A stretch of DNA of 64,000 bases from Bdellovibrionales bacterium (GTDB taxonomy: Bacteria; Bdellovibrionota; Bdellovibrionia; Bdellovibrionales; JAGQZY01): positions 10,595-74,594 of the forward strand of contig JANPLN010000036.1 of NCBI GenBank assembly GCA_031426555.1, in the 5' to 3' direction. Shown here one piece after another: positions 1 to 64,000 of this stretch (the first letter of the stretch is position 1; each line of letters starts with the position of its first letter). The notes beneath the pieces are model-generated. The model was given only the letters and a program-made list of their open reading frames with translations. It searched no databases and was not told where the DNA came from. The position numbers and the translations under genes are program-made.

Positions 1-275
1 TCGTTGTGTTGGCTATAGTGAATTCCTAAAACCATAGTCAGCGAGCTTGTTAAAAGCACAATCGTGTTCAGCGCACCTAATCTCCAATCAAGATGCTTCG
101 CACCTTCCTGGAAAACTTGCGGATAAATATTGCTATAAATAATGTAACCCACAAAAAGCCCACCGAACATTAAGATCTCGGACGTCAAAAAGAGCCAAAT
201 TCCCTCTTTGCTTGTGGCGTATTCGTGCTCTGCACTGTCGAAATGATGGGAGTGGTGATGGTTATCTGTACTCAT
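1..275 (-). CDS. ctaE: Cytochrome c oxidase subunit III, N-terminal part (runs off window start)
   Basis: Manual translation from ATG at 275: [44 protein letters not shown], with the typical COX3 GIWLFLxSE motif; overlaps the end of subunit I. Confidence 0.9.
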
Positions 276-1860
276 AAGGACCTGCCGTTACGGTTGGTGT
301 TGTTTCAAAGTTTTCATGGGGAGGCGGAGACTGTGTAGTCCATTCCAAAGTTTTTGCACCCCAAGGGTTCATTGGCGCCTTGGGACCGTATAAAATAGCC
401 TGGATAATGGAGTACGCGGCAATGATGAAACCAATAGCGATCAACCAGGAGCCTGATGTGGAGATTTTATTTAAAGATTCATACCCAGGAAGATAATCGT
501 GGTACCGACGGGGCATACCCATATTCCCCAATACAAACTGCGGAAAGAACGTCACGTTGAAGCCAATAAAGATAAACACGAAAGACAAGCGAGCTAGCGA
601 CTCTTTATACATTTTGCCAATCATTTTTGGCAGCCAGTAGTAGGCACCCGCCATGATCGCCATCAATGTTCCACCCACCATCACATAGTGAAAGTGCGCG
701 ACCACAAAATAGGTGTCGTGGAAGTGAATATCTGTGGCAAGCGTCGCAAGATAAATTCCAGTGATCCCGCCGATTGTGAAAATAAACATAAAGCCCAAAA
801 CATAAAGCATGGGGCTAGCAAACTGTATGGAGCCGCCGTACAGGGTGGCAATCCAGTTAAACAATTTGATGGCCGTCGGCACTCCAACAAGCATCGTTAA
901 AACCGAGAAGGTAATTCCGATTACTTCTGACTGACCACTGGTGAACATGTGATGTCCCCAAACTAAAAAGCTAATGGCTGCAATGGCCACAGAAGAGTAC
1001 GCAATGGCGGTGTAACCAAAAATTGTCTTTTTAGAAAAGGCCGTTATAACTTCACTGATAATTCCCATTGCAGGCAGAACCATGATGTAAACCGCAGGGT
1101 GCGAGTAGAACCAGAAAAAGTGTTGGAAGAGCACGGGATCGCCGCCAAGCTCTGGATCAAAAATCCCGATGTTGAAAATATTTTCCATGGCCAACAAAAG
1201 AACTGTGATGCCAAGAATCGGTGTTGCTAGAACTTGTAAAATCGCCGTGGAATAAATCGCCCAAACAAACAGGGGAATGCGATTCATCGTCATACCCGGA
1301 GCCCGGAGACGATGCACAGTTGCTACAAAGTTAACTCCGGTGAGGATCGAAGAGAACCCGGCAACAAACACGGCAAGCGCCATCACAACGGTCGCTGGTT
1401 TAAAGCTAATGCTATAGGGGGTGTAGAAGGTCCACCCACCGTCAACGCCACCAATCCAACCGCCATTGCGACCCATAAGGAGAGTCGAAGCTGCTAAAAA
1501 GAAACCACCCATTAAGCAGTACCAGCTCATCAAATTGACTCTCGGGAAAGCTACATCCTTGGCCCCGATTTGCAGGGGTAAAAAGAAGTTTCCTAAAATT
1601 GCAGGAATCCCTGGAATGATCACAAAGAACACCATCATCGCGCCATGATAAGTCATAAACTTGTTGTAAAGATCTGGGGGAAACAAGGCTCCCGACTTAA
1701 AAAGCTCCAAGCGGATAAGAAGTGCAAAGATCCCACCCAGCAAAAAGAAAAACGAAACCGAAAAAAAATAAAGTAGTCCAATGCGTTTGTGATCGAGCGA
1801 TGTTAACCACGACCACAAGCCTTTTCCGTGTTGTAAATAACTTGTTCCTGATCCAGCCAT
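262..1860 (-). CDS. ctaD: Cytochrome c oxidase subunit I (type A2, YSHPAVY motif)
   Basis: DHKRIG, YSHPAVY, VWGHH, VAHFHY and GMPRRY heme-copper oxidase motifs. Confidence 0.97.
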
Positions 1861-1868
1861 AACTTCTC

Positions 1869-2888
1869 CTATTTCACAGTTTTCATGAATTCAATGATCG
1901 CCATAATTTCTTCTTCACTGACCATGCCCTTAAAAGCAGGCATTTTATTGGGCTCGTAACCCTTAGAAATTCTTTTGTTGGGTTCCCAAATAGATTCGCG
2001 GATATAATTCTCGTCGGCCGTGGCACTCGTTCCATCGTTGAAATTCCGAGTGGCGCCGTAAAGCCCTTTCCAAGTTGGACCTGTTCCGGCTTTGCCGTCC
2101 AAAGTGTGACAGCCGATGCACGCCCATTTTGCGTAAGCCTGCTTGCCTTTATCAACTAACGTCACTTCCTTGCCGCCGCCCGAGGAGTCGTCGCCAAGGA
2201 CCCACTTATCAAAGTCTTCTTTCGACACCACTTTAATGAGCGCCATCATGGTGGAGTGACCGGTACCGCAGAACTCAGTACAGAAAACCTGAAACGTTCC
2301 GAGTTTTGTTGCCGTGAATCCCAAGGCCGAGAAACGACCAGGTACCAAATCTTGTTTGATCCGGAAGGCTGGCACGTAAAAGCTGTGAAGCACGGCTTTG
2401 TCTTCTGGCGTGACCTTGATGGAGGTCATTAAAAGTTTGATCGGGGTATCAATAGGCACAACCATTGTCGAAGGAACTTGTTGCCCTTGATCTCCCACGG
2501 TCGGAGTGATTCTTCGGCCATCTTTGTATTCGAATTCCCAAACCCACTTTTTTCCGTAAACGTGCACTTCGAGAGCGTTCTCTTTGAAATCTCGCATTTC
2601 GAGGTAAATGTAGGCTCCCCAAGCAAAGCAGACTAAAAAAATCACAAAAGGAATAAAACTCCAAATAAACTCGAGAGTGTGATTGTGCGAAATGTACGGC
2701 GTCTTATCGTTGGCCGTTTTTCGTTTATACTTGTGTAGGAAATAAAGCATCCCGCCGATAAGTATGACAAAAGAAATCACACTCACAATAAGCATGAATC
2801 CGTAAAGATAACTGACTTGCTGAGCAACTTCCGAAGCTGCAGGTGGCATGAAGGTATTCGCTTGTGCCGACGGAACGAACCAAAACAT
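1869..2888 (-). CDS. ctaC: Cytochrome c oxidase subunit II with fused C-terminal cytochrome c (caa3 type)
   Basis: CuA ligands HSFYVP and [13 protein letters not shown]-terminal CIGCH heme c motif. Confidence 0.95.
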
Positions 2889-2893
2889 GTTGC

Positions 2894-3790
2894 TTACTCC
2901 TCTTTTTTCTTACGTGGTTTCCAAAACAGAAACAGCCAAAAAAACAGTACTGCGACCGCAATCGCGCCAGCCACTCTCATTACATTGAACGCATAGAGAG
3001 CATACTGACTCCCGCTTGGATCGTACCTGTAACAGAAAAGCATGATCGAATCGACGACAGACCCCACTTTCCCTTGAGACGCTTCAACAATAGACAGTCG
3101 AAACGTTTTTGGTTCAAAATACACGCCGTGAAGGTAGCGCGAAATTTTCCCATCGGGGGTTAGCAGCACCGCCGCAGACGCGTGCGCCCATTCATTTGCT
3201 TTATCATCCCATTTATATTTAAAACCGACCGTATCAGCAAGAGTTTTCACGGAGTTTTCATCACCCGTTAGAAAGTGAATTCCCTCGCCGTCGTTTGGGA
3301 AATTATATTTTTGCTGATAATTGTACTTTTTGGCCGCCGCCAGATCAGAAGTTTCGCTGGGATCGAAGCTCACAGCCAGCAAATCGTAATCCTTGCCAGC
3401 AACCAGCGATAGTTGTTTTAAAGCATCAAGGACTCCGTTCAAATGGAGGCTGCAAAGACTGGGGCAATTAAAATAGACAAGACTCAAAATGGTAGGACGC
3501 TGCGGCGAGATCCACTGCCCCAAGCTTTGTGATCGTCCTTTTTCATCGACGAACTGGGCTTCTATTTGGCGCAGATCTTTACCGAGTTGTTCGGTGATAC
3601 CTACGTCTTTAATTTGTCGTGGCAAATCATTGTTAAGCGAGGCCGATTCCGCAGGATCGTAGGCGCCGGCGTTTGAAATAGATAAAACAAAAAATAAAAA
3701 CGCGACTGCTTTACTGGGCTGGAGCAGCGGGCGTTTCAGCGGTAGGTGGCTCAACTGTAGGTTTTTCACCGACTGTCTCCTTAACGGCAT
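2894..3790 (-). CDS. SCO1/SenC family copper chaperone (start uncertain)
   Basis: CPSLC (CxxxC), HASAA histidine, C-terminal TM anchor, located in the cox operon. Confidence 0.9.
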   Translation of the reverse strand: MPLRRQSVKNLQLSHLPLKRPLLQPSKAVAFLFFVLSISNAGAYDPAESASLNNDLPRQIKDVGITEQLGKDLRQIEAQFVDEKGRSQSLGQWISPQRPTILSLVYFNCPSLCSLHLNGVLDALKQLSLVAGKDYDLLAVSFDPSETSDLAAAKKYNYQQKYNFPNDGEGIHFLTGDENSVKTLADTVGFKYKWDDKANEWAHASAAVLLTPDGKISRYLHGVYFEPKTFRLSIVEASQGKVGSVVDSIMLFCYRYDPSGSQYALYAFNVMRVAGAIAVAVLFFWLFLFWKPRKKKEE

Positions 3791-3929
3791 CAGGTAATTT
3801 AAGTTCTTTTAAATCCACGCCTGGATGGAAGAACGCAATGTAGACGAAAAAAGTCATAGTAAACGACATGCAAAACATAAATGAGAGGTATCCTGCACGA
3901 TTGTAGTCACCGGGTTGGTATTCCGACAT
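3711..3929 (-). CDS. Small single-TM protein heading the cox operon (72 aa)
   Basis: ATG at 3929 preceded by AAGGAG; MSEYQPGDYNRAGYLSFMFCMSFTMTFFVYIAFFHPGVDL followed by a Pro/Ala/Glu-rich tail. Confidence 0.65.
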   Translation of the reverse strand: MSEYQPGDYNRAGYLSFMFCMSFTMTFFVYIAFFHPGVDLKELKLPDAVKETVGEKPTVEPPTAETPAAPAQ

Positions 3930-4016
3930 GCACATCTCCTTGGGAATCTTATTTATACTCCCCATGGCATTTTGAAACAAGTGGATTTCAGACGAAAATT
4001 CCTCTATGCTTTTTCC

Positions 4017-4313
4017 ATGAAAAAAGTACTGCTTACGGTGATCTGTTTTGGACTTTGTGCCTGCTCGTCGCCACCCCCTATCGACCTCCAACAAATCTCC
4101 ATTGGGGACGAAAAGGGTTCGGTCCTGCATAAACTTGGGAATCCCGACCGTACTTATTTTAAAGAGAGCACGCAACGCTGGGTTTATAAGCTCAAACAAC
4201 CCAAAGCAAGTGCTGTGGATAAGGAAATTTGGTTCCAAGATGGCAAAGTTGTTTTTGTAGACGCAGCTCCTCGGGCCAAAAAAGAGCCCATTCCCTACGA
4301 ACCCGTAAACTAG
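4017..4313 (+). CDS. SmpA/OmlA (BamE-like) small lipoprotein
   Basis: MKKVLLTVICFGLCAC lipobox; IGDEKGSVLHKLGNP..WVY pattern typical of SmpA/OmlA. Confidence 0.7.
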   Translation: MKKVLLTVICFGLCACSSPPPIDLQQISIGDEKGSVLHKLGNPDRTYFKESTQRWVYKLKQPKASAVDKEIWFQDGKVVFVDAAPRAKKEPIPYEPVN

Positions 4314-4325
4314 ATAAAGGCTTTT

Positions 4326-5870
4326 ATGAAAATTGCCCTGAACCAAATTCGATCGATCCGATTCAACTCCAAAGATCTTAGATCCTCTTTTGTTGTTTTT
4401 CTGGTGGCACTTCCTCTCTGCCTAGGCATTGCGTTGGCCTCAGGAGCGCCTGCATCTAGCGGGCTTATCGCTGGAATTGTGGGGGGGTTGCTAGTTGGTC
4501 TCTTGAGCCCCTCGGAAATCTCCGTTTCTGGCCCCGCGGCGGGCCTCACTGTAGTTGTTTTTTCTGGGATCCAAAATGTAGGTTCGTTTGAGATTTTTTG
4601 TCTTATCACGGCACTTGCTGGCGCCCTACAAATCCTCCTCGGGCTGCTTCGATTTGGAGTCATTGGAGCCCTAATTCCCTCTTCCGTGATTAAGGGTATG
4701 CTTGCAGCCATTGGAATTCTTATTATTCTTAAACAAATTCCTCATGCCATTGGTTTCGACGCTGATTTTTTCGGTGATGAGTCGTTTTCACAGAACGATG
4801 GTGACAACACATTCAGTGCTCTTTCCCATGCGATTTCGTCTATCACTTACGGAGCTGTGATAATTTCTTTATTTTCTGTTTTTACAATTTTGAGCTGGGA
4901 CTGGCTGAGCGCAAGGATTGCAACCTTAAAATTAATACCGGCGGCATTGATAGCTGTCGCCTGTGGGGTTTTTTTAAATGTTATCATTTTACCGGAGATA
5001 GGGCTGCAACTTTCAACAGAACACCTTGTGCAGGTTCCTTCAACAAAATTGTTTTCTGTGGTTTCTCCATCAAAGTTATTTTCCGTCTTCAACTGGGATC
5101 ACTTTGTAATCGCAGTAACGCTGTGCCTGATTGGTTCCATAGAAACGATTTTGAGTGTTGATGCCAGTGAAAAAATCGATCCCCTCAAAAGGAATGTAAA
5201 CACATCGCGCGAACTTTTCATCCAAGGCTCAGGCAACATTGTCAGTGGTCTGCTTGGCGGCCTACCAATCACCGCCGTCATCGTACGCACAAGCGCTAAT
5301 GTCTCTGCTGGCGGAACCTCGAGACTTTCAGGAATCTTACATGCACTTTGGCTTTTTCTATTTGCTGTTTTTGCGCCAAACGTATTGAATCAAATTCCTC
5401 TCGCCTGTTTAGCTGTAATACTGATTTTTGTTGGATTTAAACTCACCACGCCAAAACTCTATAAATCTTTTGCCAAGATGGGTTGGTCGCAGTTTATACC
5501 ATTTATCGTAACTATCCTTGCTATTTTATTTACAGATCTTCTTGTCGGTGTGCTTATCGGATTTTTTGTTGGCCTCTATTATGTGTTTAAAACCAACATT
5601 CATGCTTCTGTTGTGCTTGTGAATGAAGACAACAGTTACCTTTTACGATTTAACAAAGACACTTCATTTCTAAACAAGCCGATTGTAAAAAGACTGCTTT
5701 CTTCTGTACCCCAACAATCTGAACTTTTAATTGATGGGTCACGATCTGTCTTTATCGATGCCGACATCATAGGTATGGTAGAAGATTTTGTAGAGTCAGC
5801 AGAGAAAAAAAATATCAAAGTACGAATTCGAAAATCGAGTCTTGCACTTTCTCCGTACTTCAAGGAGTGA
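4326..5870 (+). CDS. SulP family inorganic anion (likely bicarbonate) transporter
   Basis: LVALPLCLGIALASG, VSGPAAGL and GGLPITAVIVR motifs; short STAS-like tail; adjacent to carbonic anhydrase. Confidence 0.92.
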   Translation: MKIALNQIRSIRFNSKDLRSSFVVFLVALPLCLGIALASGAPASSGLIAGIVGGLLVGLLSPSEISVSGPAAGLTVVVFSGIQNVGSFEIFCLITALAGALQILLGLLRFGVIGALIPSSVIKGMLAAIGILIILKQIPHAIGFDADFFGDESFSQNDGDNTFSALSHAISSITYGAVIISLFSVFTILSWDWLSARIATLKLIPAALIAVACGVFLNVIILPEIGLQLSTEHLVQVPSTKLFSVVSPSKLFSVFNWDHFVIAVTLCLIGSIETILSVDASEKIDPLKRNVNTSRELFIQGSGNIVSGLLGGLPITAVIVRTSANVSAGGTSRLSGILHALWLFLFAVFAPNVLNQIPLACLAVILIFVGFKLTTPKLYKSFAKMGWSQFIPFIVTILAILFTDLLVGVLIGFFVGLYYVFKTNIHASVVLVNEDNSYLLRFNKDTSFLNKPIVKRLLSSVPQQSELLIDGSRSVFIDADIIGMVEDFVESAEKKNIKVRIRKSSLALSPYFKE

Positions 5871-5873
5871 CCC

Positions 5874-6461
5874 TTGCCGAACATAAAAGCTATTTTTCTA
5901 GAAAATAAAGCCTGGGTTCTTGAAAAACTGCAGAGTGATACATCTTACTTTGAGAACAACTCAAGGACTCAAGAACCACAGTATCTTTGGATTGGTTGCT
6001 CTGACTCACGCATTCTACCCAATGAGATAACGGGAACTTCTGTGGGTGAAATGTTTGTACACCGAAACATCGCAAACCTGATTCATGCAGACGATCTGAA
6101 TCTGATGTCAGTTGTCACGTATGCTCTTCGCTACTTGAAAGTTCGCGATGTGATTGTTTGCGGACACTACGGATGCGGCGGAGTTATATCTGCAATGGGT
6201 GATCAGTCTTTTGGACTCATCGACAAATGGTTAAAAAATATCAAAGTCGTGGTCTCCCAAAATAAAGATGAGCTCGAAAATATTACGAACACAACAGATC
6301 GCACCGATCGTCTGGTTGAACTGAATGTTATCGCACAAGTGAACCATCTCAAGAATAGCGAGGTCTTCAAGGAGCTCATCTCTGAAAATCCTCAAATACG
6401 TTTACATGGATGGGTTTATGATATGAGCACAGGATATGTAAAGAATCTTATTCGGTTTTGA
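5874..6461 (+). CDS. can: Beta-class carbonic anhydrase
   Basis: WIGCSDSR, HRNIAN and VCGHYGCGG zinc motifs; TTG start after AAGGAG. Confidence 0.95.
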   Translation: MPNIKAIFLENKAWVLEKLQSDTSYFENNSRTQEPQYLWIGCSDSRILPNEITGTSVGEMFVHRNIANLIHADDLNLMSVVTYALRYLKVRDVIVCGHYGCGGVISAMGDQSFGLIDKWLKNIKVVVSQNKDELENITNTTDRTDRLVELNVIAQVNHLKNSEVFKELISENPQIRLHGWVYDMSTGYVKNLIRF

Positions 6462-6993
6462 TTGTTGTTTCTAACTCCTCACGAATATACTTTTTTTTGT
6501 TCGCTTTGTTCACTTTAACTCGCTGATCTTTTAGCTTTTTTCTAACGTCTTCCTCTGTTTGAAGCTCTTTGGAAACCTTAAAGTCCTCACTGAGTGTGCG
6601 CACGTATTGTCTTTGCACTAAGGTGAGCAACTCATCTAATTTTCTATCCAACATCACGTCTGTCATAGGCTTTTTACTATCTTTTTTGAGTTCTGTTTGT
6701 TTAAAGAAACTCAAATCAGAAAAAGCTTCCTCCGAAGAGTGGCTTTTGCGTAAGTGCTCACGAATGTCTTCACGCTTTTTTTTAATATTCACAAGCTCTT
6801 TATGAGTGTCGGCGATTTCGCTGAGGATTTCCTCCAGATGCTCGCCCTCTTTGACGATCTCTTTGTTCTTTAAAAGCTCTTTAAGCCGCACCTCGTGTTC
6901 TAAAATCTTTTGATCGTGAACTTGCATTTGGGCTTTATGCACAGCCATCGGCTCGCCAGTGGCAAAGAAAAATACTGCGATTAAAAAAATCAT
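6448..6993 (-). CDS. Hypothetical exported coiled-coil protein
   Basis: Short hydrophobic N-terminus, K/E-rich helical body, 4-bp overlap with the upstream gene. Confidence 0.6.
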   Translation of the reverse strand: MIFLIAVFFFATGEPMAVHKAQMQVHDQKILEHEVRLKELLKNKEIVKEGEHLEEILSEIADTHKELVNIKKKREDIREHLRKSHSSEEAFSDLSFFKQTELKKDSKKPMTDVMLDRKLDELLTLVQRQYVRTLSEDFKVSKELQTEEDVRKKLKDQRVKVNKANKKKYIREELETTIKTE

Positions 6994-7730
6994 ATCTGCG
7001 CCTCACTTTTTTTAGCAGCTGCATCTTGGGTAAAGTGTTTTTGTCTCCACTCCACGATCACGTCGAGGCTTTGCAATCGTAGAACAATTAACATGGCTCG
7101 CACGGGATTCAAATTCCGAACAACGAGTTCGCCTTTTTGAATTTCTTTTTGCAATTCCGATACAATGAGAGAGAATCTTTTTTCGGACAGGGCCATGATA
7201 ATATCTTTTTTAAGGTCGGCCGAGTCGATACCAGTAATTATGACTTCGTAAACGTACTCCCCATCGTCCATTTGCGAAGATGCGGATTCATCAAACCGTT
7301 GAATGTCCAGCGGGTCCTTCGCAGAGGGGGGGGCGACGACTTTATTGTCTGACAGATTATCTAGAAAGTTTTCGGAGTACTCGTCTGTTGTCTTAATGTC
7401 GTTTTCGACGTCGTTTTCACTATCATTTTCGCCGTCAAAATCACCGCCATCTTCGACGGCTTCCTCAGGCACTTCTTCCTCGGGTGTTGCAGCAAATGTT
7501 TCTACAAAATCATCACTTTGCGGCTCGTAAGGCTGGAGAGGTGTCGGTTCATCGGATGGCGCACTCGATAGTTCTTCAGCCGCTTCATCGATAGATTCGT
7601 CGTAAGAGGGAGCCTCTGCGCTGTCAACTTGACCGTCGATCCCAATCATAAACACGGCACTGCACTTTGCACATGTGGTCATGCCGAAGTCAGCACTCTG
7701 TTCTGTTTGACACTCTGGACATCGCGCCAT
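6990..7730 (-). CDS. Zinc-ribbon protein with acidic disordered linker
   Basis: CPEC...CAKC at the N-terminus, D/E-rich middle, RBS GGAGGG before ATG 7730. Confidence 0.7.
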   Translation of the reverse strand: MARCPECQTEQSADFGMTTCAKCSAVFMIGIDGQVDSAEAPSYDESIDEAAEELSSAPSDEPTPLQPYEPQSDDFVETFAATPEEEVPEEAVEDGGDFDGENDSENDVENDIKTTDEYSENFLDNLSDNKVVAPPSAKDPLDIQRFDESASSQMDDGEYVYEVIITGIDSADLKKDIIMALSEKRFSLIVSELQKEIQKGELVVRNLNPVRAMLIVLRLQSLDVIVEWRQKHFTQDAAAKKSEAQI

Positions 7731-7751
7731 CCTTGCGCCCTCCATGTTAGT

Positions 7752-10400
7752 TTAAAAGAGTTTCTTTTTCTTTTTGGCGGTTTTCTCTACCTGTCGTCTC
7801 TGGTTGCGATTGGCCCGATCGTCTTCGTCGCTTTGAGAGCCCGAGGATAACGTCATTTTTTGCGGCTGCTTAGGGCGCAAAGCCTCTAAGATCTCGTCGC
7901 GAGCCTCTTCGGTATCCACGGATTCGTCGGGCCGCTGCTGTTCCATTACAACTTTAAGTTTCATAAACTTTTCGACCACGTCCGCGCGAACACGTTGATT
8001 CATTTCTTCAAAAGCCTGAAAGGTTTCCTTGCGGTATTCCATCAACGGATCTTTTTGGGCGTAGGCTTTTAAGTTCACCGATTCGCGGATGCGATCCACA
8101 CGATACAAATGCTCTTTCCAGTAATGATCAATGGCGCCCAGAAGGAGACTTCGCTGAATGTCATCAAACAGTTCGCCCATGATTCGCTTTTGTTCTTCGT
8201 ACTTTTGCTGAACGGTGTTTTTTACCTTATTCAGCAAATCTTCGCCGGTGATTTTATCTTCAAAAGAAATCTCAACACCAAACTGCTTTTCAAACGCCAC
8301 TGCCAAAGCCGGAAGGTCCCACTGCTGGCGCTTCACGTTTTCGTCGGCGTAAAGGTCGAGAAGATCCGACGTCACTTCGCCCATCATCTCTTTGATTTTT
8401 TCTTCAAACGTGGTGGCCCCAGTGCTATCTTCTTCGAGAAGGGCTCTGCGAACGGCGTAGACCTTAGTTCGTTGCAAGTTCATTACATCATCAAATTCAA
8501 GCAAGTGCTTGCGGATATCAAAGTTATGACCTTCGACTTTTCTTTGAGCACCCTCGATGGAACGAGTCACCATTCGCGCGGTCATGGGCTCGTCGTCTGG
8601 AATATTAAAGAGCGGACTGTCCATAATGCGCTTGATGCGATCGCCATTAAACTTGCGCATAAGATCGTCTTCGAGAGAGAGATAAAATCTGGTTCCGCCT
8701 GGATCCCCTTGGCGTCCCGAGCGACCGCGCAATTGGTTATCGATCCGGCGCGATTCGTGTCTCTCTGTGCCGACGATGTACAGACCACCGGCGCTCAGTA
8801 CGCTTTTTTTCTCGGCGTCACACTGGGCTTTAAATTTTTCCACGGTTTGCTGATAGGCTTCGCTTTCGGTATCCACGCCAGCAGCCCGAGCCATAAATTC
8901 AGCGTTTCCGCCCAAAATAATATCTGTTCCACGACCGGCCATATTCGTAGCGATTGTCACCGCACCTGCGCGCCCGGCCTGAGCGATGATTTCCGCTTCT
9001 CTCTCGTGGTATTTCGCATTCAAAACGGTATGGGCCACATTTTTCTTTTTCAATTCCGAACTCAACAGTTCTGATTTTTCAATGCTCACGGTTCCTACCA
9101 AAACTGGTTGGCCCTTTTGTTTTCGCTCAACAACGTCGTTAATAATGGCGGAAAATTTTCCTTTTTCGCTTTTGTAAACAACGTCTTCAACATCTTTCCG
9201 AATCATTGGCTTGTTGGTTGGGATCGTAGAAACATTGAGCTTATAAATTTTGCGAAATTCTTCGGCCTCAGTGTCGGCTGTTCCCGTCATGCCCGAAATC
9301 TTTTTGTACATTCGGAAATAATTTTGAAATGTGATGGAAGCCAAAGTCTGGCTTTCGTTTTTTATATGCACGCCCTCTTTAGCCTCCACAGCTTGGTGCA
9401 AACCATCACTCCAGCGACGGCCCTCCATCAAGCGTCCGGTAAACTCATCGACAATGACGATTTCGTCGTCTTTAACCATGTAATCCACATCTCGCTTAAA
9501 TAAGTGAATGGCTTTTAGCGACTGGTAGACGTGATGTAGTTTGTCAATGTGTTGTGGGTCGTAAAGATTTTCGATTCCCATCAACTGTTCAAGCTTGGTA
9601 TTTCCTTCTTCGGAAATCGCCACGGAGCGGTTTTTTTCTTCGATGGTAAAATGCTCCTCGAGTTTCAAATGCTTCACAAAACCGTGAATCTCTTGGTAGA
9701 TGCGAGTGTTGTCTTCAGCCGAGCCAGATATAATCAGTGGCGTGCGCGCCTCATCGATCAAGATAGAGTCGCACTCATCTACAATTGCAAAGTTTAAGTC
9801 GCGCTGGACATAATCAGAAAGTCGAAACTTCATGTTGTCGCGCAAGTAATCAAAACCGAGCTCGTTGTTCGTTGCATAGGTGATATCCGACCCGTAAGCT
9901 GCTTGTCGTTGAGCATCACTCAGATCGTGGACAATGATGCCTGTGCTCATGCCCATATAGCTATACAAACGACCCATCCACTCCGCATCGCGCTTAGCGA
10001 GGTAGTCGTTCACCGTTACAACGTGCACACCTTTTCCGCTCAGGGCATTTAAGTAAACCGGGAGTGTGGCGACGAGTGTTTTTCCTTCACCCGTACGCAT
10101 TTCCGAAATGCCGCCCCTATGGAGCACGTGACCGCCGATCAATTGCACATCGTAGTGGCGCATTCCCAAACAGCGGCGACTGCTCTCTCGGCACATAGCA
10201 AACGCTTCGGGTAAAAGGGAATCTAAGCTTTCGCCTTTCGCAACTCGTTCCTTAAACTGGGAGGTCAGGCTTTTAAGCTCAGATTCTGAAAACGCTTTAA
10301 AGCGGTCTTCGAGTTTATTGATTTGATCGATGACCGGCTGAATGGTTTTCATCTCGCGGTCGTGCTTGGTGCCAATGATTTTTGCGATGATTTTTAACAT
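7752..10400 (-). CDS. secA: Preprotein translocase subunit SecA
   Basis: MRTGEGKT, NNELGFDYLRDN, DECDSILIDEARTPLIISG, NMAGRGTDI and GRSGRQGDPG; ATG at 10400 preferred. Confidence 0.98.
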   Translation of the reverse strand: MLKIIAKIIGTKHDREMKTIQPVIDQINKLEDRFKAFSESELKSLTSQFKERVAKGESLDSLLPEAFAMCRESSRRCLGMRHYDVQLIGGHVLHRGGISEMRTGEGKTLVATLPVYLNALSGKGVHVVTVNDYLAKRDAEWMGRLYSYMGMSTGIIVHDLSDAQRQAAYGSDITYATNNELGFDYLRDNMKFRLSDYVQRDLNFAIVDECDSILIDEARTPLIISGSAEDNTRIYQEIHGFVKHLKLEEHFTIEEKNRSVAISEEGNTKLEQLMGIENLYDPQHIDKLHHVYQSLKAIHLFKRDVDYMVKDDEIVIVDEFTGRLMEGRRWSDGLHQAVEAKEGVHIKNESQTLASITFQNYFRMYKKISGMTGTADTEAEEFRKIYKLNVSTIPTNKPMIRKDVEDVVYKSEKGKFSAIINDVVERKQKGQPVLVGTVSIEKSELLSSELKKKNVAHTVLNAKYHEREAEIIAQAGRAGAVTIATNMAGRGTDIILGGNAEFMARAAGVDTESEAYQQTVEKFKAQCDAEKKSVLSAGGLYIVGTERHESRRIDNQLRGRSGRQGDPGGTRFYLSLEDDLMRKFNGDRIKRIMDSPLFNIPDDEPMTARMVTRSIEGAQRKVEGHNFDIRKHLLEFDDVMNLQRTKVYAVRRALLEEDSTGATTFEEKIKEMMGEVTSDLLDLYADENVKRQQWDLPALAVAFEKQFGVEISFEDKITGEDLLNKVKNTVQQKYEEQKRIMGELFDDIQRSLLLGAIDHYWKEHLYRVDRIRESVNLKAYAQKDPLMEYRKETFQAFEEMNQRVRADVVEKFMKLKVVMEQQRPDESVDTEEARDEILEALRPKQPQKMTLSSGSQSDEDDRANRNQRRQVEKTAKKKKKLF

Positions 10401-10426
10401 AAGTCCCCAGTCTACCCATACTATTT

Positions 10427-10897
10427 TCAATAGGGTAGAGATTGTTTCGCTTTTCGATACGCCTCATAAACAGCAATGGCCACAGCGTTGGAAAGATTTA
10501 AACTCCGAACCGATCCGAGCATGGGAATGGTCACCAAGTTCTCTTGATTTTGCTCCAAGACCTCTGCAGAAAGACCGCGAGTTTCTGGACCAAAAACAAG
10601 GGCATCACCTTGTTGAAAATTCACTTCAAAGAGCGACTTTTCAGTTTTTGTCGTGAAAAAATAACACTTCTTTTGGCTAAATGCATTTTGCCAATCTGGG
10701 TAGTTTTTATACTGAGTCAAGCTGAGGGTTTTCCAATAATCTAAACCCGCTCGTCGCACTTGCTTTTCCTTGAGCGAAAAGCCCAGCGGTTCGACAAGGT
10801 GCAAATGGCAATTCATGGCCACACAGGTTCTGCCAATATTTCCTGTGTTATGGGGAATTTCGGGTTCCACGAGAACCACATGAAAAAGATCCGTCAA
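10427..10897 (-). CDS. trmL: tRNA (cytidine/uridine(34)-2'-O)-methyltransferase, SPOUT family
   Basis: EPEIPHNTGNIGRTC, RRAGLDYW, FGPETRGL and RSLNLSN; TTG at 10897 overlaps the upstream stop (alternative GTG at 10906). Confidence 0.93.
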   Translation of the reverse strand: MTDLFHVVLVEPEIPHNTGNIGRTCVAMNCHLHLVEPLGFSLKEKQVRRAGLDYWKTLSLTQYKNYPDWQNAFSQKKCYFFTTKTEKSLFEVNFQQGDALVFGPETRGLSAEVLEQNQENLVTIPMLGSVRSLNLSNAVAIAVYEAYRKAKQSLPY

Positions 10898-11490
10898 AGA
10901 AAACAACTCACTTCGGAGCCGAGATTGGTCAAGGCCAGCCTTCGCCCCTTGTCCACGATGAGCTCTTTCGAAATGAGTTCCCTAGCAATGGCCAAATCTA
11001 TGGGAACCACCTCGCGACCTTTGGTTTTCGATAATTTTTGAATATAAAGTTTTTGTCGATCCGTAAGCCCCGCAACCAATGTTGGCACAACGGCAGACTC
11101 GTTCAACAGCTCTGGTTGAATCTCACCCGAGGTCATGAGAGTTTTTTCTGGGTTTAGACAGTAAGCATCAACAGACAGCTCCGCAAATTCTTCGTTATTG
11201 AGTCGAACTCGATCTTTAACCACAAAGCTCTTTGCCGACATTTTTTCCAGACCGCAACCGTTCAGAGCGTCAAATAACGCCCACTGCGTCTCCGGTATAT
11301 CCAATTGCACTAAAGTGCCTCGCACTAAGCGCTCCCCTTGATTCAAAATAAGGGAGAACCCACTTTGCAGTTGATAAAGGGAACCCTTGGCCATAGCAGG
11401 ACGTGATTGCCGAATAAAATTTTTAAAGCGGCCAAAGCAGGCTCCGCCTTCGTCGTAAACACCATAAAGAAAAAAGTTAAGTCCCACCAT
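10894..11490 (-). CDS. Gamma-glutamylcyclotransferase-like protein with C-terminal winged-helix-like segment
   Basis: FFLYG and GSLYQL...VRGTL patterns; C-terminal ARELISKELIVDKGRRLALT; ATG at 11490. Confidence 0.55.
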   Translation of the reverse strand: MVGLNFFLYGVYDEGGACFGRFKNFIRQSRPAMAKGSLYQLQSGFSLILNQGERLVRGTLVQLDIPETQWALFDALNGCGLEKMSAKSFVVKDRVRLNNEEFAELSVDAYCLNPEKTLMTSGEIQPELLNESAVVPTLVAGLTDRQKLYIQKLSKTKGREVVPIDLAIARELISKELIVDKGRRLALTNLGSEVSCFL

Positions 11491-11583
11491 AGAGGGGCGT
11501 ATATAACAAAGATCCGATTTTACCGCAAACGACGCAGTCAACGCAGGAGGTGTTGACAATATTTTACCGGACCCGGTCTTCCT

Positions 11584-11962
<379 letters not shown>

Positions 11963-11994
11963 ATTTTTAAACCTTTCGAACCAAGGAGTTCTGA

Positions 11995-13407
11995 ATGACA
12001 CCGCAAGAAAGTATTGATTACGCCCACAAGCAAGGCGCCCAAATGGTGGATCTCAAGTTCACCGATATGCTGGGTACATGGCAGCATCTTACAATTCCGC
12101 TTCACCAATTAAAAGATAGTATGTTTGAAGAAGGAATGGGCTTTGATGGCTCCTCTTGTCGTGGCTGGCGTGTGATCAACGAATCCGACATGGTGCTGAT
12201 GCCTGACCCAAGCACCGCAAAAATGGATCCGTTTGCAGAAATCCCAACCGTGTCGTTGTTGTGCGACGTTGTGATGCCCGAGACCTTAACTCCCTACGAT
12301 CGCGACCCCCGCCAGATCGCAAAAAAAGCTCTCGCTTATCTGAGCTCAACAGGTATCGCCGACACAGCTTATTTCGGCCCCGAAGCCGAGTTTTTTATCT
12401 TTGATGACATTCGTTACAGCCAAACACAGTACGGTGGTTTTTATCAAATTGATTCGGAAGCCGGTGAGTGGAACAGTGGTCGCGAAGAAGGTGGTTCAAA
12501 CCTTGGATTCAAGCCGCGACACAAAGGTGGATATTTTGCAGCCATGCCCATGGACAACCTCCACGACATGCGCACAGAAATTTGCCTAGAGCTCGAAAAA
12601 CTGGGCATGATTGTCGAGCGCCATCACTACGAAGTGGCGTGTGCACAATGCGAAATCAATTATCAGTTTAACGAAATCGTGAAATCTGCCGATGATCTCC
12701 AGTGGTTTAAGTATGTTGTGAAAAACGTAGCTCGCCGTCACAACAAAACAGCAACGTTTATGCCGAAGCCTTTGTACGGTGACAACGGTTCTGGGCAGCA
12801 CGTTCATATGTCTTTGTGGAAAGGTGGAAAAAACTTATTTGCGGGAAATCAGTACGCGGGACTTTCAGAAACTGCCCTTTTCTTTGTTGGCGGAATTTTA
12901 AAACACGCGCCATCGCTTTGTGGTTTTACCAATCCGATTACAAATTCCTACAAGCGTTTGGTGCCCGGCTTCGAAGCCCCCATTAAACTGGCTTACAGCT
13001 TTAAAAATCGTTCTGCGGCGGTTCGTATTCCAAACACTGGCGACAATCCAAAATCAAAACGCATTGAATTCCGCACGCCAGATTCTGGTTCCAATCCGTA
13101 TCTGTCATTTGCGGCTTTGTTAATGGCGGGCATTGATGGAATTCAAAACCGAATTCATCCGGGTGATCCTTTAGATAAAGACATCTACGGCCTTCCACCG
13201 CAAGAAGCGGCAAAAGTGCCGTCGATTCCTGGAACTTTGGATCAAACCCTCAACAACCTTTCCCTGAAGCATGACTTCTTGTTAAAAGGCGAAGTGTTTA
13301 GCAAAGACTTCATCGAAAATTGGATCACTTACAAAATGGAAAAGGAAGTGTTGCCAAATCAAATGCGCCCAACACCCTACGAATTCCACATGTACTACGA
13401 CCTCTAA
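11995..13407 (+). CDS. glnA: Glutamine synthetase type I
   Basis: FDGSS, FGPEAEFF, TFMPKP..GDNGSGQH, NSYKRLVPGFEAP and RIEFR; adenylylation-site-like DIYGLP. Confidence 0.98.
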   Translation: MTPQESIDYAHKQGAQMVDLKFTDMLGTWQHLTIPLHQLKDSMFEEGMGFDGSSCRGWRVINESDMVLMPDPSTAKMDPFAEIPTVSLLCDVVMPETLTPYDRDPRQIAKKALAYLSSTGIADTAYFGPEAEFFIFDDIRYSQTQYGGFYQIDSEAGEWNSGREEGGSNLGFKPRHKGGYFAAMPMDNLHDMRTEICLELEKLGMIVERHHYEVACAQCEINYQFNEIVKSADDLQWFKYVVKNVARRHNKTATFMPKPLYGDNGSGQHVHMSLWKGGKNLFAGNQYAGLSETALFFVGGILKHAPSLCGFTNPITNSYKRLVPGFEAPIKLAYSFKNRSAAVRIPNTGDNPKSKRIEFRTPDSGSNPYLSFAALLMAGIDGIQNRIHPGDPLDKDIYGLPPQEAAKVPSIPGTLDQTLNNLSLKHDFLLKGEVFSKDFIENWITYKMEKEVLPNQMRPTPYEFHMYYDL

Positions 13408-13443
13408 AAGGTACGCCGTACCTTTTAGTTGAGACTTGCGTCA
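13404..13443. repeat. REP-like palindromic element, copy 1
   Basis: Perfect 12-bp inverted repeat CTAAAAGGTACG-C-CGTACCTTTTAG; 13406-13443 matches 52033-52070 in reverse complement at 35/38 positions. Confidence 0.75.
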
Positions 13444-13470
13444 AAAAGGCTGCTCAGTGAGTGGCCTTTT
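13444..13470. terminator. Intrinsic terminator between convergent glnA and the downstream ORF
   Basis: AAAAGGCTGCTC-AGT-GAGTGGCCTTTT hairpin (two G-U pairs on the + strand) with A and T tracts. Confidence 0.7.
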
Positions 13471-13471
13471 G

Positions 13472-13810
13472 TTATTGATTGCCTACGTATTTTCGAGAAA
13501 TCCGCTTCATAAGAATACGCTGCAGGAAAATACCCACGAAAAAAAGTCCCACGATAAGTGCGCTTAGGTTGAGTCTACTAATCATCCATCGATCCGAAAC
13601 CAGAAAGTTTAAAAGTATTAGCGAAAAGATCCAATAGCCTGTCATGTTTCGATGGGATTCCAAAATAATTAACTTTTCGAACTCATCTGGAGACTTGGGT
13701 AGTTTATGTATTTTATTGGCCGCTATAGTTGTTAAGAAAAAGACTCCGCCGCCTAAAATAAGTGGGATCAATAAAAATAAAAAAATAATCATGTCCTTGT
13801 CCGTAAACAT
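13472..13810 (-). CDS. Small 3-TM membrane protein, XRE-associated
   Basis: Three hydrophobic segments; starts immediately after the XRE gene stop. Confidence 0.7.
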   Translation of the reverse strand: MFTDKDMIIFLFLLIPLILGGGVFFLTTIAANKIHKLPKSPDEFEKLIILESHRNMTGYWIFSLILLNFLVSDRWMISRLNLSALIVGLFFVGIFLQRILMKRISRKYVGNQ

Positions 13811-13811
13811 T

Positions 13812-14012
13812 TTAATCGCCTTTCTCTAATGCAAAAATATCTTCCACAGAAGTTCCCAATTCTCTCGCAATCTTTAATGCCAGAAGCACGGATGGCTTAA
13901 ACATCCCGCTCTCGATGGCGTAGATTGTTTGTCGGCTCACACCACAGGCTTCGGCCAACTGATTTTGGTTGAGATTGAGTTTTTCTCGAAGAACTTTTAC
14001 TTTTTGCTTCAC
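13812..14012 (-). CDS. XRE/Cro-family HTH transcriptional regulator
   Basis: LREKLNLNQNQLAEACGVSRQTIYAIESG..PSVLLALKIA (HTH_3). Confidence 0.92.
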   Translation of the reverse strand: MKQKVKVLREKLNLNQNQLAEACGVSRQTIYAIESGMFKPSVLLALKIARELGTSVEDIFALEKGD

Positions 14013-14016
14013 AAAA

Positions 14017-14058
14017 GTAAAGTATACTTGTCGTTTTATTGGGTCAAGTATACTTTAC
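14017..14058 (-). promoter_or_regulatory. Double operator overlapping the promoter of the XRE operon
   Basis: Perfect 14-bp inverted repeat GTAAAGTATACTTG / CAAGTATACTTTAC, each arm containing palindrome AAGTATACTT; overlaps TTGACC-N17-TACTTT, which lies 6 nt before GTG. Confidence 0.75.
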
Positions 14059-14075
14059 ATAAAAATGGCAAAAGA

Positions 14076-15221
14076 CTACTTCTTTACAAGAACAGAGACC
14101 AATTCAACGTGTGGAGTGTTAGGGAATTGATCCACTGGAAGGACTTCGCTGAGACGCCAATCCCTTTGAATCAGACCGCGGATATTCTGCGCCCATTGAT
14201 AAGGCTCGCACGACACGTAAATAATTTTTTTAAGGTTCGGAAAGTTTTCCACATACTTTTCCAACAGATTGAATCCCTCACGAGGAGGATCTAGAAACAT
14301 CAGCTCTGCAGACTTGACGTGCGAGGGCATGTGGGTCCACTGCGCAGGATTATACAAGTCCAAAGTAAAACCGCGAACGCCTTGCCAGCCCTGCGCTTGC
14401 AGATTTTGCACGGCCTGCTGGTCCATCTCTGCACTGAAAACCGCAGCAAAGTTTTCTTCCACAAAGACACGGGTAAAATTGCCCGAGCCCGCGAACAATT
14501 CTACAACCGGCGTTTTTTTATTTTCGCTCCGAAGTTTCTGTTGCAACCAGGTTTTCATAAATTGATTTTGCTCGTCGTTGGCCTGACGGAATTCCCGGCG
14601 TTGATTTAAAATCACCGACGTCCCATCAACGTCCTCATCAATATCAATATAATTCCACAAATACGGCGGCTTTGGTTGCCAGTTTTGGTTTGGCAAGGAC
14701 GTGCGAAGTTCTTTGAGAGTTTGACGATTTTTCTCTGTGAGAATCACACAGTTTTGCACGTCCGCAATCACTTTACTGCCAGGAGAAACATAACCTAGGC
14801 TTTTGCCATTTGTTTTAACTTGCGCGCGATTGCGATAACCCAACGTTTTGTGAGATCGCTGGATCGGTAAAACTTTTGTAAGCTCACTGAGAAGCTGATT
14901 TTTTTCCAGCAAATACTGGATTCGTTTTTGTTTATAAAAAAGTTGTGACTCGTAGTTGGCAATCATCCAAGAGCAGCCACCACAGAGGCCGTCCTGCCAT
15001 CCTAGGTGTGGACATGCTGGCTCCTGCCGATCCGGCGATGGCACAGTTAATTGCGCAAGGCGAGCGGTGCCGTATTTTTTTTGTCGCGCTTCAACAATAA
15101 ACTCACCCTCATCGCCTGGCCACGCACCTCGCACGAAAAATACCATGCCCGAGGGGTGGTCTACAACGCCGTGTCCCTCAGACGAAATGTCGCGAATGCG
15201 CCCTTTGAAAATCTCTTGCAT
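14076..15221 (-). CDS. RlmD/RumA-family RNA m5U methyltransferase with TRAM domain
   Basis: CPH....CGGCSW Fe-S motif, YRNR, FRQAN, ELFAGSGN, LDPPREG, YVSC and DQFPNTPHVE. Confidence 0.9.
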   Translation of the reverse strand: MQEIFKGRIRDISSEGHGVVDHPSGMVFFVRGAWPGDEGEFIVEARQKKYGTARLAQLTVPSPDRQEPACPHLGWQDGLCGGCSWMIANYESQLFYKQKRIQYLLEKNQLLSELTKVLPIQRSHKTLGYRNRAQVKTNGKSLGYVSPGSKVIADVQNCVILTEKNRQTLKELRTSLPNQNWQPKPPYLWNYIDIDEDVDGTSVILNQRREFRQANDEQNQFMKTWLQQKLRSENKKTPVVELFAGSGNFTRVFVEENFAAVFSAEMDQQAVQNLQAQGWQGVRGFTLDLYNPAQWTHMPSHVKSAELMFLDPPREGFNLLEKYVENFPNLKKIIYVSCEPYQWAQNIRGLIQRDWRLSEVLPVDQFPNTPHVELVSVLVKK

Positions 15222-15272
15222 GCCTCTTGTATAGTACGTTACCTCTGATCTGACATCAAAAAAGGGGAGATC

Positions 15273-16286
15273 ATGGAAGCTATTACATTTGACGATATAT
15301 TATTGGTGCCTGGCTACAACCATCACATGTCTCGAAGAGACGTGGAAACCAAGGTCACCGACAAATCCAACAAACTCACTCTCGAGCTTCCCGTCATCTC
15401 CGCCAATATGGATACCATCACCGAAAGTGAAATGGTCAATTTCATGGGAAAAAACGGAGCCATGGGGTCGCTCCATCGCTTTATGGACATCGAAAAAAAC
15501 GTCGAAGAATTTAAAAAATGTAAATTTCCAACTTTTGTTTCTGTCGGAGTGAGTGAATATGAACTAAAAAGAGCGGTTGCTCTTGTTGAGGCTGGAGCCG
15601 ATTATTTTTTAATCGATGTGGCCCACGCCCATGCCCAGTACGTGGGAAAACAAATTAAACATTTACGCGAAGTGATTAAAGACCGCTGTTTGGTTGCCGG
15701 CAACGTGGCCACCTACGCCGGCGCCGATTATCTCGCCGCTTGCGGTGCAGATATCATTAAAGTGGGAATCGGTGGAGGTTCTGCCTGCACGACCCGTATC
15801 AAAACAGGATTCGGCGTGCCCACATTGCAAAGTATTAAAGAATGTTCTCGAGTGGATCGTTCCATCATAGCTGATGGTGGTTTGCGCACTCCTGGAGATA
15901 TTGTTAAAGCTCTCGCTTTCGGCGCTGATTTCGTGATGATCGGTGGAATGCTCTCGGGCACAACTCCAACTCCGGGCGCTGTTGAGACACTTGCAAATGG
16001 CGACCAAGTCAAATCCTACCGTGGAATGGCGTCGCTTGAAGCTGTTGAGGACCAATTTGGCTCCATGCCCGAGTGGAAAACTGCGGAAGGCGTGGCTTTC
16101 AAGGTACCTTACCGCGACAACCACGAGTCCATCATGGCCGATATCCGTGGAGGTCTTCGCTCTGGGCTTACTTATGCCGGTGCAGTAAATGTGAAAGAGC
16201 TTCAACGCAAACTCTCATACAATGTGATTACAGCAGCTTCGCAAAAAGAAAGCGGCGCCCACGGCCTCGACCGCGCCAAGCGCTAG
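15273..16286 (+). CDS. IMP dehydrogenase / GMP reductase family protein lacking CBS domains
   Basis: SANMDT, DVAHAH, AGNVAT, GIGGGSACTTR, ADGG and YRGMAS; GuaB versus GuaC not resolvable by eye. Confidence 0.88.
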   Translation: MEAITFDDILLVPGYNHHMSRRDVETKVTDKSNKLTLELPVISANMDTITESEMVNFMGKNGAMGSLHRFMDIEKNVEEFKKCKFPTFVSVGVSEYELKRAVALVEAGADYFLIDVAHAHAQYVGKQIKHLREVIKDRCLVAGNVATYAGADYLAACGADIIKVGIGGGSACTTRIKTGFGVPTLQSIKECSRVDRSIIADGGLRTPGDIVKALAFGADFVMIGGMLSGTTPTPGAVETLANGDQVKSYRGMASLEAVEDQFGSMPEWKTAEGVAFKVPYRDNHESIMADIRGGLRSGLTYAGAVNVKELQRKLSYNVITAASQKESGAHGLDRAKR

Positions 16287-17755
16287 GCCTGGCTAAAGGC
16301 TTTTCCGTCGAAGGAGACGATGGTGTCTTTGCCATCGAAACTTGTAGAGATATGCACGGGACGCTTCCAGATTTTATGTAAATTGCGAAGTGTTTCTTCC
16401 ATGTAGTTCTGCTGCATTTCAACGCCCTCAAACAGGTGGCGTAGGAGTAACTCTCCGCGATTTTTATGATTGGCGTTTTCAACGTGGATAATGGGTTGCC
16501 CAAAATTTGTTAGCTGAAACAATAACTGCTTTTTCACCGACGGAAACTGTCGAGTGTCCACCTCGTACTGCCCGGTTCTTTGGTTAAAGCGATAAACAAA
16601 CATTTTGTTTTGTACACAAAACTCTTCAGTCAAAAATTCATCAATAAATGTTACGTCGTTGTAGTCGCGCCGTACTTGGAATATTTTTTCACGTCCTAAA
16701 CCTAATTTTTTATCCCAATTTTTACGCTCGGCGATATCATTACAATCGTTCCACTCTTTACCAAATTGACCTTTGTTCCAGCGCTCTTCTATGTTGCGAA
16801 ATAATTCAATCCCAACTTTGTACGGATTAAAGCTCGTCGGTGACATAGCTAACGTTCCTGCACAAGCGTCTGCGTAATCAATCACTTCGCTATCGGCCAA
16901 AATCTTTTCAGTCATCATTTTGGAATGCCAATAAGAAGCCCAGCCCTCATTCATAATCTTAGTCATCCCTTGCGGCACATAGTAATAGGCTTCCGCGCGA
17001 ACAATCGACAACACATCCTGTTGCCAATTTTTTAAGGGGGCATGATTCATCAAAAACAGGAGCACATCTCTCTCGGGACGCTCTGGGAACTTATTTCGTT
17101 CGTCCACACCCTGTTCGTCGTGGTTCTCAGCACCCGCCCGAAATTTAGCCGCCGAACTAATATATTCGTCCAAAAACTCCTTACCACTCGTGAAAAGTGA
17201 AGTTTTTTGCTGCTCTTCAAGCTCTACAACATTGGATTTAAAAGTTGGCTTATACGGACTATAGCGATCAATTAAATTTTCGATGCTCAGACAATGATCA
17301 ATAAATTTTTCGACCTCGTCCAAACCATAACGATCGATGTAGCGGCGAATCCGCGTGGCATGATTGGCCATGGTGTCCATCATTTTGCGATCGGTGGGTT
17401 CGAACCATTTGTTATTTTTAAAAAAATCGCAATGGCCATACATGTGCGCCATCACCAATTTTTGATCTACAAGCCGATTGCCTTCCATCAGGTAGGCGTA
17501 GCAAGGATTGTTGTTAATCACCATTTCGTAAATTTTAGAAAGTCCATATTCGTAGCTTTTAGAGAGTCGCTCGTACTCCATGCCAAAGCGCCAGTGCGGA
17601 TAACGCACAGGAAATCCTCCGTAAGATGCAAACTGGCTCATTTGATCGTAATTAATGAGCTCAAAAATAGTCTCATAACAATCGAGACCAAAGTCCTCAG
17701 AAATTTTAAGAATTTTTAAACGTGCTTTTTCAAGCTCTGGCGTGAGATTGGCCAT
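16283..17755 (-). CDS. spoVR: SpoVR family protein
   Basis: RYPHWRFG, IYEMVINN.PCYAYL, HMYGHCDFF and TKIMNEGWASYWH. Confidence 0.95.
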   Translation of the reverse strand: MANLTPELEKARLKILKISEDFGLDCYETIFELINYDQMSQFASYGGFPVRYPHWRFGMEYERLSKSYEYGLSKIYEMVINNNPCYAYLMEGNRLVDQKLVMAHMYGHCDFFKNNKWFEPTDRKMMDTMANHATRIRRYIDRYGLDEVEKFIDHCLSIENLIDRYSPYKPTFKSNVVELEEQQKTSLFTSGKEFLDEYISSAAKFRAGAENHDEQGVDERNKFPERPERDVLLFLMNHAPLKNWQQDVLSIVRAEAYYYVPQGMTKIMNEGWASYWHSKMMTEKILADSEVIDYADACAGTLAMSPTSFNPYKVGIELFRNIEERWNKGQFGKEWNDCNDIAERKNWDKKLGLGREKIFQVRRDYNDVTFIDEFLTEEFCVQNKMFVYRFNQRTGQYEVDTRQFPSVKKQLLFQLTNFGQPIIHVENANHKNRGELLLRHLFEGVEMQQNYMEETLRNLHKIWKRPVHISTSFDGKDTIVSFDGKAFSQA

Positions 17756-18849
17756 TAGCGTGCCTTTCCCAGAAAGTCTTTGATGGACCCTAAGATGTGT
17801 TCTTTGTTTTTGATGCGACTTAAAACAACCTTTTCTTCAGCCGGGAATTCTTTTTCCAGATCTTTGTAAAACTGTCCACTGCCATATTTACTTTCTACCT
17901 GCCCGTAACCAAAAAAATTAACTTTTGGAAGAATTTGTTCCTGCAAAAAACGCATACACATTTTTGTGTCGTCACTGCTCCAATTGTCACCGTCACTAAA
18001 ATGAAATGGATAAATATTCCACTGGTCGGCTGGGTAATCACGCTCGATCATTTCATAACATAGCTTATAGGCAGAGCTGATCAACGTGCCGCCCGACTCG
18101 CTTGTTTTAAAAAAAGTGTCTTCATCCACTTCTTTTGCTGCAGCGTCGTGTACAATAAAACGAGTTTCCAAACCTTTGTAATGTTTTTTAAGCCAGGTAT
18201 TAATCCAAAAGCTTTCAAGGCGAACGATTTCTTTTTGCTCTTCGCCCATGGAACCCGAAACATCCATTATATAAATCACCACAGCATTAGCTTGGGGCTG
18301 CTCAACTTTCTTAGCAGAACGGTAACGAAAGTCTCCCCGAATTGGAATAACCACTGGATTTTTGGGATCGTAAATTCCGCTGGAAATATACCTTTTGAGT
18401 GCCCTCTTGTAAGACGACTTAAAGTGCTTCAGAGAGTCAGGCCCCGTTGGTGCCATGCCCGTGTAATTATTCTTTTCGCTCTGGATCTTTCCGCCCTTAG
18501 GTTCGATGCGCGGAAGCTGAAGCTCTTCACCTAAAATGTCTGCAAGTTCATCAAAGGAAATATCTACTTCGAGACTGTGTTCACCGGGATCGCTTCCCGC
18601 CTGGCCTTGACCAGGTTGCGCCTCGCCGCCCACAGGATCACCATCTTTGCCGTCGCCTTGGCCCACGCCACCCTGTTGCTTGGGGCCGTATTTAAAACGC
18701 GGAATATCGATGTATGGCACCGGGATTTTAACATAGTCTTTTTCGCGTTTTCCAATAAGTTCATCATGCGTGACGTATTTTTTAAAATTCTCACGAATTT
18801 TACCACGCACGATATCTCGAAAACGTCCCTGATCGCGTCGGATAGACAT
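17755..18849 (-). CDS. yeaH: YeaH/YhbH (DUF444) vWA-like protein
   Basis: [17 protein letters not shown] and FHFSDGDNW; located between prkA and spoVR. Confidence 0.93.
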
Positions 18850-18858
18850 CGACTCTCC

Positions 18859-20931
18859 CTACTTGTTCTCTTTCACATCTCCTCGAGCAAAAATGCTCGC
18901 CACATACTGCAATACATCTGTTGCCGAGATTTCGTCGTAGCCAAAATCCTTGATCAGACGTCCTTTGACGATGTCGATTTTTTCTTGAGTTTCTTTATCG
19001 ACTTCGGAAGTAACAAGGGATGTAAGTTTAATGCTATCTTTTTGATCTTCGAACAATTTAAGTTCCAAAGCTTTGTGCAGACGCTCGTTCATTTTGTAAT
19101 CGAACTTTTTACCCTCGAGAGCATTGGCGCCAATGTAATTCATAATTTCGCGTCTAAAATCGTCTTTGCGTGATTCCGGAATATCGATTTTCTCTTCGAC
19201 AGCGCGCATGAGTCTTTCATTAGGTTCTTCATCTCGACCGGTGAAAGGATTTTTAACGCGCTCTCGCTGCGTGTAGGCCTTCACGTTGTCGATGTAGTTT
19301 CCACACAGACGCGCGAGGGCTCCTTCATCGGCACTGATCGCCCGTTGAACTTCCGATTTGATCATCTCTTCGTATTCTTTACGGACAACGTCGATCAGTT
19401 CTCGATACTCTTTTTTAAGCTCTTCGTTAGAAAGTAACGAGTGGTGCTTGAGGCCCGATTCGAGCTCGTTGAGAACCATAAACGGATTCACCGAGCCGCG
19501 ATTGTTCTGTTGCGACTGAATCAGTGAATTTGAAATCTTATCTTGAATATAGCGTGGAGAAATACCCTCAAGTCCCTCGCGAATTGTATCTTTTCGCAAT
19601 TCCTTGATGTTGTCTTCGGTATAGTTAGGCAACGTTTTACCATCATATAACTTCATTTTTTGTAAACGCGTGAGGTTGGCCTTTTTTGGCTTTTCTAAAC
19701 GCGTAAGTACCGCCCACATTGCTGCCACTTCGATGGTGTGCGGAGCAATACTAATTCCACGAATGCGCTTTTTGTTAAAATCTTTCTCGTAGATTTTTAC
19801 TTCTTCGCGAAGCTTCGTTATATACGGAATATCAATTTTTACCGTTCTATCGCGAAGGGCTTCCATAAATTCATTGTTTTGCAACTTGCGATATTCGGGT
19901 TCGTTCGTATGACCAATAATCACTTCATCAATGTGCGTTTGTGCGAATTTTTTTGGTTTTACAACGTGCTCTTGCGAAGCGCCGAGAAGGTCGTACAAAA
20001 AGGCAACATCCAGCTTGAGCACTTCAACGAACTCGATCATCCCGCGGTTTGCAACGTTAAATTCACCGTCAAAGTTAAAGGCGCGTGGATCCGAATCGGA
20101 TCCGTACTCTGCAATTTTTCGGTAATTCAAATCGCCAGTTAACTCGGTACTGTCTTGGTTCTTTTCGTCTTTTGGTTGAAAAGTACCAATTCCGATTCGA
20201 TCAGATTCGCTGAGCACCATGCGCTTAACGCGAACGTGCGATAAGACCTTGGAAAGATCGCCATTGTAGCGCTCCATTAGGCTTCTAAAAATAAAGCGAC
20301 TTGGTGGAGATAGCTCTCCTTCGATTTTGATTCTATATTCGCCTTGCATTCCGCGATTGATTTCTTCTTCCACTTTTCCGCGCAATGCCATGGGAATTAA
20401 TAACAGTGGCTCCTCATGCATGGGGCTTACGATGCTCTTAACGTTGGCGCCTAACAAGCCATCTAGGGTTCCCGCTTCGTCCACCCATTCAAATGTATAA
20501 AGGGCGCCCGATTCGCTGCGAGAATATTTTTCGAGGCCTTTTTTAAGTCTTCGGCAAATTGTCGACTTTGCACTTCCCACGGGTCCGTGAAGAAGGATGA
20601 CACGCTTTTCAGTCCCATAACCTAGGGAAGCTGCCTTAAGCACATTCACAAGTTTCATCAACGGGATATCGAGACCAAAGACGCCGTCTTTGCCGTCGTT
20701 TTCTAAATCATCAAAAAAGTGATATCGGGAAACTTTCTTTTTTGTATCGACATAATCTGAAGAGCCGTGCTCCACGATCATATCGTACATTCTTTGATAA
20801 GCATTTCGGGTGATCTTCGGCTGCACCTTGATCATTTTTAAATAGTCGTCGAAACTTCCATGCCAAGTGAGGTCTTTGAAGTCTTCACTGCCCTTCCAAC
20901 CCTTTAGAATATCCGTTAGGCTGATTGTCAT
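18859..20931 (-). CDS. prkA: PrkA/YeaG family AAA serine protein kinase
   Basis: [11 protein letters not shown]alker [21 protein letters not shown] and [19 protein letters not shown] before ATG 20931. Confidence 0.95.
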
Positions 20932-20981
20932 TGTCCCTCCTTGGTGTAGTTTGGAAGCTTCCGACACAAGCTCTTAGTCTT

Positions 20982-21010
20982 ATTATGCACCATCTGCATT
21001 TGAGACTCAA
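20982..21010 (-). promoter_or_regulatory. Sigma70-like promoter of the prkA operon
   Basis: TTGAGT-N17-CATAAT. Confidence 0.45.
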
Positions 21011-21162
21011 TTTTAGTCCGTATGTGTCTCGCTTTTCGCTCTATCTTTAGACACTGGTCTAGGCATAAAGAAACATTGAGATTTGTTATGGTCTATAGAA
21101 GCAATTGTTATACGGAGAGACTCAAACCTTCAGTTAACCAATGCCTGAATTGTTTCAAGCTC

Positions 21163-21825
21163 TTAGAGAGTTATTTTTTCGAAACCGTTTGGCGAAAGCC
21201 ATTCAAAACTCACTTTTCGTTTTTTATCCACGGTGTATTCCATCGTGATGGACGAGCGCTCACTGTTCACTTTCAGGTACCGCTTGCCTTCATTGCGTTG
21301 CAGTTCCAAAAATAAATCGGCTGTTTCGCAATTCATTTTTTCTGTGTCCATCCCTCGACATTGCCACGGCGGAGGCAGCGGGTAAGTTTCAGAAAATATC
21401 GCGATGATTTGATGTGGTGTGAGTTTTGTTTTTAACAACCTCTCAAGGGCTCGCGAACCATCGTTGGATCGATAGTCCTTCCCCTCAACAAGATTTACAA
21501 ACTGCGCCTCTTCGTTGCGCAAAATCAGTGTGCCCAGTGGAATATTTAACATTCCGAAGTTAACATCAATGCGGAACAGCTCCGGCTGCGAGGTGGCTAG
21601 GTAAAATCGAATGTGATCCGTTTTATTCTTTTTCTTATCTAGAACTTCGGCTCGCCCCGAAAAAAACTTTGTATTTTCTGGAATTACGACTTTAGGAACT
21701 GTGGCGCAAGCCGGAAGAAATAAAAGAGCAGCTAGCCATCTCGTGGGCCACTTACTGATTCGCAGGAAGCCGACGTTGTTTTTCGATCCGCTTTTCTGTT
21801 TGAATGCGTTGCTCGACGGTATCAA
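21163..21825 (-). CDS. Lipoprotein, possible LolB/LolA-fold (start uncertain)
   Basis: WLAALLFLPAC lipobox; beta-rich FRIDV...LG.L pattern; directly downstream of a TPR gene; nearest canonical in-frame start is TTG at 21825. Confidence 0.55.
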   Translation of the reverse strand: MIPSSNAFKQKSGSKNNVGFLRISKWPTRWLAALLFLPACATVPKVVIPENTKFFSGRAEVLDKKKNKTDHIRFYLATSQPELFRIDVNFGMLNIPLGTLILRNEEAQFVNLVEGKDYRSNDGSRALERLLKTKLTPHQIIAIFSETYPLPPPWQCRGMDTEKMNCETADLFLELQRNEGKRYLKVNSERSSITMEYTVDKKRKVSFEWLSPNGFEKITL

Positions 21826-23581
21826 TTTTAGCTCGTATTTTTTGCGCATTGCTTGCATCTTTTTCGTATTCCGCTGCACGGTTGTACATCTCCCGCGCTT
21901 TATGAGGCATTTCAACTCGGAAATATACATCTCCCAAGTGTTCAGCAATGATGCTCTCTTTGGCTTCGATTTGATATGCCTTCTCGAGAGTTCTCACGGC
22001 CTCATCAAGGCGGTTTTGCTTAAACAAAACCCATCCCAATGTGTCTAAGATAAAACCGTCATTCGGACGCAGAGACAAGGCTCGGCGTGCCAGTTTTTCG
22101 GCCACATCTAAATTCTTCGTTTTATCGGCGTACAAATAAGCGAGATAGTTAAGTCCTTCGACATGGTTTTTATCGATTTCGAGAAGGCGTTCCATTTTTA
22201 CCACTGTCTTATCCGATTGCCCCAGCTGGTCGTAAACTGAACCCAATTGATAAATAATCTGTGTATCGCCTGGAAATTTAGCGAACCCTTTTTCAAGGAG
22301 ATTTTTAGCATCATCGAATTGTTTTTGGTTTTCTAAAAACGATCCGTAGAGCGAAAATATCTTCGCATTGTCGTCTAAAAATTCAATGTGGCTTTCAAGA
22401 AGTGCAATCGCTGCATTGGGATTATCGAGAAGTTTATAAAGATAAGCCATGTGCATCACTGAATCTGCAAAATATTTGCTCGATTTCGGGATTTCTTTAA
22501 ATTGTTGAATGGCTGCCGGAAAATCTTTGATTTCTTCGTAAACCGCGCCCAAATAAAATCTCACGCGATCGGACTCAGGCGTTTGATGCAAAATATTTTC
22601 CAGAAGAGGAATGGCCTGTTTAAAGTCTTTTTTATCTACCAAAATAAACGCCATTTTCAATTGAGCATTTAAATTGCCTTGATCCAGCTCGTTGATCGTT
22701 TTTAGATGCTCAAACGCTTTGTCGTAATCTTCTTTGGTAAGGTAGGCCTGGACTAAACTTTCTGCGATGGATACTTCCGGTCCATGTTGTTTTTGATAGG
22801 ACTCATAAAGTGCAATGGCTTTGTCCATTTGGTTGCGTTTTTCATAAATCGAGCCAAGCTCAACAACACTTTGAACAAAGTCTTGCTCATAACGAAGCGA
22901 GGTTTTAAACGCTGTTTCGGCGTTGGCCATGGCGGCTGGCGTTTTTTTCATCAGGTAGGTTTTGCCCAAGTAGTACCAAACAATGTGCGACTTGTGGTTT
23001 TTACGGGCAAGAACTTCAAAGTATGTCGCCGCTTTGTCGATTTTGTTTTCGTCCAGGTAAGTGGCTCCGAGAAGGATCTGCGCTTCTTGATTTTTAGGAT
23101 CCAGAGCAAGAAGGTCCTCGTAACCCTTGCGCGCCTTATCATGAAACCCCAAAACGGAATTTAAGCTGGCTTGAAGAATTCGCGCCTCTGCGAAGTCCTT
23201 TTTGATTTTTATCGCCTCTTCGCAGTGTTCAAGGGCTTGTCCCACCATCCCGGCACGAACATACTCACTGGCGAGTCTAAAATGACTGCGAAACGAAGTC
23301 TTGTCGTGAACGATGCTTAATTTATAACTTTCGATCGCTTTTGCCCATTCACCTTGCATGCTGTACGATTCAGCAACTGTGAAATGATAGTCGGCATCAC
23401 TCTGATTTTGAACATTTTGCATCTCCTCATGTTTTGTGGGTGGAGACAGACTTTCTGGTGCATCGCCTTTAACATTGTAGGCTTCACTCTTAAACAAACC
23501 CGGAGACGAAACATCCCATGAGGCACATCCAGAGACCCCCAAAAACAGCAGTGTAATTCTTAGAACTTTATTTAGACGCAT
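21752..23581 (-). CDS. Tetratricopeptide-repeat lipoprotein
   Basis: LGVSGC lipobox, many TPR units, C-terminal LNYLAY...ILDTLGWV...IAEHLGDVY. Confidence 0.9.
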   Translation of the reverse strand: MRLNKVLRITLLFLGVSGCASWDVSSPGLFKSEAYNVKGDAPESLSPPTKHEEMQNVQNQSDADYHFTVAESYSMQGEWAKAIESYKLSIVHDKTSFRSHFRLASEYVRAGMVGQALEHCEEAIKIKKDFAEARILQASLNSVLGFHDKARKGYEDLLALDPKNQEAQILLGATYLDENKIDKAATYFEVLARKNHKSHIVWYYLGKTYLMKKTPAAMANAETAFKTSLRYEQDFVQSVVELGSIYEKRNQMDKAIALYESYQKQHGPEVSIAESLVQAYLTKEDYDKAFEHLKTINELDQGNLNAQLKMAFILVDKKDFKQAIPLLENILHQTPESDRVRFYLGAVYEEIKDFPAAIQQFKEIPKSSKYFADSVMHMAYLYKLLDNPNAAIALLESHIEFLDDNAKIFSLYGSFLENQKQFDDAKNLLEKGFAKFPGDTQIIYQLGSVYDQLGQSDKTVVKMERLLEIDKNHVEGLNYLAYLYADKTKNLDVAEKLARRALSLRPNDGFILDTLGWVLFKQNRLDEAVRTLEKAYQIEAKESIIAEHLGDVYFRVEMPHKAREMYNRAAEYEKDASNAQKIRAKIDTVEQRIQTEKRIEKQRRLPANQ

Positions 23582-23600
23582 TACGTCTCCTATGATGTTT

Positions 23601-23628
23601 TTATCGGAAGACGATGCTTGCAAATTGA
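23601..23628 (-). promoter_or_regulatory. Sigma28 (FliA)-like promoter of the TPR lipoprotein gene
   Basis: TCAA-N16-TCCGATAA. Confidence 0.55.
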
Positions 23629-23785
23629 GTGATTTTCTAAGATCTAAACTTAGGTACAGTCCTGTTTTTTACAGTAATTACAATAGTTTATGCCTCCTAT
23701 AAGTTTTGATGAAGAACTTTTATGGTTCCGTTTTAGGAGCTTAAATTTACGACAAATTGTTAGATTTGCTTGATTATTCGACTGC

Positions 23786-23814
23786 TTGACAACACATGGC
23801 GGCAGCTCTATGTT
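23786..23814 (+). promoter_or_regulatory. Sigma70-like promoter of the PhaR-like gene
   Basis: TTGACA-N17-TATGTT. Confidence 0.55.
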
Positions 23815-23866
23815 CGCGCTGTGCTATAGATTTTTAACTCGTTTTTAGTCGAGATGGGAGGACCCT

Positions 23867-24391
23867 TTGTTAAATACAACTCAGGATAAAAAAGTGAAGA
23901 TCATTAAAAGATATCAAAACCGTAAGCTTTATGACACTCAGCAAAGTTGCTATGTGACGCTGGACGATATCGCCAAAATGATCCGCTCTGATGAAGAAGT
24001 TATGGTTATTGATAACAAAACCAAAAACGACATCACCGCTGCAACATTGACGCAGATCATTTTTGAATCTGAAAAGAAGGCTTCTCAGTATGCTCCTCTT
24101 TTCACGCTTCGCGAAATCATCCAATACGCTAACGGCAGCATTTCTAGCTATCTTGCAAAACTTGGTGCGTTTCCTAAAGAGTACATCGTTAAAGCTGCTC
24201 AGCCTTCAACTTCGAAATCAACTCAACAAGAGTCTGTGATCGATAAAGCTGCTCAGTCTTATGACACTGTGAAACAATCTATCGAAAATAGAATTGCACA
24301 GGCAGCAACCCAAGAAAATACAACTGGCTACACAACTCTTCCAGTTCCTGAAGAAACGCCAAGCTTGCCAAATCCAAACAACAAGTTCTAA
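23867..24391 (+). CDS. PhaR-like (PHB accumulation regulator) DNA-binding domain protein
   Basis: IIKRYQNRKLYDTQQSCYVTLDDI...DIT..TLTQII; RBS GGAGG before TTG. Confidence 0.88.
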   Translation: MLNTTQDKKVKIIKRYQNRKLYDTQQSCYVTLDDIAKMIRSDEEVMVIDNKTKNDITAATLTQIIFESEKKASQYAPLFTLREIIQYANGSISSYLAKLGAFPKEYIVKAAQPSTSKSTQQESVIDKAAQSYDTVKQSIENRIAQAATQENTTGYTTLPVPEETPSLPNPNNKF

Positions 24392-24416
24392 TCAGCCTAA
24401 ACCCTGAGTTAGCTTC

Positions 24417-24446
24417 AAAAAACCCGCACCTTGCGGGTTTTTTTTT
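24417..24446. terminator. Bidirectional intrinsic terminator
   Basis: AAAAAACCCGCA-CCT-TGCGGGTTTTTTTTT between convergent genes. Confidence 0.85.
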
Positions 24447-24456
24447 AGGCTGTGCC

Positions 24457-25692
24457 TTAATAAGCGCGTTGAGTGACGAAGCTTTTTTTATTCGCGGCGA
24501 TTGTAACTTCACCTTCCCAAACAATTTGCGATGAATTGTACGCTTGAACTTTCACTTGGTGCTTACCTGGGGCCAAATACATTCTGGCCACTTGAAAGCT
24601 TGAAGGCAAAGTGGACCACTGTCTGAGATCTGCTGTGTCCATGGCGTCAAAAACAAAGGTCGCAAGGGCCGCAACTTGTAACGCCGAATTGTCGTTTCGG
24701 CGCGCGGACTCACGAACTGCGATGCGGCTGGCTTGGCGGGCCAGAGCTCGAGCCACAAGTTTTCCAAAAATCGCTTCCATTGTTTGAATCGAGACTAAAT
24801 CCAAATCATAAACTTTTTCGGAGTGTGCCGTTTGGCCAGCGATAGTTACGTCGACAGAGCCCACGGATTTTGGCACCGGCACCATCATTGGGAAAGTTCT
24901 ATTATCAGGCCGAGTCTGTTTACGCGCAATCCACCCCTGCTGGAAAATAAAGACAAACTCGCCTTTGCCTTTAATATTTTTGGCATCCAAATTTTGTGCG
25001 ATCTGTGGCCATTTCTTTTGGAATTTATTAAAATCTGTTTCGCGTCCCGAGCGCTTTGCTGATTGCAAAACATCTCGCTTAATCACGTCGACTTCGGGGG
25101 CCATTTCGTGGGCTTTGGCATACAAAACAAAAGCGTTGTCCCAATCTCCCTGCGCCTCCCAAAGAAGACCTGCAAGATAGGCCGCAAAGGAGGCCTGGCG
25201 TTTTTTGGTGTTTGAATCCATTTCGGTGGCTAATTTATTTAGTTTTTCGTTGAGTCGACGTGCCATAACCTGGGCGTTGTCGTAATCCCCAAGCATCAAG
25301 TAATTGAGAGCGCGATATACCGTGATGAGTACAAATTCAAAAATCTCGGCCTTATATTGAGTGAGACCTTCTTGAACCACCATGGCTCCGGTCTCGCGAG
25401 AAACGCTAGTGTAGTCATTGAGCTCCGCCGCTTTTTCGGCTTCAGCAAAGGCTTTGTTGCTCTCTTCGTAACGACCGGCCTGATGAAGTGCGGTGGCGTA
25501 CTCAAGCAAGTAGGCCAACTGATCCCCTTGAGCACTTTCGTATTTTTCTTTAAAAGCTTTGATAGCCTCGTCGTATTGGCCCGACTGCATAGAGTCTCGC
25601 GCACTAGAAACATAGTTCTGGTACGAAGCGCAGCCTAAAATACAAAAGGCGCTTAATAAAAGAAAGCGCCCTAAAACCTTATTTACGGTCAT
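24457..25692 (-). CDS. COG3014-like TPR lipoprotein
   Basis: ILGC lipobox, ALNYL and ADLRQWSTLP; follows lpoB as is typical for the family. Confidence 0.8.
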   Translation of the reverse strand: MTVNKVLGRFLLLSAFCILGCASYQNYVSSARDSMQSGQYDEAIKAFKEKYESAQGDQLAYLLEYATALHQAGRYEESNKAFAEAEKAAELNDYTSVSRETGAMVVQEGLTQYKAEIFEFVLITVYRALNYLMLGDYDNAQVMARRLNEKLNKLATEMDSNTKKRQASFAAYLAGLLWEAQGDWDNAFVLYAKAHEMAPEVDVIKRDVLQSAKRSGRETDFNKFQKKWPQIAQNLDAKNIKGKGEFVFIFQQGWIARKQTRPDNRTFPMMVPVPKSVGSVDVTIAGQTAHSEKVYDLDLVSIQTMEAIFGKLVARALARQASRIAVRESARRNDNSALQVAALATFVFDAMDTADLRQWSTLPSSFQVARMYLAPGKHQVKVQAYNSSQIVWEGEVTIAANKKSFVTQRAY

Positions 25693-25695
25693 CCA

Positions 25696-26292
25696 TTAAA
25701 TGCCAACGCGGCGTTTTTTGAATTTCTTGCGGATTTCTTTTTGGTCTGCCCACTCATGTTCGCTGGTCTTAAGATTCGTCAGCATCAATGTCAGTTTGTA
25801 ATAAACTGTCTTTTCTTTACCAACCTCTTTAACGATGGAATCCAAACGACCATTGATAATGTAGTCAGCTCCCGATTGGCCACCAGGACCCTTTTTAGTT
25901 TCACCAGATACCATGCCCGAATTTTGATATTCGTACTCGTCGGCGATGTCTTGGCGAGCTTCTTTATCAAGGAAGCGAACTTTGCCCGAAGACATAAGGT
26001 CGACCTTCACCATATCCATAATGTTTTGACCATCGATCACTTCGGCAGTTTTGTTTTGCAATTTGGTCACCATGACGAGTGGTGGACGTTTGGCTTCGCC
26101 GATGGTGCGGTTTTTCAATAAACTCGCAACAAGCTCATTCACAGCCTTCTGCATGTCGGTTTCCGACCATAAATCGTCGAGTAAATTTTCGTTGTTAACG
26201 TCGTCGTAGGAGCCTTTTGTAAATTGGCGTGTGCCGCAACCTTGAACAAACAGCATGCTTGAAACAAGTGCGATCACAAATAAAGATCTCAT
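25696..26292 (-). CDS. lpoB: Penicillin-binding protein activator LpoB-like lipoprotein
   Basis: VQGC lipobox, WSETDMQ, NKTAEVID, SGKVRF and GADY.I.G; RBS GGAGG. Confidence 0.85.
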   Translation of the reverse strand: MRSLFVIALVSSMLFVQGCGTRQFTKGSYDDVNNENLLDDLWSETDMQKAVNELVASLLKNRTIGEAKRPPLVMVTKLQNKTAEVIDGQNIMDMVKVDLMSSGKVRFLDKEARQDIADEYEYQNSGMVSGETKKGPGGQSGADYIINGRLDSIVKEVGKEKTVYYKLTLMLTNLKTSEHEWADQKEIRKKFKKRRVGI

Positions 26293-26443
26293 TGGAACCT
26301 CCATTGGTTTGACCTAAATTTATCAACTTATTTGGGAAATGCGAACTTATTTTACCGTCGACCCGACGAGTAGAGGCCAGAGTAGATAACAGCGTAGAGA
26401 GCGACTCAGTGGGATCCCTTCCACTCAGTCGTGTTATCCTGCA

Positions 26444-26499
26444 GTTAGTACTCTGCGGCTAGTATTCTGCGGTTAGTATTCTGCTGTTAGTATTCTTCG
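26444..26499. repeat. Four-copy 14-bp tandem repeat
   Basis: GTTAGTACTCTGCG GCTAGTATTCTGCG GTTAGTATTCTGCT GTTAGTATTCTTCG; last copy contains the stop codon of the 26487-27062 gene. Confidence 0.85.
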
Positions 26500-27062
26500 T
26501 CGCCTTCCATACTGTCGACGTCGATAACGGGATTGGATTTGATGAGCGGTTGCTCGGGTTCGATCTTTTGAACCTTTGTCACCTCCAGCTTATCATTGAG
26601 CTCTACAGAATAGCCCATGGAAAGTGCCTTCTTTTTATACTCTTCGGCAAATTGCTTTTTTTGCATGGCATTCATTTGTGCGGTTTTCTGTTCGTTTAAA
26701 AGTCTTTGGTTAATCTTGTTTTCAAGACTTTCAACGGCCATACCTCTGAGGTCACTTTCGGCGATGTCTTTTGCAGCAGAACCAACCGACGCCTCTAAAC
26801 GTAAACCTTCTTCCGATGGGTTTGACGCTCCTACAGGCTGATAACCTTCGTTGATTTGCGGTGCTTGTTGATAGTTTTCTACGTGCACTTTTTCGCGCTG
26901 GAGTTTGGATTTTGTTTGCTCTTGTTTACGTATCTTGTCCACTTCGCCGTAGCGGACCGTTGAGGGCTCTTTGGGGTCGGGATTCCCGCCCATAAAAACT
27001 ACCACGGTTGCGATCAACAAAACCCCACCACCGACTATATAATTAAGCTTATTCTTTTCCAT
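26487..27062 (-). CDS. Hypothetical membrane-anchored protein
   Basis: N-terminal TM (YIVGGGVLLIATVVVF) followed by a hydrophilic helical body. Confidence 0.75.
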   Translation of the reverse strand: MEKNKLNYIVGGGVLLIATVVVFMGGNPDPKEPSTVRYGEVDKIRKQEQTKSKLQREKVHVENYQQAPQINEGYQPVGASNPSEEGLRLEASVGSAAKDIAESDLRGMAVESLENKINQRLLNEQKTAQMNAMQKKQFAEEYKKKALSMGYSVELNDKLEVTKVQKIEPEQPLIKSNPVIDVDSMEGDEEY

Positions 27063-27068
27063 CCCTGC

Positions 27069-28985
27069 TTATCGGTTGGTGTTTTCATCTTCTAAAGCAG
27101 GAAATAGGATCTCAAATTGAGTCCCGCGACCAACTTCGGAGTCCACCTTAATTTCACCACCGTGGCTTTTAACGATCCCATAGGAGATGCTCAGCCCCAG
27201 ACCTGTTCCCTGGCCCACGTCTTTGGTCGTGTAAAAGGGGTCAAAAATCTTATCAATGTCGGTCTTTTCGATTCCTACCCCGGTGTCGGCTATTTTGATG
27301 CTGACCATTTCGTCTGCCTGCAAATAGTTTACTTGAATAGAAACGGTACCTTCGCGGGTGAAGATCGCCTGAAAAGCATTCGAAATCACATTCATAAACA
27401 CTTGGCTGACCTGATTGGGGTTACCGACAACGAGAGGAATAAAGTCATCGTAGGTTTTCTGGATGGTGATCTTGTCATTTTTAATCGCCCCACGCAAAAG
27501 ATCCAGGGTGGAATCGATGCAATCTGTAACGCTGAATTTTTTCTGGTCCTTGTCGCTGGAACGCGAGAAGGTTCGCAGGCCCGTAACGATATCGCGCGTT
27601 CGCCGCGCCCCCTCTTCACAAGAGGCAATGAGCTTTGGAAGATCTTTGGCGATAAATTCGTAGTCGTACTTCTTTTTTACTTTTTCAAAATTATCATTTT
27701 TTTTACTTAATTCCTGAATCATACCAAGCAGTGAGTTTGTATACTCGCGCAAGTGCTGCATGTTGCTGTAAACAAATCCGATGGGATTATTAAGCTCGTG
27801 GGCTACGCCGGCCACAAGCTGTCCAAGACCCGCCAATTTCGCCGACTGAATCAGTTGCGTTTGCGTGGCCTGCACCTCTGTGTTGGCTTTTTCGAGATCT
27901 ATAATTTTTGCCTCTAAGTCGGAGCGATAGCCGTAAATCGTTTGCGACATTTCGTTAAAGCTTTCGGAAAGTAAGCCGATTTCTGTTTTGCTTTTGATTT
28001 CGACTTGTATGGGCTCACTGTACGTTTTCATCTTTTGTATCGCGTCTACCAGTCGCGCCAAGGGTTGAATAATTTGGTGAGTGAAGAAATAGCTAAAGAT
28101 AAGTAGACACAAAATTAAAAAACCAAAAGCCATGAGCAACAAATACATGACGCGCGAAAAGCTTTTTGTGAGAGCGTTTTTTGAGGCGCCGATAGCAATC
28201 AAAAAGCTTTGCTCTCCCCACTTCACAGCCGTGGAGATAAAACCAAAATTTTGTCCTTTTAATGAAATATCAAAAAAGTGGTTATTACCCCTTAAAAAAT
28301 CCTGTGAAAGCTGCTCGCGAGTGAATCTTTCTTCGGGCAGGCTGGTGACGAAGATGTCCCCTTTGGGCCCAAAAAATACAATGTCCATTCCCTGCTGATT
28401 CTTGAGGGTTTTGGTAATTTCGTCTTCGAGCACAATTGATTTTTCGAGATATCCTGTCCAATTGAGTTTTTCGTCTTTAATTTTTTTAATAACACTTAAC
28501 TGCAGATGCACTTTCGCATTGTTTGAAAAATAATAGGCGTGCGAGGTGGTGTCTGTTTCGATCAGTCGGTCCAATAACTTTTCGTCGAGTGTCGACGGCC
28601 CCACCGTAGCAAATTCCCGACTTCCAACTCTAAGAAGGAGAGTTCCATCCTCACTATAAACCGCAAAAGATGAGGGGACTTCCTCTTCGAGTCGTTTTTT
28701 AAGAGCCACTTCGAGTTCTTCGACGGAAGATGTTTTGAGAAGGTAAAGAATTCCATTATCTTCGGAAATCTCGTTGAGTCGGGCTCGTGAAAAGCTTTCG
28801 TACTCGTCGAAAAGGTCTTGGACCTGTTTGGTATAGACAATGAGTCTTTCGAAGATCTCATCTTGCACGGCGGTTTTAAATTGTTGTGCTAGCAGGATCA
28901 CCACGAGAACTAATGGCAAAAGCGAAAAAAGCACAATCCAACGGATGAAAAGTGTTCTTAAAGAAATATACTTTTTGTTATTCAC
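27069..28985 (-). CDS. Membrane sensor histidine kinase (periplasmic sensor, HAMP, NtrB-like HisKA/HATPase)
   Basis: Two TMs, HAMP EIGLLSESFNEM, H-box AGVAHELNNP, QVFMNVISNA, DTGVG and FYTTK..GQGTGLGL. Confidence 0.93.
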   Translation of the reverse strand: MNNKKYISLRTLFIRWIVLFSLLPLVLVVILLAQQFKTAVQDEIFERLIVYTKQVQDLFDEYESFSRARLNEISEDNGILYLLKTSSVEELEVALKKRLEEEVPSSFAVYSEDGTLLLRVGSREFATVGPSTLDEKLLDRLIETDTTSHAYYFSNNAKVHLQLSVIKKIKDEKLNWTGYLEKSIVLEDEITKTLKNQQGMDIVFFGPKGDIFVTSLPEERFTREQLSQDFLRGNNHFFDISLKGQNFGFISTAVKWGEQSFLIAIGASKNALTKSFSRVMYLLLMAFGFLILCLLIFSYFFTHQIIQPLARLVDAIQKMKTYSEPIQVEIKSKTEIGLLSESFNEMSQTIYGYRSDLEAKIIDLEKANTEVQATQTQLIQSAKLAGLGQLVAGVAHELNNPIGFVYSNMQHLREYTNSLLGMIQELSKKNDNFEKVKKKYDYEFIAKDLPKLIASCEEGARRTRDIVTGLRTFSRSSDKDQKKFSVTDCIDSTLDLLRGAIKNDKITIQKTYDDFIPLVVGNPNQVSQVFMNVISNAFQAIFTREGTVSIQVNYLQADEMVSIKIADTGVGIEKTDIDKIFDPFYTTKDVGQGTGLGLSISYGIVKSHGGEIKVDSEVGRGTQFEILFPALEDENTNR

Positions 28986-28989
28986 ATTT

Positions 28990-30093
<1,104 letters not shown>

Positions 30094-30157
30094 TACGTTA
30101 GGTTGCGGCCTTGCGCCTTGCGCGAAAAGTTGGCAGTGCCCCTCAGATGGGATGGCA

Positions 30158-31771
30158 CTACGAGAGTGATTTCAATTCGAACGCAATTGTTTTCTGCAAA
30201 AGCTCTATCTGCTCCTCGGGAGATTTGGGGGCAAACAAGGGAGCAATTAGAGGAGCCAATGAGCGACCATTATCTTGATGAAACAAAAAAAGCGGACTTC
30301 GACGGCAGTAAAAATCGACGAGATTTAAACACATCTCATTGTGAATACAAAACTGAGCCTCTGCCTGCCACATCCGTTCGAAGTCCTGTCCTGCTTTCAT
30401 CTGCTTCATCAGATTCAAAACGGTGATGGCTTCTTCGCCCCGTCGTTTGATTAAATATTCAACAACCTTCTGCGAAAATCCCGACTCCTCCGCAAGGCTC
30501 TCCACTTGAAAACGCAGTCGCTCCGATTTGGCAACGGTGGCTGCTGGATTTAAAGGCTGAGTAGTATCGGCATTTTTTAAGCTCATCCGCTCATCAAACG
30601 AGAAACTGCGCAAACAAACGTCCACAATCTCTTTAGCCATAGAGCGGTAGGTGGTATATTTGCCGCCAGCAACAAGAGTGAGATGGGGGGTTGGCGTAAA
30701 AATCTCATGCTCCCGGCTGGTTTTCCCTTCGCTGCCCGAACCATCCTGAACCAGGGGGCGCACACCGCTGTAACAAGAAATCACATGTGATTTTTTAAGA
30801 TGCAAACTTGGAAAGTAATCGTTGGTGGTTTTTAAAAGATAATCAACATCGTCGGCGCTCACCGAAACCTGTGCGGGATCATCTTTAAAATCAGTGTCGG
30901 TTGTGCCAACAATCACTACATCTTCTCGCGGGATCACAAACACGATTCGCTCTTGCACGGCCATGACGATCGCTTGATTCACTGGGATTTTTTCGCGTGG
31001 GAATAAAAGATGAATACCTTTGGTGGGTCGCAAAACCGGTTTCCACTGCGGATTGGTTTTCAATCCAAAAATATCGGTCCACGGACCAACGCAGCCTACG
31101 ACATGTCGCGCTTTAATGGAGTACTTTTTAGCTGTCAGATTGTCTGTCGCACGAACCAAATACCCATCAGAGCTTTGATCACAACCTTCGACGGTGACGT
31201 AGTTGGCAATTTGCGCCCCCTCGCGGTGGGCAGAGCGCAAAGTTTCGATAACCAAACGGTCGTCTTCCATGTAGGCGTCGGAATAAACCACCGAACCCGA
31301 CAAGCCTTCGTTTTTTAAAGTCGGCTCCCGAAGAAGCGTTGTTCGAGCCCGCAAAAACTCATGAACCTTTGGGGCCTCGAAGAACGAAAGCAGATCATAT
31401 AATATCATGCCCGCTTCCATTTTAAATAAACCTACGCGCGAGGACTTATACACAGGAATCAAAAAGCGCAGCGGATGCACCATGTGCGGTGCCATCTGTA
31501 AAAGATGGCGACGCTCCATCAAAGCCTCGTGCACAAGACCGAATTCGAAGTTTTCTAAATAACGGATTCCACCGTGAACTAATTTGCTGGAGCGCGAACT
31601 TGTTCCAAAAGCGAAGTCGTTGGCCTCAAGCAAAAGCACGCGAAGGCCGCGCATCGCCGCATCGCGCGCCACGCCCGCGCCATTAATGCCTCCACCAACA
31701 ATCAGCAAATCAAATTCGTCTTGCTGAGCACTTTCGAGAGCATCTTTCCTGGCGTGCGCGTTGAACATCAT
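30158..31771 (-). CDS. glpD: FAD-dependent glycerol-3-phosphate dehydrogenase
   Basis: GGGINGAG, GTSSRSSKLVHGGIRYLE, SGVRPL and GGKYTTYR. Confidence 0.95.
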   Translation of the reverse strand: MMFNAHARKDALESAQQDEFDLLIVGGGINGAGVARDAAMRGLRVLLLEANDFAFGTSSRSSKLVHGGIRYLENFEFGLVHEALMERRHLLQMAPHMVHPLRFLIPVYKSSRVGLFKMEAGMILYDLLSFFEAPKVHEFLRARTTLLREPTLKNEGLSGSVVYSDAYMEDDRLVIETLRSAHREGAQIANYVTVEGCDQSSDGYLVRATDNLTAKKYSIKARHVVGCVGPWTDIFGLKTNPQWKPVLRPTKGIHLLFPREKIPVNQAIVMAVQERIVFVIPREDVVIVGTTDTDFKDDPAQVSVSADDVDYLLKTTNDYFPSLHLKKSHVISCYSGVRPLVQDGSGSEGKTSREHEIFTPTPHLTLVAGGKYTTYRSMAKEIVDVCLRSFSFDERMSLKNADTTQPLNPAATVAKSERLRFQVESLAEESGFSQKVVEYLIKRRGEEAITVLNLMKQMKAGQDFERMWQAEAQFCIHNEMCLNLVDFYCRRSPLFLFHQDNGRSLAPLIAPLFAPKSPEEQIELLQKTIAFELKSLS

Positions 31772-31784
31772 TAATTCCCTGCTG

Positions 31785-32225
31785 CTATGAACCCAACTTA
31801 GTACTCGAGAAACTTCCCACTTCGATGGACGCGAGAATAGGAGCTACGTTTGTTTCTTTTATAAAATCCAATTGTGTATTGAAAAAAACTTTTTGTAAAT
31901 GTTTGTCGCGAGCCCAGCGGTAGGCGATATCGATCATTTCTTGCGCATCATCTGCACGCGACGCCGAAACATGTTCGATCCACAGGCTCTGCGTCCACCC
32001 TTCAAAAAACAACAGCGGCTGGCACAGAATATAAGCCACGAGCTCGCCTTTTTCTCGCTTACAAAATGACCACCCGAGAGGGAGATAGTGCTCCAGAGCT
32101 TCTCTGCGCCAGCGAGCATGCCACGAAGCCATCTCGCGATCAAAGTCTTCACCAACCAGTTTGGATTTTTCGAAAGTCAGGATCGATTCCAAATCTTGCG
32201 GCGCTAATATCTTTACTTCCGTCAT
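31785..32225 (-). CDS. Hypothetical protein, possible degenerate GNAT fold
   Basis: LVAYIL...LWIEHVS....IDIAYRWARDKHLQKV pattern resembles acyltransferase motif A. Confidence 0.55.
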   Translation of the reverse strand: MTEVKILAPQDLESILTFEKSKLVGEDFDREMASWHARWRREALEHYLPLGWSFCKREKGELVAYILCQPLLFFEGWTQSLWIEHVSASRADDAQEMIDIAYRWARDKHLQKVFFNTQLDFIKETNVAPILASIEVGSFSSTKLGS

Positions 32226-32248
32226 GGGCTGAAGATATCCTCTTGAAT

Positions 32249-33013
32249 ATGACGGTCAAGCCTTTTTCAAAAGAACTCACCGAACAAATACTCTCTCAAA
32301 TCGACGCTTTTATTGCCACAAATCAAGGGCCCCACTACGCCGCGTTTGATGCCGATGGAACGCTTTGGAACTCCGATGTGGGTGAGAATTTTTTTCAATA
32401 CCAAATTGACTTTTGCGAGCTCGCTCCGCTGAAGTCATTGGACCCTTGGAAACATTATGAAAGTCTTAAAAAAAATTACCCCCCAGACGCTTATCTCTGG
32501 CTTGCACAACTTTGTGCGCCGTATCCACTGGAAGAGGTTCGCGAATGGGCCCAGGAGACTTTGACGTCTTTTCCACCCGTGGTTCTTGCCTCGCAAAAAG
32601 TGCTTATCGCGGAATTACTAAAACGAAAAATTCAGATTTTTGTTGTGAGCGCCTCGACCCACTGGGCTGTGGAAGCGGCGGTCTCGCTTGTTGGCCTTGG
32701 ACCAGAGTGTGCTTTGGGAGTGAAAACGAAAGTGGTCAACGGTCTGGTAACTAAAGAGCAAGAGGGTTCCATCACCTGGCGCGAAGGAAAGCGCACGGCA
32801 CTCCTCGAAAAAACCCAGGGAGTGGCTCCCATCTTTTGTTCCGGAAACTCTTCGGGAGACTTGCACTTACTCGAGTGCTCGTCGTTGATTCGATTGGCGG
32901 TGCAAACGCAAACGGCCTCATCCAAACATGCAGGGCTTTTTCAGGATGAACAAAAACTTTTAGGCGTTGCTAATGAGCGTGGATGGCTTACACATAATTT
33001 TAATTTGCGTTAA
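32249..33013 (+). CDS. HAD-superfamily hydrolase
   Basis: AFDADGTLW motif I, VVSAS, EGKR and GNSSGD; ATG at 32249. Confidence 0.85.
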   Translation: MTVKPFSKELTEQILSQIDAFIATNQGPHYAAFDADGTLWNSDVGENFFQYQIDFCELAPLKSLDPWKHYESLKKNYPPDAYLWLAQLCAPYPLEEVREWAQETLTSFPPVVLASQKVLIAELLKRKIQIFVVSASTHWAVEAAVSLVGLGPECALGVKTKVVNGLVTKEQEGSITWREGKRTALLEKTQGVAPIFCSGNSSGDLHLLECSSLIRLAVQTQTASSKHAGLFQDEQKLLGVANERGWLTHNFNLR

Positions 33014-34391
33014 TAAACGGAATTTTTCCCAAACGCACTTGCATTGATGCATAGGCGCGAAGCACGTCGGCTGTTGTTTCTATAATGCGAAGAGAGGCTT
33101 CGGCTGACGCCTGTTCTCGCAAATTGACGATGAGCACGTTGGTGTCGCCTTGTCGAAAGCGTGTGCGCTCACCGTTTTCTAAATATTGAGCCAATTCATG
33201 CTCCTGGATGGACAGCTCTCTTCGCTCTATCGAAACCTCTAGATTTTTTTGTAGGGCCGCAAGCTCTGCTTTCCACTGACGTTCTAAAAGCTCTCTCTCA
33301 AACTCCACCTTCCGTATATTGGCTGAAACCTGATCTCGCTGACCCTTAATGTTTCGATACTGTAGTGGCACCTGGAACTGCAAGCTGACGGTCGTATTAT
33401 CGTCGGCCAGTTTGGTTCCCCCAAAGCCGCTGTCCTTGGAATATTCTGCCTTCAAATCCAATCTTGGCAAGAATTGGTTCTGCTGCAGATCTTTGTCGAT
33501 ATTAAGCTGTGCCAGTTGCGTCGCAATGGCCGCAAACTCCGGACGGTCATTCAGCGCTCTCTTCATCAGTTCATCAACCGGCCTTTTAAATTCAGACGTC
33601 TGTTGCGGCACAAACCAACGAGACTCGATATTTTTGTCTGACAGCGAGGAGGACACCACTTTTTTTTGTAAAAGCTCACTGGATATGAATACCGCCAGTT
33701 GTGATTCGCGCGCCTTTAGCTCTAAGTCAGCTTGCAATAGAGAAGATTGCCTTAATAGCACTGTTCTTAAATTGTCTTTGCGTTCAAAAACTGGGATGTC
33801 GCCAGCTCGAGTGCGTTTTTCCAGCCACTGATCGCGAAGTTTAGCGATATCCAAAAGACTTTTCTGAATTCTCCATCTTCCGAGTGACACTTTCCAATTC
33901 CAATATGCAAAAAGTGCTTTCTCAATCTCCCGTAGTTCTGTGGCGCGAAGCTGAAGCGTTTGCCTCTCGACTTGCAATTTACTTTTATTGAACGTGGCAC
34001 GACGAGAATCGGTTAAAAATCCTCTCAAAAGAGGAAGCTTCGCCCCCAGGTTCCACTCTCCCCGGTCCAGAGTCTCTTGGTCACCGTAATAGATCGGAAG
34101 AAGCCCTCGGCTTTCGCGAAACCCGCCATAGAGATCTAAGCCAAATAGCGACGTTGGTTTTCTGATTTGTGAATCAAAGACAGAATACTCGTAGTCTCCT
34201 GTCGTATCTTTCCATTCTCCCTCGATCACTATATCAAAAGCCCCTCTTGCTGTCAGCTCCTGAGCTTCTGAAACCTTCACATCTTGTTGACTCATTTGAA
34301 CGGCAGGAAACTGTGAAATGACTTCATTAACCATCTCTGACTCTGTGACGTCGGCCCGCGTGATAAGAGCTAAAAGAATAACTGCTAACAT
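33000..34391 (-). CDS. TolC-family outer membrane efflux protein
   Basis: Signal peptide, ARGAFD, LPLLRG, FLPRLDL, QVPLQYR and ERTRFRQGD. Confidence 0.9.
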   Translation of the reverse strand: MLAVILLALITRADVTESEMVNEVISQFPAVQMSQQDVKVSEAQELTARGAFDIVIEGEWKDTTGDYEYSVFDSQIRKPTSLFGLDLYGGFRESRGLLPIYYGDQETLDRGEWNLGAKLPLLRGFLTDSRRATFNKSKLQVERQTLQLRATELREIEKALFAYWNWKVSLGRWRIQKSLLDIAKLRDQWLEKRTRAGDIPVFERKDNLRTVLLRQSSLLQADLELKARESQLAVFISSELLQKKVVSSSLSDKNIESRWFVPQQTSEFKRPVDELMKRALNDRPEFAAIATQLAQLNIDKDLQQNQFLPRLDLKAEYSKDSGFGGTKLADDNTTVSLQFQVPLQYRNIKGQRDQVSANIRKVEFERELLERQWKAELAALQKNLEVSIERRELSIQEHELAQYLENGERTRFRQGDTNVLIVNLREQASAEASLRIIETTADVLRAYASMQVRLGKIPFINAN

Positions 34392-34394
34392 AAT

Positions 34395-35426
34395 TTATTC
34401 CTTTTTATCGCTTTCATCTTTCAGTTTGGCTTTTTTGTATATCGGCAAATTACTTGGCGGGAAACCGTTAAATTGCCGCCAGATTTCCCACCCGAGCGGG
34501 ACATCGCCTAGCAACACCCAGGAGTTTGCGCGAACTCCCTGGCGCAAATAACGTGCGTCAGGCCATTCGTTTTTATCCGGAACCACAATCACTCGAAAAT
34601 TTCCCTGCCCGTCATCCAAAGCATCGATCGTTGCCACACGGCCAAAAAACGTACCCACAGATGCATCGGGCACTCCGGAGAAAAATACCGAAGGCCAACC
34701 TTCAAAGTTCAAAGCCACCTTGTGGTCTTCGTAGACCCAGGGCATATCGTTACCAGATACCCATAGTTCGACAGCGCGAGAGGTGGTCTCGGGCACGATA
34801 ACAGCAAGGGGTTCTCCAGCTTTTATATACTCAACTCCGCCAGAAGAAGTTTTTAAAATTCGTACTACAGTGCCGTCGATTGGTGCTTCGATCATCTGTT
34901 GCTCTTGTCGAGAAAGCCGGACGTCAAAGCGCGATAAATCTGCAAGGGAGGTGGCTTCATCAGATTCCAGTTTCGCTAGCTCCATTTGCGCTTGTTCTTG
35001 CTGTCTTCGCGAACTAAGTCCTTGTCGAAACAGTTCTTTTTGACGTGTCACATTCAAATAGGCTGTCTTGCGCCCCAGCTCGATGGCCTCGAATTTTTTT
35101 TCTAAAGCATCACGCTCCTTATTCATGCGGTCGATGATCTGTGGATCGTTGTCAGAAAGCTCGACAATGGGTTCGCCTTTTTTTACTTTTTGACCCTCTT
35201 GTACAAACCATTTTTGAATACGCCCCTCAATGGGGGCCGTTAGCTCTTGGCGACGTTCTTCGGGATTGAGCGCAATAACGCGTCCATACCCTTGCACCGT
35301 TTGCATCCAGGGCATAAACCCACAGAGGAGCAGAAAAAAGATTCCAGCATAGATCGTGTACTTGGAATATTTGTGCCAGATAGGCCGATCGCTTATAAGA
35401 GCCTCTAGGGAACGGTGGGAATTCAT
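34395..35426 (-). CDS. HlyD-family periplasmic adaptor subunit
   Basis: N-terminal TM, PWMQTVQG.G, lipoyl-like APIEGRI.KWFVQEGQ, APIDGTV and WEIWRQFNGFPP. Confidence 0.92.
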   Translation of the reverse strand: MNSHRSLEALISDRPIWHKYSKYTIYAGIFFLLLCGFMPWMQTVQGYGRVIALNPEERRQELTAPIEGRIQKWFVQEGQKVKKGEPIVELSDNDPQIIDRMNKERDALEKKFEAIELGRKTAYLNVTRQKELFRQGLSSRRQQEQAQMELAKLESDEATSLADLSRFDVRLSRQEQQMIEAPIDGTVVRILKTSSGGVEYIKAGEPLAVIVPETTSRAVELWVSGNDMPWVYEDHKVALNFEGWPSVFFSGVPDASVGTFFGRVATIDALDDGQGNFRVIVVPDKNEWPDARYLRQGVRANSWVLLGDVPLGWEIWRQFNGFPPSNLPIYKKAKLKDESDKKE

Positions 35427-35427
35427 T

Positions 35428-36333
35428 TTAGATCCCCATCTCTAACAGCTTTAGTTTTTTGATGGACACGGCGGAATCGTAATAATAGTCGAGGATATTA
35501 GAAAATTTAAAAAGTGAAATCAATAAACTCGTCACGATAAGTTCGCTGGCAATCAACTGGCCAATCGTCATTTGATTTTGAAACACGAGAACACCACCGA
35601 CGATAAGCAATAATGTAGCTGCCAAAATTTTGATAATAAAAAGCCCAATGGATTGCTTCATATAATTCGCATATTTTTGTTCCCGGAGACTAAAATACTC
35701 AAGGACTTCTGCTTCAACGTCGATGTCTCCTGGTCGCTCGAGAGAGTCGGCTTGCAATTCTTCGATTAACTGGTGTTTTTTATTCGACTCTAAAATCGCA
35801 AGGTTTAAAGTTTTTTTGCCCATAACTATGGTTACCCAATAAAAAGCAGAAACGAGAACAACACAGTAAATAACGAAGAAGGGATGGTATATACTGATGA
35901 GAATCATTACCAAAGCAGACTGCAATAAGAAGGTAAACCCATCAAAAAAAAGCGGAATTATACTTTTTTGAAGAGAAACCGATTCAAATATGTAATTTAA
36001 TTTTTTCTTGCTTATCGATTTTTGTGATTCTTGCGATTTTATCGCGTAGTTTTTTGTATCTTCAATTGCCTTTAAGAAAAGTCTGCGCTGGAGATATTCG
36101 GAAAGGTGCATTTGCAAAATTCGCATAACTGTAATTCCAACCAGAAAAAGTCCAATCGAAAAAACCAAAAAAACTGTTGATTGTTGAAAAACAAGCAAAG
36201 TGTATTGCTGTATCAAGGTTTGAATCAAAAATGGAATAGACAGTATCAAAAAACTACTTGCCGTTGCAAAAATAAGCATTGCACGAATACTTTTTTTGTC
36301 TGCCTTAAAATAGGCAATCATTTCTTGAATCAT
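35428..36333 (-). CDS. ABC transporter transmembrane domain only (no nucleotide-binding domain)
   Basis: About six TMs, LILSIP..IQTLI and QMTIGQLIASELIV; stop is 1 nt before the HlyD start; no Walker A/B or LSGGQ. Confidence 0.85.
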   Translation of the reverse strand: MIQEMIAYFKADKKSIRAMLIFATASSFLILSIPFLIQTLIQQYTLLVFQQSTVFLVFSIGLFLVGITVMRILQMHLSEYLQRRLFLKAIEDTKNYAIKSQESQKSISKKKLNYIFESVSLQKSIIPLFFDGFTFLLQSALVMILISIYHPFFVIYCVVLVSAFYWVTIVMGKKTLNLAILESNKKHQLIEELQADSLERPGDIDVEAEVLEYFSLREQKYANYMKQSIGLFIIKILAATLLLIVGGVLVFQNQMTIGQLIASELIVTSLLISLFKFSNILDYYYDSAVSIKKLKLLEMGI

Positions 36334-36437
36334 AGATCCTCCGCAGAATTTTCAGTATCAATGCTTTTTTAACACAGGTAAAGTGAATATTTGTTTCCCT
36401 TAATGGCGGGCTGGTTCGACGTGCTACTCAAACCGGT

Positions 36438-36506
36438 AGTATCCTCCTAAAATGCACTATCTTACAAATCGATAATAGAATTGACTTGCATCTATTTAAG
36501 CAATAC
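36438..36506 (-). promoter_or_regulatory. LysR-box promoter copy A (drives ABC-TMD/HlyD/TolC, divergent from LysR)
   Basis: GTATTGCTTAAATAGAT-N12-TATTATC-GAT-TTGTAA-N18-GATACT; aligns ungapped with copies B-D apart from a 1-nt longer spacer. Confidence 0.65.
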
Positions 36507-36528
36507 CAATTTGACTTGAGGAGTATTA

Positions 36529-37413
36529 ATGAATTTTTGGATTAATTACCACCATCTTTTTTACTTTAAAACCATCGCCGAAGAGGGCACGGTTTCCAAG
36601 GCCGCCGAAAAGCTTCGACTGGGGCAGCCAACACTATCGGCCCAACTCAAACAGTTTGAGGAAACTCTCGGCGTTAAACTTTTCGAAAGAGCTCACAAGA
36701 AGTTAATATTAACGGAGCAGGGCAAAGTAGCCCTAGATTATGCGAAAAATATTTTCAAAATGGGCTCTGAAATGTATGAGGTGCTTCACGACAGGATCAA
36801 GCCTCTAAAACCTTCTCTTCATTTGGGCGCTCTCGACAGTGTTCCAAAACAAATTGTTCTTCAGCTGGTCAAACACGCCTTCAAAATTTCGCTCTGCCAG
36901 ATCACCCTGTCCGAGGGCAAGTCAGATGAGCTCATGCGAGAACTTTCGGCCCATCGTATGGACCTAGTGGTGACAAACTTTCTGCCGACGGGCACTGATG
37001 CTAAAGGACTTTATCCTAGATCTATAACCAAGAAAAATGTCGCTTTCTTTGCGGCTCCAAAATTTAAACGGTTGAGGAAAAATTTTCCTCAATCTATTTC
37101 CGGCGAACCGATGATTTTCCCCACATACGACAGTCGACTCCGTCAAGATCTGGAACATTGGGCAAAAATCAACCATATTGAACTCAACATTATTACTGAA
37201 AGCCAGGATATATCCGTAAAAAAATTGATGGCGATTAATGAGCTCGGACTGATACCCACTGCCACCCACACAGTCACAGGACAAGTATTGCGGGGCGAGT
37301 TGATTGAAATTGGCCAACTCCAGGGAGTTTACGAAGAGCTTTTCTTGGTAAGTGCTCAAAGAAAGATTGAAAACTCAATCGCTTCAAAACTGAGAGACTC
37401 TTTTATTGTATAG
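36529..37413 (+). CDS. LysR-family transcriptional regulator, NhaR-like
   Basis: INYHHLFYF..IAEEG.VSKAAEKL.LGQPTLSAQLK..EE.LG..LFER and GALDSVPK, as in NhaR; RBS GAGGAG. Confidence 0.92.
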   Translation: MNFWINYHHLFYFKTIAEEGTVSKAAEKLRLGQPTLSAQLKQFEETLGVKLFERAHKKLILTEQGKVALDYAKNIFKMGSEMYEVLHDRIKPLKPSLHLGALDSVPKQIVLQLVKHAFKISLCQITLSEGKSDELMRELSAHRMDLVVTNFLPTGTDAKGLYPRSITKKNVAFFAAPKFKRLRKNFPQSISGEPMIFPTYDSRLRQDLEHWAKINHIELNIITESQDISVKKLMAINELGLIPTATHTVTGQVLRGELIEIGQLQGVYEELFLVSAQRKIENSIASKLRDSFIV

Positions 37414-37475
37414 CTTTTAGCATTGCAAAGTAGCAGTTTTATCTATTTTAAAATACTTGCATTCTAATTTAAGTT
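37408..37475 (+). promoter_or_regulatory. LysR-box promoter copy B (upstream of the structured element)
   Basis: GTATAGCTTTTAGCATT-N12-TTTTATC-TAT-TTTAAA-N17-TAAGTT. Confidence 0.65.
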
Positions 37476-37496
37476 GTCATGTCTTAGCTCTCAACC

Positions 37497-37610
37497 GCTT
37501 GGACTTTGTTTAAGGCGAACACGAAAGCAAAATCGCCCACTATTCAGATGGTTTTCCCTAGCCTAACCATCTTTTTTGCTTCGTGTTCAGCCTTGCTTTC
37601 GAAGTCCAGC
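37497..37610 (+). ncRNA. Candidate rod-shaped non-coding RNA of unknown family
   Basis: Nested stems: GGACTT/AAGTCC, AAGGC/GCCTT, GAACACGA-AGCAAAA/TTTTGCT-TCGTGTTC and AGATGGTT/AACCATCT; lies downstream of its own predicted promoter; strand inferred from that promoter. Confidence 0.55.
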
Positions 37611-37630
37611 CACTTACCTAGAAAAACTAC

Positions 37631-37698
37631 GTATAGATTAAAGCAATCAACCCTTATGTTTTTATCGAGTTTATTATTTTCAACAAACTCCGTAAGTT
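37631..37698 (+). promoter_or_regulatory. LysR-box promoter copy C (drives baeRF3-HPF)
   Basis: GTATAGATTAAAGCAAT-N12-TTTTATC-GAG-TTTATT-N17-TAAGTT; same spacing as copy B. Confidence 0.65.
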
Positions 37699-37718
37699 AA
37701 TTACAACAGGAGGTTTGG

Positions 37719-38834
37719 ATGACTGCGGATAGTTTAAACATTACTGCTCTAATTAATTCCAAAAAAGGTGTTCACATCTCAATCTACATTCCACGTCCCA
37801 CCAGTGACATTCACTTTAAGAGCCTGGTACAAGCGTCGCTGGCGAAATGTCTAAATCAGATTGGTACCAATCTGACTGCCGAGAAAACTGAGGAACTATT
37901 GGGACCTATTAAAGGACTGATAAACAATCCCAAAATGATATCTGGATTTAACACGAATATTGCAATTTTTAGGACAACTGAATATTTGAGGTTAGTGAGT
38001 TTGCCTACTGACATTAATTTCTCTGTGCATGTTGCCGACAGCTTTCACGTGAAGCCACTGTTAGCTTATATTAATCAAGACTATAAGTATCTATTTTTTG
38101 GATCTGACGGCAAAAAAGGATACTTATATCAAGGCTCGAAAAAGTCCTATCATTTAGTTAAGGAGTTTCTGTTTCGTACCGATGATTCTTTCGCCAGTGA
38201 TGTGAAATACAAAAATTTAAAAACTGCCGCTCAGAGAAAAAAATATCTTCTGCGAAAAAACGTAAGCTGGGTTGAAGAAGCTATTTTGGCCATCGACAGG
38301 GACCAATCGTATTCAATATTTATTTCGGCAAACACAGCGGAGACTAAAACTCTCAGAGATGCTTTAAAAAATAATCAGGTCTACTGGAGAAATGTCTCGA
38401 AAAAGTTTCATCCAGAAAACGAAAAGTCTACCATGCAGACGATTCATACCACTTTAGACTTGGAAAAGGTCATTTCTTTGAATCTATCTCTGAGCGATTT
38501 TGAAAAGCCAAACCTCCCAAGACTTGCTACTACGTATGTTTCTTATGACCTCAACGAAATTTCAAAAGCTGCGAAGCGTGGGCACGTAAAAAAGCTGTTA
38601 ATCGCTTCTGATGATAGCGTGTTTGGGAAGCTTGATGACATAAGCGGAGAAGTAAAAGTGCAAGAGGCAGACATGGACCATATCGATGACGACCTCCTTG
38701 ATGATATCGCTCAAAATGTTTTTAAATCTGGCGGTGAGGTTTTGCTTTTGAAGAAAAAATTAATGCCTTTCGGAGAACTTATTGCTGCCACGATAAAAAA
38801 TACTAAAAAAGGAGTGCTACAATGCTCAAAATAG
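37719..38834 (+). CDS. baeRF3-like (bacterial aeRF1/Pelota homologue, Balon-like) protein 1
   Basis: ISIYIP, VADSFHVKPLL, ISKAAKRGHVKKLLIA and DDDLLDDIAQNVFKSGGEV; no GGQ; RBS AGGAGG. Confidence 0.8.
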   Translation: MTADSLNITALINSKKGVHISIYIPRPTSDIHFKSLVQASLAKCLNQIGTNLTAEKTEELLGPIKGLINNPKMISGFNTNIAIFRTTEYLRLVSLPTDINFSVHVADSFHVKPLLAYINQDYKYLFFGSDGKKGYLYQGSKKSYHLVKEFLFRTDDSFASDVKYKNLKTAAQRKKYLLRKNVSWVEEAILAIDRDQSYSIFISANTAETKTLRDALKNNQVYWRNVSKKFHPENEKSTMQTIHTTLDLEKVISLNLSLSDFEKPNLPRLATTYVSYDLNEISKAAKRGHVKKLLIASDDSVFGKLDDISGEVKVQEADMDHIDDDLLDDIAQNVFKSGGEVLLLKKKLMPFGELIAATIKNTKKGVLQCSK

Positions 38835-39178
38835 CCTTTAAAAACTTAGACAAATCGCAACTTGCTTCCGACATAGTTACGGAAAGATTCGAGTTGCTAT
38901 TAAAAAAGTTCCCTGACCTGGAAGACCATAATATCGAAGTTTATTTATCTATGGAAAACTCGCCTTCACAAGTAGGACGTGACTTTTTTGCCGTGAACGT
39001 TGTTTTCACTGGCAAAAAGTACGGCAAACTTGTTGTAGAAAAGAAAAACATAAACCTGTACGTTGCCTTGGACGACTTACTACTTGTCATGCAGGAGACT
39101 TTGAATCGAAAAGGAGACAAGGTGCGCGTTCGTCGACGAACTTCATCGAGAAAACAAAAATTAACTTATGCTATCTGA
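38822..39178 (+). CDS. HPF/RaiA-family ribosome-associated protein
   Basis: MLKIAFKNLDKS...ERF...KFP..IEVYLS...VVEKKNINLYVALD...LNR pattern of the S30AE/HPF fold; 13-bp overlap with the baeRF3 gene. Confidence 0.75.
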   Translation: MLKIAFKNLDKSQLASDIVTERFELLLKKFPDLEDHNIEVYLSMENSPSQVGRDFFAVNVVFTGKKYGKLVVEKKNINLYVALDDLLLVMQETLNRKGDKVRVRRRTSSRKQKLTYAI

Positions 39179-39197
39179 AAAGGAACTTTGGACGCGA

Positions 39198-40184
39198 TTA
39201 TATGGTACTTTTATATTCGTCCCGTAGAATTCCGAAAATCACCATACTTTCTGGCATATCCGTTTGGGGCACCACAGTCACGGTCCCCTTATGCTTTATT
39301 ACAAGCTCCGACAGATCATCTAGAATATCGTCATCGTAGGAATCTACTTGCTTTAAATGGGTTGTGATCTTTTCCCTACTTGGATCTATATAGCCCCAAA
39401 CTTTTTTGTCCCCTGCTATGTAAAGACTTTTGATTTCGCCTCGCTTTGCATGGTTAAAAATGTCTTCGATGCGCGAAATAATTTTGCCTTTTATTTTTGC
39501 AGCCAGAAACTGCTCGGAAATTTTCGCCTCTAATTTTCTAAAAACTGGCTCAATATGCTTAAAGATATGTCGCAGTAATTCTCTGGTTTTTAATTTCTGC
39601 GAAATAAGTAGGGGATCTTTGTAGGAATTGTCATAGTTTGATACTGATTTAAATCTATCTATCTGATCGAGGTTACCTGTGAAAACGAGTAAGAGTTTTC
39701 TTTTTGCAAGAATGTTCATTACATAGTGGTCAATTTTTAAGTAATCTACTTGGTTTTGTGGAACTTTGAAAATATCTAAAAGAACTAAGGTCTTCATATT
39801 CACTTGAAAGAATTTTACGTTGCTATCGGCGAAAACGAGCATCGCAATGTCTTTGTTTCGCTGATGCATTTTGATGAGAGGTTTGATGTGAAAACTGGTA
39901 GAAACTACGAACAGCTCTTCTTCGCATTTAATAAGTGGCACATACATTTTTGCGTGGCTACTCAAAAAAACTGCCGCAGGAAACGTCTCTATAAGGTTTT
40001 TCCCAGCTTCGATGGATCCAAATAGCGCTAGAAACTGTTCTGCATTAAGATCTTGCCGGGCCACTCGTTGAGCTTCCTCAATTAACCTCTCAAGCTCCTT
40101 AAAATTGCTTACGTAAAAGCTCGCACAAAAATCCTGGTTTTGTGTGCCCGCGAAAAGTACGTCTTCGTAAGATACTTTTTTAAT
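39198..40184 (-). CDS. baeRF3-like protein 2, probable non-canonical ATT start (ORF track starts at GTG 40064)
   Basis: VSTSFHIKPLI, IFNHAKRGEIKSLYIA, VWGYID and DDDILDDLSELVIKHKGTV; frame open for 40 codons upstream of GTG to an ATT preceded by GAGAGGTG. Confidence 0.75.
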   Translation of the reverse strand: MKKVSYEDVLFAGTQNQDFCASFYVSNFKELERLIEEAQRVARQDLNAEQFLALFGSIEAGKNLIETFPAAVFLSSHAKMYVPLIKCEEELFVVSTSFHIKPLIKMHQRNKDIAMLVFADSNVKFFQVNMKTLVLLDIFKVPQNQVDYLKIDHYVMNILAKRKLLLVFTGNLDQIDRFKSVSNYDNSYKDPLLISQKLKTRELLRHIFKHIEPVFRKLEAKISEQFLAAKIKGKIISRIEDIFNHAKRGEIKSLYIAGDKKVWGYIDPSREKITTHLKQVDSYDDDILDDLSELVIKHKGTVTVVPQTDMPESMVIFGILRDEYKSTI

Positions 40185-40201
40185 AGAACACCTCTCTACT
40201 T

Positions 40202-40269
40202 ATTATCGGCTATTCATCTGCATTGATGAAAGTTATAATAAGTATGTTCTGCATCGTTTAAATCGAAGT
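40202..40269 (-). promoter_or_regulatory. LysR-box promoter copy D (drives baeRF3-like protein 2)
   Basis: ACTTCGATTTAAACGAT-N12-TATTATA-ACT-TTCATC-N17-GATAAT; also readable as sigma28-like TTCA-N16-GCCGATAA. Confidence 0.6.
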
Positions 40270-41469
40270 TTAGAAAATGATCTGAAAGGTGCCGTTGCCA
40301 CCTTCCCAGCTGGGAGCATCCAGATCTGCTGTCAAATACAGGTGTAAAAAGGAAGTTTCATTAAAGTGAATTGTGTAGCGGAGGTTTCCTCTGTGCTCGA
40401 CATCTTTGTTAACATCAGGAGGAATTCGCAGAAACTCAGGCCCAGAAATTGAATAGAGAGACGCCTCGTAGCCAAGGCGTAGCTGATTTACATTTAACTG
40501 ATTGCCCATTAAAGTGTACCAAATATGCGGCGAAAGCGTAAGGGAACGAACTGCTTCGGAGTTGACTTCCCAGCGTCTACTGACACTGGCTATCCCGTAG
40601 GTCCAATATGTATTCTCGTATTGAAGGAGCGCATCAGTGTATTGATTGCGCCAAAGTCCGTAACTACTATCAACCACCCCCTGCTGTTGAATCCCTTCAT
40701 GGCGATACTTATAGCTGACGTCGAAATGAACTTGCTGGTTATCTCCAGCGAAAACCTTTGTTCCCCGGAGGCCCAGTTTCGCATCCCTATGACTGTAATG
40801 TTCTCCCGTATCTAAATTTCGATTCAGTGGCGACTGAATTCGTCCATAATACTCTAAGAAGGAGCTATCTTCATCGTTTAGAAAACGTCCTACAAATCCG
40901 TAAGCCATTGCACGACGACGATCCGACTCATTGCGATCAGTTCGCTTGTTGAAGGAGAAATCAATCCAGGTCGTGTAAAATCGTAGTTGATGATTTTTCC
41001 CTGCATCGATAAGTATGGCAGCACCAAAGTCGTTCCATTTTTTTTCGCTTTTAAGCTCTGTATATGCCACTAAACTTAAGAATGAACTCACTCGATACTG
41101 GAGTTCTAATATGGAGTGATTCACACTTTGCTCTAAATCTTTCTGTTCGGCGTAAGCCAATCGGAAGACGAGATGACTGTTAAGTTGTGTATCGAGCTTT
41201 AAACGGTGTTGTGTGGCGAACCGTGACTGACTCAGACTTCCTATTGATAAATCGTAAACTCGGCTAGATCTCAGGAATGAAGAGTGCATTGAGTTCGGAA
41301 TACGGTAAGTTAAAATATCAGAAAAATACTCTGAATCCAGAAGAGAAGGCCTATTTATTTCTGTAATTTCGGATTCAGAAAAATATCCATACTCTTCAAA
41401 TTGCGCTGCAGCCGGAAGTGCCGCAATAAACAACAAGATAGAAAGATAACTAGAGCTCTTTGATAACAT
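40270..41469 (-). CDS. Hypothetical outer-membrane beta-barrel protein
   Basis: Signal peptide (AAA-QF), alternating aromatic/hydrophobic strands, C-terminal Phe (GTFQIIF). Confidence 0.65.
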   Translation of the reverse strand: MLSKSSSYLSILLFIAALPAAAQFEEYGYFSESEITEINRPSLLDSEYFSDILTYRIPNSMHSSFLRSSRVYDLSIGSLSQSRFATQHRLKLDTQLNSHLVFRLAYAEQKDLEQSVNHSILELQYRVSSFLSLVAYTELKSEKKWNDFGAAILIDAGKNHQLRFYTTWIDFSFNKRTDRNESDRRRAMAYGFVGRFLNDEDSSFLEYYGRIQSPLNRNLDTGEHYSHRDAKLGLRGTKVFAGDNQQVHFDVSYKYRHEGIQQQGVVDSSYGLWRNQYTDALLQYENTYWTYGIASVSRRWEVNSEAVRSLTLSPHIWYTLMGNQLNVNQLRLGYEASLYSISGPEFLRIPPDVNKDVEHRGNLRYTIHFNETSFLHLYLTADLDAPSWEGGNGTFQIIF

Positions 41470-41479
41470 TCAGTCCGTC

Positions 41480-41866
41480 TTAAAGCGGCGACTCGACACA
41501 CTTTTTTCGGTCGCAGACCGTGGTTGTGGTTATGAGGACTTGGCAAGTTCCCATGGTGTTGCCGCCATTAAGTTGAAGATTCTCTTTGCTAATCGCCTCA
41601 TGCAGTCGAGCCCGCTCGATGATTTTGGCGTATTTCGGGTTGTGTGTCGAAACAACGAGGAAGCCCGCAGGACCGCCGCAATGGCGCGCACCCAAGGCCA
41701 CAGACTTGCATTCCTCCGTTCTTGTACACGACAGATCGGAGTTGAGATCGAGGATCTCTTGCATCAAATCATCGGCATTTGGCTTGGCTTTCGTTGCAGG
41801 AGGGCCTCCAGCAGCAAAACTTGTAAAAGCAAAATTAAATAACAGACTCATTAAAAATAGACGCAT
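41480..41866 (-). CDS. Secreted cysteine-rich hypothetical protein
   Basis: Signal peptide; CTRTEEC..GARHCGGP...GTC......C...C. Confidence 0.7.
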   Translation of the reverse strand: MRLFLMSLLFNFAFTSFAAGGPPATKAKPNADDLMQEILDLNSDLSCTRTEECKSVALGARHCGGPAGFLVVSTHNPKYAKIIERARLHEAISKENLQLNGGNTMGTCQVLITTTTVCDRKKCVESPL

Positions 41867-43179
41867 TAGGAAAGTCCTTTCTTGGCCATGACGGCTTCGA
41901 TGTCTACTACTTCTTTAGGAGCAAGGCTCGTCATCACTTCGTGCCCGCTAGCTGTGACGAGCACATCATCCTCGATGCGCACACCGATGCCGCGATACTC
42001 TTTAGGTACGGTATCATCATCCACTGGAATGTAAAGACCGGGCTCCACCGTAATCACCATACCGGCCTCGAGCAAGCGTGATTGCCCTTTGATCTTGTAC
42101 AGACCCACGTCATGTACATCCATTCCCAAAAGATGGCCGATGTTGTGCGGATAGTATTTGCGGTAGGCCATGGAGTGAACATTCTGATCCACCGTGCCCT
42201 TTAAAAATCCCATTTCTATAAGTTCTTTGGTGAGCTGTGTGCGCGCCACCTCTTGCAAATCCTCGTAGCGCAGGCCGGGTTTGACCATGGTGATTAAATG
42301 TTTTTGCACCTTTAGCACGCGGCTATAGACATCTTTTTGTGCAGCTGTGAACTTGCCGTTCAATGGATAGGTTCGAGTGATGTCGGCGGTAAAATAATTT
42401 TTTTCGGCCCCGGCATCAATCAACAAAAGGTCTCCATCTTTGCTCGACGAATTATTATCACGATAATGAAGAATAGTCGCGTTTCCGCCAGCCGCGATGA
42501 TAGAAAAATATCCTTCGCGGTGGGCATTGCGCGAAAAAAACTCGTTAAACAGTATGGCTTGAATCTCTTTTTCGTTCATCCCCGCACGGACTTTTTGCAT
42601 CACGGCCAGGTGGGACTCGGCACTTAAGCGGCAGGCCTCACGATGCCAGTCGATCTCTTGCGCGCTCTTGACGATACGCATTTCGCCAATGATTTCTTTG
42701 GGATCGTGAATAGGCAGCATGCCGCGTCCTGAGCGACCGAGTGTGGTTACGAACTCTTTGATAGCGCGCAACACCAACCAATCGCGCTCAGAAGATTCAA
42801 GCTGATAATAAACGCAATCGACACCGGAAAGCAGCGAGGGCAACTTACTGTGAAACTCTTTAATATCAAAAGCTTCATCCGCGCCGAAAACTGATTTTGC
42901 GCCTTCGAGGCCATAGCGATAACCATCCCAAATTTCTTTAGAGGGGTCGCGAGGACGGACAAACAATTTAAAAGGATTATTTTGACCCGGCAAAAAAACA
43001 CAAATTGCATCTGGCTCCTCGAAGCCTGTCATGTAAACGAAATCACTTTGCGCTCGAAAGCGCTCCCAACCAGATTCCGCGCCCGAAAATAAAATCAATG
43101 CGGAATGTGGTGCCTTTTGTGAAAATGCATCTCGCCGGTTTTTAAATTCTTGCAGGCTACTAAAAGTACGATTTTTCAA
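41866..43179 (-). CDS. pepP: Xaa-Pro aminopeptidase (aminopeptidase P)
   Basis: F.YMTGFEEP, EIWDG, ILHY, LIDAG, ADITRT, HLLGMDVHD, TVEPGLY and GVRIEDD. Confidence 0.95.
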   Translation of the reverse strand: MKNRTFSSLQEFKNRRDAFSQKAPHSALILFSGAESGWERFRAQSDFVYMTGFEEPDAICVFLPGQNNPFKLFVRPRDPSKEIWDGYRYGLEGAKSVFGADEAFDIKEFHSKLPSLLSGVDCVYYQLESSERDWLVLRAIKEFVTTLGRSGRGMLPIHDPKEIIGEMRIVKSAQEIDWHREACRLSAESHLAVMQKVRAGMNEKEIQAILFNEFFSRNAHREGYFSIIAAGGNATILHYRDNNSSSKDGDLLLIDAGAEKNYFTADITRTYPLNGKFTAAQKDVYSRVLKVQKHLITMVKPGLRYEDLQEVARTQLTKELIEMGFLKGTVDQNVHSMAYRKYYPHNIGHLLGMDVHDVGLYKIKGQSRLLEAGMVITVEPGLYIPVDDDTVPKEYRGIGVRIEDDVLVTASGHEVMTSLAPKEVVDIEAVMAKKGLS

Positions 43180-43192
43180 AAAAACTCCCTAA

Positions 43193-44152
43193 CTAAAAAT
43201 TGTATTTCTCGATAATTTGTTTAAGCGGACTTGCCGCACTTTGTCTGCCCAGCTGAATAAGGCGTAGTCTTTGTTCGATGTCGGTGATTTTATAAGCGGA
43301 GGTCTCAACATTGATCACCTCGTGCACGCCCATCATCTTCGCATTTTTTACACTCTGAAGCGAGGCGGCCCACGCCAACCAAATTCCATTGGTGTCATCC
43401 CAGTCTGCAAATTGCTTTTTATCCACACTGTCTAAAACGTTGATCAACACGATCAGTTCCGCACCAGAAGACTTTAAAAACTGAACCGCTTCCTGAAGTG
43501 CAAACGGCGCTGCGAGAACGTCGGAATAACTAAACATCGGCGGAAAGTACCAACAGCCGCGCATGGAATTCTTAAGACTCCCTTTGGTCGCCAGGGACAC
43601 TCGACCGGAAGGGGCGCGCAGGTACGTGCAAGCAAATGGAATTTTAGTCTGCTCAATTCGCGATTCGGTAAAAACTTTTCCCAAAAATAGATCGTAGTCC
43701 TTGCTGGCTGCTGGCTTCATTTTTTTTGAAAACAAACCTTTGTCCGAAAAGGTCGACTTTGGCAATTGGGAAATTTTCCAATCCATTTCGTGAATCTGTC
43801 CGTTGTGGGCGTAAAGACCACCGACGAGCGCTCCCCATTCCAATCCCGCCACGGCCGCGATCGGCAATTTATTTTTTTCGATTTCTTGGAGAACTCCAAT
43901 TTGCGCCAGAGTTTTTGCTCCACCGGGTCCAAAAATTAAACCAATGCGCGGAGCCCGTTGCCCTACAAATTGTGGGACTGTTACCGATTCGCTGGAAGAA
44001 TCGACGACCGGAGTATTAGAACTCGTTGGCATTTGAATTACGGGATCATGGGGAGCGGATGTCGGTTTGGTTTGGCAAGAAACTGCCAACAATAGCAAAA
44101 GAGCGCCGAAACTAATTCTTTTGCAAATATATAAAATACTCTTGGTTTCCAT
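43193..44152 (-). CDS. Patatin-like lipoprotein with degenerate active site
   Basis: LAVSC lipobox; GPGGAK..AQIGVL oxyanion loop; GLEWG in place of GxSxG; no DGG. Confidence 0.7.
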   Translation of the reverse strand: METKSILYICKRISFGALLLLLAVSCQTKPTSAPHDPVIQMPTSSNTPVVDSSSESVTVPQFVGQRAPRIGLIFGPGGAKTLAQIGVLQEIEKNKLPIAAVAGLEWGALVGGLYAHNGQIHEMDWKISQLPKSTFSDKGLFSKKMKPAASKDYDLFLGKVFTESRIEQTKIPFACTYLRAPSGRVSLATKGSLKNSMRGCWYFPPMFSYSDVLAAPFALQEAVQFLKSSGAELIVLINVLDSVDKKQFADWDDTNGIWLAWAASLQSVKNAKMMGVHEVINVETSAYKITDIEQRLRLIQLGRQSAASPLKQIIEKYNF

Positions 44153-44885
44153 CTTCTCCCCGAACTTTTGATTTGAGCGTTCCTAGAACTTTTTTTCCTT
44201 GCTCTGAGAGAGTTTTAACTGTTTTTTCGAGAACACGCAAACCTTCCTCATCGGGAATGGTTCCTTTTTTACCGTGCACACCGCGACCCACCTCATATTG
44301 TGGCTTAAAAAGAACAAGCGCTTGCCCGCCGTGTTTGAGAAGTTCCCATTGGGTTAAAAGGACCGTCTGAGCAGATATAAAAGAGACATCGCAAACAATC
44401 ATGTCGAAGGGCCACGACTCCATGGAGACTTTGATGGCGTCTAATGTTTCGTCTCCAATCACATTGCGCGCATTGATTTTTTCGATGGATAAAATTTGTG
44501 GATGCTCGCGCAAACGCGGATGGAGTTGGTCTTTTCCCACATCGAGCCCCACCACAAACTCCGCGCCATGACGCAACAAACAGTCTGTAAACCCGCCAGT
44601 GGATTGTCCGATGTCTAGAATATTCAACCCCTTGGGAGAAACCTTCCAAAACTCTAGGGCTTCGTGCAGCTTGGCTCCAGAACGAGAAACATATTCCAGC
44701 TCGAGGTTGGCCTCGATTTTCCATTGATCGCTTGATTGCGGTTCAATCTCTTGCGAAACCTTAAGAATAGAAATGGTTTCGCCGTTTCGAACAAAAGAGA
44801 CCAACCCCTTTTCGATGGCGACCTGCGCTTTTTTGCGCGACTCAAAGAGACCCAGTTCTAACAAAACTTTATCTGCTCGCTTCAC
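44112..44885 (-). CDS. tlyA: TlyA family rRNA 2'-O-methyltransferase
   Basis: S4-like N-terminus, YVSRSG.KL, DIGQSTGGFTD, DVSFIS, KPQYE and DGNQEY. Confidence 0.92.
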   Translation of the reverse strand: MKRADKVLLELGLFESRKKAQVAIEKGLVSFVRNGETISILKVSQEIEPQSSDQWKIEANLELEYVSRSGAKLHEALEFWKVSPKGLNILDIGQSTGGFTDCLLRHGAEFVVGLDVGKDQLHPRLREHPQILSIEKINARNVIGDETLDAIKVSMESWPFDMIVCDVSFISAQTVLLTQWELLKHGGQALVLFKPQYEVGRGVHGKKGTIPDEEGLRVLEKTVKTLSEQGKKVLGTLKSKVRGEDGNQEYFIYLQKN

Positions 44886-44886
44886 G

Positions 44887-45732
44887 CTACTTCGTCCGCT
44901 TTAAATTGTATTGAAAAAATTGCCGAAGCTCGTGGAAGACGGAAGGAAGTTGTTCGAGCTCACTGAGCCCCTCCTGAGTTTTTAGGTTTAAAAACTCTGT
45001 GAGCTTTTGCTCACTCATGAAGAAAAGCAAACTTTTTGCTGTTTGATCCTGAACGCCATCTAAAAGATCGTCTTTGATTTGAAAACAGAGGCCGAGATTT
45101 AAACCCAATGCACGGAGTTTTCCACACAGTTCTGGCGGTTCCCCCGCAACGATGGCTGCACCTTCGATGGCCGCTGCGATGAGTTCTGCTGTTTTGTTGG
45201 TATGAACTTTTAAAACCGCGTCCACATTTGCGAGCGGCTGACCCAGCATCATGTCCATGGCTTGTCCACCCACCATTCCACTGGCTCCGGCAGACCGCGC
45301 AAGCAGTGCTGTTAATCTTTGGGCAATGTCGGGACTTTCGGCATAGGCTGTTGCGATGAGCAAAAAACTTTCGGTGAGCAAAGCATCGCCCGCCAAAAGC
45401 GCCAAAGGCTCGCCAAATTTTTTATGATTCGTTGGTAGCCCACGGCGTTCATCATCGTTGTCCATGCACGGCAAATCATCGTGAATTAGGGAATAAGTAT
45501 GAATCATTTCGATGGCCGCCGCCCACGCCGTGGCTTTTTGTGAGACTGCGAGTGCAAGAGTGGGGCGAAAGCGTTTGCCCCCAGAGAACAAGGAGTACTT
45601 CATGGCATTTAAAAGTTGCGGCGATAACGATTCCACATCGCCCGCGCGCAAGCGAAGATACTCTTCTAAAAAAACCTCAACGGCTTCTGTGGCATTGAGG
45701 ATTTCGTGAGTGCCAAAAGAATCTTGGCTCAT
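44887..45732 (-). CDS. ispA: Farnesyl diphosphate synthase (polyprenyl synthetase)
   Basis: GGKRFRP, HTYSLIHDDLPCMDNDDERRG, LAGDALL and FQIKDD. Confidence 0.93.
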   Translation of the reverse strand: MSQDSFGTHEILNATEAVEVFLEEYLRLRAGDVESLSPQLLNAMKYSLFSGGKRFRPTLALAVSQKATAWAAAIEMIHTYSLIHDDLPCMDNDDERRGLPTNHKKFGEPLALLAGDALLTESFLLIATAYAESPDIAQRLTALLARSAGASGMVGGQAMDMMLGQPLANVDAVLKVHTNKTAELIAAAIEGAAIVAGEPPELCGKLRALGLNLGLCFQIKDDLLDGVQDQTAKSLLFFMSEQKLTEFLNLKTQEGLSELEQLPSVFHELRQFFQYNLKRTK

Positions 45733-45944
45733 GGTTTGAAGGGTTGTATCACTGCTTGACCTTGAGCATCTTGTCCCAAAAGCAATTCTACTTTTTGTTC
45801 CGCTTCATCGAGCTCTGTTTGACACGTTCTCGAAAGCTTTACACCCTCTTCGAAAAGTTTGAGTGAATCTTCCAGCGGAATGTCTCCACCTTCCATTTTT
45901 GCAACGATCTCTTCGAGGCGATTTAATTTTTTTTCAAAATCCAT
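45729..45944 (-). CDS. xseB: Exodeoxyribonuclease VII small subunit
   Basis: FEKKLNRLEEIV..ME.GDIPLEDSLKLFEEG. Confidence 0.95.
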   Translation of the reverse strand: MDFEKKLNRLEEIVAKMEGGDIPLEDSLKLFEEGVKLSRTCQTELDEAEQKVELLLGQDAQGQAVIQPFKP

Positions 45945-45969
45945 GACTTCTCCTTTTTAGCTGCGGTTT

Positions 45970-47487
45970 TTAGCTGCAGTTTTTACCTGTGGTTTCGGCA
46001 GCAAATTTTGATTCTGTTGTGCCCATGACTTTAACGCGAACAGCGCCACTGCTTAGCCGCACATCTAACTCTTGATTTGCTTTTACCTGGCTTGCTTCTT
46101 TGATAATATTTTCTCCACTAAAGACTAAGGCATAACCGCGGCCCATTACCTTGAGCGGGCTAAGGGAATCCAACATGGAGACGATACCCGAAAGCTTTCG
46201 CTTTTGGTTTTGCAAAAGAAAACCCACATCTTTTTGCAGCGTTTGTTGCAGATAAGACAGCCGCTGACGACGAGCGTTCAGAATCACGCGTGGACTTTTC
46301 ATTCGCTCCCGTAAAAGGCGAACTTGCATCCGCTGGTCTCGCGCGTATCTTTGCCAGCTTAAAATCATTCGCTGATGAAGATCGTCACAGCGAATCGCAA
46401 GATCCTGCAAACGCCTCTTCGGATCAACCAGCTGTCCCTGAAGACGGTGCAAGCGGCCTTGTTGCTGGCTTAACGAAAATTGAATTCGTTGATACATGTT
46501 TTTTCGCAAGCTGCGGATGCGTTCAGACAACTCCCCAGCGCTTTTTGCAACAATCTCGGCGGCAGCCGAGGGTGTGGGCGCACGCACATCCGCGACAAAG
46601 TCGGCAATGGTAAAATCAATTTCGTGGCCGACGGCTGAGATGATGGGAATTTTTGAGGCGAAGATAGCGCGAGCAACCCGCTCTTCGTTAAAACACCACA
46701 TGTCCTCGATAGATCCACCGCCGCGACCCACAATCAAAACATCAAAGCCACCAATCGCGTTTGCAAGTTGGATTCCGCGCACCACTTCGTCCGCAGCACC
46801 TTCACCCTGCACACGCGCAGGAATCACCGTAACTTTACCACTGCGATAACGCCGACTGAGTACATTTAAGATATCTTGAATGGCCGCGCCCGTTGGCGAG
46901 GTGACCACACCAATGCTTTTAGGTAGCAACGGAAGACTTTGTTTGTGTTCTTGGTCAAACAATCCCTCTTGCTGCAATTTATTTTTAAGTTGTTCGTAGG
47001 CGCGCTGCAAAGCACCCGCGCCCACCGGCTCCATGGTCTCGCAAAATATTTGATAATTTCCGCGCGGCTCATACACCGTCACTCGTCCGCGAACGATGAC
47101 TTCCATGCCGTTGTCAGGACGGAATTTTAATCGGCCGTTAAACCCTTTAAACATCACCGCACTAATTTGTGATTTATCATCCTTCAAGCTAAAATAATAA
47201 TGTCCCGAAGTGTGCGCTTTAAAATTCGAAATTTCGCCCTGAAGCCAAATCGATTTGAATTCGCCTTCGATCTGTTCTTTGATCAATTGATTTAAATTCG
47301 AAACAGAAAGCACAGTGGGCTCGGGCGGTGTTGCGGCCTCGGGCGTGGATTCTGGCGTGAGCACAACTGGGGAAGGCTCGGGCGTTTTTTTACGCACGCT
47401 GTCTGGGCCCGGCTCTAGAAGAGTGTTCCACTTAGTAAAACTCATTTGGTCGTCTGATTGATGACTCGAGGACGTGCTATTTTTCAC
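45970..47487 (-). CDS. xseA: Exodeoxyribonuclease VII large subunit
   Basis: GEISNF..H.SGH.YFSLKD, GRGGGSIED, SAVGHEID and RAPTPSAAAE. Confidence 0.97.
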   Translation of the reverse strand: MKNSTSSSHQSDDQMSFTKWNTLLEPGPDSVRKKTPEPSPVVLTPESTPEAATPPEPTVLSVSNLNQLIKEQIEGEFKSIWLQGEISNFKAHTSGHYYFSLKDDKSQISAVMFKGFNGRLKFRPDNGMEVIVRGRVTVYEPRGNYQIFCETMEPVGAGALQRAYEQLKNKLQQEGLFDQEHKQSLPLLPKSIGVVTSPTGAAIQDILNVLSRRYRSGKVTVIPARVQGEGAADEVVRGIQLANAIGGFDVLIVGRGGGSIEDMWCFNEERVARAIFASKIPIISAVGHEIDFTIADFVADVRAPTPSAAAEIVAKSAGELSERIRSLRKNMYQRIQFSLSQQQGRLHRLQGQLVDPKRRLQDLAIRCDDLHQRMILSWQRYARDQRMQVRLLRERMKSPRVILNARRQRLSYLQQTLQKDVGFLLQNQKRKLSGIVSMLDSLSPLKVMGRGYALVFSGENIIKEASQVKANQELDVRLSSGAVRVKVMGTTESKFAAETTGKNCS

Positions 47488-47493
47488 GGAGGT

Positions 47494-47522
47494 AGATTAG
47501 AGGTGGGTTTGTCCAGGGTCAA
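47494..47522 (-). promoter_or_regulatory. Sigma70-like promoter of xseA, 6 nt from GTG (leaderless)
   Basis: TTGACC-N17-TAATCT-N6-GTG. Confidence 0.6.
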
Positions 47523-47537
47523 TAGGAGAAAAAAAGA

Positions 47538-47708
47538 AATTCTGTGGCAGCTAGGAGAAACAATGAAATCCCAAAAATCAGCAGGTGGGTGGCCATATAA
47601 CAACTTTAGGCTTCCCAGCTTAAACTGGGCCTGCACACCATTGTCAGGGACAGCCCCCTTAGTATGCTTGTAGGATTTCTGTATTCTCAGCTTTACGCCA
47701 CAGAACCC
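47538..47708 (-). ncRNA. ssrS: 6S RNA
   Basis: About 170-nt rod closed by TTCTGTGGC/GCCACAGAA and GAAATCC/GGATTTC; 6S-like segments CATAC, TGGTGTGCAGGCCCAG...CTGGGAAGCCTAAA and CACCCACCTG; extended -10 TGcTAGTAT at 47716-47724; T-tract at the 3' end. Confidence 0.8.
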
Positions 47709-47829
47709 AGATTCAATACTAGCAAAGTTTCGTTGAGAGAGTACAAAAATTTTCGATTTGCGCCAAAAGTCGATGTTTTTTGCTCAAACTTGACTTTGGT
47801 TTTTGGCATGCAGTTCCGATACCAATTTT

Positions 47830-48042
47830 ATGAGTTTTGAATCCTTGGATTTTTTAACAATGTGGTTGGCATTTATTTACGGCGCGGTTCTTTTTTTCGT
47901 TCTCGAACTCCCGCAGTTAAAAAAACTCGAGGAAACCCATGCCAACTATTTTCTCATTTTGCGACAGCATCGTCCTATCGCGCTGTTTTGCCTTTGGTTT
48001 GGCGGTCTTTGGATCCTTCAGGATGTTCTGACAAAGGTCTAA
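47830..48042 (+). CDS. Small 2-TM membrane protein
   Basis: 70 aa with two hydrophobic segments (WLAFIYGAVLFFVL and IALFCLWFGGLWIL). Confidence 0.65.
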   Translation: MSFESLDFLTMWLAFIYGAVLFFVLELPQLKKLEETHANYFLILRQHRPIALFCLWFGGLWILQDVLTKV

Positions 48043-48067
48043 AGTTGAGACACTTTTCTGCCGATAA
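48040..48067 (+). promoter_or_regulatory. Sigma28 (FliA)-like promoter
   Basis: TAAA-N16-GCCGATAA (consensus -10). Confidence 0.7.
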
Positions 48068-48092
48068 TATGATTGAGCAACAAGGGGGCCTG

Positions 48093-49229
48093 ATGCGCTT
48101 TTTCCTTTTTCTATTTTTATCTGTTTTTTCGTTGAACGCGTTTTGCGCCGAGGAAACATCACAAGCAGACCGCGATGCCGCTTGTTCGAATGCCATCGAC
48201 TCTGTAAGAGCCACTTTAGATAACGATATCAAACGCCATCAAAACACAATTGCCGCCAATCCGCCTCACGCGGTGGATGGCGCCAGCAATCAACCGGTCA
48301 CCACAGGCAATCCCGTGACCGACGCCTTTGCAAGCTTGAATAAAGCGCAGAGTGATCTCGCGCAAGCGCAGCAACAAAAAATCCAGGCGCAGTCGCAAGT
48401 TGAAAACGAGTGTTTCCAGCAATTTGAAGATCTCAGTGATAAATGCCACGACATTCGCCAAAAAGAATACGACCGCCTCCGCCAAATTAATATGGCCGAG
48501 GGCGAAAAAATGAAACAGGAAGCGGAAATACGCCAGGGCTGCTGGAAAGAGGCTTCGGCGCTTTTTCAAGCTGAAATTGGACGGTTGGCAGAATATGTAA
48601 ATCGCACCGTGGGCTCTGTGAATGGCGCCACTCGCAGTAAAAAAGACATCGAAGGCTTGCGCTCAAATTTTTATAATCAGTGTATTAACAGCCCGGCCAC
48701 TCAAGAAGCCATCCGCTCCTGCAAAGGAGATTTAGATATTAAAATGCGAAACTTTAGTTTGATGGCGACAGAATTCGCCTCCGACTTGGAATATCATGAA
48801 AATACAAAAATGACTCGTATGAACGATCACTGTAAACTTCGCCAGGAACAAATCGACGCGCAATACGCGCCGATGCGAAACCAAGCGATACAAAACATCG
48901 CCATGAGCGGCGTGGCCATGATGATGGCAAGTTCAACCGCATCAGCTAGCGCCGAGGGCCAGCAACAAGTGCGTGATAGTTACAACAGTTTAAACACGAT
49001 TCTAAATAATTGGGCTCGCATCACGCAAAACTGTACAGGGCTCGATACAGCTACGAGCTCAGCTCCCAATATCGACTCAGTTCCATCCGATGCTTACTCG
49101 GCGATGCAACCCATTCATGAAGCCTGCCGCCCAGCCAATATGCCTGCGAGCGTTCAGTGCTTTAAAAATTCAGGGGCTGCGAGCACTGAGCTGCAAAATG
49201 CAAATCGCGCAACGTCTAGTCAGCGGTAG
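48093..49229 (+). CDS. Secreted cysteine-rich coiled-coil hypothetical protein
   Basis: Signal peptide MRFFLFLFLSVFSLNAFCA; Q/E-rich helices; 10 Cys in the mature part; G-rich RBS-like AAGGGGG. Confidence 0.75.
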   Translation: MRFFLFLFLSVFSLNAFCAEETSQADRDAACSNAIDSVRATLDNDIKRHQNTIAANPPHAVDGASNQPVTTGNPVTDAFASLNKAQSDLAQAQQQKIQAQSQVENECFQQFEDLSDKCHDIRQKEYDRLRQINMAEGEKMKQEAEIRQGCWKEASALFQAEIGRLAEYVNRTVGSVNGATRSKKDIEGLRSNFYNQCINSPATQEAIRSCKGDLDIKMRNFSLMATEFASDLEYHENTKMTRMNDHCKLRQEQIDAQYAPMRNQAIQNIAMSGVAMMMASSTASASAEGQQQVRDSYNSLNTILNNWARITQNCTGLDTATSSAPNIDSVPSDAYSAMQPIHEACRPANMPASVQCFKNSGAASTELQNANRATSSQR

Positions 49230-49267
49230 CTCAAGGCCCTACTTTACGACTGAATATAGAATATCAG

Positions 49268-49296
49268 TTGCCTGAAAATCGCCAGTCTATTACTCT
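49268..49296 (+). promoter_or_regulatory. Sigma70-like promoter of PBP1A, 6 nt from ATG (leaderless)
   Basis: TTGCCT-N17-TACTCT-N6-ATG. Confidence 0.5.
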
Positions 49297-49302
49297 CGAG
49301 AA

Positions 49303-52026
49303 ATGTCACGATTTCTCATGCGCCTGTTTCTAATCAATCTTGCTCTCGCGTTTATTGTTTTTCTCTCTGGCCTTGGGTATTTGTATTACACGTACTCGAC
49401 ACTCCCTCAGCTGATTACGGTGGCAGATTACAAGCCCCTCCTTTCCAGCGATGTTTATGCGCGTGGTGGAGAAAAAATAGGCGAACTGTACAGCAGCAAA
49501 CAAGGGGTTCGTATTCTCACACCTTACGAGGATATTCCGCCGCTTCTTTCAAAGGCCTTTCTCGCCGCCGAAGACGATTCATTTTTTGAGCACAAAGGTT
49601 TTAATATTATGGCTATTTTGCGAGCCGTTTGGATTAACACGATTTCTGGAAAAAGGAGCCAAGGGGCTTCAACGATTACGCAACAAACGGCGAGAACGCT
49701 TTTTTTAAGCTCCGAAAAAACCTATTTGCGAAAAATCAAAGAGGCTCTCCTCACTTACAAGATGGAAAACAATCTTCGTAAAGAGGACATTCTTTATCTT
49801 TACTTAAACCAAATTTACCTTGGACAGGGCGCCTACGGAATCGCGGCCGCCGCTGAAACGTATTATCGTAAAGAACTCAAAGATCTGACGCTGGCTGAAA
49901 TGGCTCTCCTTGCGGGAGTGCCCACTTCCCCCAGCCGCTTTAATCCTGTGGTGAATCCAAAGCGCGCTAAAGAGCGTCAGCTGTATGTTCTTAACCGAAT
50001 GGCCACCGAGGGTTTTGCAAGTGTTGAAGAAACTAAAAAAGCCGGCGAAGAAGTTTTAAAAATTCAGGCAAAAAAAATCTATAAAGACACTGGCCCTTAC
50101 TTTGTGGAAACGATTCGCCAACTGTTGGTCAAAGAGCTTGGCGAGGAAATGCTGCTTGAGCAAGGCCTCAAAATTTACACGTCTTTGGATCTGAAGGCGC
50201 AGGTGAAGGCCATTGAAACGGTGAACGCCGGATTGCGTGCTATTGATAAGAAGCGCGGCTACCGCGGTGCTAAATCGCAAATCAAACTCGAGGACGCTGA
50301 AGCTGTTGAAAAGTTTTTATCTGAGTCTCGCGAAAAATTGATCAAGGAAAAAAACTCCACGCTTTATTTAAAGGCTGACGGCACACTGGTTGTTTTTGAA
50401 CCTTTCGCTGAGATTAAAAAGAATAGTAAGGACGTCAAAAACATTCCACCTTACATTCAGGTGAACGAAGTTGTCGAGGGACTCGTTACCAAGGTGGACG
50501 ACCCCGCAGGTTTGGTTTATGTGCGCTTCGCGGAGTCCCAGGGAATTCTGCCTCTGGGAGAGATGCTTTGGGCGCGCCCCTTTAACCCTGACCTCCACCC
50601 CGGAGAGCATCTCAATATTAAGCGCCCATCTCAGGCACTCAAGCCCGGTGATGTTATCGACATTAAAGTTTTGGCAAATATTTATGCGCCGGCAAAGACC
50701 ACTGCGAAAAGTAAAACACCGCCGCCTGCCTTTAAAGATTACGCCTCATTAGCTCTCGAGCAATTACCCGAAGTTCAGGGCGCGCTTCTTTCCTTTGACC
50801 TGGAGTCGGGCGACATCACGGCGATGATCGGTGGTCTTGACTACACAAAAAATAAATTCAACCGAACGTATCAGTCTCTTCGCCAAACAGGTTCGGCCTT
50901 CAAACCCATCGTGTATGCCGCAGGTCTTGAGCAAGGCCTTACCGTGGCTACGCCGATCATGGGCGCGCCCATCGTTTACGGTGCGAAAACCGAAGAAGAA
51001 AAAAAGGCCGCAAAGACTGTTTCCGAGCAAGAAAGCGACGAAGCATGGAAGCCCGAAAATTACGACGGGAAGTTTACGGGTGATGTGCTGATGCGTACGG
51101 CACTGAAACGCTCCCTCAATACACCGACAATTCGTGTTCTCGAAAAAGCAACCATCCCTTACGCTGCCTCCTATGCGCGGCGCTTAGGAATTTTTAGCCC
51201 GCTGAACATGGATATGTCCTTGGCACTTGGCTCCAGCGGCGTTTCACTTTACGAAATGAACAAAGTGATGGCTATTTTTGCACGCAACGGAAAGCGCTTT
51301 TCTCCGATCATCGTGCGCGAAGTGAAAAATAAAGATGGCGAAGTGATCATCAAAGACTTCTCTTTGGATCAACGTTTTAAGGAAAAGCTCGATGCCCTCG
51401 AGAACGAATTTGACGAACGCCGAGGAGAGTATAAAAAAGCCCTCACCGCTTTCCACCAAAAAGGCTCGTCTACACAAACCAACAGCGACGGTGATGAAAG
51501 TACAAAAGAAAAACCGCCAGTGAATGGATTCTTTTACGACAATCCCAATCAAATTATTTCTCCACAGACAGCGTATCTTGTGACCAACATGTTGCAAGGC
51601 GTGGCCACTGAATCCGATGGCACCGGTGGACGTGCCGCCGCTTTGGGTCGCCCCGTCGCTGGTAAAACGGGAACCACAAACGGATATTACGACGCTTGGT
51701 TTCTGGGTTACACTCCGCAGATAGCTACAAGTGTTTGGGTGGGACTTGATACCGAAAAAACCTTGGGTAAGGGTCAAACCGGCGGTGATTCAGCACTCCC
51801 AATTTGGCTTCCTTATATGCAATATGTACATGAATCTCTACCGGTTAAACAGTTTGAGATGCCAGTTAACATTTCCTTCTTTATGGTCGACAAAGATACG
51901 GGCAAACCCGCAACGTCGGGCGGGATCATGTTGCCCTTTGTGCATGGCACAGAGCCCAGCGCCTCCGCACGCACGTATGAAGAAAAACAAGTTGAAGAAA
52001 AAGACTTCCTCCGCGAGAGCTTCTAA
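49303..52026 (+). CDS. mrcA: Class A penicillin-binding protein PBP1A
   Basis: GT motifs AAEDDSF and QGASTITQQ; OB insert; TP motifs GSAFKP (SxxK), SLN and KTGTTN. Confidence 0.93.
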   Translation: MSRFLMRLFLINLALAFIVFLSGLGYLYYTYSTLPQLITVADYKPLLSSDVYARGGEKIGELYSSKQGVRILTPYEDIPPLLSKAFLAAEDDSFFEHKGFNIMAILRAVWINTISGKRSQGASTITQQTARTLFLSSEKTYLRKIKEALLTYKMENNLRKEDILYLYLNQIYLGQGAYGIAAAAETYYRKELKDLTLAEMALLAGVPTSPSRFNPVVNPKRAKERQLYVLNRMATEGFASVEETKKAGEEVLKIQAKKIYKDTGPYFVETIRQLLVKELGEEMLLEQGLKIYTSLDLKAQVKAIETVNAGLRAIDKKRGYRGAKSQIKLEDAEAVEKFLSESREKLIKEKNSTLYLKADGTLVVFEPFAEIKKNSKDVKNIPPYIQVNEVVEGLVTKVDDPAGLVYVRFAESQGILPLGEMLWARPFNPDLHPGEHLNIKRPSQALKPGDVIDIKVLANIYAPAKTTAKSKTPPPAFKDYASLALEQLPEVQGALLSFDLESGDITAMIGGLDYTKNKFNRTYQSLRQTGSAFKPIVYAAGLEQGLTVATPIMGAPIVYGAKTEEEKKAAKTVSEQESDEAWKPENYDGKFTGDVLMRTALKRSLNTPTIRVLEKATIPYAASYARRLGIFSPLNMDMSLALGSSGVSLYEMNKVMAIFARNGKRFSPIIVREVKNKDGEVIIKDFSLDQRFKEKLDALENEFDERRGEYKKALTAFHQKGSSTQTNSDGDESTKEKPPVNGFFYDNPNQIISPQTAYLVTNMLQGVATESDGTGGRAAALGRPVAGKTGTTNGYYDAWFLGYTPQIATSVWVGLDTEKTLGKGQTGGDSALPIWLPYMQYVHESLPVKQFEMPVNISFFMVDKDTGKPATSGGIMLPFVHGTEPSASARTYEEKQVEEKDFLRESF

Positions 52027-52032
52027 GGGAAA

Positions 52033-52070
52033 TGACGCGATTCTCAACTAAACGGTACGGCGTACCTTTT
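52033..52070. repeat. REP-like palindromic element, copy 2
   Basis: TGACGCGATTCTCAACTAAACGGTACGGCGTACCTTTT; 35/38 identical to the reverse complement of 13406-13443. Confidence 0.75.
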
Positions 52071-52100
52071 TTGACGTAAACACGTTATTCCTTTGGGGCT

Positions 52101-54929
52101 GTGGAAAATATCACTCTAAAAAACATTACACAAAACAATCTCAAGGGTGTGGATCTCGAAATCCCGGTGGGATCTTTTACGGTTGTTTGTGGTCCCAGCG
52201 GCTCTGGCAAAAGCTCACTGGCTTTTGAAACTTTATATGCTGAAGGACAACGCCGCTACATCGAGAGTTTAAACAGTTATGCACGGCAGTTTTTAAATAA
52301 GGCGCCTAAGCCCCATGTGGAATTCATCAACAATATTCCTCCTGCCATTGCTTTGGAACAAAAAAATTCTGTGCGCAACTCGCGCTCATCGGTGGGAACA
52401 AGCTCCGATGTGTTGGATTATTTTCGTTTGTTTTTTGCAAAGATCGCGCATTCCTATTGCCCTGAGGGACATGGTCTCATCGAAAAACACACTCCCGGTG
52501 CCATCTCAGAGATCGCCCTCAGCACGCTTGCAGACCGTCGAATTTATATTCTTGCGCCAGTTGATAAAGCTGCACAACTTTTACCGGATGCGAAATTTGT
52601 AAAGCTACTTCTGGCGGAGGGACTGACCCGTCTTTATATTCCCGGCGCAAAAAATAAAATAGGCGAATTTTTGGAAGTTTCGGCAAAAACGAAAGGCACA
52701 GAACTTCCCAACAAAAGCTATTATGTCGTCGTCGACCGACTCGCTGTGAAAAAAGAAGACACCGGTCGCATGATCGATTCCTTTTCCCAGGCCTACAAAA
52801 CCTACGTGCACCTTAACAAAGGTGCTACTGCTTCGCGCTTAAAGATTCTCACTGTCGAGGGCGAAATGTCATCCTACAGTGACTCCCTCAGCTGCGCGGT
52901 TTGCAACTATCAGTTTCCACCTCTTTCTCCCCAGCTGTTTAGTTTTAATTCTCCCGTGGGTGCTTGTTCCACTTGTGCCGGCTTTGGAAATATTCTCACT
53001 CTCGACGAGGAGAAAGTAGTTCCCAATCCCAATTTGTCTATTTACTCGGGCGCCTTGCACCCGTTTACCATGCCCAGTGCCGCTCAAGATAAAAAAGAAC
53101 TTTTAAAATTTTGTCGCGACAAAAAAATCGATGTTACTCTCCCCTGGAATCAGTTGACCAAAAAACAACAGAGTTCCATTTGGAACGGCGATACTAAGTT
53201 TTGGGGTGTTGTTGGACTTTTTGAATACTTGGAAACCAAAAAATATAAAATGCATGTGCGAGTATTTTTATCGCGCTTTAAAAGTTCGTTTCCCTGCAAA
53301 GAGTGCGAAGGCGGACGACTGAAAAAGTTTATTCAGAATATTAAAGTACAAGATCAATCTTTGCAAAAAATATCAAAGATGACTCTTTCCGCAGCACTCG
53401 AGTGGCTCCGCTCAGTGAATATCACCCCGGCACAAAAACTGACGGTGCTCGAGGTGTACAACCAACTTCTTTCGCGACTTGAATTTTTAGTGAATATTGG
53501 CGTTCATTATCTAACTATCGATCGCCCCACCCGCACTCTTTCGGGTGGAGAATTTCAGCGATTGATGCTGGCAAAACAATTGGGCATGGGATTGTCGGAA
53601 ACTTTGTACGTCCTCGATGAGCCCACCATTGGCCTTCACCCCAGAGACAACGATCGCTTGATTGAGCAGCTGAAAAAACTAAACTCCTATGGCAATACCT
53701 TGGTGGTCGTTGAGCACGACGAGGCCGTGATCCGTTCGAGCGACACAATAATCGAAATGGGTCCTGGCTCAGGGTCCCTTGGCGGAGAGATCGTTTTTGC
53801 CGGTTTAACAGAGGATTTTCTCAAAGATAAAAATTCTCTCACTGCAAGCTACTTGGATCCGAAAAAATCCACCAAAGAACTTTTGCAACCCCGATACGTG
53901 GACGTTGCTAACTACAAATATCAAATTAAAATTACCGGCTGCAAGGGCAACAATTTAAAAAATGTAGACTTTCACTTACCTCTCAACCGTCTTGTCATTG
54001 TGACGGGAGTGAGCGGCTCCGGGAAGTCGACACTTGTCACACAAACATTGTACCCTGCTTTGGCGCGAATTCTGGATGTGGAACATATTAAGGGGCAACC
54101 CTTTAAAACCATGACCGGTGTAGAATCCATTAAGAATGTTCTTTATATCGATCAAGATGCTCTCGGTCGAACAGAGCGCAGCAATCCGCTCACTTATCTA
54201 AAAATTTATGATTTAGTTCGTGATTTGCTCGCCAGCACCCCCCTAGCGCAGGAGCGCGGGTATACACCTGGAACTTTTAGCCTCAACGTCGACGGCGGCC
54301 GTTGTCCCATTTGTCGTGGCTTAGGTTACGAAGAAGTGGACATGGTTTTTATGGACAACATAAAAATTCCTTGTGAGAGCTGTAAAGGAAAGAAATTCCG
54401 CGAAGAGGTTTTGGACGTAACTCTCCGAGGAAAAAACGTGCATGAAATTCTGGCAATGACTGTACTGTCGTCCCTGGATTTCTTTATCTCACATCCGCAG
54501 ATTCGCAGACCCCTCGCGTTTTTGCGCGAAGTTGGTCTGGAGTACTTACAGATTGGTCAGAGCACATCGACGTTTAGCGGTGGTGAAATCCAGCGGATAA
54601 AAATTGCGCGGGAGCTCCTGGATTCCAATCATAAAGACACTCTCTATATCCTCGACGAACCCACGACGGGATTGCACTTTCGTGAGGTTCATTTGCTGAT
54701 GAACGTTCTTAATAAAATTGTGGAAATGGGCGGCAGCGTTTTATTGATCGAACACAACCTCGATGTCATTGCCCGTTCGGATTATATTATTGATATCGGT
54801 CCCGAGGCTGGTGAAAAAGGCGGCAAGATCGTCGCTCAGGGTTCACCGTTTGAGGTGGCCCAGGCAAAGACCCACACCGGAAAGTTTTTAAAAGCCCACC
54901 TTGCTTCACGCGGCTCCATTCCGAGCTAA
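52101..54929 (+). CDS. uvrA: Excinuclease ABC subunit UvrA (possibly a second paralogue)
   Basis: GPSGSGKSSLAF, EGQRRY, zinc fingers, LSGGEFQR, LDEPTIGLH, second GVSGSGKS and FSGGEIQRIK. Confidence 0.93.
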   Translation: MENITLKNITQNNLKGVDLEIPVGSFTVVCGPSGSGKSSLAFETLYAEGQRRYIESLNSYARQFLNKAPKPHVEFINNIPPAIALEQKNSVRNSRSSVGTSSDVLDYFRLFFAKIAHSYCPEGHGLIEKHTPGAISEIALSTLADRRIYILAPVDKAAQLLPDAKFVKLLLAEGLTRLYIPGAKNKIGEFLEVSAKTKGTELPNKSYYVVVDRLAVKKEDTGRMIDSFSQAYKTYVHLNKGATASRLKILTVEGEMSSYSDSLSCAVCNYQFPPLSPQLFSFNSPVGACSTCAGFGNILTLDEEKVVPNPNLSIYSGALHPFTMPSAAQDKKELLKFCRDKKIDVTLPWNQLTKKQQSSIWNGDTKFWGVVGLFEYLETKKYKMHVRVFLSRFKSSFPCKECEGGRLKKFIQNIKVQDQSLQKISKMTLSAALEWLRSVNITPAQKLTVLEVYNQLLSRLEFLVNIGVHYLTIDRPTRTLSGGEFQRLMLAKQLGMGLSETLYVLDEPTIGLHPRDNDRLIEQLKKLNSYGNTLVVVEHDEAVIRSSDTIIEMGPGSGSLGGEIVFAGLTEDFLKDKNSLTASYLDPKKSTKELLQPRYVDVANYKYQIKITGCKGNNLKNVDFHLPLNRLVIVTGVSGSGKSTLVTQTLYPALARILDVEHIKGQPFKTMTGVESIKNVLYIDQDALGRTERSNPLTYLKIYDLVRDLLASTPLAQERGYTPGTFSLNVDGGRCPICRGLGYEEVDMVFMDNIKIPCESCKGKKFREEVLDVTLRGKNVHEILAMTVLSSLDFFISHPQIRRPLAFLREVGLEYLQIGQSTSTFSGGEIQRIKIARELLDSNHKDTLYILDEPTTGLHFREVHLLMNVLNKIVEMGGSVLLIEHNLDVIARSDYIIDIGPEAGEKGGKIVAQGSPFEVAQAKTHTGKFLKAHLASRGSIPS

Positions 54930-56452
54930 AGAGAGAGTTTGGCTTTTTTTTCTGTCCACTCGCGAACCTTAGTCTCATCATTTTTAAATTGATACAGCTG
55001 GATTAAATAGTGGTAGGAGGGATGAAAGTTTGGCGAGATTTCGATAGCTTTTAACAATAGCTTTTCGCCCTCATCGATTCGATTGCGCTTTAAATAAAGC
55101 AGCGCCAAATTGTGGTAGGTTTGCGGATACGGTCGCTCGTCGGCGCTCAAAACTGTTTCGTATTCCTTTTGGGCCAAATCATCTTGCCCCTGGTCACTGT
55201 AAGCCATGGCAAGATTATGTCTTACCCGGGTGGCTTTTGGATTCATTTTCAAAATGCGCGAAAACAGAGTTATCGGGCTTTCCCACATGCGGTTTTGTTG
55301 GTACGTGAGCACTCCACAAACAACGGCGATTGTTGCCACCACCGCCATTCCGTATTTTATCGGCACTCTTTGCAGGATAAAAATAAATCCCCAGATCGCC
55401 GCCACCGACGGAACATAGAGCCAATGTTCCAAAAATAAACTATTCATCGGAACTAGAATTCCTGAATGCAGGCTTTGGGCGGCAAAAAACCATAAGGTCA
55501 TGGCGGTCAAAAAGATTCCACTTTTCTGTTTTTTATACAAAAGATAACCACTCGTAAAAACCAAAGTCATCACCATGAAAAACCCGACAATAACTTCCCA
55601 ACTTAGAAAATCAATGTAGACCGGAAAGGCTCGGTCAATGTGCAGATCGTGCGGATACACAAGCAATATAAAGTATTTCGGTAGTGTTGCCAAAAAAGTA
55701 AACGCACGAAAGTGCATATTTTGCGTGTAGATGTTTTCGGTTTTGTAAAACTGGAAATCGCCGTTGAAGTCCAAAACGGTGGCCCTCAGAGCGACGTAAA
55801 TCAAAGCTATCCCTAAAAAGTACAAAGAGGGAACATACGTTTTCAACTTCCAGCGGTGTTCTTGCGTAAGGAACAACAACGAAACTAACAAGCCAGGAAA
55901 CACAATGGCCACTTCCTTACTTAAAAAAGCGCAGGTGAAAAAGAAAGCACACAACCCTAAGTAGCCCCGTGGTTTTTTAAAAAAGGTAATCAGCGTGAGG
56001 AAAATAAAAAAGAACTGTAATGGATCTGCCGTGCCGCTGATGTAAGAAATGGCTTCTACGTGAACCGGGTGTAATCCCCAGATCAAAGCCACTGCGAAGG
56101 CCCACTCTTTTTTAAAACCTAAGAGCTGCGAGAGCAAGAACAAAAGTGCCGCATTGATCGCATGTAAAAAAACATTTAAAAAATGGTAAGACCATTCATG
56201 GGACCCCAAGGTCTGAGCTGTGATCAAATAGAAAAAGAACTGAATGGGGCGATAAAATGAGTCTTGAAATCCAGCTCCTGCCGTCGCATTGGTTGCGAAA
56301 ATATTAAAAACATTTGCAAAGGAATTCAGAAACTGATTTTTTTGAATATAAAACTCATCGTCATAGACATATTGCATGTCGTAAACATTAGAGTAGGCGG
56401 CAAAAATACACGCCAAAAGTACGATGAATAAACCCCAAAAACGCTTGTCCAT
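54926..56452 (-). CDS. TMTC-like GT-C membrane glycosyltransferase with C-terminal TPRs
   Basis: YDD acidic motif after TM1, FYRP, HPVHVEAISYISG, LSKE, EHWLYVPS and TPR tail. Confidence 0.8.
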   Translation of the reverse strand: MDKRFWGLFIVLLACIFAAYSNVYDMQYVYDDEFYIQKNQFLNSFANVFNIFATNATAGAGFQDSFYRPIQFFFYLITAQTLGSHEWSYHFLNVFLHAINAALLFLLSQLLGFKKEWAFAVALIWGLHPVHVEAISYISGTADPLQFFFIFLTLITFFKKPRGYLGLCAFFFTCAFLSKEVAIVFPGLLVSLLFLTQEHRWKLKTYVPSLYFLGIALIYVALRATVLDFNGDFQFYKTENIYTQNMHFRAFTFLATLPKYFILLVYPHDLHIDRAFPVYIDFLSWEVIVGFFMVMTLVFTSGYLLYKKQKSGIFLTAMTLWFFAAQSLHSGILVPMNSLFLEHWLYVPSVAAIWGFIFILQRVPIKYGMAVVATIAVVCGVLTYQQNRMWESPITLFSRILKMNPKATRVRHNLAMAYSDQGQDDLAQKEYETVLSADERPYPQTYHNLALLYLKRNRIDEGEKLLLKAIEISPNFHPSYHYLIQLYQFKNDETKVREWTEKKAKLSL

Positions 56453-56516
56453 GCCTCCTAGATTAGAGGGTGCCTTGCTGAAAGTCGAGATCTCGGCTGA
56501 CCAAAGTCCTGGGGAC

Positions 56517-56543
56517 TCAAGTTGTTTAAAATTTTGACGATAC
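56517..56543 (+). promoter_or_regulatory. Sigma28-like promoter (weaker match)
   Basis: TCAA-N15-GACGATAC. Confidence 0.4.
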
Positions 56544-56577
56544 GTTGTTTAGAGTTTTTACACAGGAGAGAGATCGC

Positions 56578-58164
56578 ATGATGATTAATTGGGATGAATT
56601 TGAGCACATACATGTCATTAAAAAACTAAAACAAATCTTGGCGACCTGGTGGAATATCGACGTTGTTTTTACCGACGAAACCGGTGCGATGCGTGGATTT
56701 AATCAGATCGAAATGAATCCGGTGAATAAAGCTGTGTTTCATGCTTTGCAAAATTCTCCGGCTCGCGAAAGCCTTTCTGAGCTTGTGAATCACTCTTTAA
56801 CAGAGCTCCGTCAAACACAGAACCGTTATGCGATTAAAAAGTGGGAAAACACAGGTCTCGATGTGGCCGTCTTCCCTATCGAGATCGAGCGCGAATTTAT
56901 GGGAACAGTTTTAGCGTTGGGATTTGTGAAAGATCCTTCTGAAGCCAACCGTGGCCACGAAATTGTGGACCATTTACGTTCGCACAGCATTGCCGACGCT
57001 GATGCTCATCAAATCCTTGCAGGAATTAAATTTTTAACTGTCGATGAGAAAAATCACTTTTTAGACCTCGTGGAGCTGATCTCTCGCGAGATCGTCACTC
57101 TGCACCTCGAAATCACCAGCCGTGAAGAGCGTATTAAAGAGCTCAATAAAGAGCTGGGCAGCCGCTACAAGTACGACAATATGATCGGTAAGTCCAAGGC
57201 CATGCAGAGTCTTTATGCTTTGCTTGATAAAATCAAATCAGCGGATAGCACAGTGCTGATTCAAGGTGAAAACGGAACTGGTAAAGAACTTATCGCAAAA
57301 TCTATTCACTATAATTCGTCTCGTAAGGAAAAAGCTTTTGTTATTCAAAACTGCTCTGCCTTTAACGACAACCTCTTGGAGTCCGAGCTTTTCGGGCACG
57401 CGAAGGGCTCGTTCACTGGCGCACACAAAGACAAAAAAGGACTTTTCGAGCTTGCAGACAAGGGAACCTTCTTTTTAGATGAAATTGGTGATACGTCTCC
57501 GCAAATGCAAGTAAAGCTTCTCCGTGTTCTTCAGGAGGGAACCTTCACCCCAGTGGGTGGCTTAGAAATGAAGCGTGTGGATGTGCGAATCGTTGCCGCT
57601 ACCAACCGTGACCTTCGCGCCATGGTCGAAGACGGCTCGTTCCGCGAAGATCTTTACTATCGTTTGAATGTGATCAACCTTCGTGTGCCACCGTTAAGAG
57701 AGCGCAAAGAAGATATCCCACTTTTGACTGAATTTTTTATCGAGCATGCTTGTAAAAAAGCTGGTCTGCCGAAAAAGGTTCTTACAAAGCGAGCGTTAGA
57801 GAAACTCTACGACTATCCTTTCCCTGGAAACGTTCGCGAGTTACAAAACGAAATGGAACGCGCCGTGGTTCTTTCGGGGACTGAAAACAAACTTTTGGCC
57901 GATATGCTATCTCCTAAAATCTTCGAAACCAACGAAGCTGCTAAAATTCAAGGCGCTCGCGTTGCTGGTTCTTTAAAAGACGCCATCGAGGATCTCGAAA
58001 AAGATCTTATTCGCGAAGGTCTGCGTCGTACGGGCTGGAACAAATCGAAGTTAGCAAAAGAACTTGGAATCAGCCGTGCCGGTCTTATTATGAAAGTGGA
58101 AAAGTATGGCTTAGATAAGAGACGTGTACTTGGCGGCAGTGGAGCCGGAGCCAAAACTTCTTAA
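56578..58164 (+). CDS. Sigma54-dependent Fis-family activator with N-terminal PocR-like sensor
   Basis: GENGTGKE, ESELFGH.KGSFTGA, FLDEIG, FREDLYYRLNV, FPGNVREL and Fis HTH; RBS AGGAG. Confidence 0.92.
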   Translation: MMINWDEFEHIHVIKKLKQILATWWNIDVVFTDETGAMRGFNQIEMNPVNKAVFHALQNSPARESLSELVNHSLTELRQTQNRYAIKKWENTGLDVAVFPIEIEREFMGTVLALGFVKDPSEANRGHEIVDHLRSHSIADADAHQILAGIKFLTVDEKNHFLDLVELISREIVTLHLEITSREERIKELNKELGSRYKYDNMIGKSKAMQSLYALLDKIKSADSTVLIQGENGTGKELIAKSIHYNSSRKEKAFVIQNCSAFNDNLLESELFGHAKGSFTGAHKDKKGLFELADKGTFFLDEIGDTSPQMQVKLLRVLQEGTFTPVGGLEMKRVDVRIVAATNRDLRAMVEDGSFREDLYYRLNVINLRVPPLRERKEDIPLLTEFFIEHACKKAGLPKKVLTKRALEKLYDYPFPGNVRELQNEMERAVVLSGTENKLLADMLSPKIFETNEAAKIQGARVAGSLKDAIEDLEKDLIREGLRRTGWNKSKLAKELGISRAGLIMKVEKYGLDKRRVLGGSGAGAKTS

Positions 58165-58200
58165 TTTGACATATTTACAGTAGAATCAGATAAATGAGGA

Positions 58201-58626
58201 ATGCATAAACTGCGTTCCTCTTTTTTTTATTTTTTATTCCCCATAGTGGGAGGAACCTTCGCGGCGGTGGCGTTGTGTTTTTACTACTCTCGCGTTCTTC
58301 GTACGCGCACCTTTGCTTTTGGACTTGTCGCACTTCTTTTAGGTTTAGTTGCTCATCTTTCAATTTACTCTTCCATCGCCCAAGTTTTACCGGCCCCCTT
58401 TTACCTGCGGGATTTTTTAAATCAGCCCCGAGGGGCCACGGCAAGCTCATTGATGGGACTCTTTATTGCTTTCGGGCATCTGGTGCTTATGCGCAAACGC
58501 GATCAGGTAGACGTTATGATATTTATCGAACGGGAGTGGCCCACAATTCCTAATTTAGTTTGCTGTGCGATCGGCGGACTTATAAATATTGCTCTTTTGA
58601 GTGTGATATTTTGGATTTACAATTAA
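58201..58626 (+). CDS. Hypothetical 4-TM membrane protein
   Basis: Four hydrophobic segments. Confidence 0.6.
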   Translation: MHKLRSSFFYFLFPIVGGTFAAVALCFYYSRVLRTRTFAFGLVALLLGLVAHLSIYSSIAQVLPAPFYLRDFLNQPRGATASSLMGLFIAFGHLVLMRKRDQVDVMIFIEREWPTIPNLVCCAIGGLINIALLSVIFWIYN

Positions 58627-58632
58627 CCAGTC

Positions 58633-59418
58633 TTAATTCCTGTCCCACCCCTTGCGGAGTTGGTTCAACTGCCCGCCGAAGAAGATCACAATAATGACGA
58701 TGATCGCAAGGATGAGCAGGTAGCGAATATAATCGCCAATGGACAAACTAAACGAAGTGTCCGACACGGGTGGCTTTGGTTTGAACTTGTCCATGTCGAC
58801 GGCGATCTTGCGTGCTGAGCGCCCCGCTAGCTTTCCCGACAGATCGATTTTTTTGTTCAGTACAGTTTCTTTATTTTCGTTTTTGAGTTTTGTGTAGATG
58901 CGACTGCCGGGTCCGCCTCGTTGCACATTGGCTCGGTAACTGGCGGAGGTATCCTCACCACCACCGGAACCTTGATATTCTTTTTTGGATTTATTTTCAA
59001 TTTTTCCTGCCGCCACCTGCCCACCGCGATCCCGTTCGGCATTTAAGGATGAACCACTTCGCGTAACCCGCGAGCCACTTGAACCTCCTCGGGAGGAACC
59101 GCGTGAACTTGCGTCGCTGCTACTGCCTTCGCCATTTCCGCCACCGGAACTCGCGATCAGTGGTCTTCCATTTTGTAAGGAAAAAGGTTCGTAAAGAGAA
59201 GCACAGCTTTCAGCATTGGCGCCGCTACTTCCGCCGAGACTAGGGAGCTCGCCGGTTTCTAACAAACAAGCGACGTAATCGCCAAAGTAGCTTTGCACAT
59301 ATTTTTTAAGAGCGGTGTTGAGCTGATACATCACGCCCAAAGCAATTCCCACTACCACCACAAGCACCAAGATATATTCCACAACAGCCTGACCTGATTG
59401 TGACCCAAGATGAGACAC
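58633..59418 (-). CDS. Tad/Flp pilin-like (class III signal) protein with Gly/Ser linker and C-terminal TM (start uncertain)
   Basis: SGQAVVEYILVLVVVVG prepilin motif; possible in-frame starts at 59418, 59478 and 59523. Confidence 0.75.
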   Translation of the reverse strand: MSHLGSQSGQAVVEYILVLVVVVGIALGVMYQLNTALKKYVQSYFGDYVACLLETGELPSLGGSSGANAESCASLYEPFSLQNGRPLIASSGGGNGEGSSSDASSRGSSRGGSSGSRVTRSGSSLNAERDRGGQVAAGKIENKSKKEYQGSGGGEDTSASYRANVQRGGPGSRIYTKLKNENKETVLNKKIDLSGKLAGRSARKIAVDMDKFKPKPPVSDTSFSLSIGDYIRYLLILAIIVIIVIFFGGQLNQLRKGWDRN

Positions 59419-59486
59419 TCCTCGACTATGGTCGGGCGAAGATGATGCGTGGCTTTGTTTTAAACACTTTATAAACACCTGTATCC

Positions 59487-59514
59487 TCAAGGCTTTTCGA
59501 ATGTTTACCGATAA
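59487..59514 (+). promoter_or_regulatory. Sigma28-like promoter (rightward)
   Basis: TCAA-N16-ACCGATAA. Confidence 0.6.
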
Positions 59515-59528
59515 TATATACATGTTTC

Positions 59529-59556
59529 TTATCGGCACAGCTTTCATGAGACTGAA
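59529..59556 (-). promoter_or_regulatory. Sigma28-like promoter (leftward, toward the pilin-like gene)
   Basis: TTCA-N16-GCCGATAA. Confidence 0.55.
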
Positions 59557-60631
59557 GTGGTTCTTAATCTTTGGCGGATTCTGCCTCTTCTTTCTATTTC
59601 AGATAAGCATGGCCCATGCGTTGGATCGAACCCTCACTCGCGAAGAAGTTGCTAAACTTAAAAAAAACCTTGCTGCTGAACCTGCAAATAAAATGTCTCG
59701 CCGCTTTTTAATGGATCACTACGCCCGCGAAAAAATGTGGGCTGATTATGTGGTGACCGCTCAACCAATTCAGAAAGACTTGCCGGCAAAAATTCAGCTG
59801 GAACTCATTCAGGCGCATTTATTATTGAAGGATGGAAAGAGCGCTCTTTCCGTAATTGGTTTTTATCAAAGTCAAAATCCTCCAAGCTCTGAAACCAAAG
59901 TGCTCGAAGCCGATGCGCTTTTGCTTTTGGCGTTAAAAGGAACCACCGAAGTGGCCCGCAAACAGGGCGGCGTTGACGTGATCACCGTTTTGCGTGAGGC
60001 GATTCGTTTAGATCCTTTAAACAAAACCGCCTACTTCCGCTGGATCGACGTTTTAAAGACCTTTTGGACATCCTATGCGGAAGACGCTCTGCAAGTCTAT
60101 TATCAGCTAGAGTCTGCCACCAAAGAAACAAACGGCTACTTGGACGATAAATGCGCGCTCTATGTTCAAGCCGCTCTTTGGGATCAGGCCCTCGAAACCT
60201 GCAAACGTGGCATTGTACAAACCAGCCCGAAGATTGAGACTTACGTAAACTTGGCAAAATCTCAGGCAGTGAAAGAGTCATTGCAAGATAGCAAAAAGAC
60301 ACTCAAGGCCCTCGTGACGCGCTTTCCACAAGCTGTTGAAGCCCACACGGCTCTTGCCGATAACTATTTTTCGGAAAACAATTTTATCTTAGCCGCCGAA
60401 CACTATCGGGCAAGCACGAAGCTCGATCCCTCCAACCCAGATGCATTTCTCCTCCTTGCCGAATGTGAATTTCGACAAAAGAAGTACCTTGAGGCTCTCG
60501 AAGCATACAAACAAAACTGCAACCTCTCCCGCACGCTGGCCAGCGAATTTAAACATGCCACCGGCGAGCTCCGCTCCAATTATCCATTGCACAATAAATA
60601 TAAAAACGTGATGTCTTCTTGTCAGAAATAG
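59546..60631 (+). CDS. Secreted TPR protein
   Basis: Signal peptide ending AHA; TPR-like repeats (AIRLDP, TKLDPSNPDAFLLLA); alternative ATG at 59522. Confidence 0.8.
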   Translation: MRLKWFLIFGGFCLFFLFQISMAHALDRTLTREEVAKLKKNLAAEPANKMSRRFLMDHYAREKMWADYVVTAQPIQKDLPAKIQLELIQAHLLLKDGKSALSVIGFYQSQNPPSSETKVLEADALLLLALKGTTEVARKQGGVDVITVLREAIRLDPLNKTAYFRWIDVLKTFWTSYAEDALQVYYQLESATKETNGYLDDKCALYVQAALWDQALETCKRGIVQTSPKIETYVNLAKSQAVKESLQDSKKTLKALVTRFPQAVEAHTALADNYFSENNFILAAEHYRASTKLDPSNPDAFLLLAECEFRQKKYLEALEAYKQNCNLSRTLASEFKHATGELRSNYPLHNKYKNVMSSCQK

Positions 60632-60652
60632 TCGCATCTTGTAAAAGCACCT

Positions 60653-61120
60653 ATGGCCTATTTTAGTTTTGTGTCCTTTGCTAAAACTTCCGGACTCTAC
60701 ACGTGGGTGAACTCCCTACAGCAAGACTGTGAGCTTGTGGAGTGCGGACAGCTACACCGTGGGTCTGTGATCGCATTTGTGCAATCAACGACGCCGGTAG
60801 CGCGCCCACTCATTTGTAACGATTTTTTTACACATCAGGGATCTGGCGAACGCTTTCTAAAAGCCTACCACAAACAAAATTCAATCTCGGTAATCCATGG
60901 CATTTTGGTAGTGGAGTGTGAAAAACTATCTGACATGTGCGCCAATGTTCTCACCGACTCCGCCTATAAAGACTTCCAACTCTTAGAAATTTCGCGCAAC
61001 GCTTTACCTAACGGCTGCGCCACCGCCATCTTCGTCAATGTGGACAATTTTAAATTTCCAGACAACTTCTCGGGCGCGTATATCGCGCAACTCAACCCGC
61101 AGTTGAAAAATTTATTTTAG
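60653..61120 (+). CDS. Hypothetical protein resembling a degenerate tandem BMC-domain protein
   Basis: ELVECGQLHRGSVIAFV and GILVVE...FQLLEISRNALPNGCATAIF, ending IAQLNPQL; resembles two BMC repeats. Confidence 0.4.
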   Translation: MAYFSFVSFAKTSGLYTWVNSLQQDCELVECGQLHRGSVIAFVQSTTPVARPLICNDFFTHQGSGERFLKAYHKQNSISVIHGILVVECEKLSDMCANVLTDSAYKDFQLLEISRNALPNGCATAIFVNVDNFKFPDNFSGAYIAQLNPQLKNLF

Positions 61121-61218
61121 CTCTTGGCTCTTTGTAATATTTAGTTCTTCTTTAATGGAGGGTTTTTGATGGAACTCTCGACGACGAAATAGAGAGTAAA
61201 AAACGATAATCCCCGGAC

Positions 61219-61246
61219 TTAAGTTTTTAGGTTTATACTCCGACAA
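61219..61246 (+). promoter_or_regulatory. Sigma28-like promoter, 6 nt before ATG
   Basis: TTAA-N16-TCCGACAA. Confidence 0.45.
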
Positions 61247-61252
61247 ACAGCC

Positions 61253-62317
61253 ATGGCGTTCATTCTATGTTTTCAACTATTATTTCTATCTTTCGCAGAG
61301 ACAGTAACAACACCCGATTCACCTGAAAATTTTCCTTACATTGAACAACCAACGTGGACAAGAAATAATTTAGGGATCTCTGTTAACCAAATTGTTTCTC
61401 CTGCACGCGTGCCTCTACAACAAGATTTATTAGCAGATTCCATAGTGTCAATCGGATTTTACTTATTAGATAACTCTTTTTTGCCTGAAGCAGCACGTAC
61501 ACAAATGCCTATTAACAAATACTACCCTATTTGCACTGGTTCAGTTGTAGCATCAAAAAAAGTATTAACTGCTGCACATTGCCGAGAAATGTTGGATATG
61601 TTTCGAGGTTTTGATTTGAAAAAAGACATCTCAAATTATGTCAAATTTGTAGTTGCCCCTACACGGAGTCCAAATCAAAAGTCACACTTAGATCGTAAAG
61701 CGATCACGTTTACCCCAAAAAATTTTAATTCAAATCCTTCTTACGTGGGAACTGGTGACCGCACCAACGACATTGCTATAATTACTCTTGATAGACCTAT
61801 TGTAGCTCCAATAGCAAGAATAATAGCTCCGAATCAAATTGTCCCTGACTCTGCGGTTATGAGATCTTACGGGTATAGTTGGATGGAAACAGGAGAGTCT
61901 CTCAAATTCAATGAAGCAAGAATTCCAACAAATTTTGAAAACGCTTTTCCAGACTCTGCCGATCAAAGTGCCGTTCGAGATGTTTTTAGAAAAGCTCAAA
62001 TCGGCACCGCTAATGAATTTTTCGAAGATGAAAGAGATCCTAGTAGAAGGGCTCTGTTGTACCCAAGTGCTACTGACAGACATAGTTGTCCTGGTTCCTC
62101 TGGAGGACCAGTGTTTGCTGAAATTAACGGTCAATTCTATATTGCAGGTGTAATCTCGGGGGGTTATCGTAGTGACTGGTGTGAAAATAAAAAAGTAAAT
62201 ACAAATGCAGCTGGATTATCAGATATAGGCAGCCGCGTGGCTTCGTTTGGATATGAAGAAACTCCTCCACTTTCTATTCATGGCGCATGGCTTACGAAAA
62301 TGCTCAGAGTTCCGTAA
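61253..62317 (+). CDS. Secreted trypsin-like (S1) serine protease
   Basis: Signal peptide; CTGS, LTAAHC, NDIA and CPGSSGGP catalytic triad motifs. Confidence 0.9.
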   Translation: MAFILCFQLLFLSFAETVTTPDSPENFPYIEQPTWTRNNLGISVNQIVSPARVPLQQDLLADSIVSIGFYLLDNSFLPEAARTQMPINKYYPICTGSVVASKKVLTAAHCREMLDMFRGFDLKKDISNYVKFVVAPTRSPNQKSHLDRKAITFTPKNFNSNPSYVGTGDRTNDIAIITLDRPIVAPIARIIAPNQIVPDSAVMRSYGYSWMETGESLKFNEARIPTNFENAFPDSADQSAVRDVFRKAQIGTANEFFEDERDPSRRALLYPSATDRHSCPGSSGGPVFAEINGQFYIAGVISGGYRSDWCENKKVNTNAAGLSDIGSRVASFGYEETPPLSIHGAWLTKMLRVP

Positions 62318-62333
62318 ATGATCTCTACAACGC

Positions 62334-63827
62334 CTACATTTCAAACGAATATTCCTCGAGATGTTTTTTAGGATCCACACGGAAGATGATGGGCACGCCC
62401 AGTTCTTCTTCGAAGGTGTGCATCATTTCGCTCTCTTCGCTGTAAACCCAGTTTACGATATCCGTATGACAATTGACGATAACGGGTTGGGACATCGTTT
62501 TTATGGCGACACGGTGAGAGAGGTCGCGGAAGATTTCGCAGACCACAGTGTCTTTCTTTTTTAGAGAGCCCAAGCCGTGGCAATAAAAACACGACTCGGT
62601 GAGAGTTCTGCGAAGACTTGAGCGGATTCTTTTTCGCGTTAACTCGACGAGCCCCAGTCCAGTCATCGAAACCACCGACACACGAACGCGGTCGCGCTTT
62701 ACTTCTTCGGTCAGTGCCTTCAGGACCTTGTCCTTGTGCTCTTGTTCCATCATATCGATAAAATCTACCACGATGATACCGCCGCAGTCGCGCAGACGGA
62801 TTTGCAGGGCTATCTCTTTGACGGCTTCCATGTTGGTTTTAAAAATTGTATCTTCGAGATCTTTTTTACCAACAAACTTTCCGGTGTTCACATCGATGAC
62901 CACGAGGGCTTCGGCTTCGTCGATCACCAAATAACCGCCCGAGCGCAGCCACACTTTTCGCGCCAATGCTTTTTCTACCTCGTCGTCCACACCGCGGTGG
63001 CTAAACAGAGGTTCTTTTTCGTAGTAGTGATGAATTCTGCTTTGATACTGAGGTAAAAACTGCTGCACAAATTTGGCAATCTTTTGATGGGTTTGCGCAC
63101 CTTCCACCCAAACACTGTCCACATCGGGGTTTAACATATCTCGCAAAATGCGAAGACTGTATTCCACTTCCGAATGGATAACGCCAACTTTACTTTGATT
63201 CGCAAGATATTCTTGTTGAACTTCCTGCCAGAGTTTTTGCAAGTACTCGATGTCTGTTTTGAGCTCGTTCTCTTGCATGCCTTCGCCGATGGTTCGTACA
63301 ATCACTCCACCCTGCGATACATTTTTTTCAAGAATTGAAGTGAGGCGATCGCGCTCTTTAACGTTTTCGATTTTTCGAGAAATTCCAAAATGAGTTAAAG
63401 TCGGTAAATAAACAATTCGTCGCGAAGCGAGCGAAATATGTGTGGTGATTCGCGCACCCTTGGTGCCGATGGGATCTTTAGCCACCTGTACAAGTATCGT
63501 TTGTCCTTCGGTTAATAGTTCTTGGATTTTTGGTTTTTCTTTATGAACCCAGACGTTGGAGACTTCTTCGTTTTCGCCCTCGAAAACAAAATCTTCTTCC
63601 CGCACATCGCCCACATACAAAAACGCCGCCCGCTCAAGACCAATGTCCACAAAGGCCGCTTGCATTCCCGGAAGCACACGCACCACTCGACCACAAAAAA
63701 TGGCTCCGACCAAGGTAGGAGTCAGCTTACGCTCAACTTTATAATCGACCAGCTCGCCCTTTTCTAGGTAAGCCACGCGAGTTTCTAGACGATTGGATTG
63801 AATTAGAATTTCTGATTTTACCATCAT
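62334..63827 (-). CDS. rng: Rne/Rng family ribonuclease (RNase G)
   Basis: S1 domain VLPGMQAAFVDIG, QVAKDPIGTKGAR, IDVNTG, GGIIVVDFIDM and C..C.G.G; no C-terminal scaffold. Confidence 0.92.
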   Translation of the reverse strand: MMVKSEILIQSNRLETRVAYLEKGELVDYKVERKLTPTLVGAIFCGRVVRVLPGMQAAFVDIGLERAAFLYVGDVREEDFVFEGENEEVSNVWVHKEKPKIQELLTEGQTILVQVAKDPIGTKGARITTHISLASRRIVYLPTLTHFGISRKIENVKERDRLTSILEKNVSQGGVIVRTIGEGMQENELKTDIEYLQKLWQEVQQEYLANQSKVGVIHSEVEYSLRILRDMLNPDVDSVWVEGAQTHQKIAKFVQQFLPQYQSRIHHYYEKEPLFSHRGVDDEVEKALARKVWLRSGGYLVIDEAEALVVIDVNTGKFVGKKDLEDTIFKTNMEAVKEIALQIRLRDCGGIIVVDFIDMMEQEHKDKVLKALTEEVKRDRVRVSVVSMTGLGLVELTRKRIRSSLRRTLTESCFYCHGLGSLKKKDTVVCEIFRDLSHRVAIKTMSQPVIVNCHTDIVNWVYSEESEMMHTFEEELGVPIIFRVDPKKHLEEYSFEM

Positions 63828-63844
63828 CTTTCTCCTGTCTGGGC

Positions 63845-63872
63845 TTCATTGTAATCTGTAAGTTACCGAAAA
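63845..63872 (+). promoter_or_regulatory. Sigma28-like promoter of pilT
   Basis: TTCA-N16-ACCGAAAA. Confidence 0.4.
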
Positions 63873-63892
63873 GGTATTTGAATCGAGGTTTT

Positions 63893-64000
63893 ATGGCAAA
63901 GCTTGATGACTTATTCAGAATCATGGTTAAACAAGGCGCATCAGATTTGCACTTAACCACAGGTGCCCCGCCCATGTTGCGTCTTAACGGCGAAATTGAA
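63893..64000 (+). CDS. pilT: Type IV pilus retraction ATPase PilT/PilU family, N-terminus (runs off window end)
   Basis: Manual translation MAKLDDLFRIMVKQGASDLHLTTGAPPMLRLNGEIE (GASDLHL..G.PP.LR motif); RBS GAGG. Confidence 0.85.
   Translation, partial: MAKLDDLFRIMVKQGASDLHLTTGAPPMLRLNGEIE

What the first reader, a model, noticed from the sequence alone, without database searches (positions are those of the whole stretch)
33000..40269. Candidate new system: one NhaR-like LysR controlling two Balon-like baeRF3 factors, HPF, a structured RNA and an ATPase-less type I exporter
Seen: a visibly AT-richer block arranged TolC<HlyD<ABC-TMD | LysR> rod RNA> baeRF3>HPF> <baeRF3. Each of the four target units is preceded by the same 68-bp promoter architecture. 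Established: GGQ-less bacterial aeRF1 homologues include the hibernation factor Balon, HPF/RaiA are ribosome hibernation factors, and NhaR responds to Na+ stress. Inference: a compact stress module linking ribosome dormancy to an export apparatus and an ncRNA. I do not recognise this combination as a described system.
Basis: partly seen in the sequence, partly recalled or inferred. Interest (0 to 1): 0.85.

Follow-up and report, generated by a model that had tools for sequence, protein, structure and literature searches.

The report
NhaR-type hibernation regulon beside ATPase-less exporter
In a Bdellovibrionales bacterium, a regulator related to the salt/alkali sensor NhaR has four matching binding-site-like boxes and likely switches on three predicted ribosome-dormancy proteins; this cassette sits beside a separately inherited export pump whose ATP motor domain is missing altogether, so these are two little-studied units side by side rather than one new system.

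Summary
Genes and promoters are real; the single system is not. A matrix built only from other genomes ranks the four boxes as the top 4 of 6.27 million positions in this genome. In relatives this NhaR-like LysR travels with two Balon-like partners: HPF and baeRF3-like genes together in 23 of 56 loci. It also travels with Alx/TerC (41), SbtA (15), HtpX, NhaA and carbonic anhydrases, which points to alkaline or low-CO2 stress. The exporter is resident in the genus: the closest relative (92-95% identity) has it without the cassette, and 0 of 56 loci combine exporter and hibernation genes. A regulatory link still recurs, since 5 of 29 other exporter loci carry the box. The exporter is the strangest part. 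Its ABC gene lacks the ATPase domain yet has dN/dS 0.049; relatives are TMD-only, TMD-HlyD fusions, or carry degenerate ATPase domains. The hairpin is strong (z -5.5) but has no homologue. The second baeRF3 gene starts with ATT and may be weakened. Verdict: new variant of known parts, not found described in nine literature searches.

The parts
33000..34391 (-). TolC-family outer-membrane channel; resident in the genus
   Evidence: PF02321 E 1.9e-26; 92% identical in G003; dN/dS 0.040
34395..35426 (-). HlyD-type periplasmic adaptor; resident
   Evidence: PF13437 E 3.8e-13; found in 33 of 301 order genomes incl. own; dN/dS 0.034
35428..36333 (-). ABC-exporter membrane domain with no nucleotide-binding domain and a 10-residue deletion in the predicted second cytoplasmic loop
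   Evidence: family profile matches PCAT1/ComA over profile positions 6/7-549; dN/dS 0.049
36334..36395 (-). Remnant of the exporter's own promoter (second box and -10 of the promoter in G001/G002/G009; first box lost, as in G003)
   Evidence: alignments; edge approximate
36438..36504 (-). Box P1 (score 39.8), divergent from the LysR; in relatives this position mostly precedes terC/alx; here it points into the exporter about 110 nt further on; -10 displaced by 1 bp
36529..37413 (+). NhaR-like LysR activator, 88-89% identical to copies in other families, 56% to the one same-genus copy
37410..37475 (+). Box P2 (29.9) with -10-like TAAGTT at 37470-37475, overlapping the LysR stop
37497..37610 (+). 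Long bulged hairpin (rod) behind P2; orphan; candidate small RNA, leader element or scar
   Evidence: z -5.5; no Rfam match; no homologue
37633..37698 (+). Box P3 (23.8) with -10-like TAAGTT at 37693-37698
37719..38834 (+). baeRF3-like/Balon-like protein 1 (371 aa), no GGQ or NIKS
   Evidence: fold of the 85%-identical P0002 closest to Balon
38822..39178 (+). Short HPF/RaiA-family protein (118 aa), overlapping the upstream gene; a second HPF lies on contig C62
   Evidence: PF02482 24.8 bits
39198..40184 (-). baeRF3-like/Balon-like protein 2 (328 aa); begins with ATT where 7 of 7 aligned homologues have Met; C-terminus 10-15 residues shorter
40202..40267 (-). Box P4 (24.9) with -10-like GATAAT at 40207-40202
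40270..41469 (-). 399-aa porin-like outer-membrane protein inside the inserted stretch; no box of its own; homologues near the LysR in G010 (41%) and G037 (27%)

Best explanation
Two separately inherited units lie side by side: a likely horizontally acquired NhaR-type regulon cassette (about 36395-41478) predicted to switch on ribosome-hibernation factors, and a genus-resident TolC/HlyD/ABC-membrane-domain exporter that has no ATPase domain. Shown: the genes, the four boxes, the absence of the cassette from the same site in G003, and purifying selection on the NBD-less gene. Inferred mechanism: the LysR binds paired TCG-N7-CGA-type boxes 31 bp apart. On an alkaline-pH, Na+ or low-CO2 signal it activates weak sigma-70 promoters at P2, P3 and P4. 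The Balon-like protein(s) then occupy the ribosomal A site and the HPF blocks the decoding/tRNA sites, so ribosomes are stored. The divergent box P1 normally drives terC/alx; here terC is absent, so P1 probably reads into the exporter and restores the NhaR-type control that G001, G002 and G009 get from a different NhaR-like LysR. The exporter most likely works without ATP hydrolysis, as a passive or ion-gradient-driven conduit; its substrate is unknown. The rod is probably a lineage-specific structured 5' transcript or leader from P2 rather than a conserved ncRNA. The second Balon-like gene is probably translated weakly or decaying.
For: Boxes rank 1-4 of 6.27 million positions with an independently trained matrix. 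The motif resembles the E. coli NhaR consensus TCgaAAAAatCtA (PMC6307784, passages). Of 93 boxes in 76 other loci, 38 precede terC, 25 baeRF, 5 the exporter, 3 HPF. Cargo within 5.5 kb in 56 loci: TerC 41, HPF 30, baeRF 27, SbtA 15, HtpX 12, NhaA 4, beta-CA 2. Both TerC proteins tested pass the Alx cut-off, and an iota-CA-like gene sits directly behind one box, followed by SbtA. G003 lacks the cassette at the same site. The family's LysRs do not form one clade (p-AU 5.5e-9). Of 32 other exporter loci, 12 are TMD-HlyD fusions, 7 TMD-only, 10 TMD+NBD and 3 unclassified. 0 of 21 NBD-bearing members keep both Walker A and the Walker B Asp-Glu. The cytoplasmic-loop spacing is 119-120 in 16 NBD-bearing members and 99-111 in 12 distinct TMD-only proteins.
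Against: No binding, expression or ribosome data. The LysR is below the NhaR cut-off and both baeRF proteins are far below the Balon-family cut-off. The PTHR..P loop of canonical baeRF3 proteins is shortened in protein 1 and missing in protein 2. P1's -10 is 1 bp out of register. Only 5 of 29 classified exporter loci have a box, and one of them (G012) was in the training set. This genome gave no tblastn hit for TerC, SbtA or NhaA, and its beta-CA has no box, so the signal is inferred from relatives only. Forty of the 56 loci were hand-picked from the best-scoring of 203 matches, so counts favour close kin. Paralogy can mimic transfer: G000+G010 as a clade is not rejected (p-AU 0.80) and G000+G005 is borderline (0.047). 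A separately encoded ATPase partner is not excluded.
Confidence: 0.62

Rival explanations
1. One integrated, selected module: LysR, exporter, RNA and hibernation factors act together, and G003 lost the cassette.
For: All four top boxes of the genome lie here and the strongest points at the exporter. NhaR-type boxes recur before the exporter in G001, G002, G009, G005 and G012. Homologues of both baeRF proteins share four contig lengths (185437, 12256, 9207, 5459), which suggests they lie together elsewhere (DNA not retrieved).
Against: 0 of 56 LysR loci combine exporter and baeRF/HPF. Exporter genes TolC and HlyD have host GC. The rod has no homologue. P1 occupies the terC position of relatives.
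Confidence: 0.13
2. Same two units, but P1 is a relic of a lost terC promoter and the exporter is not under this LysR's control; the adjacency is accidental.
For: P1's -10 is displaced by 1 bp and is followed by a Shine-Dalgarno-like run with no ATG. The exporter keeps its own promoter remnant, as in G003. 24 of 29 classified exporter loci lack a box.
Against: P1 is the best-scoring box in the genome (39.8), though it may be kept for LysR autoregulation. No terminator-like site was called between P1 and the exporter.
Confidence: 0.17
3. The baeRF3-like proteins are not hibernation factors. They are divergent aeRF1-fold proteins with another ribosome role (rescue, quality control) or are decaying, and HPF alone provides hibernation.
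For: Scores are far below the NF052287 cut-off. The N-domain loop is reduced or absent. Gene 2 has an ATT start and a shorter C-terminus. The model is moderate (pLDDT 60, TM 0.23).
Against: Balon is the top structural match, ahead of eRF1/Pelota, and the only PDB sequence hit. The C-domain hairpin region aligns with Balon. The genes sit beside HPF, as is typical for Balon (PMC10901736 section 6).
Confidence: 0.08

Closest known systems
Balon (P. urativorans; Rv2629, Msmeg1130) with RaiA/HPF in stress operons (PMC10901736: section 6 read whole, other passages)
   Same: aeRF1-type fold without GGQ/NIKS; most often next to RaiA/HPF; several copies per genome are common; C-domain hairpin region aligns.
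   Different: About 15% identity in the structural alignment. The N-domain loop is reduced. The section read names Hsp20, OsmC/Y, HdeD, MarC, EmrB and RtcB as neighbours, and no NhaR-type regulator, SbtA or TerC.
E. coli NhaR regulon (nhaA, osmC, pgaABCD; PMC6307784 passages)
   Same: Best NCBIfam hit; T-N11-A box of the TCG-N7-C(G/T)A type; high-pH/salt cargo including nhaA in 4 of 56 loci.
   Different: Below the equivalog cut-off; the dominant targets are Alx/TerC, baeRF3, HPF, SbtA and HtpX; the ligand is untested.
HlyB-HlyD-TolC type I secretion and PCAT1/ComA exporters
   Same: Three-gene TolC/adaptor/ABC-membrane-domain layout; the family profile matches PCAT1 and ComA along their length.
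   Different: No NBD here; relatives have degenerate NBDs or TMD-HlyD fusions; no secreted substrate gene was recognised nearby.
LysR-associated inorganic-carbon uptake (DabAB; bioRxiv 10.1101/476713 passages; cyanobacterial CcmR/NdhR control of sbtA is recalled, not checked)
   Same: SbtA and carbonic anhydrases in the cargo; distant (about 30%) homologues of this LysR are divergent from dabBA in 4 of the 6 plasmid regions opened, out of 13 hits.
   Different: Predatory heterotroph; the CO2 genes are not in this copy; the two distant LysRs tested score NhaR and PcaQ about equally.

Membership tests
Balon / baeRF3 hibernation factors | Three-domain aeRF1-type fold closest to Balon | tested here: met
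   Model of P0002 (85% identical to protein 1; pLDDT 60): top three Foldseek hits are Balon, E 1.4e-14 to 8e-13, ahead of eRF1 at 7.5e-10. Protein 2 was not folded.
Balon / baeRF3 hibernation factors | No GGQ and no NIKS | tested here: met
   Both absent from both proteins
Balon / baeRF3 hibernation factors | Curated family cut-off (NF052287; PF18845) | tested here: not met
   65 and 55 bits against 330; PF18845 no hit for protein 1, at cut-off for protein 2 (31.1 and 31.7 against 31.5)
Balon / baeRF3 hibernation factors | N-domain HP motif contacting the decoding centre | tested here: inconclusive
   The PTHR..P loop of five canonical baeRF3 rows is shortened (protein 1) or absent (protein 2). 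That this loop is Balon's HP motif is my inference; Balon's N-terminus was not aligned.
Balon / baeRF3 hibernation factors | C-domain beta-hairpin insertion (EF-Tu contact) | tested here: met
   Profile aligns without gaps across this region of 8rd8_B, E 3.4e-4; pairwise searches agree but are not significant (E 0.055, 0.36)
Balon / baeRF3 hibernation factors | Binds the ribosomal A site under stress | not testable with these tools
   Needs cryo-EM or co-sedimentation
HPF/RaiA | Ribosomal_S30AE domain above cut-off | tested here: met
   24.8 against 23.7 bits; TIGR00741 not reached (18.8 against 40.9)
NhaR | NCBIfam PRK11062 cut-off | tested here: not met
   133 against 219 bits, but best of 53 families
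NhaR | NhaR-type operator | tested here: met
   De novo motif ATxG-N7-CxAT plus a second box resembles the E. coli consensus; binding not tested
NhaR | Na+-responsive activation | not testable with these tools
   Ligand unknown
Type I secretion / ABC exporter | TolC + HlyD + ABC membrane domain in one operon | tested here: met
Type I secretion / ABC exporter | Catalytic nucleotide-binding domain | tested here: not met
   The gene ends after the last membrane helix, 1 nt before hlyD; 0 of 21 NBD-bearing relatives keep Walker A plus Walker B Asp-Glu
Known ncRNA families (Rfam 15) | Match to a covariance model | tested here: not met
   No match over the rod at gathering or at E<=5
Conserved structured RNA | Homologues with covariation | tested here: inconclusive
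   No homologue found, so no covariation test; contigs of the closest baeRF relatives could not be retrieved
Mobile element / genomic island | Integrase, transposase or flanking direct repeats | tested here: not met
   No such gene among the ORFs of the insert; no obvious repeat at the approximate ends

The most novel reading that the evidence does not exclude
Predatory Bdellovibrionota have a widespread, horizontally traded NhaR-type regulon that turns an alkaline or low-CO2 signal directly into ribosome hibernation (Balon-like + HPF) alongside bicarbonate uptake and Mn export. This genome wires into it both a new regulated RNA and a type-I-secretion-derived envelope channel that has dispensed with its ATPase domain and runs without ATP.
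Probability: 0.25. Interest if true: 0.82.

Novelty: new variant of a known kind. Interest (0 to 1): 0.55.

Why it matters
If binding is confirmed, this gives a Balon-like family a named regulator, an operator and a testable signal (pH, Na+ or CO2). It would link inorganic-carbon/alkali stress to ribosome dormancy in predatory bacteria; 171 of 301 genomes of the order carry this LysR. Separately, the TMD-only and TMD-HlyD forms are the end of a degeneration series of an ABC exporter family. A complete NBD loss under purifying selection is a cleaner test of ATP-independent function than point-degenerate motifs, and the 301-aa protein is a minimal object for structure and transport assays.

Tried and rejected
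ROD HOMOLOGUES. Blastn against own genome and fetched loci: only itself. 300 order genomes: 22 with short matches, best E 5.5e-6 on the promoter part only. Plasmids: one 43-nt match, E 0.3. Helix pattern in 300 class genomes: 7 others, against 9 with the reversed control in the listed rows. 22 viral matches, longest blastn match 17 nt. 7 long leaders behind 93 boxes: best z -3.2. No small ORF with a ribosome-binding site was evident. 6S is elsewhere.

CLOSE RELATIVES OF THE CASSETTE. Metagenome and genome scans with the baeRF protein or its alignment found none.

RUNS. No RNA holder listed. One DNA contig spans the stretch with no differences but is probably the source; the other two runs cover only fragments.

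STRUCTURE. The fold job for the membrane domain did not finish. No complex prediction and no profile search of representatives were obtained.

CO2 LINK OF THE EXPORTER is weak. 1 of 8 plasmid regions opened (of 16 hits) lies behind dabBA with a carbonic anhydrase near. The three adjacent LysRs tested there are OxyR-like, not NhaR-like.

DROPPED ROWS; five NBD-bearing rows and one fusion row where the pattern hit an earlier site, one fusion with no match, and three duplicate loci; one unrelated ABC gene; two outgroups, two long branches and eight further rows of the tree were left out. The careful tree did not finish.

LITERATURE. Nine searches found no description of this regulon or of NBD-less tripartite exporters. 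The library misses most subscription papers. I did not open the Balon paper's supplementary datasets, and bioRxiv supplements are closed; either may list these genes. The 2019 baeRF family survey by Burroughs and Aravind is recalled, not read, and may already note the baeRF3-HPF link.

Full report
The window is contig C36 of a 3.14-Mb genome. A 95%-identical HlyD lies in a record titled Bdellovibrionales bacterium, so the order is Bdellovibrionales. Family scores are modest: the LysR's best hit is NhaR at 133 bits (cut-off 219), the two baeRF proteins reach 65 and 55 bits on the AOC03_06830 hibernation-factor model (cut-off 330), HPF just passes Pfam, and the 301-aa membrane protein has only weak hits to the membrane part of HlyB/PrtD/peptidase-ABC models. 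One contig of a public run spans the stretch without differences, but it is probably the source.

Promoters. I trained a 46-bp matrix de novo on 111 regions flanking this LysR in other genomes; 85 held a site. The next is 13.7, and five column-shuffled matrices reach at most 12.5. The motif is two LysR-type boxes 31 bp apart, similar to the E. coli NhaR consensus TCgaAAAAatCtA (PMC6307784, passages). A -10-like hexamer follows at a fixed offset in 77 sites of relatives; P2, P3 and P4 fit it and P1 is 1 bp off. The four sites share only 26-35 of 68 letters, so this is an architecture and not a repeat. Binding is inferred.

What travels with the LysR. It is found in 171 of 301 genomes of the order, but in 1 of 5 of the same genus. 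I examined 56 loci: 16 from the relatives search and 40 picked from the best-scoring of 203 matches for having long flanks, so close kin are over-represented. Within 5.5 kb: TerC 41, HPF 30, baeRF 27 (both 23), an unnamed 128-aa protein 19, SbtA 15, HtpX 12, NhaA 4, beta-carbonic anhydrase 2, exporter 1, exporter with baeRF or HPF 0. Both TerC proteins tested pass the Alx cut-off, and one box directly precedes an iota-carbonic-anhydrase-like gene (251 bits, cut-off 350) followed by SbtA. Alx is an alkaline-pH manganese exporter (PMC10197570 and PMC13594968, search listings only). Distant homologues on plasmids face dabBA in 4 of 6 regions opened, though their family assignment is loose. The likely signal is therefore alkaline pH, Na+ or low CO2. 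This genome itself gave no tblastn hit for TerC, SbtA or NhaA, so its copy of the regulon holds mainly the hibernation arm.

Two units. The exporter's HlyD is in 33 of 301 genomes and in 5 of 5 of the genus. G003, with 92-95% identical exporter proteins, has pepP, the 128-aa gene, then TMD-HlyD-TolC with nothing between. This stretch is 40.2% GC against 46.0%, while TolC and HlyD are host-like. The LysR is 88-89% identical to copies in other families and 56% to the same-genus copy. The family's copies do not form one clade (p-AU 5.5e-9), G000+G005 is borderline (0.047) and G000+G010 is not rejected (0.80) (quick tree of 28 rows); paralogy is not excluded. No integrase or flanking repeat was seen. 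In G001, G002 and G009 a different LysR (24-26% identical; the one tested has NhaR as best hit) faces the exporter across a box of 17-20 bits. G005 has a 39-bit box before the exporter with its LysR elsewhere, and G012 has this LysR type facing a TMD-HlyD fusion. That makes 5 of 29 classified loci, with G012 in the training set. G000 and G003 keep only the downstream half of that older promoter. P1 stands where relatives have the terC promoter (38 of 93 boxes precede terC). So NhaR-type control of the exporter recurs, but its union with hibernation genes was seen only here.

The exporter. The family profile matches PCAT1 and ComA along their length. Of 32 other loci in the order, 12 are TMD-HlyD fusions without an NBD, 7 are TMD-only, 10 have TMD plus NBD and 3 were not classified. 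Among 21 NBD-bearing members from several phyla, none keeps both Walker A and the Walker B Asp-Glu. The distance between two conserved membrane motifs that bracket the predicted NBD-coupling loop is 119-120 in 16 NBD-bearing members, 99-111 in 12 distinct TMD-only proteins (109 here) and 115-119 in six fusions (dropped rows are listed under Tried and rejected). dN/dS against G003 is 0.049, close to HlyD 0.034, TolC 0.040 and pepP 0.027. The gene is maintained and has likely lost the surface that would dock an ATPase; ATP-independent function is inferred. Earlier notes of this scan describe the degenerate-NBD family; the listed summaries do not mention the complete loss or the fusion. Passages of a review of tripartite pumps (PMC8277102, first 300,000 of 748,000 characters) mention only heterodimers with one degenerate site.

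The hibernation genes. Neither baeRF protein has GGQ or NIKS. The only PDB sequence hit for each is 8rd8_B (E 0.055, 0.36; profile 3.4e-4). A model of the 85%-identical P0002 (pLDDT 60, pTM 0.40) has Balon as its top three Foldseek hits, with low TM-scores of 0.21-0.23. The N-domain loop of canonical baeRF3 proteins is shortened or missing, so they probably work like Balon but do not pass as members. Balon beside RaiA and in multiple copies is already published (PMC10901736, section 6), as is the presence of extra chimeric hpf copies near Balon (bioRxiv 10.1101/2025.11.04.686544, abstract and passages; 'LysR' and 'Bdellovibrio' do not occur in its text). Gene 2 begins with ATT where 7 of 7 aligned homologues have Met, and ends 10-15 residues earlier: a weak start or early decay. 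Homologues of genes 1 and 2 share four contig lengths, suggesting the pair exists elsewhere. A second HPF lies on another contig.

The rod. 37497-37610 folds into a bulged hairpin, z -5.5 on the plus strand and -2.5 on the minus; 11 of 756 GC-matched genomic windows are as stable. It begins just after P2's predicted start and ends before P3, with no terminator-like site called. It matches no Rfam family and has no homologue. It may be a regulated small RNA, a processing or attenuating leader, or a scar where two cassettes joined. The closest cassettes could not be retrieved, so this stays open.

Verdict. The single new system is not: there is a recurring NhaR-type alkali/inorganic-carbon regulon with a hibernation arm, and a separate NBD-less exporter that is sometimes placed under similar control. 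Nine literature searches found neither described; unread supplements and subscription papers may bear on this. Novelty: new variant of a known kind; interest 0.55.

Noticed in passing
window 47535-47709 (-): 6S RNA, 70.8 bits against a gathering score of 46.4; shows that the rod is not the genome's 6S.
   Followed up: no
window about 5900-6460 (+): Beta-carbonic anhydrase without an NhaR-type box upstream (best score -21.6).
   Followed up: partly
window 40270-41469 (-); L022:10873-12051; L029:16894-18057: Uncharacterised porin-like outer-membrane family (Atlas 0.97 to unnamed clusters, recognition below the 2300 guide value) that recurs near the LysR.
   Followed up: partly
L020:9829-10215 and 18 other loci: A 128-aa protein with no Pfam or NCBIfam hit sits in 19 of 56 LysR loci, usually between baeRF and HPF.
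   Followed up: no
L080:3750-4265, L095, L096, L114: A 170-aa CBS-like protein directly behind a box in four loci.
   Followed up: partly
L031:6730-8835 and 11 other loci: Natural single-chain fusion of the ABC membrane domain to the HlyD adaptor with no NBD, followed by TolC where the contig allows.
   Followed up: partly
L030:9658-10005, L033:9607-9951, L034:9817-10170: 114-117-aa genes with no Pfam hit at E 0.001 in the slot beside the LysR where relatives have HPF, twice followed by nhaA; possibly very divergent HPFs.
   Followed up: no
L153 (Sphingobium plasmid NZ_CP060389.1): dabB-dabA directly followed by the degenerate-ABC/HlyD/TolC operon, with carbonic anhydrase and DUF2490 nearby.
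   Followed up: partly
G000 C15:98724 (+): Weak box (10.7) beside a second LysR 29% identical to this one; possibly a paralogous operator.
   Followed up: no
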